DNA of 64,000 bases, from the NCBI GenBank assembly GCA_963733035.1, contig CAVTBU010000006.1, positions 800,001 through 864,000 on the forward strand, read 5' to 3'. Source of the stretch: Pirellulales bacterium (GTDB taxonomy: Bacteria > Planctomycetota > Planctomycetia > Pirellulales > PALSA-1355). Position numbers and translations under genes: made by a program. The notes below the pieces were generated by a model that worked only from the letters and a program-made list of their open reading frames with translations, did not search any database and had not been told where the DNA came from. Position 1 is the first letter of the stretch. The number at the start of each line of letters is the position of its first letter. This document shows positions 1-64,000 of the stretch, piece after piece.

Positions 1-1528
1 CGTCCTCCAACCGCGATAATTCCCGGCGTTTCTTGTTGTTCAAGTACGTCGCCACGTCGTCGGCCACGGTGATCGTGACCTTTGAGACGTCGGCGTGCTG
101 CGTGGCCAAGATCAGCAGCCGCATGACCTCGATGGCCATGCTCTCGGAGGTCTTTACCACGCCGCTGCCGCTGCAGCCCGGGCAGTCCTTGTAGACGCTT
201 CGCTTGAGGCTGGGCCGGATTCGCTGGCGCGTCATTTCCACCAGGCCGAAAGGGCTGGTGCGGAGGATCTTGGTGCGGGCTCGGTCGCGTTTCACCGCGT
301 CGCGCAGGGCCCGCTCCACGTTGCGGCGGTGTTTCTCCTTCCGCATGTCGATGAAGTCGTTGACAACCACGCCACCCAGATCGCGCAAGCGAAGTTGGCG
401 GGCGATTTCCCGAGCTGCCAACAGGTTCATCTGGTAGGCGGTTTCCTCGGCCGAGTCGTCGGCGCGGAAGCTGCCGCTGTTGACGTCGATGGCCACGAGG
501 GCCTCGGTCTGGTCGATGACGATCGATCCGCCCTGCCTGAGCGGCACCTTGCGTTGATGGATCAGCGCGATTTCACGATCGAGATTGTATTTGTGAAACA
601 GCGGCTCCTTGCCTTCGTAAAGCTGCAACCGACTGACGTACCGCGGCATCACGATCTGCAAGAACTCCTTGGCCCGCTCGTAAGCGGAGGGTTCGTCGAT
701 GTAGATCGAGTCGACGTCGCCGGTGAAGATATCGCGAATGGTCCGAATGATCATGTCGCTTTCTTCGTAGATGTCGATCGGTGCCGGGTACTTCTTGATC
801 CGCCGGACGATGACTTTCCAGAGGCGGAGCAGGTAGGCCAGATCGCGCGACAGTTCGCGCTTCGTGCGGTCGATGCCCGCGGTGCGTACGATGAACCCCA
901 GTCCCTTGGGCGGATTGAGTTCCAGCATCACGTCGCGCAGCTTGCGGCGCACTTCGTCGTCTTCGATCTTGCGCGAGACGCCCACGCGGCCCAGGGCCGG
1001 CATCAACACGAGATACCGGCCGGGAATGCTGATGTAGGTCGAAAGCGTGGGTCCCTTGGTGCCGATGCCCTCCTTGATCACCTGCACCAGCACTTCGTCG
1101 CCGCGGCGAAGAATCTCCTGGATCGGCGGCTTGATGCGGGGCCGGGCGCCGGGGCGGGGAGGCCGCTGCCGTCGCGAGCGATCACGCGGCTCGGTTTCTC
1201 CTTCGCTCTCGTCATCGCCCACGTCGATGTCGGCCCGATTGAATCGCGAACCGCTTTCCAGCGGCTTGAGCGGATCGTAGCCTCCCTGGCGATAATACTG
1301 TGGCTCGACGTCGCTGATGTGCAGAAAGCCGTTGCGGCCGACGCCGAAATCGACGAACGCCGCTTGAATGCTCGGCTCCAGATTGACGACTTTGCCCTTG
1401 TAAATGTTGCCGACGTAATTGTCCTGGCTGGTGCGCTCGATATACAGCTCTTCCAGGGATCCATCCTCAACGATCGCGATCCGGCATTCCTCCGGCTGAG
1501 CGACGTTGATCAACATTTCTTGCTTCAT
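1..1528 (-). CDS. rne: Rne/Rng family ribonuclease (RNase E/G), runs off the left edge
   Basis: The minus frame from ATG 1528 reads MKQEMLINVAQPEECRIAIVEDG..GNIYKGKV..AAFVDFG..NGFLH and stays open to the edge (..VATYLNNKKRRELSRLED). The + ORF 95..1723 is its antisense shadow. Confidence 0.93.
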   Translation of the reverse strand, partial: MKQEMLINVAQPEECRIAIVEDGSLEELYIERTSQDNYVGNIYKGKVVNLEPSIQAAFVDFGVGRNGFLHISDVEPQYYRQGGYDPLKPLESGSRFNRADIDVGDDESEGETEPRDRSRRQRPPRPGARPRIKPPIQEILRRGDEVLVQVIKEGIGTKGPTLSTYISIPGRYLVLMPALGRVGVSRKIEDDEVRRKLRDVMLELNPPKGLGFIVRTAGIDRTKRELSRDLAYLLRLWKVIVRRIKKYPAPIDIYEESDMIIRTIRDIFTGDVDSIYIDEPSAYERAKEFLQIVMPRYVSRLQLYEGKEPLFHKYNLDREIALIHQRKVPLRQGGSIVIDQTEALVAIDVNSGSFRADDSAEETAYQMNLLAAREIARQLRLRDLGGVVVNDFIDMRKEKHRRNVERALRDAVKRDRARTKILRTSPFGLVEMTRQRIRPSLKRSVYKDCPGCSGSGVVKTSESMAIEVMRLLILATQHADVSKVTITVADDVATYLNNKKRRELSRLED

Positions 1529-1691
1529 TCTGAGGTACTTTCTGTGTGTTCACCCGGCGGCCGGCTCATGTCGAGCGACCGCCCCGGCATGGTGTTGGTT
1601 TGTGTCCGGAGCCGATTGGCCGTGGGAGCCTGGTGCCGCGGCCTGCGCGTTGTGCGGGCCGCGGAATTATTGCGCGGGCGCGCCGGCTTCT

Positions 1692-3428
1692 TTAGGCCAC
1701 TAACTCGGGCAAAATCTTCTTGAGCTCCTCTCGCAGGTAATTCTTGATGTCGCGGGCGTTTTCCAACGCCATCACGTGTTCGGCGACATGCCGACACTGG
1801 TCGATGGTGACCGTGCGACAGACTTTTTTGACCTCGGGAATCGAACTGGGGGTGACGCTCAACCGCCGCAGCCCGAGTCCCAACAGCAGCATGGTGTACA
1901 ACGTGTTGCCGCTCATTTGTCCACAGACGTTGACCGGCACTTGCTTGCCGCCGGCCGCGTCGACGGCCATACGAATCAACCGCAGCACCGAGGGATCGAC
2001 CGAGCTGTACAGCGTGGCGACGTCCTTGTTGCTGCGATCGGCCGCCAACGTGTATTGCGTCAGGTCGTTGGTGCCAATCGAGATGAAATCCACTTCTTCC
2101 ACGAAACGATCGATCATCAGCACGGCGGCCGGCACTTCGACCATCATGCCCACGGGTAAATCGCGATTGAACGCCACGCCCTCTTCGTCGAGATCTTCCA
2201 TGACGTCGGCCAGCACCATTTTGGCTTGCCGCAATTCCAACAGCGTGGCCACGAGCGGAAACATCAATCGCACGTCGCCCACCGCGCTGGCCCGCAGCAC
2301 GGCTCGCAATTGCGTGCGGAAGCTGGGCAGGTTCTTGAGCGAGAGCCGAATGCTGCGCAAACCGAGCGTGGGATTCCTGGCCGCTTCGGAATCGAACGTG
2401 ACCTTGTCGGCACCCAGGTCGCAACTGCGAATCACCACTGGCCGGCCGTCGAGCTGCTCGAGCACCTTGCGATACGCCTCGAAGTGCACTTCCTCATCCG
2501 GTTCGCAAGCGGCGCCCAGGTAGAGAAACTCGGTGCGATACAACCCGATGCCCTCGGCGCCACGTTCGAGGCAGTGCTCGACTTCGTGCGGAAATTCGAT
2601 ATTCCCCAGGAGCTCGATCCGCACCTTGTCGGCCGTCATCGCCGGCAGCTCGCGCAAGGTGGCCAGTTGAGCCGCGCGGCTCTTGTGTTGTTCGAGCTCG
2701 TAGCGGTAGTGCGCGACGGTCTCTTCGTCCGGCTGCAGGATCACCATGCCGTGATCGCCGTCGATGATCACCAGGTCGCCGCCGGAGACGTCGGTCAGAA
2801 ACTGCCCGATGCCGACGACCGCCGGGATTTCGAGACCCTCGGCGACGATCGCCGTGTGGCTGCCGGGCCCGCCGATTTCCGTGGCAAAACCGCGAACAAA
2901 GGCCCGGTTCAGGTTGGCCGTTTCGCTGGGCGTGAGGTTGTGCGCCAGCACGATCACGGGCGAGATCAAATGGTCGAGCTCCTCGCGGCGACGGCCCAGC
3001 AGATTGCGCAACAGCCGCTTCTCGATATCGACCACGTCGTTGGCCCGTTCGGCCAGATAGCTGCTCTCGATGTTCTGAAAGACCTTCGCGTAGCGCCGTC
3101 ACGCGCGGCTGACGGCATACTCGGGCGAGTAGTGCCGTTCGCGGATCATGCCGTCGAGTTCGTTCCGCAACACCGGATCGCGGAGCATTTGAAGGTGAGC
3201 GGAGAAGACGGCGGCATATTGACCGCCGAGCTCACGAAATACGGCTTCGCGGTTGCTCTCGATTTCATCGCCGGCGGCCAGGATGGCCTGATCGAGGCGT
3301 TCCAGCTCGTTTTCAACCGCGTCGCGCACGACGAAACGCCGAGGAATGCGAAATCCCTCGCTGTCCATCACCAGCGCTTCGCCGACGGCCACGCCTGGCG
3401 AAACGGCAATACCTTGTAGTTTTTGCAT
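1692..3428 (-). pseudogene. ptsI: PEP-protein phosphotransferase (PTS enzyme I) interrupted by one in-frame TGA at 3099-3101
   Basis: ORFs 3099..3428 and 1692..3035 share a frame. Motifs: GIAVSPG, GGPGSHTAI (phospho-His), GIGLYRTEF, SIGTNDLTQY, VCGQMSG. Confidence 0.9.
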
Positions 3429-3646
3429 GTGATGCTCTACCGGGGCGCGGCGGGCCGGGATTCGTCGCAGCGGTGTGCCCGTGCTCCGTGGTCGGAGAGG
3501 GGCCTCGCTTGTCGCTCGATCAACCGGCGGTCGTTCGCTCGGGAGCGAACTCCGTCGCGCCGCGTTTGCGGCGGCTCACCCAGTCGTTTGTTGCGCCGGG
3601 CCGGTTCGAGGCTTCAAAGGGTGAACCGGCGGCGAAAAAACGGCTG

Positions 3647-3938
3647 TTATGATTCCACGTTTCCATTTTCGTCGAAGCTGCGCAAACAGCTCCGACAACG
3701 CAACCAGGGCGTCCTGGGCATCGGGGCCGGTGGCCTCGAGACACAGTTCGGTTCCCTGCACGGCGGCCAGCGTGAGGATGTTCAAGATGCTCTTGCCATC
3801 CACGCGGTGACCCCCCTTAATGACTTCGATTTTCGCCTGGTATTGGCTGGCCGTCTTCACGAACACTTCCGCCGGACGCGCGTGCAATCCTTGCGGATTG
3901 CTCACGACGACAGTTCGTGTGACGGTCTCGTCAGCCAT
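3647..3938 (-). CDS. ptsH: HPr phosphocarrier protein, with a probable frameshift near the 3' end
   Basis: NPQGLHARPA and DGKSILNILTLAA motifs. A typical C-terminus (FDENGNVES*) lies in another frame at ~3680-3647. The uncorrected ORF ends at 3576. Confidence 0.88.
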
Positions 3939-4054
3939 GCTTGCCACGCTTAACCCGTTTCTTGCTCGGCAGGCGGACCGGATGCCGCAACGTGCTTGCG
4001 GTGGCCGCCGTCCGAAACGATTCGACTTCTGATGGGTGGTTTTCTGCCTGCGCC

Positions 4055-4531
4055 TTACGAAACGAAGCCGTTGTTGTCGGCTTCTTCGAGTAATTGACGA
4101 ATGTCGTCCGCCGTTTTCGCTTGTTTCAGGAAGCGGCAAAACGTCTCGTCGCGCAATTGACTCGAAATGTTTTCCAACGCCCGCAGGTGATCTCCCGGCC
4201 GGTCGGGCGGAGAGATCAAGAGGAAGAAGAGTTGAACCTTTTCGCCGTCGAGGCTGTTGAAGTCGATTCCCTCGCTGCTGACGGCTACGGTGCCGATCAA
4301 CCGTTGCACGCTCGGATGCTTGGCGTGCGGCACGGCCACCCCGCGGCCGATTCCCGTGGAACCAAGTTCTTCGCGTTTCAGAATCGCCTTGACAATGCTT
4401 TCGACCTCGTCGGACGAGATGTTTCCAGCTTCGAGCAGCGCGGCGATCATTTCACGAATGGCGCCTTCCTTGTCTTCGGCGGCCAATTGCGCGCGAATCG
4501 CGTCGCTGCTCACAAAATCACCAAACTTCAT
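4055..4531 (-). CDS. PTS EIIA (Fru/Ntr-type) protein
   Basis: REELGSTGIGRGVAVPHAK, DFNSLDG and HLRAL motifs. Confidence 0.92.
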   Translation of the reverse strand: MKFGDFVSSDAIRAQLAAEDKEGAIREMIAALLEAGNISSDEVESIVKAILKREELGSTGIGRGVAVPHAKHPSVQRLIGTVAVSSEGIDFNSLDGEKVQLFFLLISPPDRPGDHLRALENISSQLRDETFCRFLKQAKTADDIRQLLEEADNNGFVS

Positions 4532-4625
4532 ACCGCATTTCCTTTCACACCGAGAGTGCGCCGCGCCTCTGCTGCTTCACCTTGCCGTTCGAATCCCTCG
4601 CAGACGCGGGCCATGGCCCCAGGCG

Positions 4626-4973
4626 CTACTCGCCGCTACCTTCGCCTTCCAAAGGCGCCGGTTGCTGGCGGGGCGCGCGATGATGGTCTTGTACTTTTTC
4701 CTTGTATTTCCGCAATTGTTGCTCGAGCTTGTGAATCACGCCATCCAGGGCCGCCATCAGTGTCGCTGCCTGCTCGGTGGCCACAAAGTCATGCTTGTGC
4801 TCGGCACTCACCCGCACGTCCACCGACGGGTTCTGCTCATGTTCCAAGTCCACGGTTACCTCGATCGAGAGCAGTCGCTCAAAAAGCCGCGACAGCCGCT
4901 CGACTTTGGCGGCAATCTTTTCCTTCGAGGCGTCACTCAGATGGCCATGCCTGGCGGAAATCTCAACTTGCAC
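4626..4973 (-). CDS. hpf: Ribosome hibernation factor (HPF/RaiA)
   Basis: VEISARHGHLS..KIAAKVERL..ALDGVIHKLEQQLRKYKEK, the sigma54 modulation/S30AE fold. Confidence 0.9.
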   Translation of the reverse strand: MQVEISARHGHLSDASKEKIAAKVERLSRLFERLLSIEVTVDLEHEQNPSVDVRVSAEHKHDFVATEQAATLMAALDGVIHKLEQQLRKYKEKVQDHHRAPRQQPAPLEGEGSGE

Positions 4974-5299
4974 CGGAAACGTGCTCCATCGGCTAAGGCA
5001 AAAATGAGCTTCAGTTTACGGCGAGCCCGCCGCTTACGAAAAGGGGGCATTCTACCTGCTTACAACCCGACCGACAACGCAGCAAAAGACGTCTCGCGAG
5101 GCCCCGCCGGCATGCGTCCGAAGATGACTTCAGAGGACGACTGTCCGAAGGTCGGAAGGCAGCTTCCACTGCTCCCAGTTTAGCCTTTTGCCCAAGCGGA
5201 GGAAGGGGGCCAGGCGCGACCATCTGGCGCGGGGGGCAGGCAGCACCGAGATTTCACGCGTTTTACCGCAAATCAACCGCACCAACCCGGCGCGCTTTC

Positions 5300-7582
5300 T
5301 CATTGCGCTGGCGGTACCACCGGGCGACCGCGGGGCGGATTAACGGTCGTGCTGCCGCGAGCCGTCAGCTTGCCGATCTCTGTCTTCCACCGGTTGTACG
5401 GAGTGTTTCGCTTGATCTTGATGTCCTCGGGACGGTAGCTGTATGTGGCTCCAAAGAGCTCCTGCAAGTTCAAGAATGCCAACACGCGGAAGTCGAGCGC
5501 ATCGTCTCGATTGAGCGCATCGATCAACTCGCGGTCCGCGCCGGACTGCAGATCGGTGGTGGTATAGCCCCACAACATGCGATACAGCGCCTTGCCGTCC
5601 GCGGCGCCACGTTGCTTGTCGAACGCAGCTTCCACCCTGGCGGCGGTCTCGGGGCTAAGAGCAATGGCCTCTTGCAATTCATCCATGATGCCTTGCCAGG
5701 AGTGTCTCAAGTCGGGATCGTTCAGGGCGGTGATGCTGGGGTCGTAGTCGCCCAGGTGCACGAGACCGCGGATGGCCAACGTGCGGACCTCGCGACGGCG
5801 CGCGGCGGCGAGTTCGCGCAGTTGTAACCCGGCCGATTTGTTCGGTGCCAGGCTTTCGTCCACCCCGCGCGCAGCGCCGCGATCGGCGGCGCTTAGCTCG
5901 TCGCCGGAGATCCACGCCGGGAATTTACCCTCGGTCGGCTTGGCATCGGGGCCGGCCGTCAGCGAGAGCATTGCCGGGCCGTGCAGTTCGATTGGCGCGG
6001 CGTCCGGTTGCATCACACGAATCACGCCGCTGGTCGCATAGAGGTTCGCTTCCAGCGGCGCCGGGCTCGACTCGGGATTCTTGCCCGGCTGCAACACGTG
6101 GCGCACTTCGATGGCCAACGTCGATTCCGGATCGACGAACGTAACCAACGGGTCGTGGCCGTCGATTTGCAGCCGCAAGGCGTTGACGGCGCGGCCGACC
6201 GTCGACATCAACAGCTTTCCATACTGAATCGACAAAATCGGCGCGGCATCGTCGTCCCAACCAACCAGTTCAAACTCGGCCGCACCGTCGGCTTGAACGG
6301 TGATGTTTGAACTGAGCGCCATGGTTGGGTGGAACAACGGCAGCGACATCAGGCGGTCCCCTTTGTTAAGCGGCGATTGAACCGGTAGCCGGGACCATTG
6401 TCCGGCGGACGGATCGAACTTCAGCAGGACCTCGCGCGACGTGTATCGACCAAATCCCTCGGCCGGCGCGCGTGGCTTGGCGGCGTCGGCGCCCGCCAGC
6501 GGCATCGGTTCGGCCGGCGTTTCCTCGCCCGGCAACGGAGCCGCGGGCGTGGTTGTGAGCGGCCCCGGTGGCAACGTGGGGCGCACGGCCGCCGTGTCGA
6601 GCGGGCTCGGTTCCGGGGGCACCGGCGCGGTCGAGGCGTCCGTCTCCATGGCGGCGTCGGCAGCGGGTTGGGTGAGACTGGCATCGCCGGGTTCCGCCGC
6701 CGGTTCGGTCAACTCGGGCTGGCCCTCGTCCGGCGTGGCGGCTTCCAACGGCTCGGCCGGGGGCTCCTCGGTGCCGGGTTCGCTTTCAGTTGGACGTTCG
6801 GTTTCGTTGGGAGCGGCAGCATTTGCGGCCGGATTGTCTGCCGGTGCCGCGGTGGATTCGTCAGGCGTCGGTTGCTGGCCGTCGTCGGTTGCCTCGGTGG
6901 ATTTTTTATCCCCAGATTCCTTTGCGGCTGGCTCGGCCGACGGCGCAACCAGCGCGGTCATGCGCTCGCGAAACGGCGCCGGGCCGAAAAAGAACAAGCC
7001 GGCGAACGTCAACGATGCGGCGACCAGCACGACGGCCACCACCGGCCAGATGGGCCAGCGGCTTTCACGAAGGTAGTCGGGCACCTCGGGCTTCGCTCGC
7101 CGCACCACCGGAGGCACCGCGCCGCCGGCCGGTGGAGCCGCCACTGGGGCCGCCACCGCCTGACGGATCGCGTCACCTTGCACTGGCGGAGAGTCCGCTT
7201 GCGCGGCCAGTGCATACAGCCGCTGGCGCATGTGTGGATCGATCTCCGCGGGTTCACCCAACACGAGCGTGAGGATTTGATGGCAAGAGGCGACTTCCGC
7301 CAGGTTGACTTCCGACTCCAGACAAATCCGCTCGAATTCGGGAACGCGTTCGTCCGCCAAACGATATTCGAGATACTCGGCAACCGTGTTCGGATCGGCG
7401 CCCAAACCGCGACCCATCAGCGGCGGGCTGCCGAGTTTGGCACGTTGCGTGCAATCGCGAATCGTATGTACCAGCTTGGTGGCGAACTCGCTTTCCTCAA
7501 TCTTCTTGCCGATATCCTCGGCGTCGTCCGGTTCGAGGTTGCCATCCAGATAGGCCAGCAACGTGCGGAGGGTCAATCGCAT
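5300..7582 (-). CDS. Conserved planctomycete-type membrane-anchored hypothetical protein
   Basis: N-terminal MRLTLRTLLAYLD..LAEVASCHQIL, one TM helix, a Pro/Ala/Glu-rich linker and a helical C-terminus. Confidence 0.8.
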   Translation of the reverse strand: MRLTLRTLLAYLDGNLEPDDAEDIGKKIEESEFATKLVHTIRDCTQRAKLGSPPLMGRGLGADPNTVAEYLEYRLADERVPEFERICLESEVNLAEVASCHQILTLVLGEPAEIDPHMRQRLYALAAQADSPPVQGDAIRQAVAAPVAAPPAGGAVPPVVRRAKPEVPDYLRESRWPIWPVVAVVLVAASLTFAGLFFFGPAPFRERMTALVAPSAEPAAKESGDKKSTEATDDGQQPTPDESTAAPADNPAANAAAPNETERPTESEPGTEEPPAEPLEAATPDEGQPELTEPAAEPGDASLTQPAADAAMETDASTAPVPPEPSPLDTAAVRPTLPPGPLTTTPAAPLPGEETPAEPMPLAGADAAKPRAPAEGFGRYTSREVLLKFDPSAGQWSRLPVQSPLNKGDRLMSLPLFHPTMALSSNITVQADGAAEFELVGWDDDAAPILSIQYGKLLMSTVGRAVNALRLQIDGHDPLVTFVDPESTLAIEVRHVLQPGKNPESSPAPLEANLYATSGVIRVMQPDAAPIELHGPAMLSLTAGPDAKPTEGKFPAWISGDELSAADRGAARGVDESLAPNKSAGLQLRELAAARRREVRTLAIRGLVHLGDYDPSITALNDPDLRHSWQGIMDELQEAIALSPETAARVEAAFDKQRGAADGKALYRMLWGYTTTDLQSGADRELIDALNRDDALDFRVLAFLNLQELFGATYSYRPEDIKIKRNTPYNRWKTEIGKLTARGSTTVNPPRGRPVVPPAQ

Positions 7583-8057
7583 AAGTAGGTTCCGGTTCAG
7601 CAGGTCGAGGAAAACTTGGCCGCGGCCAGGTCGGGCCGGCGCGAGTGCCTTTTCAGTCAATAGTGGGAAACGGTGACCGCTGCCGTACCAATTGGAGAAA
7701 ATTATTCACAACGGACCAGAGCCACTCATCGTCAGAGCAGCGCAAGTCTCGGCCGGAAAAGCCGTTTCGCAAAAGTTACGAATCCGACAGAACTTCCCAA
7801 TCGAGCGCATGCGGCGTGTGCGCCTTCCGGCAACGACAGCGACGCCTGCCAGCAAAGAATTTCGAGGCGCGCATTGGGCCGGAGAGTTTTCGCGATCGTC
7901 GTATTCGGCTTGATACAAGGTCGCCGGGGCATTATTTTTCGCGGCCAGACTCAATTTTTTGCCCCCGGTTTCTGTGGAGACCAATTCGCGTGTAAACTTG
8001 AGTTAGACGCGAGTGGCTTGCCAACCGCGTTCCCGTCTTTATGCAAGGGAGCGAGCA

Positions 8058-8576
8058 GTGACATCACATCACGATCGCATTCGCCGACAACAGCTGGTGC
8101 TGCAAGCCGAGGGGTACCTCGAGCTCGGAATGGCGGAACATGCGCTCGCCGTGCTGTCGCGCTGTGGCGACCAGGAGATGTTGCCGGATCACGCCCTGTA
8201 TTTGAAGGGGCAAAGCCTCCGCGAACTCGGACGCTTTGGCGAGGCATTGGAGCCGCTCTGGCAGGCGGCCCAGGGCAATCCGGATAACATCAGCATCTGG
8301 CTGGCCCTTGGCTGGTGCTACAAACGGACCGGCAAGCTCGATCGAGCCATCGAGTCGCTTGAAGAGGCTCTTTCGGTCGAACCCAACGACGCCTTGGTGC
8401 ATTACAACCTGGCCTGCTACTGGAGCCTGGCCCGCAATAAGCGTCAGGCGCTTTCCTACCTGGCCCGGGCGTTTGATCTGCAGGAAGAATATCGTACGCT
8501 CGTGGCCGACGAATCGGACTTCGATCCGATTCGCGAAGATCCGGCATTTCAGGCACTGATGCGCGTGACCGTGTAA
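8058..8576 (+). CDS. TPR-repeat protein
   Basis: TPR patterns (ALGWCYKRTG, VHYNLACY) and C-terminal DESDFDPIR. Confidence 0.85.
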   Translation: MTSHHDRIRRQQLVLQAEGYLELGMAEHALAVLSRCGDQEMLPDHALYLKGQSLRELGRFGEALEPLWQAAQGNPDNISIWLALGWCYKRTGKLDRAIESLEEALSVEPNDALVHYNLACYWSLARNKRQALSYLARAFDLQEEYRTLVADESDFDPIREDPAFQALMRVTV

Positions 8577-8625
8577 CCGTCGACGCTGGCCGCGCGAGCC
8601 GGTTTCCGTCTGGGCGTGGAAGAAA

Positions 8626-8659
8626 CGAGCCCTCGATCGTTGCTACGACCGAGGGCTCG
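8626..8659. terminator. Stem-loop between convergent genes
   Basis: CGAGCCCTCG...CGAGGGCTCG arms. Confidence 0.55.
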
Positions 8660-8689
8660 CAAAGCGTAATCGCCCCACCGCTTTCGTGT

Positions 8690-10033
8690 CTAGAACAAGA
8701 AACCCCCGCCCAGCATCACGCCGTGCAAGATCAGGCTGCCGTTTTGTTTGACCTGGCTGAAGCCCTTTACGTCGGCCAGGTAGGGCAGGTACTGATTGTC
8801 GGACAGCGCGACGTTCGAAACACCAACCACGCGATAGCCCACGTAGCTGAACAAATTCGCCCGCCAAAAGTAGGTAAATCCGGTATCGATTTCGCCCAGC
8901 ATCGAGAAGTCCGTCATGTGGGCCGGAATATCGTAGGCCAGGTTGCCGTTGCCGTCGTAGAGTAGCGTGCGGCCGTTCATTTGGTTGCAGAAGACGCCCA
9001 CCTTCGGGCCGACGAAAAAGCCCACCCGGTTGAAGATCATGTAGTTGAAGTACGACCCGATCTGGCAACCGTACATATTGTTGACCATGCGATTCTGCAG
9101 GGCCGCCCAATCGTCGCCGTTGTTCCAGTCGCCGCCGCCGGCCAGCCCCGCGAACGTCAGCCGTTCGTCGAAGCGGAAGTAGCGGAATCCGACAAAGGGC
9201 ACGAAGGTTAGCCGGCCATAGGTCCAAGCGCCGAGCAAGGCGTTCAACTCGAAGTTGTTGACGCGATCGTTGCGATAGATGCGGTGGCTGGCCGAATTGT
9301 CCCAATAGTCGCCGACCGGAACGCCGTTGATCGTCACGTCGCCCGTCTGCGTTTGCAGGTTCATCGGCGTGCTGAGTTCGTTGGTCGGGCTGTTGATTTC
9401 GGAAAATCCGTTCATCTGGCCCAGGCCCCAATAGGTCACGCCGATGCCGGGTCCCATCGGTCCGCAGCAGCCACCCATGAACGGGGCGCCGGTGGCGGCG
9501 CAGTCGTTTTGCGGGCAGCAACCGCCACCACCACCGCCGAAAATATAGCCGCCAGTGAACTGCCAGCCGCCTTGCCAGTTGTCACCCGCGTTCTGGGTGT
9601 TCATCAGCTGGTTGTCGTTGACGTTCGTCTGGTAGGTGGTCCAGTAGGGGTTGGCCCGGTTGCGGCCCATGACCAGCGCGCCCACGGCGCCGAACCAGCC
9701 ACCACCACAGCATGTCGGTTCGCAGCAGCCTTCGGTACAGCCTTCGTTCCACTCCGAGGCCACGGCTTCTTGAAAGTCGCTCGTGCCGTCGGAGCCGGGA
9801 ATAAGCGTGTCGGGCGTTGGATTGGGGATCGGCTCCTGGCGGTAGCCGGTGAAGATCGAACCGTAGGGATCCATCTTGCCCGTGGGAAGCGCGTAGCTGG
9901 TGGTTACTGCATCGACGGCGGTTACCGCGGGCAGCGGCAGCAGGCTCGGCGAGCCGTACTGGGCGGCCGCCTGTTGGGCAGCCAAGAGCAGACCCGCGCA
10001 CGCAATGAGCGCACGGGTTCCATAGGATTTCAT
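8690..10033 (-). CDS. Planctomycete outer-membrane beta-barrel (BBP7-like)
   Basis: Signal peptide MKSYGTRAL..AAA, Cys/Gly-rich region, GFRYFRFDE, NNMYGCQIG, C-terminal LHGVMLGGGFLF. Confidence 0.75.
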   Translation of the reverse strand: MKSYGTRALIACAGLLLAAQQAAAQYGSPSLLPLPAVTAVDAVTTSYALPTGKMDPYGSIFTGYRQEPIPNPTPDTLIPGSDGTSDFQEAVASEWNEGCTEGCCEPTCCGGGWFGAVGALVMGRNRANPYWTTYQTNVNDNQLMNTQNAGDNWQGGWQFTGGYIFGGGGGGCCPQNDCAATGAPFMGGCCGPMGPGIGVTYWGLGQMNGFSEINSPTNELSTPMNLQTQTGDVTINGVPVGDYWDNSASHRIYRNDRVNNFELNALLGAWTYGRLTFVPFVGFRYFRFDERLTFAGLAGGGDWNNGDDWAALQNRMVNNMYGCQIGSYFNYMIFNRVGFFVGPKVGVFCNQMNGRTLLYDGNGNLAYDIPAHMTDFSMLGEIDTGFTYFWRANLFSYVGYRVVGVSNVALSDNQYLPYLADVKGFSQVKQNGSLILHGVMLGGGFLF

Positions 10034-10481
10034 CGCAGACTCCTTTCCGAACAGCAAACTCCGTTTTGCGCCTCCTCCATGATGGCGACGCAAACACTCC
10101 GGCAGGGTCTCGAGCGTCCACTCCGGCGGACGGCTCGATGCGTGGAAATCCATTCCCACCTGAACAAGCAACTCCGTTTCACAAGCAAGCATCGACCGAA
10201 TGCCAGCAGCGTGTTGCGAGGATTGCGCGAGAAGCGAGCTCTTTTTTCTCAAGTGCGGCGCCTCTTTCGGCTCGATCAGCGCGACCCGAACAGCGTGCCC
10301 GCGGCGGAATTCGCGGTTCGCCAGGCACAGAGCGCAGGGTTTGAAGTCACGGCCCGCAGGACCGTTACACACCGCGCGGCGAATTCAAGATTTCACCCCG
10401 CTTAGCCTCCGGCTTTGCCGGGGGGCTGGGTCGCGAGTTGGGGCGGACAGAGATCAGTGGCTCCGGCTAGACAAAATGCCG

Positions 10482-11267
10482 CTAAGTTCCGGCCACTTCG
10501 CGGGCCAATTGCTCGTAATCCTCCGCCCCGCGGGAGTCGGGGGCGTAGTGAAAGATTGACTGCCCGAAACTGGGCGCCTCGGCCAGGCGAATATTACGCC
10601 GAATCCGGGTTTCGAACGTCCGGGTATGTTCCCAGGGCGTTTTCGGCTTGCGTGTGGCGGCCAAAAACTGATCGACGTCCGTGGTGACTTCCGCCGCCAG
10701 CCGCGTCCCCGAATCGTACATGCAGTAGACGACGCCGGAAAGCTTCAGCCGGTCGTTCAAGCGCTTGGATACCAGGTCGATCGTTTGCAGTAGCTTGCTC
10801 AACCCGTGCAGCGCGAGGAAGTGGGGCTGCAAGGGGAGGAACACCTCGTCCACGGCGGCCAGGGCGTTGAGCGTCAGGATGCCCAGCGACGGCGGGCAAT
10901 CGATCAACACGTAGTCGAATTGGTCGACGACCTTGGCCAGCTTGTCGCGCAAGATCACCTCGCGGCCGACCACGCCCACCAATTCCACTTCGGCCGCGGC
11001 CAGGTCGATGTGCGATCCGACGACCCACAGGTTGTCGTTTGCCTCGCGCCACACGTCGGCCAATTCCGTTTCGCCGGTCAGCACGTCGTAGACGCTGCGA
11101 TCGTCGCGGGCTGGTTGCAAGCCGAGGTGCAGCGTGGCGTGAGCTTGCGGATCGAGATCGATCAGGCAGACGCGTTGGCCCGTGGCGGCCAGCGCCGCGC
11201 TGAGGTTCACGGCGGTCGTGGTTTTTCCCACGCCGCCTTTTTGATTCAGGACGGCAATCGATCGCAT
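10482..11267 (-). CDS. parA: ParA/Soj family ATPase (no adjacent parB)
   Basis: [24 protein letters not shown] and [15 protein letters not shown] and upstream TATAAT. Confidence 0.92.
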
Positions 11268-11374
11268 CGGTGCGGAACTCCTTTTCCTCATCCAAGCCCG
11301 CGCGCCGAAAGCCGGCACGCGTGGCGGATTATAGCGAACGCGCACTGCTAGCACCTAGAGCGAAACAACACGTG

Positions 11375-12190
11375 TCAAACCGTGCAGATATCGCGCCGGC
11401 TAAAGATCACACCGGCCGCGATCCACAGCACCAGCCCCACCGTCAACAGCACGGCCATGTCGTTCCACGGCACATTGCCGTCGCGCAAGACAATCAGCGG
11501 CCGGTAATAGTCAAGCAGGCTCAAGAACGCCAGACGCTCGGCCACGTCCCAAAACGGCCCCAGAAAGTTGAGCAGAAACGAAGCCAATAGCAGCCCAAAC
11601 ACCAGCGCCAGCGCCGGTCCGCGTCGATCGAAAGCCGCCGACGCGCACCACGACAAACCGCCTACGGCCAGGTACAGGCAAAAACAATTCGCGAGCACAA
11701 TCAGCGTTCGCCCCACGTCGGGGCGCGACGCTGGCGCCACGTAGCTGCGGCCAATCAGATAGCCCGACAGCCCCATGCCCAGCAGGATCAGGCCGGCGGC
11801 AATCCACACGAGGGTTTCACTTCGCAGCACCATCCAGCGCGTGACCGGGAGCGTCAACGTCAGATCGATGGTGCCGCGGTCGATTTCGCCGACCGGGATG
11901 CGCGTGCAGCAGATCATCGCGTGCGCCCAGATCAGGGCCAGGACGACTGGATGCACCCAGGGAAAGGCCATGAATGCCTGTGGTCCGGCGGCTTCGGAAG
12001 CGTCCACGCCGAGCATGGCTCCCACGAGCGATTGCACGAACTGAATTTGCAACATGCCGGTCGCGAACTGCGATTGAAACGTGGGTAAGACGTAGGCCAA
12101 CACGACCTCCACGCCCAGCAGCAACCCGCCGCACATCAGCGTCACGGGCCACGCTTCCAGCGCCGCCTTGAGCATCAAGCCACGATTCAT
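11375..12190 (-). CDS. ABC-2 type transporter permease
   Basis: Six hydrophobic segments, GEIDRGTIDLTLTLPVTR and C-terminal FSRRDI; coupled to the ATPase. Confidence 0.85.
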   Translation of the reverse strand: MNRGLMLKAALEAWPVTLMCGGLLLGVEVVLAYVLPTFQSQFATGMLQIQFVQSLVGAMLGVDASEAAGPQAFMAFPWVHPVVLALIWAHAMICCTRIPVGEIDRGTIDLTLTLPVTRWMVLRSETLVWIAAGLILLGMGLSGYLIGRSYVAPASRPDVGRTLIVLANCFCLYLAVGGLSWCASAAFDRRGPALALVFGLLLASFLLNFLGPFWDVAERLAFLSLLDYYRPLIVLRDGNVPWNDMAVLLTVGLVLWIAAGVIFSRRDICTV

Positions 12191-13080
12191 GAGGCGGCAT
12201 CCTCGGGCTCGTAGAAATGACGAAACAGCGACTCCAGGTCCGGCCGGCCGACCTTCAAGTCTTCGATCGGCCGGTTGGCCAGCCAGGCCACGAATGGTTC
12301 CAGCGGCCCCTCGAGGCGTGCTTCCCAAACCAGCGGCTCACGCTCGGTAATCGTGAGAAACGGCGGCGGATCCACCGCGCCGGCGGTCGCTTCGCGCGAA
12401 CGAATCGTGACGATGTGTCCGGCGCGGGCCTGAAGTTCCGCGAGCGATTCGTTGGCCACGATCCGACCGGCGCGAATCATCGCCACGCGGTCGCAGAGCT
12501 GTTCGACTTCACCCAGTGTGTGGCTGGAGAAGAACACCGTATGCCCGGTCGTGGCCATCTCGCGGAGCAGTTCCAGAAACACGCTTTGCATCAGCGGGTC
12601 GAGCGTGACGGTCGGCTCGTCGAGAATCAGCAGCCGTGGCCGATGCGCCAGGGCCAGGATCAGTCCTAGTTTCTGCCGCATCCCGCGCGACATGTTGCGG
12701 ACCTTGGTCGTCAAGTCGAGCGAGAACCGCTCCGCCAATTGCCGGCCGTAGGGCAACAAATCGCGGCCCCGGATGCGGCCCCAGATGCGCAGCGCCGAGT
12801 TTCCGTCGAGCCAACTGTGCAACCGCAGGTCGCCTGGCACGTAGCCGACTTCCCCTTTGATCGCGTCGCTCTGTCGCCAACAATCGAGCCCAAAGATGCG
12901 GGCTTGTCCTGCCGATGGGCGCAGCAGCCCTAGCATGACGCGGATCGTCGTCGTCTTTCCGGCGCCGTTCGGACCCAGGAAGCCAAACAGCGTACCTTCG
13001 CGCACCGTCAGGTCGACCGATTCAATGCCGCGGCGCGAGCCATAGCGACGCGTCAGCGAACTGGTTTCGATGATCGACAT
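12187..13080 (-). CDS. ABC transporter ATP-binding protein
   Basis: GPNGAGKTT, MSRGMRQK, LDEPT and SSH. TATAAT sits 8 nt before the ATG, suggesting a leaderless mRNA. Confidence 0.93.
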   Translation of the reverse strand: MSIIETSSLTRRYGSRRGIESVDLTVREGTLFGFLGPNGAGKTTTIRVMLGLLRPSAGQARIFGLDCWRQSDAIKGEVGYVPGDLRLHSWLDGNSALRIWGRIRGRDLLPYGRQLAERFSLDLTTKVRNMSRGMRQKLGLILALAHRPRLLILDEPTVTLDPLMQSVFLELLREMATTGHTVFFSSHTLGEVEQLCDRVAMIRAGRIVANESLAELQARAGHIVTIRSREATAGAVDPPPFLTITEREPLVWEARLEGPLEPFVAWLANRPIEDLKVGRPDLESLFRHFYEPEDAAS

Positions 13081-13141
13081 GGGCGCCGATTATAGCGAAT
13101 CGCCGCCGTCGAAGTTGGAACGCACCAGCGGGCCGCGCCAT

Positions 13142-13612
13142 TCAAATATGGCAGCTCGACTGGCCACGCTTTTCCAGGTACTGCTGATGGTACTCTTCGG
13201 CCCGATAGAATTCGGCAGCCGGCACGATTTGCGTGACGATCGGCCGCCGCAGCTTGCCGCTATCGGCCAGCGCTTGCTTCGAGGCCTCGGCCGCGGCTTG
13301 TTGCTCGGGCGTGTGGTAGAAGATGGCCGAGCGGTATTGCGAGCCGTAGTCGGGGCCCTGACGATTGAGTTGCGTGGGGTCGTGGTTCGCCCAGAAGACT
13401 TCCAGCAGATTCTCGTAGCTCACCTGGGCCGGGTCGTACTCGACTTCGACGGCCTCGGCATGTCCTGTCCGATCGGTGCAGACTTGTTCGTAGGTCGGGC
13501 TCGTCATCTGTCCGCCGGTATAGCCGACCGCGGTTTGCTTAACGCCCGGAACCTGCCGGAACGCCGCCTCGACACCCCAGAAACAACCTGCCGCGAACGT
13601 GGCCTTCGTCAT
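13142..13612 (-). CDS. msrA: Peptide-methionine (S)-S-oxide reductase
   Basis: [25 protein letters not shown] and AEEYHQQY. Confidence 0.97.
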
Positions 13613-13624
13613 CGCCTGACTCCT

Positions 13625-14356
13625 TTACTTGTGTTTGGCTTTTCCCTTCGCCGCCCGCGTGGGATTGCCCTTGATCTCGTTGAGCCTGGCCGCGATGCGA
13701 ACCAACTCTTGTAATTCCTTCTTGCCGGCGTCCTTCAAGCTGCTGAGCTTGATGTGCCGCATCTTTTCGCCGGTGCCTTGCAGTAGTTTACGGGGATCGG
13801 GCAGCTCCACGCCGCGCCAAAAACCCAATTTTACATGTTTTGTATGCGCCTTGATCCAAGCGAACGGCCCGTGATGTTCGTACACCGGCTGCGACCCCTG
13901 CACCTTTTCGGACGCCGCCGGCGCCGCCTTCCGGATCATTGTACGCAGGGTGGCAACGGCGTCCTGGCGCCAGCCGTTGAGCGTGGACAAATAGCCTTCC
14001 ACCGACTTTTCGGCCGGCGGCATCTTTACCGTGGCGAGCCTGGCGGTCTTTTTCGGCTTCGACCTCACGGCCGGCTTGGTCTTGGCGTTTTTCATGGAAG
14101 ACCCTTTCCGTTTGGTAGCGGCTTTCTTGGCGGGTTTGTGTTTGGCGGGCTTCGTTTTCGCGGGCGGGGTAGTGGCGGACTTTTTCTCTGTTTTCTTGGG
14201 AGCGGACTTCTTGGCGGTGGATTTCTTGACGGTTTTTTTCGGAGTTTTCTTCGCCGGCGTTTTTTCGTCCTTGTTTGTCGGCTTCGATTTCTCGGCGGCC
14301 TTCTTGTTGGTTGACTTGCCGACCGCTGGTTTCGCGGTGGTTTTCTTTTTGGCCAT
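13625..14356 (-). CDS. Lys/Ala-rich histone-H1-like tail fused to a DUF1801/YdhG-like domain
   Basis: ~115-aa K/A/P/T-rich N-terminus, then VEGYL..LRTMIRKAAP..HVKLGFWRGVELPDP..LQGTGEKMRHIK. Confidence 0.75.
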   Translation of the reverse strand: MAKKKTTAKPAVGKSTNKKAAEKSKPTNKDEKTPAKKTPKKTVKKSTAKKSAPKKTEKKSATTPPAKTKPAKHKPAKKAATKRKGSSMKNAKTKPAVRSKPKKTARLATVKMPPAEKSVEGYLSTLNGWRQDAVATLRTMIRKAAPAASEKVQGSQPVYEHHGPFAWIKAHTKHVKLGFWRGVELPDPRKLLQGTGEKMRHIKLSSLKDAGKKELQELVRIAARLNEIKGNPTRAAKGKAKHK

Positions 14357-14486
14357 CGTCGTCACCGCCTGATTCGTGCCTGGTTTGACCTATCACCGGT
14401 CTCTATAACGTAGCACTCCGGACTCAATCGGGACGTGCCGGTTTTGACGATTGTGCGCCACGGGAGGTCGCCCCCTCGCGCAAACA

Positions 14487-14518
14487 AAAACCCAGGGAAC
14501 TAAATTCCCTGGGCTTTT
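14487..14518. terminator. Intrinsic terminator, probably bidirectional
   Basis: AAAA-CCCAGGGAA-loop-TTCCCTGGG-CTTTT downstream of the MscS gene. Confidence 0.75.
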
Positions 14519-14575
14519 GTGACTTCGAATTGGCACCGTGCCGCATCCATCACGGCACGGTTTCCCGCAGCATGG

Positions 14576-15466
14576 TTAACGCACGGCTTCGTTCAGCATC
14601 TTGGTGTTCGGCACGCTGCGACGATTCAACAGACCGTCCTCGTCGGTTTCGATGATCGTGGCCACGGGCCCAACTTCGCGGACCGTCCCTTCCATGTGAC
14701 CGATCGTCACGTGGTCGCCGGAGTGCACCCGCTGCCGTACGTAGTAGCCGGCCAGGATGCCCGCCATCACATCGCGACCCCCCAGCCCGAAGGCCAGGCC
14801 AAAGCCCACGGCCACCGAGCCGGCGGCGATCAGGATCAACTGGTTGAGCAGTTCGAACTGCACGCCCACCTGGTTGAAGGCCGCGATGAACGTGAGCAGG
14901 GCGAACGCGTAGTAACAGCCGTTGGCCAAGTGTTCGGCATACGACAGCCCGACGCGATCGGCGCTGGTGGCGACCACGCCCCGCAGGAACGTGGCAACCA
15001 AGAGACCGACGACCACGACGACCGTGGCCAACAGCAGCTTGGGAATGTAGGCCACGATGCTTTCCATCGGCTTGGTCAGCGTTTCGGCTCCGAGGATGTT
15101 GAAGCCGGCCATCAGGAAGATCAGCATCAGCAGCCAGAAGACGATCGTGCCGACGATGGCCGACACGTTTCGCTGGATACCAACCCGCTGCATCGACTCG
15201 GCCAGGCCGCTTTGTTCGGCGGCGGTTTGCAGGCCCAGCTTCTCGGCCAGCGTGGTGGCCATTTTTCCCAGCAGGCGGGCAACCACATAGCCGATCACGA
15301 TCACCACGACCATGGCCACCACTTGCGGCGCCCATTCGATGGTGTTGTGCCAGGCGTTGGCGAAGCTATCGCGCACCGCCTCGGTCGAGCTGGTAAACGT
15401 CTTAGTCACGGTTTCAGTCGTTTTTTCGGCGACGGTCGTGCCGTCGGCAAAAGCAAGCAATCTCAT
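14576..15466 (-). CDS. Small-conductance mechanosensitive channel family protein (CmpX/TM-helix repeat)
   Basis: Two TM-helix repeats, GLAFGLGGRD and an MscS beta domain (GDHV..EGTVREVG..SVPN). Confidence 0.8.
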   Translation of the reverse strand: MRLLAFADGTTVAEKTTETVTKTFTSSTEAVRDSFANAWHNTIEWAPQVVAMVVVIVIGYVVARLLGKMATTLAEKLGLQTAAEQSGLAESMQRVGIQRNVSAIVGTIVFWLLMLIFLMAGFNILGAETLTKPMESIVAYIPKLLLATVVVVVGLLVATFLRGVVATSADRVGLSYAEHLANGCYYAFALLTFIAAFNQVGVQFELLNQLILIAAGSVAVGFGLAFGLGGRDVMAGILAGYYVRQRVHSGDHVTIGHMEGTVREVGPVATIIETDEDGLLNRRSVPNTKMLNEAVR

Positions 15467-15494
15467 GTTTCGGTCCTTTCACGTAAAGTGTTTG

Positions 15495-15517
15495 AAAAAG
15501 GGGACAGTCCCCTTTTT
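15495..15517. repeat. Palindrome AAAAAGGGGAC-A-GTCCCCTTTTT matching the Y1-element end motif
   Basis: Perfect 11-bp arms; shares AAAAGGGGACA with the ends at 44058-44150 and 44852-44902. Confidence 0.75.
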
Positions 15518-15532
15518 GGTTCCGGCGATCAA

Positions 15533-15766
15533 CTAACGTTTGCGCTTGGTTTTCATTTCGTAGCGTCCCGTCACGGTGTACAGCACCAGGCCGACGAAGG
15601 CCCGGGCGAACTGGCCCAGCGCCCAGGGCACGGCGCCAAACACCAGGTCGATCATCTGCCCGATCACCAGCGAGCGGTTCACTCGCTCGTGTAGCTGCTG
15701 GTCGAACCGCTCCGGCGGAGGCGGCACGTCCAGCTCGGCAAGTTTGTCAAACAGGTCGGTTGCCAT
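15533..15766 (-). CDS. Small membrane protein, putative anti-sigma factor
   Basis: Directly downstream of the ECF sigma; hydrophobic C-terminal half. Confidence 0.6.
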   Translation of the reverse strand: MATDLFDKLAELDVPPPPERFDQQLHERVNRSLVIGQMIDLVFGAVPWALGQFARAFVGLVLYTVTGRYEMKTKRKR

Positions 15767-15790
15767 CGTTGTGGTCCGTCTTAGACAGCC

Positions 15791-16342
15791 TTAGGGAGAT
15801 TGTTCGGGAAATCGCTGCTGTAGTTTTTCGCGAGCTCGCGAGAGCCGCATCTTGCAGGCGCTGACCGACATGTCGAAGATCTCGGCCAGCTCGTTGTAGT
15901 CGTAGTTCTCCGCGTACTTGAGGATCAGCATCGCGCGATCCTCCTCGTCCAGAACTTCAAGCATCTGCATCAGGTCGAGCGCCAGGGCCGGGCGGCCGGG
16001 CTGCTGCCGCGGCTCTTGTTGTTCCCACTGCTGGTCGCTCGCGGTGTCTTCGTGTTTGCGTCGTCGTCCGCGGCCGCGGCGCAGCGTCAGGCAGGTGCGC
16101 ACCGCGATCGCATGAACCCAAGTGGCGTATTTCGAGCGGCCTTCAAACTTCGTACGGTGGGTAAACAACCGTACGAACACTTCCTGCGCCGCGTCGTTGG
16201 CGTCTTGTTCGTTGCCCAGCAGGCGGAAACAAATCCGCCACACCCGCTGCCGAAAGCGTTCCACCAGCGCGACAAATGCCACGCCGTCAGAACCCTCGCG
16301 GGCAGCTTCGGCCGCCAGTTGCTCGTCGGTGCGTTCGATCAC
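15791..16342 (-). CDS. ECF-type RNA polymerase sigma factor
   Basis: TDEQL..AFVALVERF, DAAQEVF, ATWVHAIA and region 4 ELAEIFDMSVSACKMRLSRAR. Confidence 0.92.
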   Translation of the reverse strand: MIERTDEQLAAEAAREGSDGVAFVALVERFRQRVWRICFRLLGNEQDANDAAQEVFVRLFTHRTKFEGRSKYATWVHAIAVRTCLTLRRGRGRRRKHEDTASDQQWEQQEPRQQPGRPALALDLMQMLEVLDEEDRAMLILKYAENYDYNELAEIFDMSVSACKMRLSRAREKLQQRFPEQSP

Positions 16343-16713
16343 TTCCAAACTTCGAAACCCCCGCAACAAGCATGGCATGCCTGCCGGCCACCTCCGTGTT
16401 TGCCTCCGAAACATTCGTTGCCGGAAAGCGCAGGGCCGTCACGGAATTTTGGGGAGCTGGGAAAAATCGGTCGCCGTCGCAAGATACCGAATATTCGGGC
16501 GATACCGCCGAAACCGAGGAAAACGGAGCAGATTTGGGCCCCGCCGGTCAAGAGCAGCTTTTTTCCCTGAATCGGCCTGAAACGTCCGTTTGTAGGCCAC
16601 CGTCCGCCAATGCCTGTCCCGCTCTACGTTCTTCGTTTGGTGTCGCTCGTTGGCCAGCCGTGCGAACATTTCGAGCAAAACCCACGCGACCGCACTGCGT
16701 ATACTCGAAATAG

Positions 16714-17424
16714 ATGGCAACGTTTTCCGCCAAGCCCCGCTACGTCCGTTTCAGCCTCCGCGCGATACTTCTCGCTATGCTCCTGGCGGGCATCGTCTTT
16801 GGCTGGATCCAACGCAGTCGACAACAGCGCGAGTCAATCCGTCAAATACGCGCCTCGAACCCAACCGCGGCATTGCTCTATAATTTTGAAGTCGATGCAT
16901 CCGGCGCCCTCAAGCAGCAAGGCACGCCGCCGGGGCCCGACTGGCTCCGGGAGCGCTTGGGCGTCGATTACCTGTCCAGCATCGTCGGTGTCGACATGTT
17001 CTATCCGACGGATGCCGACGTGGCGATCCTCGGTCGATTCCCGCGGCTGAGACGCCTGCATCTCGAACGCAGCATCGATCTCACAGACAAGGGACTGGAG
17101 CACCTGGTGAAACTCACCTCGCTCAAGCTGCTTGTGCTCGGAGAAGCGGACCAGGTGACCGACGCGGGCTTACAGCAACTGGCGGCTCTCAAGAATCTGG
17201 TCGAGCTGCGCCTCGATCGCTCGCGACGCATGACGTCGGAGGGCATTGAGCGACTGCGTCAACGCCTACCGAACTGCCGCATTGAGATCCGCGACAACCC
17301 GGACAACGAAGTTTTCGCGTCCGCCGCCGAGGATCCCTGGCGATCACTCGCAGCACACGACGTGCAACTCACCACTTCAGCCCGAACTTCTCGCCGGTGG
17401 CCGGGCCGCCGATGCCGCCTTTGA
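16714..17424 (+). CDS. Leucine-rich-repeat membrane-anchored protein (planctomycete RFSLR type)
   Basis: [11 protein letters not shown] anchor; LTDKGLEHL / VTDAGLQQL / LRQRLPNC repeats. Confidence 0.8.
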
Positions 17425-19089
17425 GCGGAACCTTGCGCTTCTTCGGCGGAGCAGGGGGTGTTTCGGGTTCGGCAGTTTCCTCGGGCTCATCTTTGGCGGC
17501 CGGTGCGGCCTTGGCTTCGAGCGCCTTGAGCGACAGGCCGATCCGCTGTTGCTCGGGATCGACGGTGAGGATCATCACCTCGACCTCTTGTCCTTCGCTG
17601 AGGACGTCCGTCACGCGGAATACTCGTTTGTGCGAGAGCTCCGAGATGTGTACCAGTCCTTCCACGCCGGGAGCCAATCGCACGAAGGCGCCGAACTCGG
17701 TAATCCGCGTGACGCGCCCCTTGGCGGTCGAGCGGGTCGGAAAGTCGCGCTGCACGTTCTCCCAGGGGTTTTCCGACAAGTCGCGGAAGCCCAGGCCAAT
17801 CTTGCCGGTGTTGGGGTCGATCTTGAGAATCTTGACCTTCACCTTCTGCCCGACCTGCAGCACTTCGTCGGCGTGCTTGATGCGGTCCCAGCTCAGTTGG
17901 CTGATGTGAATCAAGCCGTCGATGCCCCCCAGGTCGACAAACGCGCCGAAGTTCTGCAGGCTGCGAACCGTGCCTTCGTGCGACTGGCCCACTTCGAGCG
18001 AGGCCATCATCGACTCTTTTGCGTCGGCCTTCTCGCGTTCGAGCACTGCCCGGCGGCTGAGCACCAGGTTGCGTTTTTCGGGATTGGCCTCGGTGACGAC
18101 GCAATTGAACTTCTCGTCGACAAACTGTGCGAGGTCTTCCACGCGATACAGTGAAACCTGGCTGGCGGGGATGAAGCCGCGGAGCTTGTTCACTTCGCAT
18201 TCCAGCCCGCCCTTGTTGTGGCCGGTCACGCGGGCTTCGACAACCATCCCTTCGGCCACGTCCGACCAATCGCCCACGTCGACCGCACCGCCCGGCAGCG
18301 TCAATTCGTAAAGTCCCTCGGCCGGGTCAAACCGGCTGATCGCGACGTCGATGACCGCGCCGATCTCGGGTGGTTCGGCAAAGTTCTTCAGCTGCACGAC
18401 GCCTTGCTGACGCCCGCCAATGTCGACGAATACGTCCTCGCGGTGGATGGCGATCACCTTGCCCTGGTGTCGCGACTCGGGTTCGAGTTCGACCGCGGGT
18501 GGTTTGTTCTCGCTGGCGATGATGTCGTCGACCGATTGGCCCCCCAGGGCGGCCATGTATTCCAATTCCAGATCTTCGGACAGGTCGGCGCGAAGATTCG
18601 GCAGCTCGACTCTGCGCGTGGGGGTTGGTTCGAGCATCGGAACCGAACCGCGCGACTTTTGCCGCGCCCCTGGCGCGGTTTGTCTTGCTCGGATTGCGGC
18701 GGCGCGGCGGGAGCCGCAGGGTCGGCAGCCGACTGCGCTAACTCCGCCGCCGGAGCAGCGGTAGCTTCAGCGGCCAACGGTTCGGCCGCCGGTTGATCGC
18801 TCGGTTCGTTGACCGCCATTGGCGATTCTGTTGGCAAATCGGTTTGCGCTTCCGGCTGACGGGCTTCGACAGTGACCGGCTTGGGTGGGCCGGTCACGAC
18901 TGGTTTGGGCACCGCCAGCGGGGCCTTTACCCCATAACGCTGCGTGCCAATGCGGATCGAAGGTCCCTTGCGGCGCTGTTCTGCTTGCGACGCCGACTCC
19001 TGCGATACTTCCGCCGGAGGATTCTCGGGAGAGGTCGATTCGGCCGAAGGGGCCGGGGCGGGGTCGCCGCTTTCGGTTGGGCTACTCAT
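17369..19089 (-). CDS. S1 RNA-binding-domain protein (RpsA paralogue, four S1 domains) with a frameshift at ~18646
   Basis: S1 motifs ([41 protein letters not shown]). The N-terminal ORF 18454..19089 joins 17369..18637 if one C is added (..KSRAVPVPMLEP..). Confidence 0.85.
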
Positions 19090-19262
19090 TGCAACTCGAA
19101 GACTCTACAAAACAACGCCGGGAACCAGATGGATCGGGCTATTTTAGCAGTCGCCCCCGCACGCGTACAATGGACTGCCGGACTCCAAATGCCACCCGAT
19201 CCCTGGACGCTTGCTTTCCACTTCCGAGGCTGGTTCCAGTCGAGAATGAGACATCGACCCCT

Positions 19263-19823
19263 ATGAATTTCGAGACGACATCCTTTGGGCCGGCCATCGC
19301 GTCGCTGTTGGAAGCGGCTCCTTGTAATGAACTAGGCCCTGGCAAGCCAGACCAGACACGCCGGGGCGCACTCACCTCGCTGACGGCCGAATCACTCGTC
19401 GCTCCGCACAAATTGGCCGACCGCGACATGGCGCTGGCGGCCCTGGCGGGCCTTTGGTTGCGATTCGATTTTCTGGATGAGTCGCACCGCATCAGCCAAG
19501 ACCTGGAAAACAGTACCGGGAGCTATTGGCACGGGATCATGCATCGCCGGGAACCCGACTTTGGAAATTCGAAGTATTGGTTCCGCCGCGTGGGCACGCA
19601 TCCGGTGTTTGAGCCGTTGGTGGCCGACGCGCGGCAATTGGTAACCGGCGCCTCCAGCAAGGCCGGGTTCCTCGTCGAGCAGGCCGACTGGGATCCATTT
19701 GCGTTCGTTGATTTGTGTGAGGCGGCCCGCGGCTCGTCGGAGCTCGCGGCATTGTGTATGAAGATTCAGCAGCGGGAATGGGAGTTGTTGTTCGATTACT
19801 GTTACCGTCGCGCGGCGGCGTGA
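19263..19823 (+). CDS. Conserved hypothetical protein
   Basis: AGLWL..LDESHRISQ..SYWHGIMHRREPDFGNSKYWFRR family motif. Confidence 0.8.
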   Translation: MNFETTSFGPAIASLLEAAPCNELGPGKPDQTRRGALTSLTAESLVAPHKLADRDMALAALAGLWLRFDFLDESHRISQDLENSTGSYWHGIMHRREPDFGNSKYWFRRVGTHPVFEPLVADARQLVTGASSKAGFLVEQADWDPFAFVDLCEAARGSSELAALCMKIQQREWELLFDYCYRRAAA

Positions 19824-19932
19824 GCAGAACTCATCGCGTCGCGTGTTGCCGTGTGCCGGTTCTCAATTGACGACTTGGCCACGACACGCTACGACATCGG
19901 TAGGCGAAATAAAGCACGGGCCGAATGCCGAC

Positions 19933-20538
19933 ATGACATTTCAGTTTCTCTGCCCACAGGGGCATCTGTTGCAGGGCGAAGAAGCGCACATGGGCATGCA
20001 GTGCCAATGCCCGCAGTGCGGAACGGCGTTTATCATTCCCACGATCGAGCGACCTGCTGAGCCGTCGGTCGGACAACAGGCGGCCCCGGACTTGGACCTG
20101 GCGCCGCTCGAAGAGCCCGACCCGATGGGCAGTGTCGGCGCGCCGGCAACGAAGTCGGGGCACAAGTTTCCGCCCGCCCGTTCGCCGCAGGAACACTTCG
20201 CCGGAGACAGCGGTGCGGAAAGTTTTTCATCTCCCGATCCGGAATTCGACGAGGGAATCGAAGAGTTCTCCGACGAGGTTGCCGAAACGCTGCTGCACAT
20301 TCCCTGTCCGAACGGTCACGTGCTGGACGTGCCGCTCGACATGATTGGGGCCAGGGCCATGTGCCCGCATTGCCGCGCCGAGTTTCGCCTGAGGCGCGAA
20401 AAGAGCGAGGAGTACGTCCGCGAACAGGAGATCCTCGACGCCAAGCGGGCCCAGTTTTGGTTTAAGCTGGCGATCATTGCCGCCGGGGTTGTGGTGGTCG
20501 TGTTGTTGGTGATGATTCTCGCCACGGCCCTGACCTAA
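19933..20538 (+). CDS. Double zinc-ribbon membrane protein
   Basis: CPQGH..CPQC and CPNGH..CPHC, plus a C-terminal TM helix. Confidence 0.75.
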   Translation: MTFQFLCPQGHLLQGEEAHMGMQCQCPQCGTAFIIPTIERPAEPSVGQQAAPDLDLAPLEEPDPMGSVGAPATKSGHKFPPARSPQEHFAGDSGAESFSSPDPEFDEGIEEFSDEVAETLLHIPCPNGHVLDVPLDMIGARAMCPHCRAEFRLRREKSEEYVREQEILDAKRAQFWFKLAIIAAGVVVVVLLVMILATALT

Positions 20539-20574
20539 CAGCGCGCAGCCGGACGGCCGAATTCAGGCGTTCCA

Positions 20575-21510
20575 TTGCACTCTCACCAGCGGGAATCAGC
20601 CATTAGCGAGTCTTTGCCAGATCGGGTCGTTTCCGCTCCGGCGGCAGCCAGAGCTGTCAGCGGCCGACTGTGGGTTCTGGTGGCCGCGGTCATGTGGAGT
20701 TCGAGCGGCCTGTTTGCCAAGGCCACCACGTTTGAGGTCTGGCCGATCGACTCGCGCGGCGTGCTGTTGGCCTTTTGGCGGGCGGCGTTTGCCGGCGTGC
20801 TCTTGCTTCCCGGCGTGCGGCAACCACGCTGGGACTGGCGGCTCATCCCGCTGTGCATCGCCTTCCTGGTAATGAACATCACGTATCTCTCGGCCATGAC
20901 GATCACCACCGCGGCCAATTCCATCTGGCTGCAAAGCACGGCGCCCTGGTGGGTGCTGCTGGTGGGCGTCGTGGCGCTTGGCGATCCGTTCCCGCGCAGC
21001 GAGCGCGTGCCGCTTGTCGTTGGCGGCTTGGGACTGGCGATCATCCTGTGGTTCGAAGCGCAGGGGCAAGCCCGCGCTGGCGTCTTGCTGGGGCTGGTTT
21101 CCGGGTTTTCCTATGCGGGCGTGGTGCTTTCACTGCGTGCGCTGCGCGGACTCGACACGGTGTGGATTGTGGCCGTGGCACACCTGGTCACGGCCGCCTG
21201 CATTTTCCCCTACGTCGCCTACCTCGGCATCTGGCCCACCGCGACACAGCTTCCCGTGCTTGCCGGCTTCGGGATGTTGCAAATGGCACTGCCATACGTG
21301 TTCTTCGCCCGCGGCCTGCGCAGCGTCACGTCGCAAGAAGCGACAGTCATCGGGCTGCTCGAACCGATCCTGCTGCCGGTGTGGGTCTACCTGGCCTGGG
21401 GCGAAGTACCCGCCCCGTGGACGATCGTGGGGGGCGGGCTGATTCTGACGGGGCTCTTTTTGCGTTATGGCGTTCCGTTGTTGCGCAGGCCGCCACCGGC
21501 ATCGCGGTGA
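20575..21510 (+). CDS. DMT/EamA family transporter
   Basis: ~10 TM helices; AAVMWSSSG, LQSTAPWW and GLLEPIL. Confidence 0.88.
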   Translation: MHSHQRESAISESLPDRVVSAPAAARAVSGRLWVLVAAVMWSSSGLFAKATTFEVWPIDSRGVLLAFWRAAFAGVLLLPGVRQPRWDWRLIPLCIAFLVMNITYLSAMTITTAANSIWLQSTAPWWVLLVGVVALGDPFPRSERVPLVVGGLGLAIILWFEAQGQARAGVLLGLVSGFSYAGVVLSLRALRGLDTVWIVAVAHLVTAACIFPYVAYLGIWPTATQLPVLAGFGMLQMALPYVFFARGLRSVTSQEATVIGLLEPILLPVWVYLAWGEVPAPWTIVGGGLILTGLFLRYGVPLLRRPPPASR

Positions 21511-21602
21511 TACGTCGCTGTTTCTTGCACGGCGGTTTCATCGCAAGTAGTTTGGTGCCGAGTCGTCTTCGATGCTCCGCCACTTCAGTCTCTGGTGTTA
21601 CC

Positions 21603-22892
21603 ATGCGACGTATCTCCGTCTGGCCAATTTGCTTGTTATCGCTAATCGTGTTTGGCGTTGCCGCCGGTGTCCGCGGCGATAGCCCGTTGTGTTCCGTCGC
21701 CGACTATTTGCCGGCCGATTTCGCGCGCGACGGTTCGGTTGTCTACCGGGACGAAATACAGCGTGCGATCGACGAGGCCGCCGAATCGGGCCGCACGCTG
21801 GTGTTTCCGTCGATCACATACGCCGCCGATGAACGTGGCTGGCAACTTCACGGTGGCTCGCGGCTGCGAATGACTGGGGCGGTATTTGAAGTGCGCGCCG
21901 ACGCCAAGTCCGACGGCGCCGTATTCAACGGCCGCGACGTCAACGACGTCGAGCTCGTCGGCGGCAAGATCGTCGGCCGCAACGATGTCTGGCCCGATGG
22001 GGTCAACGTGCGCGGCGTTTATATTACTGGCCAGTCGTCGGGCATTCGAATCGTGGGCCTCCATGCCCACGGACTCAGCAGCAACGGCATTGGCATTTTT
22101 GGCGCCGAAGGCAACCTGATTCGGGACGTATGGATCGAAGATGCGGTGCTTGTGCATTGTTGCAATCGCTATCCCGAGTATCTTTCCGAAGAAAAGTGGG
22201 AACAGGGAAGCCAGCGCGAAGATCAAGGGCTCGTGGCCTGCTATTTTGTCGAGGACTTCGTGGTCCGTGGCTGCCGCCTGGAACGTTCTCGATCCGACGG
22301 CACGCATTTTTACCGCTGTCGCCGCGGTCAGATTACCGATAACCGCATCTATCACGCCAAAATGGGAGGCTATTTCGTCGAAACGTGCGACGACGTAATC
22401 GGCCGTGGCAACGTGATGCTGGGCAACGGTTCGCGCGGCACGACCATCGAGCGCGGCTCGCGCAATTGCATCTTCTCCGGCAACGTCGTCAGCGGCAGCG
22501 GCCGCGAAGGATTGTGGGCGCCCGATTGCGTCGGCCTGGTCGTCACTTCCAACGTTTTCGACCGCAATGGCCGTAAACCAAACGGCCCCGAGCGGCGCTA
22601 CATCTGGAACGCCAACATCACGATCAACGACTCGCACGGCGATCCGTCCAATTCACCGACGCAAGGCTACGTCGTTGCCGACAACATCATTACGACGACC
22701 GCCGATCAGGTCGCGGCCATTCGCGTCGACACGGTCGACGCCACGGAGTCCATCGTTGTACGCGGCAATTTGCTCTGCGGCGAAAACGACAAGGTCCTCA
22801 TCGAAGGACCACGGGCCGCGGAAGTGCACTTCAACGACCCCACGGGAATCCGTGCCACCGGTTCGGCGTCAACAGCGCGGCAAGCCGACTAG
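21603..22892 (+). CDS. Secreted right-handed parallel beta-helix protein (pectate-lyase-like)
   Basis: Signal peptide, IQRAIDEA..LVFP and repeated I-x-x-N beta-helix turns. Confidence 0.75.
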   Translation: MRRISVWPICLLSLIVFGVAAGVRGDSPLCSVADYLPADFARDGSVVYRDEIQRAIDEAAESGRTLVFPSITYAADERGWQLHGGSRLRMTGAVFEVRADAKSDGAVFNGRDVNDVELVGGKIVGRNDVWPDGVNVRGVYITGQSSGIRIVGLHAHGLSSNGIGIFGAEGNLIRDVWIEDAVLVHCCNRYPEYLSEEKWEQGSQREDQGLVACYFVEDFVVRGCRLERSRSDGTHFYRCRRGQITDNRIYHAKMGGYFVETCDDVIGRGNVMLGNGSRGTTIERGSRNCIFSGNVVSGSGREGLWAPDCVGLVVTSNVFDRNGRKPNGPERRYIWNANITINDSHGDPSNSPTQGYVVADNIITTTADQVAAIRVDTVDATESIVVRGNLLCGENDKVLIEGPRAAEVHFNDPTGIRATGSASTARQAD

Positions 22893-24010
22893 CGCCGTGC
22901 GAGTGTGTTGCCGCTCAAGCGTTTTACGAGCCGCCGCATCTCCAAGGCGCTGATGGTCGACAGGACTTGCCCGGTCGGCAGGCCGCTGGCGGCAACGATG
23001 GCGTCGATCGTCGTGGCGTCCGTATTGATCGCGGCCAGCACCTGCTGCTCGATCTCGTTGAGCAACAGCTCGGCCGGATGATGGACCGCCTGGCCATCGG
23101 CATTCTCGGCCGGAGCCACCAACGGACCAAGCTCTTCCAGAATGTCCTCCGGCGTTTCCACCAACTTTGCGCCGTCGCGAATCAGGCGGTGGCAGCCGCG
23201 CGACATGCGACTATCGATCCTGCCCGGCACGGCGAACACCTCGCGGCCTTGTTCCATGGCATGGCGTGCCGAGATGAGCGCGCCGGATTGCACCGATGCT
23301 TCGACGACCAGCACGCCCAGTGACAATCCGCTGATGATCCGATTTCGCTGCGGAAACGCGCCGGCCATCGGCGGGCTCTCGGGTGGTGCTTCGCTGACAA
23401 CGGCTCCCCGCGCCGCAATTTCCAGCGAAAGCTCGGCATGTTCCGGCGGATAGAGATTGAGCACGCCACTGCCGAGAACCGCGATTGTCCTTCCACCCGC
23501 GGCGAGCGCTCCGCGATGTGCCGCGCCGTCGATACCTCGCGCCAGCCCGCTGGTGATCGTCATTCCGGCTCGTGCCAAGCTGGCCGCCAATCGTTCGGCC
23601 TGCGCGAGTCCATACTGAGTGGCATGCCGTGAGCCGACGATTGCCATGGCGATTGCATCCTGCGGCAGGATCTGCCCGCGCACGAACAGGATGCCTGGCG
23701 GGTCGTAAATTTCACGGAGCGAGCGCGGGTAGTCGTCGTCCTGATCGGTGAGGATGCGAATGTTGTGCGCCGCGCACAGGTCGAGCTGCGCCTGCACGTC
23801 GATCTCTTCCCTGGCGACGGCAATCCGCCGGGTCAACGCGCTGCCGACACCGGGCACGCCGCGCAACTCGGAAGGTGCCGCCGCGAGCACGGCCCCGGCG
23901 CTGCCGAACGCTTCGAGCAGTGCCTTGCGAAGTCGCGGGCCAACGCCCGGGATCAGCGACAGCCGCAGGGCGTCTGCCAGGGCCTCGCCGTTGGAACTAG
24001 AACGGTTCAT
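22889..24010 (-). CDS. dprA: DNA-processing protein DprA
   Basis: AIVGSR, SGLARGIDGAAH, FPQRNRIISG, SGALISA and C-terminal winged helix. Confidence 0.96.
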   Translation of the reverse strand: MNRSSSNGEALADALRLSLIPGVGPRLRKALLEAFGSAGAVLAAAPSELRGVPGVGSALTRRIAVAREEIDVQAQLDLCAAHNIRILTDQDDDYPRSLREIYDPPGILFVRGQILPQDAIAMAIVGSRHATQYGLAQAERLAASLARAGMTITSGLARGIDGAAHRGALAAGGRTIAVLGSGVLNLYPPEHAELSLEIAARGAVVSEAPPESPPMAGAFPQRNRIISGLSLGVLVVEASVQSGALISARHAMEQGREVFAVPGRIDSRMSRGCHRLIRDGAKLVETPEDILEELGPLVAPAENADGQAVHHPAELLLNEIEQQVLAAINTDATTIDAIVAASGLPTGQVLSTISALEMRRLVKRLSGNTLARR

Positions 24011-24112
24011 CGGTGCTTGGGCGGTGTCGGCTCGGAAGGGCGGTTCACACCGCCGGCGGAAACAGTCTACACCACGGGTGGGGTGACTGGCACCCCTGGC
24101 AAAACCAATCGC

Positions 24113-25192
24113 CTACCCGTGCAGTGCCGCCACGACATCGCAATCCTCGACCTCGCCCACGAGCTCCACGTGGCCCATCCGGGTCGGCAGCACGAATCGC
24201 AGCTTGCCGTGCTCGACTTTTTTGTCGTGTGCCATCGCGTTGAGCAGCGCCTGTGGGTCGACTTGCGGAAAATCCACCGGCAGCTTGAGGGCCTTCAGCA
24301 GCTTGCGTTGTCGCGCCGTGAACTTGCGGTCCACCCGACCCAAGCGTTCGGCCAGCCGCGAGGCGCAGAGCATGCCCAGCGAGACGGCTTCGCCGTGTAG
24401 ATACTCGCCATAGCCAGTCACGGTTTCCAGGGCATGGCAAAAGGTGTGTCCGTAATTGAGGACGGCCCGTAGTCCAGTCAGCTCGCGCTCATCGGCGGCC
24501 ACCACGTCTGCCTTCAGTTCGCAGGACCGGGCGATGACATGCTGCAGTACGCCCGAGTCGCGCTGCGAGAGTTCCGCGACGTGGTCTTCGAGATAACTGA
24601 AAAAGTCAGCGTCCAGAATCACGCCATACTTGACCACCTCGGCCAGTCCGGCCCGATATTCACGCTCGGGCAGCGTGTCGAGCACCGAAGTGTCGATCAG
24701 CACACCGAGTGGTTGCCAGAAAGCTCCGACCATATTCTTCCCGCCGGCCAGGTTGACGCCGACTTTGCCGCCGACGGAGCTATCGACTTGGGCGAGCAGC
24801 GTGGTGGGCACCTGCACGAAAGCCAACCCGCGAGCAAACGACGCCGCTACGAACCCGGCCAGATCGCCGACCACGCCGCCGCCGACCGCAACGATCACAG
24901 TCTTGCGATCGGCTCCCAGTTCGAGCAACTTGTCCCATAGCCCGGCTGCCGAGGCGACGTTCTTGGTGGCTTCGCCCGGCTCGACGACCAGCAGATCGAC
25001 ATCGGCTCCGGCCTGCGACAGGCTGGTGGCGGCGGCCAGGGCATGCGGCGTTTCGACGTGCTCGTCGGTAATGATCACGGCATGTGACAAGCGGCACAGG
25101 CGACTGACCAACGGGCCTAGATCGCGCAAGTTGTCGGTGCCGATTTCGATCGGATAGCTGCGCTCGCTCAGCTTTACTTCGACGGTCGTCAC
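24113..25192 (-). CDS. aroB: 3-dehydroquinate synthase
   Basis: GGGVVGDLAGF, PTTLLAQVDSSVGGK, LNYGHTFCHA and HGEAV. Confidence 0.97.
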   Translation of the reverse strand: MTTVEVKLSERSYPIEIGTDNLRDLGPLVSRLCRLSHAVIITDEHVETPHALAAATSLSQAGADVDLLVVEPGEATKNVASAAGLWDKLLELGADRKTVIVAVGGGVVGDLAGFVAASFARGLAFVQVPTTLLAQVDSSVGGKVGVNLAGGKNMVGAFWQPLGVLIDTSVLDTLPEREYRAGLAEVVKYGVILDADFFSYLEDHVAELSQRDSGVLQHVIARSCELKADVVAADERELTGLRAVLNYGHTFCHALETVTGYGEYLHGEAVSLGMLCASRLAERLGRVDRKFTARQRKLLKALKLPVDFPQVDPQALLNAMAHDKKVEHGKLRFVLPTRMGHVELVGEVEDCDVVAALHG

Positions 25193-25230
25193 GCGACTTG
25201 GGTTCCTGGTTGCAACACGCGATTGGGTAC

Positions 25231-25253
25231 CACGGCTGGCTTGTCCAGCCGTG
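25231..25253. repeat. REP-like palindrome CACGGCTGG-CTTGT-CCAGCCGTG
   Basis: Perfect 9-bp stem; a 20/23-identical copy lies at 31964-31986. Confidence 0.7.
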
Positions 25254-25287
25254 TGCCAGCCAAAGGTATTAATCTACCAACACAAGC

Positions 25288-25394
25288 CCAGGCCGTGCGG
25301 GGCAATCGAGGGGACTGGCTGCGGGCAGACGGGCTCCAATTGACGGGGGCACACAGGCCCGGTGGCTGCCCCTCGATTGCCCCGCACGGCCTGG
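25288..25394. repeat. Perfect 26-bp inverted repeat enclosing 55 bp
   Basis: CCAGGCCGTGCGGGGCAATCGAGGGG (25288-25313) and its exact reverse complement (25369-25394). Confidence 0.92.
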
Positions 25395-25431
25395 ATCGCA
25401 CGAATGCCGGCTACCAAGTCTGGGCGACGGG

Positions 25432-25656
25432 CTACGCGCCCAGACGCTGTAGATCTTCTGGCGTGACCGTAATCTGACGTACAAAGCCGGTGTGCATGCG
25501 GACGTATTCCAACTCGTTAGCGTTGGCCGGGTCGGCGTGCAATTGTTCTTCGATATGGCGACGATCGGTCGGTTCCCAGTCGTCGTACTCGTCCGGCCAG
25601 ATGGTCGTGACCTCCATCACCAGGGCTTCGCGATACGGATCGAACTCGTTGGACAT
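25432..25656 (-). CDS. Small conserved hypothetical protein
   Basis: MSNEFDPYREALV..LEYVRMHTGFVRQITVT; coding-like composition. Confidence 0.7.
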   Translation of the reverse strand: MSNEFDPYREALVMEVTTIWPDEYDDWEPTDRRHIEEQLHADPANANELEYVRMHTGFVRQITVTPEDLQRLGA

Positions 25657-25782
25657 ACGGATATCAAGGCAATAGGATGACGAATCGATTGGCGATTGCC
25701 TCACAGTATACTACCCCCGTGGCGCGTGGCTAGTGGCCCGCGCATCTCGAGGTCGACGGCCCACTAGCGTTCGGAAAACGCC

Positions 25783-26450
25783 ATGCAACGCGGCAAGATC
25801 ACGATCTTGATTATCCTGTTGGTGGCGGTGGTCGCCGCGGTGTCGAGCGTCTTGTATCAAATTCGCGGTCAGCAGCGGGCCCAGGATTTTTGGGGTACGC
25901 AAACCGCGCTGCTCATCGACAAGGCGCCGCAGGTCGAAGTGCTTGAACTCGGCAAGCCGGCCGCCGGCCTCTCGCTCGGCGAAAACGACGAGCCGGAAGA
26001 TGAGCCCCCGCGCCGGCCGAGGGCGAACCGGACAACCCGCCGCCGATGCCAACGGCCAAGGCGGTCGAGTTCGACGGCACGCCCTGGATGATCGTCCACT
26101 CGAAAGACGCCGCCGCCGCCAAGGGCATTACCAACCTGCGGCGCGCTCTGGTGGTCGATACGACGTATGATTGGGGCGAGCCCACGACCGCCGAACCGCA
26201 TTGGACGCACGGCCTGGCCGTGGAAGACGGGCATGACTGGGCCACCGTGCTGTTTGACTTCGACTCCCGCCAGATCGGTCTGGCCGGCGGGCGCCGCACG
26301 GCGCTGCTGAACCCCGAGGCCAACAGCGAGTTCCAAGGCTTCTTTCGCGAACAATTCACCGCGCCCGAACCCGACAAGGTAAAGCCGGTCGAACCGCCGG
26401 CCTCCGAACCGACCGATTCGGCGGAGCAAACCGAGTCCGACTCAAATTGA
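25783..26450 (+). CDS. Membrane-anchored hypothetical protein with a frameshift in the C5 run at 26005-26009
   Basis: Adding one C joins ORF 25783 (TM N-terminus) to ORF 26046..26450 via EPPAPAEGEPDNPPPM. Confidence 0.7.
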
Positions 26451-26486
26451 ATTGGGGTGCGGATTCGGCGCCACGACAGGACGCTT

Positions 26487-27284
26487 CTACTGGCCCTTGA
26501 GTTGCCCGGCCTGCAACGCCGCCTGCGCGCGTTCGACTTCCAGGTAGTAGTCGCGTCGCTCGAGCAGTCGCGCCGCTTCCTCGTCGAGGATGGCGATCAC
26601 GTCGCGGTGCAGTTGCAGTGCCGAGGCCGTGACCTGCGCCGTGATCGGCCCTTCGATCGTATCGCGAATCGCCTTGGCCTTGTGCGGCCCGGCGGCCAAT
26701 AGCAGGCATTGCCGCGATTCGAGGATCGTGCCCACGCCCATCGTGATGGCCAGTCGCGGCACTTCCTGTTCGCTGCCGAAGAAGCGGGCGTTGTCGCGCA
26801 CCGTTTCGGCCGTCAACGTTTTGAGCCGCGTGCGACTGCCGAGCGATGAACCGGGTTCGTTGAACGCAATGTGACCGTCGCTGCCGATGCCCAGCACCTG
26901 CAGGTCGATGCCACCCTCGTCGGTGATCAGCCGTTCGTATTGCTCGCAGTAGGCTTCGAAGTCGAGCGCCCGGCCGTCGGGCACGTGTGTGTCGCGGGGA
27001 TCGATGTTGATGTGGTCGAACAAGTTCTGCTGCATGAAGAAGCGGTAACTTTGCGGATGGGTCGCGGTCAGCCCCACGTACTCGTCGAGGTTGAACGTGA
27101 CGACCCGCGAAAAGTCGAGTCCCTCCTCGCGGTGCAAGCGAATCAGCTCCGAGTACATCCCCAGCGGCGTGCTCCCGGTGGCCAACCCCAGCACGCAGTT
27201 CGGGCGTTTGCGCACTAGTTGTGCCACGAATTGGGCGGCTCGCCGGCTGACGCCATCCTTATCCTGTTCCACGATCACACGCAT
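26487..27284 (-). CDS. nagB: Glucosamine-6-phosphate deaminase
   Basis: LGLATGSTP, TFNLDEY, LGIGSDGHIAFNEPG and ITMGVGTI. Confidence 0.97.
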   Translation of the reverse strand: MRVIVEQDKDGVSRRAAQFVAQLVRKRPNCVLGLATGSTPLGMYSELIRLHREEGLDFSRVVTFNLDEYVGLTATHPQSYRFFMQQNLFDHINIDPRDTHVPDGRALDFEAYCEQYERLITDEGGIDLQVLGIGSDGHIAFNEPGSSLGSRTRLKTLTAETVRDNARFFGSEQEVPRLAITMGVGTILESRQCLLLAAGPHKAKAIRDTIEGPITAQVTASALQLHRDVIAILDEEAARLLERRDYYLEVERAQAALQAGQLKGQ

Positions 27285-27569
27285 CGAAGCAGCTCCACAA
27301 GTTGATCGAACGACATCTTTCAGACTACCACGTTTTCCCGTCCGACGACGCCCAACAGCCGGGAAACCGTATGTTTTAATAGAAGCCTCCGACCGAGCCT
27401 ATAGGCCACCCGGCTCGAACAATCTTGCATGCTCACGCATGGGCTCGATCGCTCTAGGCCCTGGCGGCCCTCCCCGCTACAATCCGCCGGATTTTTTGCC
27501 CCTCTTCGTGCTGCGCTGCGCCGTCCCGCACCCTCGGGCCGGCCTCCTTTTCAGGAGCGAACGCCAAGG

Positions 27570-30500
27570 ATGACACGTCGCCTGAGCTTCCGAGCTTCCG
27601 TCACCTGGTTCTGTACGTGGCTGTTTGCCGCCGCGGCGCTGGCCATCGAACCGTTGCACGCCGACCCGATGTTGGCCGACGCACAACTGGCCGACGTCAA
27701 ATTCGTCGACAGCCAGCAGGGCTGGGCCGTGGGCGATCGGGGTGTCATCTGGCACACCGTCGATGGCGGCACGAACTGGGAAACGCAGAACTCGGGCGTC
27801 GAGTGCCGCTTGTCGAGCCTGTTTTTTCTGAACGACAAAATCGGCTGGGCGGCCGGCGGCTACACGCAGCCTTACACGCATGCCACGGTGGGCGTTGTGC
27901 TGCAAACCCGCGACGGCGGTCAGCACTGGACGATCCAGCGAGACCGCATTCTGCCTGCGATCCGGCAGATCGGTTTTTTCGACTCGCATGATGGTTGGGC
28001 CGTGGGACAGAGTTCCGCACTTTTTCCCAGCGGGGTCTATACCACGAACGACGGTGGACGAAGCTGGTCGGCCGTGCCGGGCGAAGTGGCCCGCGCCTGG
28101 TTAACCGCCGATTTTCTCGATCCCAACACGGCCGCGCTTGCCGGCCGCGATAGCCTGGTGGCCACGGCCAGCCGACGGGGCGTCGAGCCGCGACCGGCGG
28201 ACTTCGGCCTGCGCACATTGAACCGCCTGAAGCTCGTCGCGCCGACCGGCGGCTGGCTGGTAGGCGACGGCGGACTGATTCTGCAAACCAGCGACGCCGG
28301 CAAGAGCTGGCAGACCACTGCCGGCGTGCTGCCGCCAGGCGCCGCCACGCAGTTCGACTACGGCGCGCTGGCCGTTCGCGGCAACCATGTTTGGGTGGCC
28401 GGAACTCCCGGCACGCGCGTCTTGCACAGCGCCGACGGCGGCCAAACCTGGAATTCTGCCGACACGCGCCAAACCTTGCCGATCCGCAGTCTCTTCTTCG
28501 TCGACGACCAACTCGGCTGGGCCGTGGGCGACCTCGGCACGATTCTGGCCACCACCGACGGCGGCCGAACCTGGCGCCGCCAACGATCCGGTGGCGCGCA
28601 GAGCGCATTCGCGGGATTCTTCAGCCGGCCAGCGCAACTTCCACACGAACTCATCGCCCGCCTGGCGGCCGACGAAGGTTATCTCGGTGTCATGGAAGTG
28701 CTAAACCGCGAGGATGCGGAAATCCGCTCGCCCGAAGATCCCGACGCGCTTGCGCATCAATCGAGTGTCGCGGCCGGAGCCAGCGTGGGCTCGGTGGCCT
28801 GGCGGTTTCCGCTCCGTTCGGCGGATCTCAAGCTTTCGGCCGATCAATTGATCGACGACTGGAATCGGGTGAACGACGGTCAGGCCCTGGCCAAGCTCGA
28901 AGGCCACATCGTGGGTCGCATCCGCATGTGGCGTCCGAGCGTGGTGTTTACGCTGGCCGCCGACGCCCGAGATCCGTTGGCCCTGGCGATCAACCAGATG
29001 GTCCTCACCGCGGCCGAACACGCCGGCGATCCGAAGCACTACCCCGAACATATTGCCGAAGCCGGCTTGCAGCCGTGGAAGGTCGAGAAGGTTTACGCCG
29101 CGCTCGGCGACGGAGTCGGCACTACGAACATCAATACGGCCCAGGTCACGGCGCGGCTGGGACGTTCGATTGGCGAGCTCGCCTCGCCTGCCCGCGGACT
29201 GGTGGCCCGGCAGTACGTGGCGCCCAAGCCGAACGTCGGTTTTCGGTTGCTCATCGATCAGATTCCCCAGGGACTCGGCGAGCGTGACTTCTTCAGCGGG
29301 ATCGCGCTTTCGCCCGGTGGCGAAGCCCGGCGCGCCTATGCCGAAACCACGCGGAACAACCTGGCGGCCGCTCAACGCGAGGCGCAGATGTTTCGCAACT
29401 TGCAGGCCATCCTGGCGCAGGCCGACAATAGCCCGGCCAGCGGTCACTTTCTGGCAAACATCGGTGATCAAACCCGGCGGCTCGAGCCCGACCGAGCCGC
29501 CGAGGTGCTGTTTCAACTCGGCAAGCGCTACTGGATGAAAGGCCGGCCCGACATGGCCGCCGAGTGCTACGAGGTCATCGCCGAGCGGTACGCCAACCAT
29601 CCGCTTGGCGGCGCGGCACTCGTCTGGCTCGTACAGTATTACTCCAGCGGCGAAACGGCACACCGCGCGCGGGCTGCCGGACAAATCACGGCCCAGCAGG
29701 CCACGGCGCACGTGCTTGTGCCAGGTAAGAGCTTTGCCGTCGGCGGCGGGCTGCCGGCGGCCGGTTCGCCCGAGGCTGTGCGTCGGGCCGGCGGAGTTGC
29801 CGCCGAGTCCGGCGTGGTGACGGCCGGGGGACTGGTGGCGGACCCTGCTCAAAGTCAGCGCTGGGCCAAGGCGTGCGGCTATGCCGAGCAACTCGAACAA
29901 GTCGAACCAGCCTATGCCTTCGAGCCGCGCGTCCGATTCCCACTTGCCGTGTCCCAGCGGCGGCAAGGTCTCTCGGGAGCCGCGAACCGATTCTATCAAG
30001 CGCTGCGGCACCATCGCCCGCCCGACGCCTGGTGGGCCTGCGGTCAAAGCGAGCTTTGGCTCACTGGCGAGCGCAGCGATCAGCCGCCCAAGCCGCTTTG
30101 GAGTTGTCCGCGCACGCCGGGCAAGCCGCATCTCGACGGCAAGCTCGACGAGCCGCTGTGGCACGCGTCCAACGTCGTCGAGCTGTGCAGTCCTCAGCGC
30201 GACGACAGCCAGTGGGGCGCCGTGGCCATGCTGGCCTACGACGACGAGTTCCTCTACATCGGCGTGAGCTGTACGCGTGCCGAGCCGTTTCGCTACCAAT
30301 CGTCCGACAAGCCGCGGCCGCGCGACGCCGATCTCGACGATCAGGATCGCGTGGAGCTGCTTATTGACGTTGATCGTGACTACGCCACGTTCTATCGCCT
30401 GGCAATTGATCACCGCGGCTGGACGGCCGAAAGCTGCTGGCACGACCCGACCTGGAACCCTGCCTGGTTTGTCGCGTCGGACGGCAACGACCAGCAGTGG

Positions 30501-30677
30501 ACGGCCGAAGCCGCCATTCCGTTGGCCGAGTTGAGCGATCAATCGCCCGATGCCAAAACCGTGTGGGCAGTGGGAGTGCAGCGCGTGGTTCCGGGCGTCG
30601 GCTTTCAATCGTGGACCACTCCCGCCGCGCCTGAGATTGTGCCCGAGGGCTTTGGCTATCTCACGTTCCAGCCCTAG
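27570..30677 (+). CDS. YCF48-like beta-propeller/BNR-repeat protein with a C-terminal sugar-binding-like domain
   Basis: Repeated GWAVG..T.DGG..W (BNR/Asp-box) and C-terminal PHLDGKLDEPLW..DRVELLIDVDRD. Confidence 0.8.
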   Translation: MTRRLSFRASVTWFCTWLFAAAALAIEPLHADPMLADAQLADVKFVDSQQGWAVGDRGVIWHTVDGGTNWETQNSGVECRLSSLFFLNDKIGWAAGGYTQPYTHATVGVVLQTRDGGQHWTIQRDRILPAIRQIGFFDSHDGWAVGQSSALFPSGVYTTNDGGRSWSAVPGEVARAWLTADFLDPNTAALAGRDSLVATASRRGVEPRPADFGLRTLNRLKLVAPTGGWLVGDGGLILQTSDAGKSWQTTAGVLPPGAATQFDYGALAVRGNHVWVAGTPGTRVLHSADGGQTWNSADTRQTLPIRSLFFVDDQLGWAVGDLGTILATTDGGRTWRRQRSGGAQSAFAGFFSRPAQLPHELIARLAADEGYLGVMEVLNREDAEIRSPEDPDALAHQSSVAAGASVGSVAWRFPLRSADLKLSADQLIDDWNRVNDGQALAKLEGHIVGRIRMWRPSVVFTLAADARDPLALAINQMVLTAAEHAGDPKHYPEHIAEAGLQPWKVEKVYAALGDGVGTTNINTAQVTARLGRSIGELASPARGLVARQYVAPKPNVGFRLLIDQIPQGLGERDFFSGIALSPGGEARRAYAETTRNNLAAAQREAQMFRNLQAILAQADNSPASGHFLANIGDQTRRLEPDRAAEVLFQLGKRYWMKGRPDMAAECYEVIAERYANHPLGGAALVWLVQYYSSGETAHRARAAGQITAQQATAHVLVPGKSFAVGGGLPAAGSPEAVRRAGGVAAESGVVTAGGLVADPAQSQRWAKACGYAEQLEQVEPAYAFEPRVRFPLAVSQRRQGLSGAANRFYQALRHHRPPDAWWACGQSELWLTGERSDQPPKPLWSCPRTPGKPHLDGKLDEPLWHASNVVELCSPQRDDSQWGAVAMLAYDDEFLYIGVSCTRAEPFRYQSSDKPRPRDADLDDQDRVELLIDVDRDYATFYRLAIDHRGWTAESCWHDPTWNPAWFVASDGNDQQWTAEAAIPLAELSDQSPDAKTVWAVGVQRVVPGVGFQSWTTPAAPEIVPEGFGYLTFQP

Positions 30678-30731
30678 CGCGCCGGCGGCAACGTTCGGCA
30701 CCGGCTTGCGGCACGGTTGGCTTGGCGCACG

Positions 30732-30768
30732 AAAAAGGGCCGGAAGCCGAGTCGACTTCCAGCCCTTG
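30732..30768 (-). terminator. Terminator hairpin downstream of rpsI
   Basis: AAAAGGGC-CGGAAG...CTTCCA-GCCCTT imperfect stem with an A-tract. Confidence 0.55.
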
Positions 30769-30791
30769 GTTTTTCGTTGGCCGTCGCGCTC

Positions 30792-31205
30792 TTAACGCTT
30801 CGAGAACTGCGTACCGCGGCGGGCTCCACGCAGGCCGTAGTGCTTGCGTTCCTTCATGCGGCTGTCGCGAGTCAGCAGGTGATTGTGCCGCAAGGGATCG
30901 AACGTCTCGGAGTCAAACTTGATCAGCGCCCGGGCGATGCCGAGCATGCAGGCGCCCGACTGGCCGGTGGTGCCGCCGCCATGCACGCGAATCGACACGT
31001 CGACCGCGTCCAGCTTGCCGCTCTTTTCGAGCGGCGCCAGCACATTGCGGCGATCGCGATCGTTGACGAAGAATTCGTCAAACGGGCGATCGTTGATCAG
31101 AATCGTGCCCTTACCCGGACGGACGCGCACGCGGGCAACCGAAGTCTTGCGGCGTCCGGTACCCAAACTGTCGTTCGCTTTCGAAACTTTCGCGGCCTCT
31201 GCCAT
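30792..31205 (-). CDS. rpsI: 30S ribosomal protein S9
   Basis: GTGRRKTSVARV, GGGTTGQSGA and C-terminal QFSKR. Confidence 0.98.
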   Translation of the reverse strand: MAEAAKVSKANDSLGTGRRKTSVARVRVRPGKGTILINDRPFDEFFVNDRDRRNVLAPLEKSGKLDAVDVSIRVHGGGTTGQSGACMLGIARALIKFDSETFDPLRHNHLLTRDSRMKERKHYGLRGARRGTQFSKR

Positions 31206-31268
31206 CGGTTAGCTCTTTCAATCCTGCGGGAGGAATTGGACGGTGAATGATTGGTGATTGACTGCCGG

Positions 31269-31721
31269 CTACTTCTTGATAGCCAACTCTTTGGGCTGTG
31301 GATCCTGCGCCTGGTGCGGATGCTCGTTGCCGGCATAAACCTTCAGCTTATCGAGCATCTTGGTCGCCAGCTTGTTCTTCGGGAGCATGCGGCGCACGGC
31401 TTCGGTCAGAATCGACGCCGGATCGCGCTCGAAGCGCGTGCGGGCCGTTTCGCTCTGCAAGCCGGGGTAGCCCGTGGTCCAAGTGTAAACCTTCTGGTCC
31501 CACTTCTTGCCCGACAAGACAACTTTGTCGACGTTGATCACCACGACGTAATCGCCGGTGTCGGTGTGCGGGGTGTAGGTGGGGCGATGCTTGCCCATCA
31601 AGATCATGGCGATATCGCTGGCCAGCCGGCCGACGACCTTCTCGTTGGCATCGACAAGCCACCACTTCTTTTCCAACTCGCCGGGCTTGGCCATGTAGCT
31701 TTTGACAGTTGCCGTCTGCAT
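31269..31721 (-). CDS. rplM: 50S ribosomal protein L13
   Basis: WWLVDA..GRLAS..GKHRPTYTPHTDTGD..RRMLPKN..HPHQAQ. Confidence 0.98.
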   Translation of the reverse strand: MQTATVKSYMAKPGELEKKWWLVDANEKVVGRLASDIAMILMGKHRPTYTPHTDTGDYVVVINVDKVVLSGKKWDQKVYTWTTGYPGLQSETARTRFERDPASILTEAVRRMLPKNKLATKMLDKLKVYAGNEHPHQAQDPQPKELAIKK

Positions 31722-31963
31722 GTTTCACTCTTGATTCGCGTGTCGGGAGCCGGGCCAGCGCATAACATGGCGGCCGCCAGCCCCCGTAGGGGAAACCGCT
31801 AATTTAGCGGCTCCAGCCCGTTCGTTCAAGGCAGAGCCCCGCGGCTTTTACGGCTGGCGTTGGTCAGGCCTTGGCCTGACGTGGAGCGAATTGTGCTGTC
31901 CTGTCAGGCCAACTCATGACCTACCGCTCGGCAATTATGCGAATCATGAAAGTTGTTGGCTGC

Positions 31964-31986
31964 CGCGGCTGGCTCGCCCAGCCGTG
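31964..31986. repeat. REP-like palindrome, second copy
   Basis: CGCGGCTGG-CTCGC-CCAGCCGTG, 20/23 identical to 25231-25253. Confidence 0.6.
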
Positions 31987-32136
31987 CTTTCCCTGCGACC
32001 GCATACCAGGAATCTCACAACATTACTTTCCTGTTCCGCCAACACGCACGTCCCCGACCCGCTTTCGGTCGACCGCCGATTCTGCCACAATCGGGGCACT
32101 TCCGCGCCCAACCTTCATCCCTAAGTCGCTCGCCCC

Positions 32137-33327
32137 ATGATTGTTGCCGCCGTTACCGAGTCGTTTCCCGGCGAACGCCGCGTGGCCCTCATTCCCGCCT
32201 CGGTCGCCACGCTGGTCAAAGCTGGCTGGCAGGTCCGTATCGAAGCCGGGGCAGGGCGGGGGGCCGGTTTCCCAGACCAGCAATACGCCGACAAGGGAGC
32301 CCAAATTGTCTCCCGAGTCGAAGCCCTCTCGGCCGATTGTCTGCTGCAAGTCAGGGCCCTCGGCGCCAACCCCGAGGCCGGCAAAGCCGACCTGGCCAAC
32401 CTCCGCCAAGGGCAGGTCGTCATTGGCCTCTGCGATCCGCTCGGCCAGCCGGCCGCCGCGCAAGAGTTGGCCGCCACCGGCGTCTCGCTGTTTGCCTTGG
32501 AACTCGTGCCGCGGATCAGCCGCGCGCAGGCGATGGACGTGCTCAGCTCGCAGGCGTCGATCGCCGGCTATCGGGCCGTGCTGCTGGCCGCCACCACACT
32601 CCCGAAAATCTTCCCCATGATGACCACCGCCGCCGGCACGATCACCCCGGCCAAGGTGTTCATCATTGGCGCGGGCGTTGCCGGTTTGCAGGCGATCGCC
32701 ACGGCGCGGCGGCTGGGGGCCGTCGTCTCGGCCTACGACGTGCGGCCGGCCGTCAAGGAACAGGTGCAAAGCCTGGGAGCGAAGTTCATCGAGATGAAAC
32801 TCGAAGCCGGCGCCGCAGAAGGTGCCGGCGGCTATGCCAAAGCGATGGACGAGGAGTTCTACCGCAAGCAGCGCGAGTTGATGCTGGAAGTCGTGGCTCA
32901 AAACGACGTGGTAATCACCACCGCCGCCATCCCCGGCAAAAAAGCCCCCACGCTGGTCACCGCCGAAATGGTCGAGGCGATGCCCCCGGGCTCGGTCATC
33001 GTCGACCTGGCCGCCGAGCGCGGCGGCAACTGCGAACTGACCAAGCCGGGCGAAACTATCGTCACCAGCGACGTCAGCATCCTCGGCCCCACGAATCTCC
33101 CCTCCGAAGTCCCCAACCACGCCAGCCAGATGTTCGCCAAGAACGTCACCACGCTGCTCGCGCACCTCACCAAAGATGGCCAGTGGAACATCGACACCAG
33201 CGACGAAATCACCCGCGACACGCTAGTCGCCAAAGACGGCCAGGTTGTGAACCAGGCCGTGCGCGATCTGCTGGGCCTCAAGCCGCCGGAAAAGGACTGG
33301 ATGGAAGGGGCGATTGAGCTGGAGTGA
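32137..33327 (+). CDS. pntA: NAD(P) transhydrogenase alpha subunit part 1 (dI)
   Basis: ERRVALIP, RAQAMDVLSS, IGAGVAGLQA, GGYAK and DLAAERGGNC. Confidence 0.95.
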   Translation: MIVAAVTESFPGERRVALIPASVATLVKAGWQVRIEAGAGRGAGFPDQQYADKGAQIVSRVEALSADCLLQVRALGANPEAGKADLANLRQGQVVIGLCDPLGQPAAAQELAATGVSLFALELVPRISRAQAMDVLSSQASIAGYRAVLLAATTLPKIFPMMTTAAGTITPAKVFIIGAGVAGLQAIATARRLGAVVSAYDVRPAVKEQVQSLGAKFIEMKLEAGAAEGAGGYAKAMDEEFYRKQRELMLEVVAQNDVVITTAAIPGKKAPTLVTAEMVEAMPPGSVIVDLAAERGGNCELTKPGETIVTSDVSILGPTNLPSEVPNHASQMFAKNVTTLLAHLTKDGQWNIDTSDEITRDTLVAKDGQVVNQAVRDLLGLKPPEKDWMEGAIELE

Positions 33328-33656
33328 GGGGCAGTCGATGTGACCGCGCCTCAAGCCACGAAGCGGAGCTCGATTGATATCCAGGCCTGGCGACCGAATA
33401 TCTCATTCTCCAGCCCCAGTGCGCAACAGTCGCTTCTGTTTTTCCGTGTGCCGACAGTCGTTTCATTGCCGCTCGGCCAGACAGGTGGGCCACTCGGCTT
33501 CGCTGATCACCGTCGTGCGTGCTGGCGACAAGACCTACGGAGTATCTGACACCTCCCCACCGTTTCACCCACTTCCGCTAGAATAAAACTGGCGAACCTG
33601 CCGGCGTTTTGTGGAGTCACTGTTCAATGCTCTAAACCGCGTCGGAGTTTCAAGTC

Positions 33657-35108
33657 ATGGCCTTCTGGCAAAATTTGTTGTGGGTGCTTGTGCCGCTGGC
33701 GATCGGCGTTGGCGTCGGACCTTTGGTGTGGCGCTTCGTCAGTTCGCGCCGCCGTCGGCGGCGTCTGGAACGCATCGCGGATCTGTTGGATCGTCACTTT
33801 CATCCGCTGGATATCGAATCGCTGACGGTCTCCGAACGAACCTTTCCGTTTCGCGTGCGGGCTGACCTGCAGCAGGCCGTCGACAAGCTGTTCGCGCAGG
33901 ATGTCCGTATTGTTCGCTTCTGTGGTGTGAAGAAGGAGTATTGGATGGGCGGATTGGACTTTGCCGGCCTGCTCGCCGATGAGCACTCCCCGGCGTTGGC
34001 TGCTCCGCCGCAGTACGAACAAATCGACATTGGCGAGGAGGAGCCGGTCAACTGTCTGAAGAATGGACTCTGGCTGCTCGCCCGTGGCCAGGAGCGCTAC
34101 GCCGTGGTCGTCTCTGCGCAAGAGCGTCATAACGAGGAGCCGGGGCTACGGTTTCACGTGGCCACGGCCAACACCGACGCCGGCACGAGCCTCGCGCAGG
34201 CCTTCTACAAGCACCTCGAAGACTCGGTGCTGAAGGCCCAGTCGTATCGCGGCAAGATTCTGTCGCTCGAGACCAAGCGGTCGTATTTCGGCGAAGCGTC
34301 GGGCATCACCGTGCATCGCTTGCGTACGGTCGAGCGCGAGCAGGTCATCCTGCCCGAAAAGACGCTCGAACTGCTCGAACGCAACGTCATCCAGTTCGTC
34401 GGCCGCCGAGATCGATTGCGTCAGCTTGGCCAGTCGACCAAGAAGGGTCTGTTGTTCTACGGTCCGCCTGGCACCGGCAAAACACACACAATTCATTACC
34501 TGGCACGGGCGCTTAAGGGGCATACGACGTTATTGATTTCGTCGGAGCAGGTTGGCGTGCTCACCGAGTACATGGCGCTGGCCCGGCTGCTGCAGCCAAG
34601 CGTGGTAGTGATCGAAGACGCCGACCTGATCGCCCGCGACCGCGAAGCGATGGGCAGTCCTTGCGAAGAAGCCTTACTCAACCGGCTGCTCAACGAGATG
34701 GACGGCCTCAAGGAGGACGCCGACATTCTGTTCGTGCTGACCACCAATCGCCCCGAGACGCTAGAACGCGCGCTGGCCTCGCGGCCGGGCCGGGTTGACC
34801 AGGCGATCGAGTTTCCCGTGCCCGATGAAGCAGGGCGCGAAAAGCTCGTACGGCTCTATTCGCAGGGCGTGTCGCTAGGCGAGCCGGTGATGCGCGACGT
34901 CGTACGGCGCACCGAAGGTGTCAGCGCCGCCTTTATCAAGGAACTCATGCGGCGCTCGGTGCAGTTCCACCTGGAACGGGCCGACTCCGGCGAGATCGAA
35001 CAACTGGACGTGGATCGGGCGCTCGACGAGCTGCTGGTCAGTGGAGGCGCGCTCAATGCCACACTGTTGGCCGCGGGGACCAACGGGACAGCTTGCGTGG
35101 TGACGTAG
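33657..35108 (+). CDS. Membrane-anchored AAA+ ATPase
   Basis: N-terminal TM; GPPGTGKT, VVVIED, LNEMDG, TTNR and RPGRVD. Confidence 0.9.
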   Translation: MAFWQNLLWVLVPLAIGVGVGPLVWRFVSSRRRRRRLERIADLLDRHFHPLDIESLTVSERTFPFRVRADLQQAVDKLFAQDVRIVRFCGVKKEYWMGGLDFAGLLADEHSPALAAPPQYEQIDIGEEEPVNCLKNGLWLLARGQERYAVVVSAQERHNEEPGLRFHVATANTDAGTSLAQAFYKHLEDSVLKAQSYRGKILSLETKRSYFGEASGITVHRLRTVEREQVILPEKTLELLERNVIQFVGRRDRLRQLGQSTKKGLLFYGPPGTGKTHTIHYLARALKGHTTLLISSEQVGVLTEYMALARLLQPSVVVIEDADLIARDREAMGSPCEEALLNRLLNEMDGLKEDADILFVLTTNRPETLERALASRPGRVDQAIEFPVPDEAGREKLVRLYSQGVSLGEPVMRDVVRRTEGVSAAFIKELMRRSVQFHLERADSGEIEQLDVDRALDELLVSGGALNATLLAAGTNGTACVVT

Positions 35109-35166
35109 CTCGCTTGGCCGTTCCACGCGCCGTCGGCGCCTCCTCCGGGCTAAACGCTGCGGCGCG

Positions 35167-36651
35167 CTAAAGCGTTTTCACTTCCGCCACGAGCTTGGTG
35201 AGCGAGCTCTTGGCGTCGCCGAACAACAGCGAGCACTTGGGGTCGTAGAACAGTTCGTTCTCGATGCCGGCAAACCCGGGGTTCATGCTCCGCTTCAGCA
35301 CAATCACGCTCTTGGCCTGGTCGGCGTTCAGGATCGGCATGCCGTAGATTGGGCTCGAGCGGTCGTTGCGCGCGGCTGGGTTTACCACGTCGTTGGCGCC
35401 GATGACCAGCGCCACGTCGGCCCGGGCGAATTGGTCGTTGATCTCGTCCATCTCGAGCATCTTGTCATATGGCACGTTGGCTTCGGCCAATAGCACGTTC
35501 ATGTGTCCCGGCATGCGGCCGGCCACCGGATGGATGGCGAACTTCACGTCGCCGCCCCGCTTTTCGATCAGCTCGGCCAGCTCGCGCACCTGGTGCTGGG
35601 CCTGCGCCACGGCCATCCCGTAGCCGGGCACGACGATCACTTCGCCGGCGTAGGCCAACTGCGCCGCGGCGTCCTCGACCGACAGGCTGCGCACCGTCAT
35701 GCCGGCCATCGACGCTTTGTCGCCCGACTCCACCGGCGTGCCAAACGCGCCGAACAACACGTTGGTAAACGAGCGGTTCATCGCCTTGCTCATCAAGATC
35801 GACAGGATGAAACCGCTCGCCCCGTCGAGCGCTCCGGCGATGATCAGCACGTTGTTCCCCAGTGCAAAACCGGTGGCCGAGGCCGCCAGTCCGGCGTACG
35901 AGTTCATCAGCGAAATCACGACCGGCATGTCGGCCCCGCCGATCGGTATCACCAGCAGCACGCCGACGGCCAGCCCGGCGAGCACCATCAGATAGAACAC
36001 CGTGGCGTGCGAACCCCAGTCGCTGGGGGCAAAAATCAGATACAGAAACATCAACGCCGTCACGCAGAACAGCCCGATGGTGAATTCGTTTTGGCGCGGG
36101 TACGTAATCGGCGCGCTGGGCAACAGCCCTTGCAGTTTGCCGAACGCCATCAAGCTGCCGGTGATGGTGAGCGAGCCGAACATCACTTCGAACCCCAGCG
36201 CCGCCATTTCGATGTGGCCGACGCCCTCGGCCAGGATGCGGGTTAAATAGTCGTAATGTGAAATGCCGACCAGCGTCGCGGCCAGCGCGCCAAATGCGTG
36301 CGAAATGGCGGTTCGCTGCGGAATGGCCGTCATCGGCATCCAGATGGAAATCGCCGCCCCGATGCCCGAGCCCAGAATCAAGCCCAGGATGATCCAGATA
36401 TAGCTGATAATCCGGGCGTCGATCAGTGTGCCGACCACGGCCACCAGCATGCCGATGGCGGCCAGTTGCATGCCGCGCCGCGCCTTGTCCGGAGCGGTCA
36501 GGCCGCGCAGCCCCAGAATGAACAGCACGCTGGCGGTGAGGTAGGCGCCCTGAATGAACACCTCGCGAAGGCCGTGGTTTTCGGCCGCGTGCTGCGCGGC
36601 AGTGGGGGCGGCTGCGAGGATTCTTTCGAGCACTGCGAGGGTCGTCGGCAT
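35167..36651 (-). CDS. pntB: NAD(P) transhydrogenase beta subunit
   Basis: IGGADMPVVIS, PGYGMAVAQAQ, HPVAGRMPGHMNVLLAEA and GANDVVNP. Confidence 0.97.
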   Translation of the reverse strand: MPTTLAVLERILAAAPTAAQHAAENHGLREVFIQGAYLTASVLFILGLRGLTAPDKARRGMQLAAIGMLVAVVGTLIDARIISYIWIILGLILGSGIGAAISIWMPMTAIPQRTAISHAFGALAATLVGISHYDYLTRILAEGVGHIEMAALGFEVMFGSLTITGSLMAFGKLQGLLPSAPITYPRQNEFTIGLFCVTALMFLYLIFAPSDWGSHATVFYLMVLAGLAVGVLLVIPIGGADMPVVISLMNSYAGLAASATGFALGNNVLIIAGALDGASGFILSILMSKAMNRSFTNVLFGAFGTPVESGDKASMAGMTVRSLSVEDAAAQLAYAGEVIVVPGYGMAVAQAQHQVRELAELIEKRGGDVKFAIHPVAGRMPGHMNVLLAEANVPYDKMLEMDEINDQFARADVALVIGANDVVNPAARNDRSSPIYGMPILNADQAKSVIVLKRSMNPGFAGIENELFYDPKCSLLFGDAKSSLTKLVAEVKTL

Positions 36652-36998
36652 CAGCTTTTTCGTTCGTAGCGTTTGAACATTTTGAGCATGCGGTCGGTAA
36701 TCATGAAGCCGCCGACAACGTTGATCGTGGCCGCCGTCACGGCCACGAAGCCCAGAAAGGTGCTGTAACCGCTATGCTGGGCGCCGGCCGCCACCAGCGA
36801 ACCGACGAGCGAAATGCCGCTAATGGCGTTGGTCGCCGACATCAGCGGCGTGTGCAACAGGGCCGGCACCTTCGTGATGATCTGATAGCCGACAAACCCG
36901 GCCAGCACGAAGACATACAGCCGCAAAAACGGCAGCGTCATCGAGGATGTCTCCTCGGCGGCCGCCAACAGGTTTGCATTGACCAGCGTTTCGATCAC
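36651..36998 (-). CDS. NAD(P) transhydrogenase alpha subunit part 2 (4TM)
   Basis: LHTPLMSATNAISG and INVVGGFMITDRMLKMF; stop overlaps the pntB start. Confidence 0.93.
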   Translation of the reverse strand: MIETLVNANLLAAAEETSSMTLPFLRLYVFVLAGFVGYQIITKVPALLHTPLMSATNAISGISLVGSLVAAGAQHSGYSTFLGFVAVTAATINVVGGFMITDRMLKMFKRYERKS

Positions 36999-37500
36999 GT
37001 GCACCGGGGACCTCGTGGTGGGCAATTTCGGAGTGCAGGTGCGAGCAATGCTACCCCGTGCAGTGTGCCGGTGACAAGGGGGAGCCTGCCCACGCGGTCC
37101 GTCTACCGAGTCGCTGCCGTTGCTCGGGTACCGGTGCGCTACAACGATTGCATTTGTATTTCTATGTCTGGTCGTTCATGGCGCGGGCAAGCGTCGACCT
37201 GATCCCCTGCATCATGCGATGGCTCAATCGCCAGATTATTTCCGCCGACGGTTCGTCGCGTCCCCAGCACCTGGTTGCCCTAAATGCTTTTCGAACTCAG
37301 CCCGTGCCCCGACAACCCCACGCGGTATTTGTGGTGGAGCTTTAAGGTGCGTCGCGAGCTGCGGAAGTTGCCGCGGGCAGCCGAGCGGCACGTGGCTCGA
37401 CTGAGCTCGAAGTTTTTTCTTGACGTTCAAGTAACCGCTCACTAGGGTACCAATAGTCGTTATCCCGAGCGGCTTTTGTTGGCATCGTCGAGAAGGTTCC

Positions 37501-38427
37501 ATGTCGCTAACTGTCCGCTTCATTCTCGGAAGCCTCGTTTTGATTGTCGCCATCGTGCTCGCCAAGCCTGCCGCGGCACTCACGTTCGACACGATTGACT
37601 ATCCCGGATCGACCAGCACCCAGGTCTCTGGTATTTCCGGGAGCACCGTGGTGGGTAGCTACAAAGACTCTTCCAGCGTCTTGCACGGTTTTGTTTACGA
37701 CGGCTCATCGTTCACAACCATCGACTATCCGGGGGCAGTGAGCAGCGGACTGGGCGACATTTACGGCGGTACCATTGTCGGTGGCTATCGAGATGCGACC
37801 GGCAAATCACATGGGTTCCTGTACAATGGCGCGACGTTTACGCCCGTCGACGTCCCGGGTCAAACAGGTTCGTTTGGAGGAACTTCCGCGCGGGGCGTAT
37901 TCGGAGGCAACGTTGTCGGATCCTATCAATTCTCCGCGAGCGACTTCAGCCACGGATTTCTGTTCGATGGATTGCAGTACACCACGCTCGACGATCCGTT
38001 GGCTGCACGCGGCACCCTGGCGATAGGCATCTGGGGGAGCGACATCGTGGGCTACTACAAAGACGCCGGCGATCTGGAACACGGTTTCATCTACAACGGG
38101 TCCGCCTACACAACGTTGGACAATCCAATCGCCGTCAAGGGCACGTTTCTGTATGCGACCGACGGCATCCACATTGTCGGTGAGTACCGCGACGTGTCAT
38201 TCCATGAGCATGGTCTTTTTTACAACGGCACATCCTTCACGACCATCGATGTTCCCGGCAGCTCGTCCACGAACGTCACCGGCATTTCGGGCAACATACT
38301 GGTTGGCGTGTATTCGGACTCGACCGGCACCCACGGATACATCACGCAGATCCCGGAGCCAGGCAGCCTGGTGCTGGCCGCGGTGGGTATTGCTGCGCTG
38401 CTGCTCGTTGCCTGGCCGCGGAAGTAG
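37501..38427 (+). CDS. PEP-CTERM sorting-domain protein with ~43-aa FTTIDxPG repeats
   Basis: Signal peptide, six repeats (IVG.Y.D....HGF.YNG..FTTID.PG) and IPEPGS-TM-basic tail; TTGACG-17-TAGGGT promoter at ~37420-37448. Confidence 0.88.
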   Translation: MSLTVRFILGSLVLIVAIVLAKPAAALTFDTIDYPGSTSTQVSGISGSTVVGSYKDSSSVLHGFVYDGSSFTTIDYPGAVSSGLGDIYGGTIVGGYRDATGKSHGFLYNGATFTPVDVPGQTGSFGGTSARGVFGGNVVGSYQFSASDFSHGFLFDGLQYTTLDDPLAARGTLAIGIWGSDIVGYYKDAGDLEHGFIYNGSAYTTLDNPIAVKGTFLYATDGIHIVGEYRDVSFHEHGLFYNGTSFTTIDVPGSSSTNVTGISGNILVGVYSDSTGTHGYITQIPEPGSLVLAAVGIAALLLVAWPRK

Positions 38428-38776
38428 AAGCCTGGGTCGGCCGTCGACCTATTGTTGGATCGAACCGCTACCCAGCTTTCCATTTGTTGGCGGCGTTTTG
38501 CCATTCTCGATATACTGAACCGGTTGGCTGATCTGGCCAACGCATTCATCCATCTCTTTTTCGCTGGATCGAGCGGGCGTGAATTTGAGGCGTTCACGCG
38601 GGCGGCTAATCGTGGTCGCCGCATTATTCTGAGGCCGCAGCTTTCTTGCACCTGCGAGGCCGATGGAACAGTTCGCGATTGCGCGAAGGTCTGAAGAAAT
38701 GCCTCCGTGCGTCGCGTCCGGTCCCATCGTCTCGCCTGTCGTCGGAAAAGCTGCACAGGAACAGAGGGAGGATGCG

Positions 38777-40135
38777 ATGCGCAAGTCTACGAGCTACCTG
38801 GTAGGCGGGGCAATTGCCGCTGCGTTGATCGGAGCCTGGGGATACCGCCAGGCAACGCGGCCGTCTCAACCGCCGGCTGAAAACGCGGTCGACGACTCGC
38901 CCGATCTAATTGTCGGTCGGCCGATCCGGTTCAAAAACCTGACGATCTTTCCCGTGGCTTCGAAAGTCGCCAGGAACCAGGACCGCTTCATCACCTTGGC
39001 CGAAGGGCTGGCGTCCGGAAAGGTTCAAGTCTCCGAACTGGGCGCGCGGCCGGCTCGCCAAAGCGAAGATCCTTTCGCGGCCGACGCGGACGTCAGCCAG
39101 GCCGCGGCAAATTCCGAGCCGGCGGACAATCCCTTTGCCGGACCGAACCCGCCGCCAAACGCGCCTGATGACGAGACCGGCTCCGAACAATACGCCGCCA
39201 GCGACGACGTCAATCAGCTGCTGGTGACAAATCGATCTGATGCTCCCTTGTACCTCATGCCCGGCGAGATCATCGTCGGCGGAAACCAGGATCGGGCGAT
39301 TGCCGAGGAACTGATCGTGCCGCCCCATACCGAACGGATGGCCATCCCGGTGTACTGCGTCGAACACGGTCGCTGGGCGTCTCGCTCGCAAGAGGAAACC
39401 ATCGCCTTGGCCGAGCGGCTCTCGGACAATCCGGTTACCTACCCTGCCGCGTCGCTCGTCACTGAGCCGGCAGAGGGCCGATTCTCGGTGGCCGGGGGTT
39501 ATCTCAACAAAACGGGACGCCTGACGGTGCAAGCGGGCAAGGGGCAATCGGAAGTCTGGGACGCAATCAGCAAAGTCAACGCCCAGACCTGGGCTCCCAC
39601 CGACTCCGACGCCTTCACGGCCAACTACACGGCGCCCGAGGTGGCCGACAAGCTTGAGCCCTACACGGCGGCGCTCAAAGAACCGATCGCCAAAACGTCG
39701 CGAGTCGTCGGCGTGATCGTAGCAGTCAACGGCGAGATTCAGGCGGCCGACACCTTCGAGTCGACGCCCCTGTTTCGCAAGCTGTGGCCCAAGTTGCTCG
39801 GCAGCTACGTGCTCGACGCGGTCATGCAGGCCGACGAACAAGACGATCGGGCACCCACTTGCAAAATCGCCCAGGCCGAGACGTTTCTCGACGATGCCAT
39901 GCAGGCCAAAGTCGCCGAATCGACCGACCGCGATGGGCTTGTGACGACGCGCGGCGACGCCGAAGGGCTCGCCAGCTTCTCCCTGCACGAATCGCGGGAC
40001 CACGCGGTCGATAACATGAATGTCACCGCCGCCGAAGCGGGCCAAGGCGCGGGGATGATGGGCGGCATGGGCGGTGGCATGACGGGCGGGGGCAACTTCG
40101 GCAGTGGCGTCCATTCGGCCGCGTTTGCCCGCTAA
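38777..40135 (+). CDS. ARPP-1/DUF6569-like domain protein with an N-terminal anchor
   Basis: NLTIFPV, VNQLLVTN, GEIIVGGNQDR and IPVYCVEHGRW; family assignment from memory. Confidence 0.65.
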   Translation: MRKSTSYLVGGAIAAALIGAWGYRQATRPSQPPAENAVDDSPDLIVGRPIRFKNLTIFPVASKVARNQDRFITLAEGLASGKVQVSELGARPARQSEDPFAADADVSQAAANSEPADNPFAGPNPPPNAPDDETGSEQYAASDDVNQLLVTNRSDAPLYLMPGEIIVGGNQDRAIAEELIVPPHTERMAIPVYCVEHGRWASRSQEETIALAERLSDNPVTYPAASLVTEPAEGRFSVAGGYLNKTGRLTVQAGKGQSEVWDAISKVNAQTWAPTDSDAFTANYTAPEVADKLEPYTAALKEPIAKTSRVVGVIVAVNGEIQAADTFESTPLFRKLWPKLLGSYVLDAVMQADEQDDRAPTCKIAQAETFLDDAMQAKVAESTDRDGLVTTRGDAEGLASFSLHESRDHAVDNMNVTAAEAGQGAGMMGGMGGGMTGGGNFGSGVHSAAFAR

Positions 40136-40260
40136 CGTCAGTCGCCAATTTGAACCGATGCTTCGCAGCGCCGCGGGCGGTCAACCACCCGCCCGCGGCT
40201 CCGCACACCTGATTCAATTTACGTACATTTCAAGGCGTTGCGTTTATTTGGGACGAGGCG

Positions 40261-40707
40261 ATGGCTGGCAATTCGTCGAACCATGATTCGAACAACGGGG
40301 ACGGGCGACCGCCCTTTGAGAGTGAGGCAATTTCGGGTGACGAGGGGCCGCTCCGCGACACGATGAGGCGGTTGGTGCTCGTTCTGCTCGAGGAAGCCGT
40401 CGCACGAGCCTACGATCGGATTGTTGTCGTACAGGGCGAAACCGGTTGTCCTGTGCACTTTCTACGCGGCGACGAGTCCCTGGAGATGGACGCATTGCCG
40501 AGCAGACTATTTGGCGAGTTCGAAGCGCAAGTTGCACGCATGTGCGGCCGCGAAGTTGGCCCTGGACAAGGTACATTCACGACATGCTTGAAGAAGACCG
40601 AAACCTCGGCGAAAGCTTTCGCGCGAGTCCGAGTCTCGGTGGTCTTCGATGGTTCGAGCCTGCGGTTTACGATCACGGAAGTCGAGCGGCAGTCCGCCGA
40701 GCTCTGA
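40261..40707 (+). CDS. Hypothetical protein resembling a stand-alone GspE/PilB N-terminal (N2) domain
   Basis: LLEEAV..DRIVV..VHFLR..LP.RL..VARMCG..QGTF..VRVSV parallels the T2SS ATPase N2 pattern; no Walker motifs. Confidence 0.45.
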   Translation: MAGNSSNHDSNNGDGRPPFESEAISGDEGPLRDTMRRLVLVLLEEAVARAYDRIVVVQGETGCPVHFLRGDESLEMDALPSRLFGEFEAQVARMCGREVGPGQGTFTTCLKKTETSAKAFARVRVSVVFDGSSLRFTITEVERQSAEL

Positions 40708-40835
40708 TCCCTCCGCTCCTCATGGCTTCTCCCGCAACTCCGCGTTTCCTTTCTGATTTCCGCCCGCTTCCGTGGTAACATTTCTCTCTGTTGGCAACCT
40801 GTCCGTTCCTCATGCCGTTTGCTGGTGCCGTTTTG

Positions 40836-40961
40836 ATGAACGCGACCTTGCGCAACACCAGCCCGGCCGATCTGCCGGCGATTAATGACATCTATACCTA
40901 CTACGTGCTGTATTCCACCTGCACCTACTGGCTCGAGGCCGAGACGCTGGCCGACCGCCAG
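40836..40961 (+). pseudogene. Truncated GNAT (phosphinothricin acetyltransferase/YncA-like) 5' fragment
   Basis: ADLPAINDIYTYYVLYSTCTY..ETLADRQ, ending abruptly at the downstream end of the Y1 element. Confidence 0.75.
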
Positions 40962-40982
40962 GTCTATTCTGCTGCTGCCAAG

Positions 40983-41678
40983 TCAGTCGCCGGGGCCCTT
41001 CTTGGGCCGGCCGCGGGGGCGGAAGGTGGATTCGAGGTGGAGCTGCCCGGCGGCCTTGCGCTGCCAGGCGTCGCTGCCGTAGGGGCGGCCGCGGCGGATG
41101 CTTTCGGCGATGGCTTGCACCTCGGCCTCGGTCTGCGGCCGGTTGACGCGCTCGACCCACTTGCGGCCCAGCGGCACCGGCGGCTCGGCCAGCGGGATCA
41201 CGGCCGACTCTGGGCCAACGCCCCCCGGCAGCCGCTGATGCAGGCTTCCCCAGGGATAATCCTCCGCACGCTTTACCAGCCGGGCGCGCAGCGGATTCCG
41301 TTCGACGTAGCGGAGCACCCTCAGCAGGTGCTCATCGCTGGCGACGGGAAAGGACTTGAAGCGGCCCTGGTAGACGTGCCCCATGCCGGCCGTGCCATGG
41401 TGGGCGTGCCAGCGCTGGGCGTGCGTGATCGAGAGCCAGCGGAAGAAGTCCGACACCTGCTCCCCCTGGCCCCGCATGGGCCAGACGACGAAGTGCCAAT
41501 GGTTGTTCATCACGACGTAGCCGAGAATCCGCAGCGGCACACGCTCATGGGCAGCGGCCACAATCTCCTCGAAGGCCGCGAAGTCGGCCGCTTTGCGAAA
41601 TAGTCGCAATCGGCCGTTGGCCCGATTGAGGATATGATAAACATATCCGCCCAGAAGCGTGCGAGCAGTGCGAGGCAT
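40983..41678 (-). mobile_element. HUH/Y1 tyrosine transposase (RAYT/TnpA-REP-like), gene 1
   Basis: MPRTAR, YHILNRAN, HUH motif MNNHWH, QGRFKS, catalytic YVERNP, YPWGS and RGRP tail. Confidence 0.92.
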
Positions 41679-41717
41679 GTCGCCCATCGTACCGCCCACA
41701 CCGCCCGTCGGCAAGAG

Positions 41718-41741
41718 AAAAGGTTCACGTCCCCTTTAATT
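41718..41741 (-). repeat. 24-bp upstream end of Y1 gene 1
   Basis: AATTAAAGGGGACGTGAACCTTTT on the minus strand; exact copy on + at 46652-46675. Confidence 0.9.
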
Positions 41742-41796
41742 ACTCCCCGCGAAAAACAGGGTATCTGAAACCCTTAACGTCTAATAGAGGTCACAA

Positions 41797-41964
41797 ATGC
41801 GCATCTACTTGTGCGGCGCCATCGACAAGGCGCCTGACGGCGGGGTCGGCTGGCGTCGGGCACTGACCGCCCGGCTGGCCGGGCACGAAGTCCTGGACCC
41901 CACGACGAAGCCCTCGCAGGGGCTCGCCGCCATGGCTAAGGCTGCCCTTGCGGCTAATAGGTGA
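41797..41964 (+). pseudogene. Truncated nucleoside 2-deoxyribosyltransferase-like fragment (55 aa)
   Basis: GAGG RBS, then MRIYLCGAIDKAPDGGVGWRRALTARLAGHEVLDPTTKP; too short for the ORF track. Confidence 0.55.
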
Positions 41965-42021
41965 AGTTAGATTTTCCCTGCCGTATTGCCTTGCGCAGCC
42001 TCTCGGCTTGCTTCGCGAATC

Positions 42022-42050
42022 TTGACACGACTTAAGGGGCAGCTTTTAAT
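42022..42050 (+). promoter_or_regulatory. Sigma70-type promoter
   Basis: TTGACA-17 nt-TTTAAT. Confidence 0.65.
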
Positions 42051-42088
42051 GTGCATTCGTCCCTAAACCTCCGACGAGTCCGCCGCTG

Positions 42089-42160
42089 AAACGCCGTCCA
42101 ACTGCTTTCCTCCCATTGCCGCTTTCGCGGCGCGAGGTTGCAGTTGAGCGGCGTTTTTTT
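42089..42160 (+). terminator. Long hairpin plus T7 tract inside the leader of the 42201 gene
   Basis: AAACGCCG/CGGCGTTT and CAACTGC/GCAGTTG stems, followed by TTTTTTT. Confidence 0.6.
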
Positions 42161-42200
42161 CTTGGACATTGACTTATCAATCTAATCCGCCAACTTCACC

Positions 42201-43217
42201 ATGATTCGACATGCCCGCCGTTGCCTGAGTGGTCTCCTGCCCTGCTTTGTCATTCTTTCGTCTAATCTGTCAGCATTGGCCGTCATGATTCCCACCGTCC
42301 CAGTGGGCAATCTTGGCAACGCCAACGACTATACAGGCTACGGCAGCGTCAGCTACGCGTACAACATCGGCAAGTACGAGGTCACCAACGCCCAGTACGC
42401 CGCGTTCCTGAACGCCAAGGCAGCAAGTGATCCCCTGGCCCTCTACAACACAAACATGGGCAGTATTGCCTTCGGCGGCATCACTCGTAGTGGCGTCAGC
42501 GGCGGCTACACCTATGCGACCAAAACGAACATGGCAGACAAGCCGGTGGTGTTTGTGAGTTGGTACGACTCGATCCGCTTTGCCAACTGGCTCAATAACG
42601 GGCAGGGGTCGGGCGACACCGAAACCGGCGCATACACTCTGTTGGGCGGCACGCCCACGCCCTCGAATGGCCTGAGCATCACCCGCAACTTGGGAGCGAC
42701 GTGGTTCCTGCCGAGCGAAGACGAATGGTACAAGGCGGCCTATTATCAACCGGCCGCACAGGGAGGCGATGCGGACAACTACTGGCGCTATCCCACGGCC
42801 AGCAACACCATACCCACGATCGCCACGGCCAACAGTGTGGGCGATATTAGTAACCCTGGCTCGAACGTTGCCAACTTCAACGGCGGCGCGGATTGGAACG
42901 GCCTAGACAGCAACGTGACGACGGTCGGCAGCGCTGGACCCTTGAGTGAGAGCTTCTACGGCACGTCTGACCAAGGGGGCAATGTGTGGGAATGGAACGA
43001 AGCTCTGCTCTTCGAGTCGTTTCGGGGCTTGCGGGGTGGTTCGTTTGACTACGTCGTGAGCGGCTTGGCGTCCTCGCAGCGGACCTTCTTGAACCATCCG
43101 ACCTACCAGTACTTCAATGTCGGTTTCCGCGTGGCAAGCATTCCTGAGCCAAATACGGCAGTTCTAGGAATCGTCGGTTGTGCGTTGATGTGGGTACTAC
43201 GAAAGTGGTTCAAGTAG
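42201..43217 (+). CDS. SUMF1/FGE-sulfatase-domain protein with a PEP-CTERM tail
   Basis: IGKYEVTNAQY, PVVFVSW, LPSEDEWYKAAY, GGNVWEW, RGGS, VGFRVA and IPEP-TM-RK. Confidence 0.9.
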   Translation: MIRHARRCLSGLLPCFVILSSNLSALAVMIPTVPVGNLGNANDYTGYGSVSYAYNIGKYEVTNAQYAAFLNAKAASDPLALYNTNMGSIAFGGITRSGVSGGYTYATKTNMADKPVVFVSWYDSIRFANWLNNGQGSGDTETGAYTLLGGTPTPSNGLSITRNLGATWFLPSEDEWYKAAYYQPAAQGGDADNYWRYPTASNTIPTIATANSVGDISNPGSNVANFNGGADWNGLDSNVTTVGSAGPLSESFYGTSDQGGNVWEWNEALLFESFRGLRGGSFDYVVSGLASSQRTFLNHPTYQYFNVGFRVASIPEPNTAVLGIVGCALMWVLRKWFK

Positions 43218-43239
43218 CCCTTTAGCTCTTAACCTTGAC

Positions 43240-43270
43240 CCCCGGTGGTCTCAGACCACTGGGGCTTTTC
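43240..43270 (+). terminator. Intrinsic terminator
   Basis: CCCCGGTGGTC-TCA-GACCACTGGGG-CTTTT. Confidence 0.75.
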
Positions 43271-43361
43271 TCATGCGCTCAGCACTCAAAGGATGCCCGT
43301 AAACGTGGCATATGCCAGCCAGGAAAAAACAAGGAATGCGAAAACATGCCAAGCGAGCAAA

Positions 43362-43619
43362 TGACCTTCCCCACGATTCGTGGCGCGCGACAGAACTGGC
43401 ATAATGCCGGTGAAAGGAGCGTGTCATGGGTCGTCGAGTGTATTCGCGTGAGTTCAAGGTGTCGGCGGTCAAGTTGGTGAACCAGCAGGGCTATACGGTC
43501 GTGGAGGCGGCCAAGAGCCTGGGCGTGGACGCCGCCTCGATCCGCAATTGGCTGAAGAAGTTCGGGCCGGAAGTGGGCGTCAGCGCGAGCGGTGACTCGG
43601 CTTTGCGGGCGGAACTGCG
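43362..43619 (+). mobile_element. IS3-family remnant: left end plus truncated orfA
   Basis: TG-initiated TGACCTTCCCCACGATT end, AGGAG RBS and HTH orfA (RRVYSREFKVSAVKLV..AAKSLGV..IRNWLKK, from 43426), cut at a Y1 end. Confidence 0.8.
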
Positions 43620-43681
43620 GGGGAAGAAAAAGGGACATCACTGATTGTTTGGGGAAGAAAAAGGGACATCACTGATTGTTT
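43620..43681 (+). repeat. Tandem 2 x 31-bp Y1 left end (variant A)
   Basis: GGGGAAGAAAAAGGGACATCACTGATTGTTT twice. Confidence 0.92.
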
Positions 43682-43715
43682 GACGGGGTTCGCTGGATAG
43701 GGTTACGATGGCGGC

Positions 43716-44081
43716 ATGCCACGCACTGCACGAGCCGTCGAAGCCGGGTTGATCTATCACGTGCTCAATCGTGGGAACGGGCGGATGCGACTGTTTCACA
43801 AGGACGAAGATTACGCCGCCTTCGAGCGAGTGCTGGGCCAGGGGCTGGAGCGGTATCCGGTCGATCTGTTGACCTACTGCATCATGCCAAACCACTGGCA
43901 TCTCGTCGTGCGGCCGCGCACCGACGAGTCGCTGGGGCGCTGGCTGGGCTGGGTCGGCGTGACCCACGTGCGGCGGCACCACGAGCACTATCATCGCCGC
44001 GGCGGCGGGCACCTGTACCAGGGCCGGTTCAAGAGCTTTCCGGTGGAAAGCGACGAGGAGAAGAAAAGGGGACATCACTGA
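43716..44081 (+). pseudogene. 3'-truncated duplicate of Y1 gene 2
   Basis: Identical by eye to 44189..44530; stops at ..PVESDE, then reads into a new left end. Confidence 0.9.
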
Positions 44082-44153
44082 TTAATTGACGGGGTTCGCT
44101 GGATAGGGAGAAGAAAAGGGGACAGAGAAGAAAAGGGGACATCACTGATTAAT
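44058..44153 (+). repeat. Three nested Y1 left ends (variant B) of 50 bp, 17 bp and full length
   Basis: GAGAAGAAAAGGGGACA restarts at 44058, 44108 and 44125. Confidence 0.92.
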
Positions 44154-44188
44154 TGACGGGGTTCGCTGGATAGGGTTACGATGGCGGC

Positions 44189-44860
44189 ATGCCACGCACT
44201 GCACGAGCCGTCGAAGCCGGGTTGATCTATCACGTGCTCAATCGTGGGAACGGGCGGATGCGACTGTTTCACAAGGACGAAGATTACGCCGCCTTCGAGC
44301 GAGTGCTGGGCCAGGGGCTGGAGCGGTATCCGGTCGATCTGTTGACCTACTGCATCATGCCAAACCACTGGCATCTCGTCGTGCGGCCGCGCACCGACGA
44401 GTCGCTGGGGCGCTGGCTGGGCTGGGTCGGCGTGACCCACGTGCGGCGGCACCACGAGCACTATCATCGCCGCGGCGGCGGGCACCTGTACCAGGGCCGG
44501 TTCAAGAGCTTTCCGGTGGAAAGCGACGAGCACTTTCTGGCCCTTTGCCGCTACGTGGAGGCCAACCCACGGCGTGCGAAGCTGGTCGGGCGAGCCGAGC
44601 ACTGGCGTTGGAGTGGGCTGTGGCGGCGGACCTCGCGGGCGACCGACCTGCCGCTGAGCCGCTGGCCCATGCGGCGGCCGGCGAATTGGCAGGAGCGAGT
44701 GAACCGAGCCCTGCCGAGCGAGACGATGACGGCCTTAAGAGAATGCGTACAGCGCGGCCGCCCCTGGGGCGACGCGGCGTGGGTGCAAGAAACGGCCAGC
44801 CGCCTGGACCTCGGCTTCACCCTCCGCGGCCCCGGTCGCCCGAGAAATGGAAATCAGTGA
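44189..44860 (+). mobile_element. HUH/Y1 tyrosine transposase (RAYT/TnpA-REP-like), gene 2, full length
   Basis: YHVLNRGN, MPNHWH (HUH), QGRFKS, YVEANP and WRWS; the stop codon lies inside the right inverted repeat. Confidence 0.93.
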
Positions 44861-44902
44861 TGTCCCCTTTTCCTCTCCCAGTGATGTCCCCTTTTCCTCT
44901 CC
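44852..44902 (-). repeat. Right terminal inverted repeat, tandemly duplicated (27 + 24 bp)
   Basis: AATCAGTGATGTCCCCTTTTCCTCTCC then CAGTGATGTCCCCTTTTCCTCTCC; reverse complement of the left end with one mismatch. Confidence 0.92.
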
Positions 44903-45032
44903 AACGGGCATCAAGTACATCACACCGGGTGGGGAAGCCAACATCCCACAGAGAATCGTCGATTGGCTCCAGGACGGAAACAAAAACGGACTTGGCTACG
45001 CGATCGAAATCGTCGACTTTCCAATTCCATAG
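44903..45032 (+). pseudogene. Orphan 3' gene fragment, possibly a polymorphic-toxin tip
   Basis: TGIKYITPGGEANIPQRIVDWLQDGNKNGLGYAIEIVDFPIP* has no start of its own and ends 6 nt before the next gene. Confidence 0.45.
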
Positions 45033-45038
45033 GCGGCC

Positions 45039-46094
45039 ATGATGCTTGAGCGTGACGGAGGCCGCCTAGTAGTGTCAAGCCAGCTGCTCTCGGTGGAGGA
45101 GCTGCGATCGACAATCGACACGATTTGCCAGAATCGATCGGGAGCACGTTGGAGTCTATGGTGCTTTGATGGACGCTGGCGACCACCCAATGAATTAGAT
45201 GAAGTCCTGGTGTACCTCCCCCGCCGACTGGCGCCTCTCGCCTGCTTTCGCCTTTGTCAGGACGGAGGAGTCGTCTGCCATGTGAAAGTCAATCTCGATT
45301 GCCGCTATGAACCGGCGATGCTCGGGACGCTCCTGGAGTTTCTCAGGGACTTCCCACATGATCAGGTGTCGGTGGTTGGAATAAGTTGTCGAGTGGTCAC
45401 GCGTTCCGACGCAGACACGTCCGCTGGCAAGTTTCTGTTGACAGTAACTGGACGAACAACACGAAGATTGCCAAACTTTCTCGTTGGGTTGGGTCACGTG
45501 TACGGACTGAAGGACCTCGATCAGCGGCGCCGTTTTTTCGAGAGTGCTATCTCGTTGGGATTGCCGAACGACGTCGAAATCACTTGCTCACATGATGGCT
45601 TTGAACTGCGCTCGACGTCTTCGATCGAATTGAAACAACAAGGCCTTAAGAACGGCCGGAATCCTTATGGCTTCCACGTGGAATCAATCAAGAGCTTTGC
45701 CGAAGCATGGCCGCGCGCCGCCGGTATACTGACCAGCCCTCTAATCGATCACATCAGTACGGTTGGCGTGGGAGTTGTAACAGATCCCGCAGGGTATGTA
45801 AAGTTTCATGAGATACTGAACAACCTCGCCACCGGCTGGGAAGTGCAAATAGACGGTGGCTATGATCCAGATATCGATCCGTACTCAACAGATGCTTCAA
45901 GGTCGCTCGACGGCCGATTTCCAATTCTCACCTGGATGGCAGAAGAAGCTCCTGAATATCTCTACTTTGGGGCCGACATCGTTCCAATGCCTGATGGTCG
46001 CGTGCTAGAGATTCACAGTAACTGTGGCAACATCGAGATGCTACTCGGGGAAGCTGAGTCTGCAAGTGGTATCTCGTTCGCGCCAGTACAATAG
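45039..46094 (+). CDS. Hypothetical protein, lower GC, putative immunity-type protein
   Basis: 351-aa ORF with visibly AT-richer codon usage. Confidence 0.6.
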   Translation: MMLERDGGRLVVSSQLLSVEELRSTIDTICQNRSGARWSLWCFDGRWRPPNELDEVLVYLPRRLAPLACFRLCQDGGVVCHVKVNLDCRYEPAMLGTLLEFLRDFPHDQVSVVGISCRVVTRSDADTSAGKFLLTVTGRTTRRLPNFLVGLGHVYGLKDLDQRRRFFESAISLGLPNDVEITCSHDGFELRSTSSIELKQQGLKNGRNPYGFHVESIKSFAEAWPRAAGILTSPLIDHISTVGVGVVTDPAGYVKFHEILNNLATGWEVQIDGGYDPDIDPYSTDASRSLDGRFPILTWMAEEAPEYLYFGADIVPMPDGRVLEIHSNCGNIEMLLGEAESASGISFAPVQ

Positions 46095-46134
46095 GGCGCC
46101 AACATAGCCTTCGAGGTCGCCTGCCAAAGCTTGC

Positions 46135-46462
46135 ATGATGCTTGAACAAACTGACAGAATCGACGTTATCGCAAAGACGCCGGATGGCAAGCTGCTTTTC
46201 GTCATTACGGACGCTGGCTTGACTCCGGATCCTGAGGAGCGTTTTCGTCTACTGCTTGCCAAGCTGAGCACCTATGTTGGCTACATCATGGGCGATGACT
46301 TTTCCCGCGAACATCCGGACAAGGCCCCCTCTGACGTCGCCATTCAGATCATGTGTGCGCGCCCCTCCCACGCCACAAATGCAGGGTCTCACCCAAATCA
46401 ATCCGTCCGGTCGCCCCGACCTGACCATTCCGGTGTGCTGCAAATTTTTCGCACAAGGTTAA
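46135..46462 (+). CDS. DUF6572-like small protein with a frameshift at ~46362
   Basis: IDVIAK..LFVITD..LLAKLSTYVGYI, continuing in another frame as PPTPQMQGL..IPV. Confidence 0.5.
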
Positions 46463-46542
46463 GCAGCGTCATGATGCCATGTAGGAAGCCGCTGGTAGGA
46501 TGGCGAGTTGAATTGGACTCGCTCGAATACAGGAGGCTCGAC

Positions 46543-46641
46543 ATGGCTGCGTATTTCGTGGGATTGGATGTGCACTTGCCGCCTTGTACAAAAAGAATGC
46601 CACAGCCTGTTCGGCACTTCGGGAGCGTCGTCGAGCCGTGA
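46543..46641 (+). pseudogene. IS110-family transposase N-terminal stub
   Basis: AGGAGG RBS, then MAAYFVGLDVH (first catalytic Asp motif), followed by unrelated sequence. Confidence 0.5.
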
Positions 46642-46651
46642 TTTTCGGAGA

Positions 46652-46675
46652 AATTAAAGGGGACGTGAACCTTTT
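46652..46675 (+). repeat. Solo copy of the Y1 gene-1 end
   Basis: Exact reverse complement of 41718-41741. Confidence 0.9.
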
Positions 46676-47417
46676 TCTGTTTGTCGGGGCACTTACGAAT
46701 CACTAGGCCGGTCGGGATCCGTTGGGCCGGGTGAGCGGCTGCTGCGGCAGGAGGACAGCGGCACGCCCGCCAGGCGTCTTGAGGACGGGCACCGATTTGC
46801 ATTCTATCGCATTCCCGCTCCGGATGATGGCTTTGACCTTTTCAAGGGCCGTAACTTTTCTCGCCGGTCCGACCCTTCTCACCCGCATTTTTCTGCCGTG
46901 CGTCGCGATGGAAGCCGCTTTGCGACTTTGCCTCTTTCAATCGAGCCAGCCGTTGGGCTAGCCTACGGTCGGCAAATTCTGGACAGGGGACGCGCGGAGG
47001 ACCGTCATGTTTCATATCGGGCAAAATACGAAAGCTGCGGGCTACGACATGTGTCATTTATCAGGTTACAAAAGGCGAAAAGAAAAGTGCGCGCAACTTT
47101 CATCCCGAAAAAATGCCACTCGAAAATCTTGCGAATTCCGAACCGGGCCAGTTGCGAAGTTTGCAGGCCGTCAATCGCCGCTCGCGCTGCCACCGCGACA
47201 CCGAAAAACTCGCGCTGCCGAAAACATGCTTGAAATCGCGCCGGCACTTCTACGACAATTTCGCTTGGCTGGACTTCGCAAACGGCCGTCGACAAAAGGT
47301 GCTGCCCCTCCCTACGTCGCCGTGGCCGGGGCGAGCGTGTCGCTGGGCAGACGGCCGGGCATGGGCGCGGGAAAGGGGCGGGAAATGCGTGTGGCGAAAG
47401 ACAAATCGGGCCGCGCT

Positions 47418-47446
47418 TTGACAGTGCCCGCGGGGGGCGGTAGCCT
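47418..47446 (+). promoter_or_regulatory. Sigma70-type promoter for gpx
   Basis: TTGACA-17 nt-TAGCCT. Confidence 0.55.
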
Positions 47447-47604
47447 GCTACAAGGTCGATTGAGCATTCATTCGGCCGAGCATCGCGTGGCATGGCCGCT
47501 GGCGAGACTGGCAAATGCCACGACTGCCTGGTTTGATAGAAGGATTCCGTTTCCCGCGTTCCGGTTTGATCCCACCCGTTCAATCGCGTTTATCGGAGAT
47601 ACCC

Positions 47605-48174
47605 ATGAAGATTGCTGCCCTGGTCGCCTTCGGGCTGTTGGCGTTCGGCTTTGTTTCGACTGGTTCGGCCGCCGACAAGGAGAGCCCGCTCGACTTCAAG
47701 ATGAAGAGCATCGACGGCAAGGACGTCGACCTGTCGAAGTACAAGGGAGAGGTGGTGCTGATGGTCAACGTGGCCAGCAAGTGCGGCCTGACCCCGCAAT
47801 ACGAGCAGTTGGAAGCGGTTTACAGCAAGTACAAGGACAAGGGTTTCGAAGTGTTCGGTTTTCCGGCCAACGAGTTTGGCAAGCAAGAGCCTGGCACCGA
47901 TCAGGAAATCAAGGAGTTCTGCACGACGAACTTCAGCGTTGACTTCCCGATGTTCTCGAAGATCAAGGTGAAGGGGGAAGGCATCCATCCGCTCTACCAG
48001 TATTTGACCGCGCTCGACACCGAACCGGCCAAGGCGGGGGACATTTCGTGGAACTTTGAGAAGTTTCTGATCGGCCGCGACGGCAAGGTGGTGAAGCGAT
48101 TCAGCCCCCGAGTGAAGCCCGACGCCCCGGAAGTGGTCGAGGCGATCGAAGCCGAACTGAACAAGAAGTCGTAG
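47605..48174 (+). CDS. Glutathione peroxidase (Cys type, exported)
   Basis: VNVASKCGLTPQY, GFPANEFGKQEPG and WNFEKFL; signal peptide and GGAG RBS. Confidence 0.95.
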   Translation: MKIAALVAFGLLAFGFVSTGSAADKESPLDFKMKSIDGKDVDLSKYKGEVVLMVNVASKCGLTPQYEQLEAVYSKYKDKGFEVFGFPANEFGKQEPGTDQEIKEFCTTNFSVDFPMFSKIKVKGEGIHPLYQYLTALDTEPAKAGDISWNFEKFLIGRDGKVVKRFSPRVKPDAPEVVEAIEAELNKKS

Positions 48175-48217
48175 CACAGAACACGAGAGTCCTTCGCTAA
48201 CGAATCGAGTTTCCAAC

Positions 48218-48261
48218 AGACGGGTTTCGCCTGCACAGCAGCGGGCGGCCCGTCTTTTTTT
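48218..48261 (+). terminator. Intrinsic terminator
   Basis: AGACGGG..CGCCTGC/GCGGGCG..CCCGTCT plus T tract. Confidence 0.65.
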
Positions 48262-48339
48262 GTCCCTCCCAAAGCTGAGTGATGTGGTTCGGCGATGTGA
48301 ACAGTGAAATCGGCGACATTGATAACAGGAGTCAACTTC

Positions 48340-48969
48340 ATGCATCGAGTTCTGGCGTACGTGGCGTTCGTGCTATTACTTTTCACCGCCAATGCTGCCG
48401 TGGGTGAACCGTTGGTCTTGGCAACTCTTGGTGCCTACGACGCCACGGATCAGCCGATTAGCGAGATTCCGTTGGGAGGCCAGTTCGAATTGCGCGCCTA
48501 CGTTGAGGACCTGCGCCCCGACACGTTCCCTTCGGGAATCTTCTCCGCCTTTTTGCAGGTTGCCTTCGATCCGTCGCGCATCGCCGCCATGGGGCCCTTC
48601 GAAATAGATTCGTTCTTCAATCTGATTCACGTGACACAGTTGGAATCCAACTCGCTCATCGGCGGGGGTGTCACGAGCTCGATACAACCCCCGGGGCTGG
48701 GCCAGCACCTCTTATTTACGTTGCCAATGCAGGCCACGAGCCCCGGCGTCGTGGCCTTCGATCCCTCGATTGCTCCCGGCGTGGAAAACGAGTGGTTGCT
48801 ATACGGAATTGACGTCCCGTTGACGCCGGACCAAATTCAGCTCGCGGGTACAAGGCTCAGCATCCTTCCCGAGCCATCGCAAATAGCGCTTAGCGGCATG
48901 GGGTCGCTGGCACTGGGGCTCGTCGGACGAAGCGGCCGGCGAAAGCGTCGTCGAGCGATGGTGGATTGA
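48340..48969 (+). CDS. PEP-CTERM-like protein with a cohesin-like beta sandwich
   Basis: Signal peptide, FELRAYVEDLR..GIFSAFLQVAFD and LPEPS-TM-RRKRRR. Confidence 0.7.
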   Translation: MHRVLAYVAFVLLLFTANAAVGEPLVLATLGAYDATDQPISEIPLGGQFELRAYVEDLRPDTFPSGIFSAFLQVAFDPSRIAAMGPFEIDSFFNLIHVTQLESNSLIGGGVTSSIQPPGLGQHLLFTLPMQATSPGVVAFDPSIAPGVENEWLLYGIDVPLTPDQIQLAGTRLSILPEPSQIALSGMGSLALGLVGRSGRRKRRRAMVD

Positions 48970-48971
48970 CG

Positions 48972-49412
48972 ATGCAGCGATCGCAAGCATACGGCATCCA
49001 TATCATATTGCCATTTCTGTTCACAATATTGGCAGCCTGCGAACTGGTTGTCGCCGCGCCGCCACCCGACTTCGCCAGCGAAGTACAGCCGATCTTCGCC
49101 AAACATTGCTACGCATGCCATGGGCCTAAGGAAGAAGAAGGTGGTCTACGGCTCGACGATCGCGCGAGGGCGATGGAAGGCGGGGTGAGCGGGCCGGTCA
49201 TCGTGCCGGGCAAGGCGTCCGAGAGCTATCTCTGGCAGTTTGTCACTGGACGGAACGAAGATCGGATCGTGATGCCACCCAAGGGCAAGGGTGAGCGGCT
49301 GACCGAGGATCAATGTGAAACGATCCGCCGCTGGATCGACGCCGGGGCGATCTGGCCAGACAACGGCGGAACAAAGGCGGTTTCTGTACGCCGCCGTGTC
49401 GGCAAATTATGA
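48972..49412 (+). CDS. Planctomycete cytochrome c domain protein (stand-alone)
   Basis: DFASEVQPIF..CYACHG..GGLRLD..MPP..IRRWIDAGA. Confidence 0.85.
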   Translation: MQRSQAYGIHIILPFLFTILAACELVVAAPPPDFASEVQPIFAKHCYACHGPKEEEGGLRLDDRARAMEGGVSGPVIVPGKASESYLWQFVTGRNEDRIVMPPKGKGERLTEDQCETIRRWIDAGAIWPDNGGTKAVSVRRRVGKL

Positions 49413-49480
49413 TGTGACGAGTCGCCAGCGGCTAAAGTCGCCCGTGGTGTAAACCGCGGCTAATTCTGGGAGTGACCTGC

Positions 49481-50329
49481 ATGGAGCGTTGCTTGTCGAG
49501 ACGAGAGTTTCTGGGTGTCAGTGCCGGTGCACTCGTTGCGACCAACTGTAGAGATTTCGCCTGCGCCGCGCCCACTCCCATGCGGTTTGGGGGCTTCCTG
49601 ATGGGGCTGCAGACGTCGTCGATGCGTCCGTTTGCGGTTGACGACGTGCTGGCCGCGATCGCCGAATTGGAACTGCCGAGCGTGGAGTTCATCGATGATC
49701 ACTTCAGCGTCAATTCATCGGATGCTGACATCGAGGCGATGCTGAGCAAGACTCGCTCCCTGGGAATTCGGGTCATGGGACACGGCGTGGATCGTTTTGG
49801 GGCCGATCACGAGGCGAATCGCCGCTGGTTCGAGTTTGCCAAGAAAGCGGGGATCAAAAACATTTCGGCCGATCCCAGCGAGGACGCCTTCGACAGCCTC
49901 GACGAGCTGTGCGAGGAGTACCAGATTCGCATTGCCATCCACAATCACGGTCCCGGTGCACGCTACGACAAGATTGTCGACGTTCTAGACCCCATTGACG
50001 GTCGCCATCGACTGATTGGTGCCTGCGCCGATTTGGGGCACTACATCCGTTCTGACGAAGACCCGGTGCGCGCTATTCGTCTCTTCGAGGGGCGATTATA
50101 CGGCATTCACCTCAAAGACTACGATCAGCGCAACGCCGAGGCCAAGGGAGTGATCATTGGCCAGGGTCATCTCGATCTGGAAGCAGTCTTCGCGGCGCTG
50201 GGCAAAGTGAATTTCCCGGCCGATGGCTGTTTCTCGTTGGAATACGAGGCCGATCGAAAGCATCCACTGCCGGGCATTCGGGCTTGTCTGACTGCGGCCA
50301 ACACCGCGGCCCAGAAAGCGGCAAACTGA
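49481..50329 (+). CDS. Sugar phosphate isomerase/epimerase (xylose-isomerase-like TIM barrel), Tat signal
   Basis: SRREFL, IAIHNHGP, ADLGHY, IHLKD and SLEYE. Confidence 0.88.
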   Translation: MERCLSRREFLGVSAGALVATNCRDFACAAPTPMRFGGFLMGLQTSSMRPFAVDDVLAAIAELELPSVEFIDDHFSVNSSDADIEAMLSKTRSLGIRVMGHGVDRFGADHEANRRWFEFAKKAGIKNISADPSEDAFDSLDELCEEYQIRIAIHNHGPGARYDKIVDVLDPIDGRHRLIGACADLGHYIRSDEDPVRAIRLFEGRLYGIHLKDYDQRNAEAKGVIIGQGHLDLEAVFAALGKVNFPADGCFSLEYEADRKHPLPGIRACLTAANTAAQKAAN

Positions 50330-50389
50330 GTTTCTGACCAATGCGAATTCCAACCAATTCGATCTAGAGAAAATAGGGAGTCCTTCTTC

Positions 50390-51247
50390 ATGCACGCCAA
50401 CTGGTCGAGACGAAGTTTTTTGCAAGTCGCCGCCGGACTTATCACCACCGGGGCAACCATTCGCACTGGACGGCGGGCGTGGGCCGATGACGCTGCTGAC
50501 AGGTTCGGTGGCTTTGACGTGGGCCTGCAAAGCTACACTCTGCGGCAATTTCCCGTTGACCGAGCACTTGCCGAAATCAATAAGCTCGGGCTTCATAGCG
50601 TCGAATTGTTTGAGGCGCACTTCAGCTCAAAGTCATCGGAGGCCGACATCGCAGCCATGAAGAGCAAGACCAAAGCGCTTGGCATCAAGATGCGCGGCCA
50701 CGGCGTTAATCCGTTCACTGCCGATCACGAGGCCAACCGTCGCTGGTTCGAATTTGCGAAAAAGGCCGGGATCAAAAACATCTCGGCGGATCCCACGGAA
50801 GACGCATTTGATAGCCTCGACACGCTGTGCGAGGAGTACCAGATTCGCATCGCCATCCACAACCACGGTCCTGGAGCGCGCTACGACAAAGTGGCGGACG
50901 TGCTCAATGCCGTCGATGGCCACCACCCACTGATTGGGGCCTGCGCGGATTTGGGGCACTATATCCGCTCGGGTGAGGATCCGGTCCGCGCAATCAACCT
51001 GTTGGAAGGTCGATTATATGGCATTCACCTCAAGGACTTCGCCGAACAGAAGGCGAAAACCGAGGGAGTCATTCTGGGACAGGGACACCTCGACGTGGTG
51101 GGCGTCTTTAAGGCCTTGAAGAAGGTCAATTTCCCGGCCGACGGGTGCCTGTCGCTGGAATACGAAGAGAACCCGCAGAATCCGCTCGATGACGTGCGGG
51201 CCTGCCTGGCCGCAGCCAGTGAGGGAGCAAAGCAGGCGGCAAGTTAG
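50390..51247 (+). CDS. Sugar phosphate isomerase/epimerase, tandem paralogue, Tat signal
   Basis: SRRSFL and the same motifs; highly similar to the upstream gene. Confidence 0.9.
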   Translation: MHANWSRRSFLQVAAGLITTGATIRTGRRAWADDAADRFGGFDVGLQSYTLRQFPVDRALAEINKLGLHSVELFEAHFSSKSSEADIAAMKSKTKALGIKMRGHGVNPFTADHEANRRWFEFAKKAGIKNISADPTEDAFDSLDTLCEEYQIRIAIHNHGPGARYDKVADVLNAVDGHHPLIGACADLGHYIRSGEDPVRAINLLEGRLYGIHLKDFAEQKAKTEGVILGQGHLDVVGVFKALKKVNFPADGCLSLEYEENPQNPLDDVRACLAAASEGAKQAAS

Positions 51248-51436
51248 CAGGCTCTCTGCCCCCTTCTGACAGAAAGGGACTGGAGCATGTCCCTTGGGTG
51301 AAATTCCGCGCCGGATCTGGCCGGATTTCCTTTCTTTCTTGTAAGTATTTGAACTATACTTAAGGTTATGGAGGTCGATTACTGATTTGTAATCTATCCT
51401 AAGATTTCTTTGGCCTGCTGGCCGGAGGGTTGCGCC

Positions 51437-51772
51437 ATGCGATTCAGGCGGGGTTCGATGGTTATCGTTGCTTCGGCAATCCTGCTGGCCTGCAATGTTT
51501 TGGCTAGGGCGGGTGAGCCGTATGGCTTTGATCTCGTACCAAACTCGACGTTCTACAATGGCACATGGAGCGTCTATGGTAGTGATGTTGTGCCTTCAAG
51601 CACCACTCACGACTTTGGGATGCGTACGACCTATGGTTGGGACGCAGTACCCAAAGCAATTCACCCTCACGTCGATGACTATCGCCGTGTACTTCCCGCC
51701 GAAACGGTGCAGCAGTTGACTAGCGCATTGCGTCGGGAGCCACTCGCGCGAAGTGTGGTCCAGCCTAAATAG
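51437..51772 (+). CDS. Small exported hypothetical protein
   Basis: GGAGG RBS and signal peptide. Confidence 0.5.
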   Translation: MRFRRGSMVIVASAILLACNVLARAGEPYGFDLVPNSTFYNGTWSVYGSDVVPSSTTHDFGMRTTYGWDAVPKAIHPHVDDYRRVLPAETVQQLTSALRREPLARSVVQPK

Positions 51773-52210
51773 GCGCTCTGCTTTCACACCTGTGGCAACC
51801 CGTGCGATTGGTGGCAACGGGGCGCCTGCCGTACCGCGAGCATTCATATCTTCACGGGCTCGGCAAGTTACGTCGAGTTTGCCGGTCATCGGCCACGCTA
51901 CCTGTTGGCCTGACTTTTCAGCGTCGTAAGGTTCGCGCAAATTGTCGTTTAGCACGCTCCGATAGAGAAGGAGCATGGCAGAGGACAAGCCATCTCGGTT
52001 GGCCGCGCTGGCAATCGACACGTCACGCCCGTCAATTTCGATCCGCGTAACCGGGATTACAGAACCGTAATCCCAGGGTTCAGCATTCGTTGCAAGCGGC
52101 AAGTTGTTCTTGCCCTGTCCTAAATTACCATCATGACGCGACAGAAATAACCGACAGGAATGTTGGACATTGCAGGGCTGCGGTACGCGAGACCAGGAGG
52201 GTCGCTAGAC

Positions 52211-53842
52211 ATGCGTTTTGGAAGCGTCGCCATTCGAGTGGCAGCAGGAATTGTGCTGGCAATGACGTCGGCGACGTTCGGCTGGGCCCAGCAAGCGAGT
52301 GGCCCGCCGTTGAATACTCCTGGTTCGGGCGCATTTTCGACGTCATCGCGGGTCTCACGTCTGCCGGAGGCAGGCATGCGATTCGATCCGCAGATTGCAC
52401 CGTCCGGGTACGCCCAAGCGCCTGCGCCGAGCCCGACGCCGGCGGGAGCGGACGAATTGTCGGACCTTCGCGACCGGCTGGAAAAGGCAGAAGACGAACT
52501 GGCAAGTATGCGCAATGAGACCAAGAGCGCGGCCGACAAGTTGGTCGAACTGCTGAACCGGCAACCGCAAGCACCCCAGTTGCCGCTCATTCGGCTGAGC
52601 GGTTTTTTCCAGCTCGATGATGGCTTGTTCAGCCAGACGGCTGACAGCCACACGGCATTGGGGAGCATCAAAGACGGCGTCGACTTTCGGCGCGCTCGTC
52701 TCCAAGCCTTGGGAGCCGTGAGCGAGTTCACACGGTATAGCGTCGAAGTCGATTTTGCCACGGTTGGCCGGCCAAGCCTGATGGATATCTGGGGTGAACA
52801 ATCCAATTTGCCGTTCTTCGGCACGATTCGCATCGGGCACTTTCGCCAGCCGACCACGATGGATGCTCTGACGAGTGTTCGCCACCTCGAATTCCTCGAG
52901 CGAAACATCGCCTACCAGGCGATGGATCCTTTTCGTCGAACGGGCATCATGGCTTACCGCGTCTCGGACGATGAGATGACGACCTTGGCCTATAGTATGT
53001 ACGCCACCGGCTTCACGTTTTTCAACGGCTCGGGCCTGAGCTATGGCACTATCGGAGACACGCGCTGGGCCTCGGAACTTGGCAATAGCGGCGGCGTGTC
53101 GTTTGCCATTCGAGGTACGCACTTGTTGTACTACGATGAGCCCGCCGACGGACGCTACCTATTGCACATCGGCGGCGGTTACGACTTTAGCGAGATTGGC
53201 GGTCAGGGGACGACCGGGTCATTTGCGAAGACCTACCAGGCCCGACCCATTCCGGAGTTTTTCGAGGGTGACGCGGCCGGAGCCGGAGTTCCGCCGGTCC
53301 TCGACTCGGGACGAATCTTAGCCAACAACTTTCACTTTGCCCATGTGGAACTGGCCGGCAACTATGGCTCTGCCCATTTCCAGACGGAATTTCTGGGTAC
53401 GTCGCTCAATCAGCTTAACGGACCGCCCGTTTTTTATTACGGAGCCTATTTTCAGGGTGGCTATTTCCTGACTGGCGAGAGCATTGGATACAACAAGCAG
53501 ACGGGCGTGTTTGACTACGTCGTCGAGCCGTTTAGCGAATTCTTCGGTACCGGCAAGCGCGGAAATGTGTGCGGTTGGGGGGCCTGGGAACTCGCTTTCC
53601 GCTGGTCGTACCTCAACTTGGCGGCCACGAACATCAATCCGGGCAATATCATACCGGGAGGCGCGGGGCCGCCGCCATCGCCGAATCCCGGCCAGGTTAA
53701 CGAAACAACTGTTGCCCTTAACTGGTGGTGGAATCGTTACACGCGTGTTCAGTTCAACTGGATCCATAGCATGCCGGACTACAACCTGTTCGGGTACGCG
53801 CCGTTCGACATCTTTGGCACGCGGTTCCAGGTGGAGTTCTAA
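52211..53842 (+). CDS. OprO/OprP-family phosphate-selective porin
   Basis: Coiled coil, FRRARL, IRIGHFRQP, FLER, GAWELAFRWS, LNWWWN and C-terminal RFQVEF. Confidence 0.87.
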   Translation: MRFGSVAIRVAAGIVLAMTSATFGWAQQASGPPLNTPGSGAFSTSSRVSRLPEAGMRFDPQIAPSGYAQAPAPSPTPAGADELSDLRDRLEKAEDELASMRNETKSAADKLVELLNRQPQAPQLPLIRLSGFFQLDDGLFSQTADSHTALGSIKDGVDFRRARLQALGAVSEFTRYSVEVDFATVGRPSLMDIWGEQSNLPFFGTIRIGHFRQPTTMDALTSVRHLEFLERNIAYQAMDPFRRTGIMAYRVSDDEMTTLAYSMYATGFTFFNGSGLSYGTIGDTRWASELGNSGGVSFAIRGTHLLYYDEPADGRYLLHIGGGYDFSEIGGQGTTGSFAKTYQARPIPEFFEGDAAGAGVPPVLDSGRILANNFHFAHVELAGNYGSAHFQTEFLGTSLNQLNGPPVFYYGAYFQGGYFLTGESIGYNKQTGVFDYVVEPFSEFFGTGKRGNVCGWGAWELAFRWSYLNLAATNINPGNIIPGGAGPPPSPNPGQVNETTVALNWWWNRYTRVQFNWIHSMPDYNLFGYAPFDIFGTRFQVEF

Positions 53843-53960
53843 AATCTTAGACTCGCACAGCATCTGATCCACTCGGAACGGATCGTGACCCGAGATTCTT
53901 GCGCGGCGTGAGGCCGCACGAAGGCACTCTCCCAACCGATCTACCCGGTAGGATTTTCGG

Positions 53961-56959
53961 TCAGCGCCCCTGCAGCTGGCGCGATCGTTGCAACAGGTCC
54001 TTATATCTGGCAACCGTCTCCGGTCCGTTCAGCCGCGGACTCAGCACCAAAGTCGCATTGAGCAATTGCTCTGCTTGTAGAGCTTGGCTCGGATCGCGTG
54101 CTTTGAGGGCTGCCAGGAACAGGCAGTCGGCCGCGTTGTATACCACCTCGTAGTACTCCGGCGGTTTGCTGCGAGCGTGCGCGAGTCGCGTCCGGAGCCT
54201 TGTCCAATGCGCGACGGCCTCGTCAAAGCGAGCCGGTTCAATATCGGCCCAGGCCTGCAACAGCCGTCCTTTCTCCATCTTGGGTTCCAGCGCATTCGGA
54301 TGAGCCGAAATCAATTGGTCAACTTGCTCTAGTCCGGCAGCGAAATCGGCACTGTTTTGCGCTTGCGCCGCAACAGACCGACGAGCTGCACTCGGACGCG
54401 CGTGAGTGCCGCGGCGTTTGCCTCGGCGAATGTTGGATCAGACTTGCCTTGTGCCAGAACGGCCTCATACAGTTGTCGCGCAGCGTCGGTCTGGTCGAGT
54501 TCGAGGCTCGTATCGGCGACGAAGATGAGTGCCGCAAGCGATTGCTCTTTGCGGGGGACCAAGCGAGCGATCAATTGGGTCACAAGTTCTTTCCGCGCTG
54601 CCGCAGTGGCTTCTGCCGTCGCGCGGCGCTGTGGATTCGCAGCAGTGCCTGCTTCGATCACGTCGGCGGCCGCCTGTTTCCAGGTGTCGCTGATCGACTT
54701 AACGATGGAAACGAGCACCCCATTGACCGCCGCGTTGTCGGGACCCACCTCAAGCAAAAGTGTCGCGACATTCGCGGCCTCATCCGGTTGTTCCGCGGCC
54801 AGATGCGCACGGGCAGCAGTCAAGAAGACACGCAGCAGCACGTTATCAAGCGGGTCGGGCCTGTTTGCCTGGATCCACTCGACGAGTGGGTCTATCAGTT
54901 CAGCCGCCGCCTGCGGGCGATTGGATTCGGCGGCGATTTCGGCCAGGAGCAGCTGAGTTTCGAGCAGCGACCGAGAGATGGGTTCACCTGGGACGGCCGC
55001 GTTTTTCATGCCCTCCAGGCTTTTCGTGAGCTGATCTTCCGCCATCGTTCGTTCGCCGGTCAGCACCTGGGCATCGGCCTGTGCTCCCTTTCGTTTTTCG
55101 ATCAGATATAGCCGCCAATGGGTTTGTCCGGCCAGGGCCATGGCTGTCGGGTACCGCGGCGACCGCGGGTTGACGCGTTCGAATACCGCCAGGGCACCGG
55201 AGGCGTCTCCGTGCACGAGACTTGCCTGACCGAGCGCGATGCGGGCATCATCTGCCTCGGGTTTGTCGGGCCAGCGGTCGATCGTTTGCTTGGCGAGGGC
55301 GTTCAATTGATCGAGCGCAGCTTGTTTGTCCTGGGACTGCGCATAGCTTGCCAGTGCCGCAGACACCGCCAGCGCCGATGCAGATGGAGCGACTGCACTC
55401 TCGGGTCGCTCTTCAAAGATCTTCCGAGCCAACGACAATGCCTTGTCGATGTCGCCTGAGGAGTAGTATCTGGCGGCCAGTTGATAGCGCGCATAATCGA
55501 GTCGTGCGCGGGCCGTTTCCAAACGTTCGGCATCCTTCGTCGTGGAAGAAAGTTCCAGTGCTTTCTCAAGAGCCGTGGCCGCGGTCGGCCAGTCGAGACT
55601 TTCGGCCGCGCTTTCGCCGACGGCGAACGCTTCGTCAAACGTTTTGATGCTGGAAAGATCGTGCGGACTGCTCTTGGTCAAGTCCCGCCGCAGCAATATG
55701 GCTTCCTGCTGAAACGCGCCGCGAGTGCGAGCGATGTCCGCCAACTGAGAGAGTGACGCTTGCACGAGTTGGTTCTTCCGAGGGCCGGCGATTTCCTCGG
55801 CGTGCTCCAGATTGCTACGTGCCACTTCGAGTGCCACGCCCTGATACGCATCCATCGACCTCCAAGCCCGGCGCGATTGGAGCCACTCGCTTGCCTGCTT
55901 CAGAAACTCCTTGAAGCCCTGCATTCGCCGCACGACCAGCAAGCGGTGGTACTGCGCCTCGGCAAACAACGGTTCCAAACCCGTTTCGCGTTCGCGACCC
56001 TCAGGCGCCGTGGCCAGGACTTCGTCGTAAATATCGAGGGCCAATTGGTCCTGGCCCAGTTCGTCGGCACTTCGACCGTGCCACATGTGAGCATGCAGGC
56101 CGATCAGGCTTTCGCGGTATCCCTGGAAAATGGTGTCGAATGCCTTGGCGGCAGAGGCAAGAGCGACTTGCCGTTCCTTTGACTTGGGGTCTGGGAACGT
56201 TTGACCTAGGTAAAATTCGATCTTTGCTGCTTTGAAACGGCAGTCTAGCCAGGACAGTTCCGCCTCACGCTGAGCTTCTTCGGCGGCGCGCCGCTTGCGA
56301 GTGAACGATGCGGTGCGTTGCCGCCCGCTCGGCAAATCCTTGTTTTCAGCCATGATCGCCTGGAAGCGATCGTGGTAGCGCTCGGTCGCGTCGACAAACC
56401 GGGGGCGTGCCTCTTCCAGTGCGGCACGTGCGGCTTGCATTTGTTGCTGCTTGACCGCCGGATCTTTCATTGTGTTGGCGATACGCAGATGTTCGAGTGC
56501 GCGGTCGAGCGCCAAGTCGCCCCACGATTCCATCGCTCGAGCCACCTCGGCGTGATCGGGATGCTCGCGGAGGAACTTATCAAGGTGTGATTGGGCCTTT
56601 GCCATGCGGGCTTGCGCCTCGTCGGCGTTGTATGCCTCCGCGGCGGCGCTTCGATAACTGCGAGACAATTCCAAATCCCAAGTCTCGTCCAAAGTTGGCG
56701 GCATTTTGCCGCTTGAACGAAGTTGCTCGAGGTAATCGAGCGCGACTTCTCCGTATCCCTTGGCTTGCGCAGCATGCAGAAACTGGAATACAGGTGATTC
56801 AGCCCGAAGCGCGTGAGGCATGAATAGCGCAACGAGCGTCGTAGCGACTGCGGCGCACGCGGACCATCGAGAAGTCTTGAGCGTGCGAAAGGACAACACA
56901 GGCAAGGCGATATTCATGCGGTAACGGACGGCCGACGATTGCCTCAGGCCATGCAGCAC
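53961..56959 (-). CDS. Large exported TPR-like protein with a frameshift at ~54355-54370
   Basis: Adding one base joins 54329..56959 to 53961..54314 (..NSADFAAGLEQVDQLISAHPN..); helical repeats. Confidence 0.75.
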
Positions 56960-56963
56960 TTGG

Positions 56964-58618
56964 TTACTTCGTATTGACCTGGGCGGTTTGGTCTTCCGGT
57001 TTCTTGTCTTGCGAGTCGTCAGCGTCGAGTTTATAGAGCGGCAAATAGCGATAGTAAACCTCCAGCGTCAGGCAAGCGAGGCTCGTTACCATGAGTCGAC
57101 CACCTTGTTCTCGCCAACGGTCGGGAGTGGGCCGCGCTGGGTCCCAGCTGCCTGCCGCGCAGCCCTCTTTGACTTGCGACTCGATCAACACCCGCCGCAT
57201 CTGTCGGTTCCAGGTATCCCACTCCGGACCGGGCACGTTGTGCATCACCTGCGTGGCGTAGTACCAGTAGTAGGTATCGCGGGATTTGATATTTGGCAGG
57301 TGGCCCATGAGGTACGTCATGCCCTCTTGAATGGCTGGCTCGCCACGCTGCGCCCGAGGTATTGCGTACACAACAATCCGACCGAGGTCATCGATGGGGT
57401 GGCGGGTGTCTTGGGGTTGTAAGCGAACGTGCCCCCAGTCTTGCTCTTAGTGACGCTTTTGAGCCAGCGCTGCGCGCCTTTAATTGTTTCAGGATTGGTT
57501 TTCAGCCCGGCCATTTGAGCACTCTTGAGTGCCATCAATTGCCAACCTACCACGGACGTATCACCGAGAGTGGCTTGGGGCGGCACACCATAGTGCCAGC
57601 CGCCGGTGCCGGGGATTTGCGATTTTTCGATAAACTGGATGGCGTTCTGCGCGGCTGCACCGAGAAAGGCGTCTTTGCTCAAACCGTACGCTTCGCAGAG
57701 CGTGATCGCGGCTAGTCCGTGCGTATACATGTTGCTGCCGTCGCGCAGGTCTCCATCTCCCTTCATGCGACTGATCATCCACCGCAAGCCACCATCAATC
57801 GAAGCGCGATAGGGGCCTTTGCTGCGGTGCGTCTGACCGGCGGCAAAAAAAGGCAACAGGGCCATGGCGGTGGCGGCAACGTCTGACTTGGCGCTGCCTC
57901 CTCCATCGCAGGGCTCGCCTTTGCAGTGCTGCGAGAAGCCGTCGAGGCTCCAACTTCCGTTGCGATTCTGATGCCGCACGATCCAGTTCAGAGCCGCCGC
58001 GACCGCGCACTCACTCGCCTTTGTACCGCCATAGCCGCCGAGCATTGTTTTGCGAGCCGCCGCATCGCTGCGCACGCCGAAACCGCTTCCAGTTCCCGCG
58101 CTGCCGACTCCCCGGCCGCCCGTCGCGCCCAGTCCGGAACCTCGCACCAATGGTCCCGGGCCAAGTGCGCTTATGGAGAATCCATCCATGCCGCCAATGC
58201 CGCCGCCTGACGCGGAGCCGCCTCCACCGGCCGCTAGAGCATCGGCCGCCGCTGAAACGTCACTTTGCGACGGGTCCACTTCGATCGAGGGAGCATCGAC
58301 CAGGCTGAGCGTATCGGTCGTCAGTTCGGTCGGTTCGAGTGGAGCGTCGCCGACGTCAAAGTGATCGAGCTCCGGCGGCGGGATTTCGGTGTTGATCGTC
58401 GACTCGAAAGCCGGTGCTTCACCATCGGTGGAACGCGAGGTCACTTGACCGACGAGCAACAATACCGCCGAAAGGACCACGACGTGGGCCGTTACGCTCG
58501 TCACGTACCAGACGCCACTGGTCATGGCCCAAGCTTTAATAGACAAGTAGACGTCCGCTGGACGGATTTGCCGCGCGGCGGCAAGAATACCGGCAAAGTT
58601 TGGCAGGTAATTTCGCAT
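56964..58618 (-). CDS. Prenyltransferase/squalene-oxidase-repeat protein with a frameshift at ~57354
   Basis: GGTKASE..ALNWIVRHQNRNGSW, MYTHGLAAITLCEAY, GDTSVVGWQ, YYWYYATQ and LEVYYRYLP; one extra G joins the two ORFs. Confidence 0.85.
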
Positions 58619-58808
58619 GTGGCGCGGTCCTCATGCTCACGCGTTGCCAGAGAATTTAATTGCCCGCGCCGTTGCGCCCACCTGCGCTGCGGCGCAATGC
58701 TAGTTGTACCGTGTGCTTTGCCACAAACCTCTATGCTTGCAAGGTTTACTTCGAAACCATTCTTCGCCGGGAACTGCCATTATCCTCTCCGGCGCAGCAC
58801 CGGTCCAG

Positions 58809-59792
58809 TTAATTCTCCTCGGGATCTTCGGTCCATGGAGTCCCCGAATTGTCGTCCTCAGGTGCGTTTTCTGCCGGGCCGCTATCGCTCGTAAGCCAAG
58901 CTTCAACGGCTTGGTCGTCCGCCGAGCCAACACTTTCCTCCATCGATGGCGCAATCCGCGTGCGGCCCCAGAGCACCAAACCCCAACGAATCACAAACAA
59001 ACTCAAGAGGGCGGCCGCGAGATACCACGTCCATTGCCAGTCGTCCCTGCCAGCCAGCGGATTGCTTGGCGTGGGGTGCCAGATGAGCCGTCCAATCAGC
59101 AGGGGCGTGGCCCTGGTGTGTCCCTCGTGGTCTTCATACGGCAACAGTTTGAGGAAGTAGCCGACGAAGGTGGCCTCTTCGTAGACGTTGTCACCCGAGG
59201 GCATGCTTGGCGGCAAGTCACCGACCACCATCCAATACCAATTGGGCTGCGAACTCGTGTTCCAACCAAAGACTTCGTACAGTTTTTGCACGCCCAGATC
59301 GTTTTGCGCTACATCATCCACGGTCAGCGTGCGCCGCAAATGCACGGGAAACTCCACGAGTTTGCCTCGGTAGCGTTTGGGCTCATTCCACAAATCGCGA
59401 AAGGTAACTTTCTTGTCGGCTCGTTTTTGGAGTTCCACGGCGGTTTGGCGCGATTGCCATGCCCACAGTCGCCAATAGGCCGGCATTTCGTCGGCGGCCA
59501 GGGGCACACGATCGGCTATGGCAGCGAGTTCCTCGCGAGCGGCGTCTTGTTCCAGGGGATCGCTGTCGGTGGGGCCGACTCTGGGCGCGGACGATTTCGG
59601 GGGCAGCCGTTCGGGTAGCGACGGCGCTTGCGCGACTGTGTCGTCTGGAGCAAACCATTTCCACGTTTGCGGATCGCCTGCGCGTTGCATCAGCATGAAC
59701 AGCACGCCTAGCATGGCAACTAGCGTCAGCAGCCGCGCGAACTCGGCGCCGCGGAAGAAAGTAGCGGGCCGTCGATCATGAAGTCGTCGCAT
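58809..59792 (-). CDS. Two-TM hypothetical protein (possible OB-fold)
   Basis: N- and C-terminal TM helices; P.RYRGKLV and FVGYFLK..Y..TPLLIG. Confidence 0.7.
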   Translation of the reverse strand: MRRLHDRRPATFFRGAEFARLLTLVAMLGVLFMLMQRAGDPQTWKWFAPDDTVAQAPSLPERLPPKSSAPRVGPTDSDPLEQDAAREELAAIADRVPLAADEMPAYWRLWAWQSRQTAVELQKRADKKVTFRDLWNEPKRYRGKLVEFPVHLRRTLTVDDVAQNDLGVQKLYEVFGWNTSSQPNWYWMVVGDLPPSMPSGDNVYEEATFVGYFLKLLPYEDHEGHTRATPLLIGRLIWHPTPSNPLAGRDDWQWTWYLAAALLSLFVIRWGLVLWGRTRIAPSMEESVGSADDQAVEAWLTSDSGPAENAPEDDNSGTPWTEDPEEN

Positions 59793-59857
59793 GGCACACA
59801 AGAGAAGAGCGTATGGGAATTTGGTTTCCAACGCGGTCGATTGTATTGGGCGGGGGC

Positions 59858-60376
59858 TCACTCCGTTGTCACATCGGGCAGTTCGACAAAGCTGAGCTTC
59901 GTAAGCCGCTGGCCATCGGGAAGCTTTTGACGCGTGCAGACGTCAACCACTCCCATCAGCGCGTCGTAATGCAGACCCGAACCCACCTGAATCACCACCT
60001 GGTCAAACGGGCTCGCCTGATCGGAGAGTACGGTGCGCAGGCGATCGTTCAGGCCAGTAAGCGTCGCTAGGGGGCTTTCGCCTAGCGACATCGAGCCGAT
60101 ACCGCCCACGCCGTTGGGAATCACGCTGATAATCAGCGAATTCAGGCCTTGCACGGGGTTGAGGTTGTCTGGATTGGTGCCCGCTTGCACCGAACTTTGC
60201 GCGGCACTGACGGGTTGCGCCGGTGGCATGCGGAGTGAAATCTGGCCTTCGACGGGTGCCGGCTTGAAAGTGAGGATGAAAAATGTCAGCAATTGAAACG
60301 CCATGTCGAGCATGGCGGCGAGGTTCAGCTCGACCTCGCCCTGTAGGCGTCGTTTCCGGCGTCGTCGGCGTCTCAT
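59858..60376 (-). CDS. exbD: ExbD/TolR family protein
   Basis: LNLAAMLDMAFQLLTFFI. Confidence 0.85.
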   Translation of the reverse strand: MRRRRRRKRRLQGEVELNLAAMLDMAFQLLTFFILTFKPAPVEGQISLRMPPAQPVSAAQSSVQAGTNPDNLNPVQGLNSLIISVIPNGVGGIGSMSLGESPLATLTGLNDRLRTVLSDQASPFDQVVIQVGSGLHYDALMGVVDVCTRQKLPDGQRLTKLSFVELPDVTTE

Positions 60377-60843
60377 CCGGCTTGCTCATCCGACTTGTTC
60401 ATTGCTTTGAGCGAGAAATTACGAAAACCGTGTTCCTGGCAGACCTTGATGACGCGATTGAGGAGGTGAAACGGCGTGGCCCGGTCAGCCCGAATTACGA
60501 CAGTTGTGGGCAAATCGTCGCCCGGTTCGAGCTTGGGGTTCTTGCGACGCGCCAGGAGGTAGCTTGACTGTGCCTCGCCGGCGATGTAGCTATCGATGTT
60601 CTTGGTGGTGTTATAGACCTTCAATTGCCCTTCTTTGTCGATGTTCAGCACCAGCAGGTCGTGGGCGCCATGCGTGTCGACGGGTCGCGCCGAGGCGACG
60701 ACAGGCAATTTGAGGCTCATGTCGAGTGATGCCGCCTTGAAGTTGATTACGAGCATGAAGAACGTGATCAACTGGAACACCATGTCCAGAATTGGCGTCA
60801 GGTTCGGCTCGGCACTGGCTTCGTGATAGTTCGAGGCGGACAT
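60373..60843 (-). CDS. exbD: ExbD/TolR family protein
   Basis: NLTPILDMVFQLITFFM and VVIRAD. Confidence 0.9.
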   Translation of the reverse strand: MSASNYHEASAEPNLTPILDMVFQLITFFMLVINFKAASLDMSLKLPVVASARPVDTHGAHDLLVLNIDKEGQLKVYNTTKNIDSYIAGEAQSSYLLARRKNPKLEPGDDLPTTVVIRADRATPFHLLNRVIKVCQEHGFRNFSLKAMNKSDEQAG

Positions 60844-60851
60844 GATGGACT

Positions 60852-61709
60852 CTACTGCTTAGCGGGTTTCGCGGCCGCGGGGGCGGCTTTGGACCGAGCC
60901 GCGTGAGCGAAATGCCGCAAATACTCGTCGGCCTGCAGCAGCGTCGCCACAGAAATGGACGAAACGCGATTGCGAAACACGGCATAGAAATAAATCGCCG
61001 GAACCGATAGCGCTACGCCCTCAAACGTCAGCAGCAGCGCTTCAGAGATTCCGCCGGCGACTTCGCTCGCTTTGAGTTGCACGTCGCTGAGCGCGATCAC
61101 GCTAAAGCTGGCGATCATTCCCTTGAGCGTGCCCAGGAGTCCGATCATCGGGCCTAGTGTCCCCAGCACCGCCAACATGCTGATTTTCTTTTCCATTTCC
61201 ACGGTTACCGCCTCGCCGGTCCGCTCCAGCGCATCACGCCCGTCAGGCAGTCCGTTCGGCAGTTCGGCGATCCCGGCGGAAAGTACCCGTCCCAGGGCTG
61301 ACGGATCTTCTTTCACGCGGGCATAGATCTCCTTGAACTCCCGCTTTTGCAGCAAGTCGACAAGTTGATCGACCAACTCGGGCGGTGTGGCTACCTTCTG
61401 TCGCATTTCAATGAACAGCCGGCTCACCGTGGCGATGAAATAGATCGACAGCAGTAGAATGACGAAGCCGATGAACCCTGATGATTCGATGAACCACCAG
61501 AACATCGACTTGCGGACCGGCTGACTCTGCACCTGGTCGGATGCGGCTGGTTCCGGAGCTTCGGCGAGTGGTTGTTCAGCGGCACCTGCCGGGGCGGCTT
61601 CGTCCTGACCACGGGCTCCACGCGGTTCAAGCGACAGCCCGCCGACCAGCAAGGCCAACAACAAGGACAAGAAACCCAATCGGCGCGCAGCAAGCGGTCG
61701 GTCGTTCAT
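60852..61709 (-). CDS. exbB: MotA/TolQ/ExbB proton channel protein
   Basis: LGPMIGLLGTLKGMI and GGISEALLLTFEG..VPA. Confidence 0.92.
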   Translation of the reverse strand: MNDRPLAARRLGFLSLLLALLVGGLSLEPRGARGQDEAAPAGAAEQPLAEAPEPAASDQVQSQPVRKSMFWWFIESSGFIGFVILLLSIYFIATVSRLFIEMRQKVATPPELVDQLVDLLQKREFKEIYARVKEDPSALGRVLSAGIAELPNGLPDGRDALERTGEAVTVEMEKKISMLAVLGTLGPMIGLLGTLKGMIASFSVIALSDVQLKASEVAGGISEALLLTFEGVALSVPAIYFYAVFRNRVSSISVATLLQADEYLRHFAHAARSKAAPAAAKPAKQ

Positions 61710-62088
61710 TTGGCGATCTCGACATGGGGCCCTGGGGGGATGTGAGCGGCCATGCTAGCACGGCAGCGACCTCCATATTAAGTCACCCGCGAAGGGAAAA
61801 AAAGCGTTTCTCCATGAAGTTTTGCCGCGAGTGCAAAGTGCTAGCGTTGGGAGACAGCGGTCTGCGGCGAATTCAAGCGGATTGTTGGTGCGGTTCGTTT
61901 TTTTGGGGCGCGGCGGCACTCGTGCGACGATAACTGATGACGTGTTGACACATTGAGCCGCCTGTCGCTATAAGCTTTCCCGCACTCGGGCAGAATGGGG
62001 AAGCGGGCTCCTTTGTCGTGCGTGCCCGTCTCATCACCGAGTTTAAGGAACGCCATTGATGCACTCGCCATCCACATCCGCGGGCACG

Positions 62089-62691
62089 ATGTCGGTCGCG
62101 GATCGTCCCAGTTCCAAGCTGCCACATTCAATCGCCGAGTTCCTGATTCGGCGGCGCATTCTGATTTCCGCGGTGCTGTTTGCGCTGCTCATCGCTCAGG
62201 ATGTGGCTTACGGTCCGAAACCACACGACGTGACCGATTTTCGTGATCCCCTGAGTGTGCTGGGAGTTGTTTTGGTCGTTGTAGGAGTTGGCTTGCGCTC
62301 TTGGTCGGCGGGTATTCTTCGCAAGAATGCCGAGCTAACGATGACCGGTCCCTACGGTTTGATTCGAAATCCACTGTATCTTGGCTCGTTTATGATGATG
62401 TTCGGATTCTGCGCCTTGCTGTCCAATCCGACGAACTTTCTGGTCATCCTCGGTCCAGTACTTTTGATCTACCTAGTCCAAGTGCGGCAAGAAGAGAAGC
62501 TGTTGGCCGATCGATTTCCGGAGCAGTGGGCGGTGTATTCAAAGACCACGCCCCGATTTCTCCCCGGCTTTCGCATTCCGAATCTCGCGGCGCCGTGGAG
62601 TTTTTCTCAGTGGGTACGACATCGCGAGTACCAGGCCGTGTTGACGTCGGCAGCAGCTCTTGCGGCGCTCAAGCTGTGGCACGCGATGTAG
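62089..62691 (+). CDS. Isoprenylcysteine carboxyl methyltransferase/PEMT family protein
   Basis: LTMTGPYGLIRNPLYLG, EEKLL..F and Y..TPRF. Confidence 0.85.
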   Translation: MSVADRPSSKLPHSIAEFLIRRRILISAVLFALLIAQDVAYGPKPHDVTDFRDPLSVLGVVLVVVGVGLRSWSAGILRKNAELTMTGPYGLIRNPLYLGSFMMMFGFCALLSNPTNFLVILGPVLLIYLVQVRQEEKLLADRFPEQWAVYSKTTPRFLPGFRIPNLAAPWSFSQWVRHREYQAVLTSAAALAALKLWHAM

Positions 62692-62729
62692 GCGCGACGA
62701 GGGTCGGGGGGGGAGGACATTTCGGCTCG

Positions 62730-63911
62730 ATGCGTTTGCTCACCCGGTATGTCCTTCGCGAAATTTCCCTGATCTTTCTTGTGACGTTGTTCGCGCTGAC
62801 CACGTTTATGTTACTAGTCGGCGCCGTACAGGTGGCGATTCAACAAGGATTGGGCGCCAAGCAGATCGTATTGATCCTGCCGTTCCTCTTGCCGCAGGCG
62901 CTGATGTTTGCCATTCCCGGCACGATCCTGTTCGCCGTCTCCATGGTGTACGGGCGGATGTCGGCCTTCAATGAACTGGTAGCGCTCAAGTCGCTGGGGA
63001 TTAGTCCGATGGCGGTGGTTTGGCCGGCATTGGCGCTGGCCACATTGCTTAGCTTCTGGACCGTGTGGCTCAACGACCTGGCCATGAATTGGGGCTACTA
63101 CGGGGTTCAGCAGGTCGTCGTCGACTCGGCCGAAGAAATCGCTTACAGCGTGCTCCGTACGCAAAAAACGTTCAAAAGCGATGCTTTTGAGGTTACCGTG
63201 CGCGACGTCGTGGGACGCGATCTAGTCGATCCGCGATTCCGCATGCCAGCCGGCGATCACGGCGAGATGTTCGATATCGCCGCCAAAACGGCGCAAATTC
63301 GTTCCGTACCCGGTACCGGAAAGCTCACGTTGGTGTTGTACGATACGATCATCGACGGACCGAATAACACGCACGGCGAGTATCCGAACGAAGTGATCGA
63401 GCGCGAGGTCGTGATCAAGGCCAATCACGGGAAAGACCCGTCACCCTCGCATCTCGCGTTGCGAGAGATACCGGATGCGGTGATTCGGCAGCGCGAGCTC
63501 ATCGAGGAATTGGGCGAGCGGATGGTCGCGCGGGCCGGATTACAGATCCTTGAGGGGGAATTTGACGGTATTTCGACGGTTGCCTGGAAGGATGAAGCCA
63601 AGAACCTGCAATTTCAAAAATACCAACTCTATCGAATGTTGACCGAGCCGCCGCGACGCTGGGCCAACGGTTTTAGCTGCCTCTGCTTCGCGCTTGTCGG
63701 CACGGCGATGGCGATACGCATGCGAAACGCCGACGTCCTGACAAGCTTCGCGCTTTGCTTCTTTCCCATTCTACTGGTCTATTATCCGCTGTTGGCTTTC
63801 GGGCTCGATCGTGCAAAAGCCGGCGAGATTCACCCCTACGCCGTGTGGCTGGCTAACAGCATTCTGGTTCTCTGGGGTCTCTATCTGTTACGCCGCGTGA
63901 TTCGCTACTGA
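62730..63911 (+). CDS. LptF/LptG family permease
   Basis: LLTRYVLRE, YGRMSAFNELVALKSLGISP and AVWLAN. Confidence 0.88.
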   Translation: MRLLTRYVLREISLIFLVTLFALTTFMLLVGAVQVAIQQGLGAKQIVLILPFLLPQALMFAIPGTILFAVSMVYGRMSAFNELVALKSLGISPMAVVWPALALATLLSFWTVWLNDLAMNWGYYGVQQVVVDSAEEIAYSVLRTQKTFKSDAFEVTVRDVVGRDLVDPRFRMPAGDHGEMFDIAAKTAQIRSVPGTGKLTLVLYDTIIDGPNNTHGEYPNEVIEREVVIKANHGKDPSPSHLALREIPDAVIRQRELIEELGERMVARAGLQILEGEFDGISTVAWKDEAKNLQFQKYQLYRMLTEPPRRWANGFSCLCFALVGTAMAIRMRNADVLTSFALCFFPILLVYYPLLAFGLDRAKAGEIHPYAVWLANSILVLWGLYLLRRVIRY

Positions 63912-64000
63912 GCCACTCCGGCGATGGCTAAACCCCAACGCGTTTCCAACCGCCGTGCACAAATCGCACGCCCACGAGCAAGCAGCGCAGCAGTAAATCG

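Follow-up and report, generated by a model that had tools for sequence, protein, structure and literature searches.

An array of truncated element ends, stacked head to tail on both sides of a complete element, is present in the genome of a Pirellulales bacterium, and the same stuttering recurs at the ends of related elements in several phyla, and also at one on a plasmid from Pseudomonas; it is a trait of the family. The locus lies in a window of 64,000 nucleotides, the whole stretch of DNA that was analysed, and is an element of the TIRYT type: a RAYT-like Y1 HUH gene with its own promoter-like site, bounded by inverted repeats of about 26 bp with the core AAAAGGGGACA.

The window array is a real, non-random structure. 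Five head-to-tail units start from one common left boundary and run inward for 31, 407, 50, 17 and 754 bp, as seen by sequence reading and with a repeat finder (Table 1). On the other side, the right end of the element (44855-44878) is duplicated exactly, which gives a 24-bp mirror-image restart. A sequence-only reading of the same DNA had proposed these units, and their coordinates and lengths were all confirmed by sequence reading, repeat finder and alignment, as was the restart. Its description of a gene held between near-exact inverted ends also stands: the arms found by the repeat finder (44125-44150 and 44852-44877) are 26 nt long and 96 % complementary, and the right one contains the TGA stop codon (44858-44860). 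When up to three mismatches are allowed, six matches to the 17-mer core are found in the 64 kb of the window, every one at the array locus and nowhere else; shuffled sequences hold it 0.07 times on average, and none of 100 shuffles reached six occurrences. Neither did sequence reading reveal a target-site duplication at the outer junctions of the array, nor did Rfam give a match between positions 42500 and 46000.

Table 1. Features of the array locus and its left neighbour (positions in the window)
Feature	Position	Strand	Evidence
IS3-type orfA 5' fragment (HTH_Tnp_1), interrupted at array start	43426..43619	+	Pfam E 8e-13
Unit 1: left-end partial copy, 31 nt, variant 'A' end	43620..43650	+	repeat finder, unit alignment
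Unit 2: partial copy, 407 nt, A-type end	43651..44057	+	unit alignment, tblastn
Unit 3: left-end partial copy, 50 nt, B-type	44058..44107	+	100 % repeat match, unit alignment
Unit 4: left-end partial copy, 17 nt, last bases GGGGACA	44108..44124	+	repeat finder, unit alignment
Unit 5: complete element, 754 bp	44125..44878	+	sequence reading, repeat finder
Left terminal inverted repeat of unit 5, core GGGGACATCACTG	44125..44150	+	inverted repeat, 26 nt, 96 % complementary
Promoter-like TTGACG-18-TACGAT, directly inside left repeat	44153..44182	+	consensus match only
Y1 HUH tyrosine transposase-like gene, RAYT/TIRYT type, 223 aa	44189..44860	+	Pfam Y1_Tnp, alignment, fold match
Right terminal inverted repeat, overlapping stop codon	44852..44878	-	inverted-repeat matches
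Right-end restart: 24 nt, identical to the outer part of the right repeat, inner end ...CACTG	44879..44902	-	100 % repeat match

The longest partial copy, unit 2, comprises the end itself, a duplicate of the promoter-like site (43680-43709) and the initial 342 nt of the gene. Its open reading frame (43716-44081, 121 aa) is identical to residues 1-114 of the full protein in tblastn (100 % identity) and retains the HUH motif without the catalytic tyrosine. The promoter-like sites in the full copy and in unit 2 are the two that were found, for a shuffle mean of 0.4. The left ends come in two versions. Those of units 1 and 2 (A-type) differ from those of units 3 to 5 (B-type) at four positions, all within the initial 31 nt; over its next 376 nt (nt 32-407), unit 2 shows no difference from the full copy. 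If differences fell at random, the chance that all four lie within the first 31 of 407 positions would be about 3e-5. This distinction between the ends had escaped the sequence-only reading.

The left neighbour of the array is a cut gene. The HTH_Tnp_1 match of the orfA fragment covers positions 2-61 of the 75 in the Pfam profile, NCBIfam returns weak IS3 and IS66 matches, and the reading frame enters unit 1, where it meets a stop at 43644 (ORF 43426-43644). On its right side the array adjoins the tail of an unrelated short ORF. A second member of the family, 46 % identical, lies on the minus strand at 40995-41678 with a related motif 58 nt upstream of its ATG and without a right partner. The G+C content falls from about 0.62-0.64 to 0.56-0.59 over roughly 42-54 kb. 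Because of the cut orfA, the second family member and this drop in G+C, we view the surroundings of the locus as a patch of mobile-DNA remains.

The gene encodes a Y1 HUH enzyme, to which E. coli TnpA-REP is the closest relative of solved structure, in agreement with the transposase identity given by the sequence-only reading. Its sole Pfam match is Y1_Tnp (PF01797) at 49 bits for a cutoff of 23, a profile that matches all 38 aligned family members, and it scores 61.6 bits against the NCBIfam equivalog REP_Tyr_transpos, below the cutoff of 80. In an alignment with 37 relatives, H60, H62, Y122 and N126 are invariant. The two histidines form an N-H-W-H version of the HUH motif (H60-W-H62), and the catalytic Y122 lies inside YVEANP, a motif of the Y...NP type and not of the IS200 Y...Q type. 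The C-terminal part is also conserved in the alignment and terminates in G-R-P (GRPR in the window protein). The AlphaFold2 (AF2) model has a pLDDT of 91, with a helical C-terminal domain that is confidently predicted. Its top structural match is 4er8, the complex of E. coli TnpA-REP with a REP hairpin, followed by the transposases of ISDra2 and IS608 (2xm3, 2vjv). A profile search of the PDB gives the same order (4er8, E 2.4e-8; 2xm3, E 1.3e-4), and a search with the single sequence gave chance-level matches only.

An inverted-repeat-bounded Y1 gene is an already known kind of element, since RAYT-like genes with flanking TIRs instead of REPs were named TIRYTs, or TIRtrons, by Di Nocera, De Gregorio and Rocco in 2013 (PMC3733652) and were suggested by Quentin et al. 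in 2018 to equal TnpAY1 subclass 2.1 and Bertels Group 1 (PMC6006769). Group 1 RAYTs are described as the most widespread, plasmids included (Bertels et al. 2017, PMC5581495). The suggestion of the sequence-only reading that the locus represents a poorly described system therefore does not hold for the architecture, which has been named, nor for the nick, extension and rejoining mechanism, which has been published as a model of BIME amplification by TnpA-REP (PMC3333891). The window element resembles TIRtrons in that its RAYT-like gene is bounded by TIRs, with arms of 26-27 nt, and its close relatives do so in having repeat copies away from the gene, in 7 of the 31 close loci. However, two features of the protein differ from the published description of subclass 2.1. 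That subclass has a C-terminal HTH (Bac_DnaA_C, HTH_23 or HTH_28; PMC6006769), whereas a Pfam search at E values up to 1 detected none of these three domains at the C-terminus in any of the 38 family members; and the HUH motif reads NHWH here, instead of NHVH or NH[YF]H.

The family is large. The 223-aa protein has 7337 homologues at E values up to 0.001, the best of them 88 % identical, and among the best 120 of the 7337, for part of which names are given, nearly all named organisms belong to Planctomycetota or Pirellulales. Rhodopirellula baltica is likewise a planctomycete. It has been named as rich in TIRYT-type genes (PMC3733652, PMC6006769). A scan of genome contigs yielded 79 loci with 42-88 % identity in Planctomycetota, Nitrospirota, Patescibacteria-type groups, proteobacterial MAGs and others; these are assembled sequences, mostly MAGs. 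A plasmid search added relatives at no more than 36 % identity, and is the source of the Pseudomonas aeruginosa example below.

The architecture of the window element is common to these relatives. An inverted repeat scoring at least 13 flanks the gene in 70 of the 79 loci. Of the 31 closest loci, 25 have the core GGGGACATCACTG on the plus strand 50-56 nt upstream of the ATG, with its partner right after the stop codon. For TIRtrons, a common repeat motif, GGGGWSAS, has been reported whose spacing from the gene is similar between elements, and TIR copies are described as single, dimeric or grouped (PMC3733652). In the window the core GGGGACAT lies about 54 nt upstream of the ATG and matches seven of the eight GGGGWSAS positions. 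Among the 70 arms, GGGGWSA is found in 38, mostly 46-54 nt upstream of the ATG, and the full 8-mer in 11. Distant relatives have different repeats, some of which are self-folding hairpins (L070, z -4.0; a doublet in L025, z -11). The off-gene copies in the close loci are plus/minus motif pairs, mostly within about 2.6 kb of the gene: three elements of ~140 bp in L007, a minimal pair of 40 bp in L014, and internally deleted gene copies bounded by motif pairs in L016 and L018.

Stuttering was counted at 136 ends of 73 loci (30 close and 43 distant), a set to which the window and three plasmid copies belong. A copy was scored when an ungapped match of at least 10 to the innermost end started no more than 2 nt from the start of the arm. 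Within 300 nt outside the end, the same strand holds 85 such anchored copies at 44 of the 136 ends, compared with 13 on the reverse strand (10/136 ends). Inside the element there is one (1/136), as there is at a distance of 1.5 kb (1/115), and none is seen 3 kb (0/102) or 5 kb away (0/88). An earlier count of unanchored matches, also scoring at least 10, gave 122 on the same strand versus 51 on the reverse strand and 52 far away, and was replaced by the anchored count because of this high background. A dynamic-programming prefix parse of the arrays over-split them into tiny units and was left out of the counts. End-anchored partial duplications, on whose presence at homologous loci the sequence-only reading had let its interpretation depend, occur in 35 of the 73 loci, 13 of the 30 close and 22 of the 43 distant ones; the other 38 are without stutter. 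Both ends are stuttered in nine loci, the window among them. The counted units are 10 to 106 nt long, mostly shorter than 25 nt. The 407-nt unit of the window extends beyond the 300-nt search span and is hence not among them.

Inspection by eye illustrates the range of these arrays. L027 has left units of 18, 30 and 24 nt and right units of 24 and 15 nt, L004 has three right ends of 23 nt, and L063 has one unit of about 106-108 nt. L047 carries about ten copies, one of which extends into the gene, and in L006 one unit extends 17 nt into the coding sequence; L063 and the window (407 nt) also have units that enter coding sequence. In L042, from a beta-proteobacterial MAG, a different repeat is present in five copies per side. 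Stutter was also visible in L001, L019, L026, L034 (with regular higher-order repeats of 17/18/39 nt), L048, L056, L074 and L077. L047, L074 and L077 come from Patescibacteria-type MAGs, and both the repeat sequences and the hosts differ between loci. The small non-coding derivatives in L007 and L012 have stuttered ends too, as does one of the two copies on a plasmid of a Pseudomonas aeruginosa isolate, about 30 % identical.

This recurrence bears on the trivial possibility that the arrays are assembly artefacts of a repeated element. Many homologues, among the matches listed, sit on contigs of about 1 kb, a sign that assemblers struggle with the element. However, the same anatomy appears under the contig_, NODE_ and k141_ naming styles, which we take to represent different assembly pipelines, as well as in the isolate plasmid record, and assemblers tend to collapse repeats rather than to invent partial copies of variable length. 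An artefact is highly improbable because of this recurrence in differently assembled records and in an isolate plasmid.

The junctions of the units are informative about how they could arise. Among 17 copies found with exact seeds in the close subfamily, 15 start 9-13 nt upstream of GGGG, and the inner ends lie anywhere from 3 to 70 nt past it, with clusters after ...CACTG (4/17), GGGGACA (3/17) and GGG(G) (5/17). Purines terminate 72 of the 85 counted units, but extending each match as far as possible carries it into the purine-rich unit that follows, and the search boundary also skews this measure, from which no cleavage dinucleotide is drawn. L001, L019 and L027 all contain units of about 30-33 nt.

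Host replication could in principle produce repeats of this kind without any involvement of the Y1 enzyme, by slippage or template switching at purine-rich ends with G-runs. The ends are indeed of low complexity (GAAGAAAAGGGG), units of 10-25 nt predominate, and the 17-nt units of L034, regularly arranged in a higher-order repeat, and the three 23-nt units of L004 look like products of such a process. But slippage requires a pre-existing repeat and yields equal units, whereas the units here have one boundary in common and vary in length, reaching 106 nt in the relatives and 407 nt in the window. Moreover, the pattern is mirrored at both ends in the nine loci mentioned, arises with unrelated repeat sequences across phyla, and leaves but a single anchored copy inside the element. 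As the origin of the arrays slippage is rather unlikely; it probably adds to arrays that already exist, as in L034 and L004.

Another way to obtain nested end fragments would be repeated insertion of the element into itself, or imprecise excision followed by re-insertion at the same spot. Local re-insertion does occur, as follows from the extra full, frameshifted or internally deleted copies near the gene in L016, L018 and L027, the additional right-end motifs that L001 and L004 have 650-1070 nt before the gene, and the small repeat-bounded derivatives within about 2.6 kb of the gene. However, nested insertion predicts right-end pieces that lie amid the left pieces or match them, and the window contains four partial units on the left and a single one on the right, with no right-end motif detected among the left units by motif search. 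For the window array, where this absence makes it unlikely, the explanation was rejected. To our knowledge, known Y1 enzymes excise precisely (IS608 literature), which also speaks against imprecise excision, and we consider nested insertion distinctly unlikely as a general origin of the stutter.

We lean, with moderate confidence, towards the view that the stacked ends were made by the Y1 enzyme itself through nicking at its own outer boundary, inward extension and rejoining. A scheme of this type was proposed by Ton-Hoang et al. for the amplification of BIMEs, in which a nick, host synthesis primed by the 3'-OH, a second cleavage and rejoining follow each other, and REP-directed cleavage was reported at sites over 400 nt away from the REP to which the enzyme is bound (PMC3333891). 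For TnpA-REP, cleavage in vitro leaves the enzyme on the 5' phosphate (Tyr-5'P) and a free 3'-OH, and an unrelated attacking oligonucleotide with a 3'-OH resolves this link and becomes joined (PMC8266576). Applied by analogy to the window element, the enzyme would recognise the AAAAGGGGACA strand of the repeat and would nick it about 10-12 nt 5' of GGGG, at the outer boundary of the element, so that Tyr122 would hold the 5' phosphate of the element strand and the 3'-OH would remain on the flank. A host polymerase could then extend this 3'-OH inward and recopy x nucleotides from the start of the element. The new 3' end would attack the tyrosine link, either following a second cleavage of the new strand or once synthesis stops, and generate the order flank, L[1..x], L[1..], which the next round of replication would fix as a partial copy in tandem, anchored at the end. 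The arrays may be built by such events in repetition, together with slippage at a later stage and the exchange of terminal modules. Mirror-image copies would be expected at the right end because the same motif is there on the opposite strand.

We take nicking, extension and rejoining as the likeliest account because the observed anatomy is what the model predicts if its second step is possible at many distances. The features that fit are the fixed outer boundary, the variable inner ends, the head-to-tail copies that lie outside the element on the same strand, and the mirror image at the right end. The fixed outer and variable inner ends had also led the sequence-only reading to propose nick-primed copying of the element into its own boundary, which agrees with this account. 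The anatomy, the family membership and the recurrence are shown, whereas the role of the enzyme is inferred, as are the nick site and the polarity, which are read from the junctions. The clustering of inner ends in the close subfamily implies that a second specific cleavage, or pausing of the polymerase, would be needed. Simple local re-copying does not explain the pattern of units 1 and 2 versus units 3 to 5, with four differences in the first 31 nt and none in the next 376. The recurrent units of about 30-33 nt and the distinct 31-nt module of units 1 and 2 suggest that exchange may involve the end module as a whole.

The comparison with better characterized systems helps to delimit what is peculiar to this family. 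E. coli TnpA-REP provides the nearest solved structure and, by analogy, the presumed chemistry, and tandem local amplification of end units has been proposed for REP/BIME arrays as it is here. REPs fold into hairpins, carry a 5' GTAG guide and are cleaved at CT, whereas the ends of the window element do not fold beyond shuffles (z-scores 0.48 to -1.41) and lack GTAG on sequence reading. Whole units are repeated in BIMEs; here they are truncated to many lengths and can include part of the gene. IS200/IS605 enzymes share the single-strand cleavage chemistry of their Y1 relatives, and those of IS608 and ISDra2 have the Y1 HUH fold in common with the window protein. Nevertheless, IS200/IS605 elements have subterminal hairpins on the same strand, no inverted repeats and enzymes of ~150 aa with a Y...Q motif (PMC6006769), in contrast to the inverted repeats, non-folding ends and 223-aa Y...NP protein of the window element.

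The likeness to IS91 drawn by the sequence-only reading is a loose one. IS91 and ISCR elements do combine an HUH enzyme with a fixed end and a variable one, and a nick primes their synthesis. However, their enzymes form a separate family of larger, Y2-type proteins, and one-ended events of IS91 run outward past a missed terminus, so that the variable end lies outside the element. In the window, the protein of 223 aa matched only Y1_Tnp, and the copies run inward from the fixed end, with the variable end inside the element.

More speculatively, and in our judgement improbably, the stutter could be a by-product of copy-out transposition of TIRYT elements. Since the recognition motif is on opposite strands at the two ends, both outer boundaries could be nicked, and both flank 3'-OH groups would then prime inward strand displacement; the displaced, enzyme-capped strands would anneal into a free double-stranded copy and the donor would be restored. 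On this view, initiations that were aborted would have left the stuttered ends as fossils, and the exchangeable unit between two cleavage sites would be the terminal module of ~24-31 nt. If true, this would be a pathway not described for Y1 enzymes.

How repeats are spread by RAYT-type enzymes is still called poorly understood (PMC8266576), and we found no biochemistry of the TIR-associated group in the literature consulted. In PMC3733652, passages on tandems and clusters deal with whole REP units and do not mention end-anchored partial copies of variable length such as those found here. A full-text search over the main text of openly accessible articles returned no description of stuttered end-anchored copies. 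Their documentation as a hallmark of the family across phyla may be the new element of this work. The arrays constitute a natural record of the action of the enzyme on its own ends, with respect to both site and strand: judging by them, the cut probably falls about 10-12 nt from the GGGG core on its outer side, and they point to its polarity. They fit the nick, extension and rejoining model proposed for the amplification of BIMEs and make a model of this type testable. In addition, they can be used as an annotation flag for TIRYT-type elements in metagenomes.

On its left side the array, i.e. all end copies from 43620 to 44902, abuts an IS3-type orfA that is truncated; its right-hand neighbour is the final part of a short ORF unrelated to it (see table). 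The main element (44125-44878) therefore was inserted into other mobile DNA, or became joined to it, and sequence was lost in the process. In the stretch 42001-64000, the G+C content is 0.56-0.59 over about 42-54 kb of the window, against higher values of about 0.60-0.67 leftward, and this low-G+C stretch may represent an island containing the remains of mobile DNA. The FGE-sulfatase domain protein encoded nearby carries a C-terminal tail which, from its appearance, we take to be a putative PEP-CTERM sorting signal.

Features in and around the array and in related loci (L-numbers, other genomes or plasmids)
Feature	Position	Strand	Remark
Second TIRYT-like Y1 gene	40995-41678	-	inside ORF 40983-41714
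Neighbour gene	42201-43217	+	FGE-sulfatase domain
Truncated IS3-type orfA	43426-43619	+	left of array
Tail of unrelated short ORF	44903-45032	+	right of array
Neighbour gene	46135-46641	+	DUF6572 protein
Repeat-bounded small elements	L007:2385-3700		
Repeat-bounded small elements	L008:8410-8630, 11315-11450		
Repeat-bounded small element	L014:12090-12180		
Repeat-bounded small element	L016:12060-12300		
Repeat-bounded small element	L018:17637-17890		
Two gene copies	L080:600-1420, 2900-3720		P. aeruginosa plasmid NZ_CP116719.1; relative ~30% identical

The second Y1 gene is 46% identical to the main TIRYT-type gene (44189-44860). The motif AAAGGGGACGTGAACCTTT, akin to the end motif of the main element, lies 58 nt upstream of its ATG; an inverted partner, sought downstream of the gene, was not found.

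Among the relatives, the inverted repeats that flank the gene recur at both ends of small non-coding elements, most of which are no farther than about 2.6 kb from the gene. Examples are three copies, each about 140 bp long, in L007, a minimal pair of 40 bp in L014, and gene copies with internal deletions in L016 and L018. In addition, tblastn splits gene copies at L027:8152-8819, L027:10001-10668 and L031:10001-10662 into two frames, which reflects either frameshifted pseudogenes or indel errors of assembly. Both L080 plasmid copies possess perfect 32-bp inverted repeats with the core AAAGGGGACAG, and end-anchored partial copies of 14 nt and 74 nt are located upstream of one of them.

Near the C-terminus of the main protein, G-R-P at residues 216-218 (44834-44842) is conserved in an alignment with 37 relatives, R217 being invariant and G216 and P218 each reaching at least 90 %. 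Judged by sequence, this tripeptide resembles the core of an AT-hook; the AT_hook match is weak (E 0.39) and occurs in only 2 of the 38 members.

Within unit 2, the left-end copy starting at 43651, the frame 43716-44081 (+) is open over 121 aa, with an intact start and a promoter-like site. Its predicted product would be a truncated protein that retains the HUH motif and lacks the catalytic tyrosine. Units 1-2 and units 3-5 disagree at 4 positions of the terminal 31 nt (43620-43681 against 44125-44155), while the 376 nt that follow in unit 2 show no differences from the full copy; the terminal end module seems to have a history separate from that of the rest of the element.
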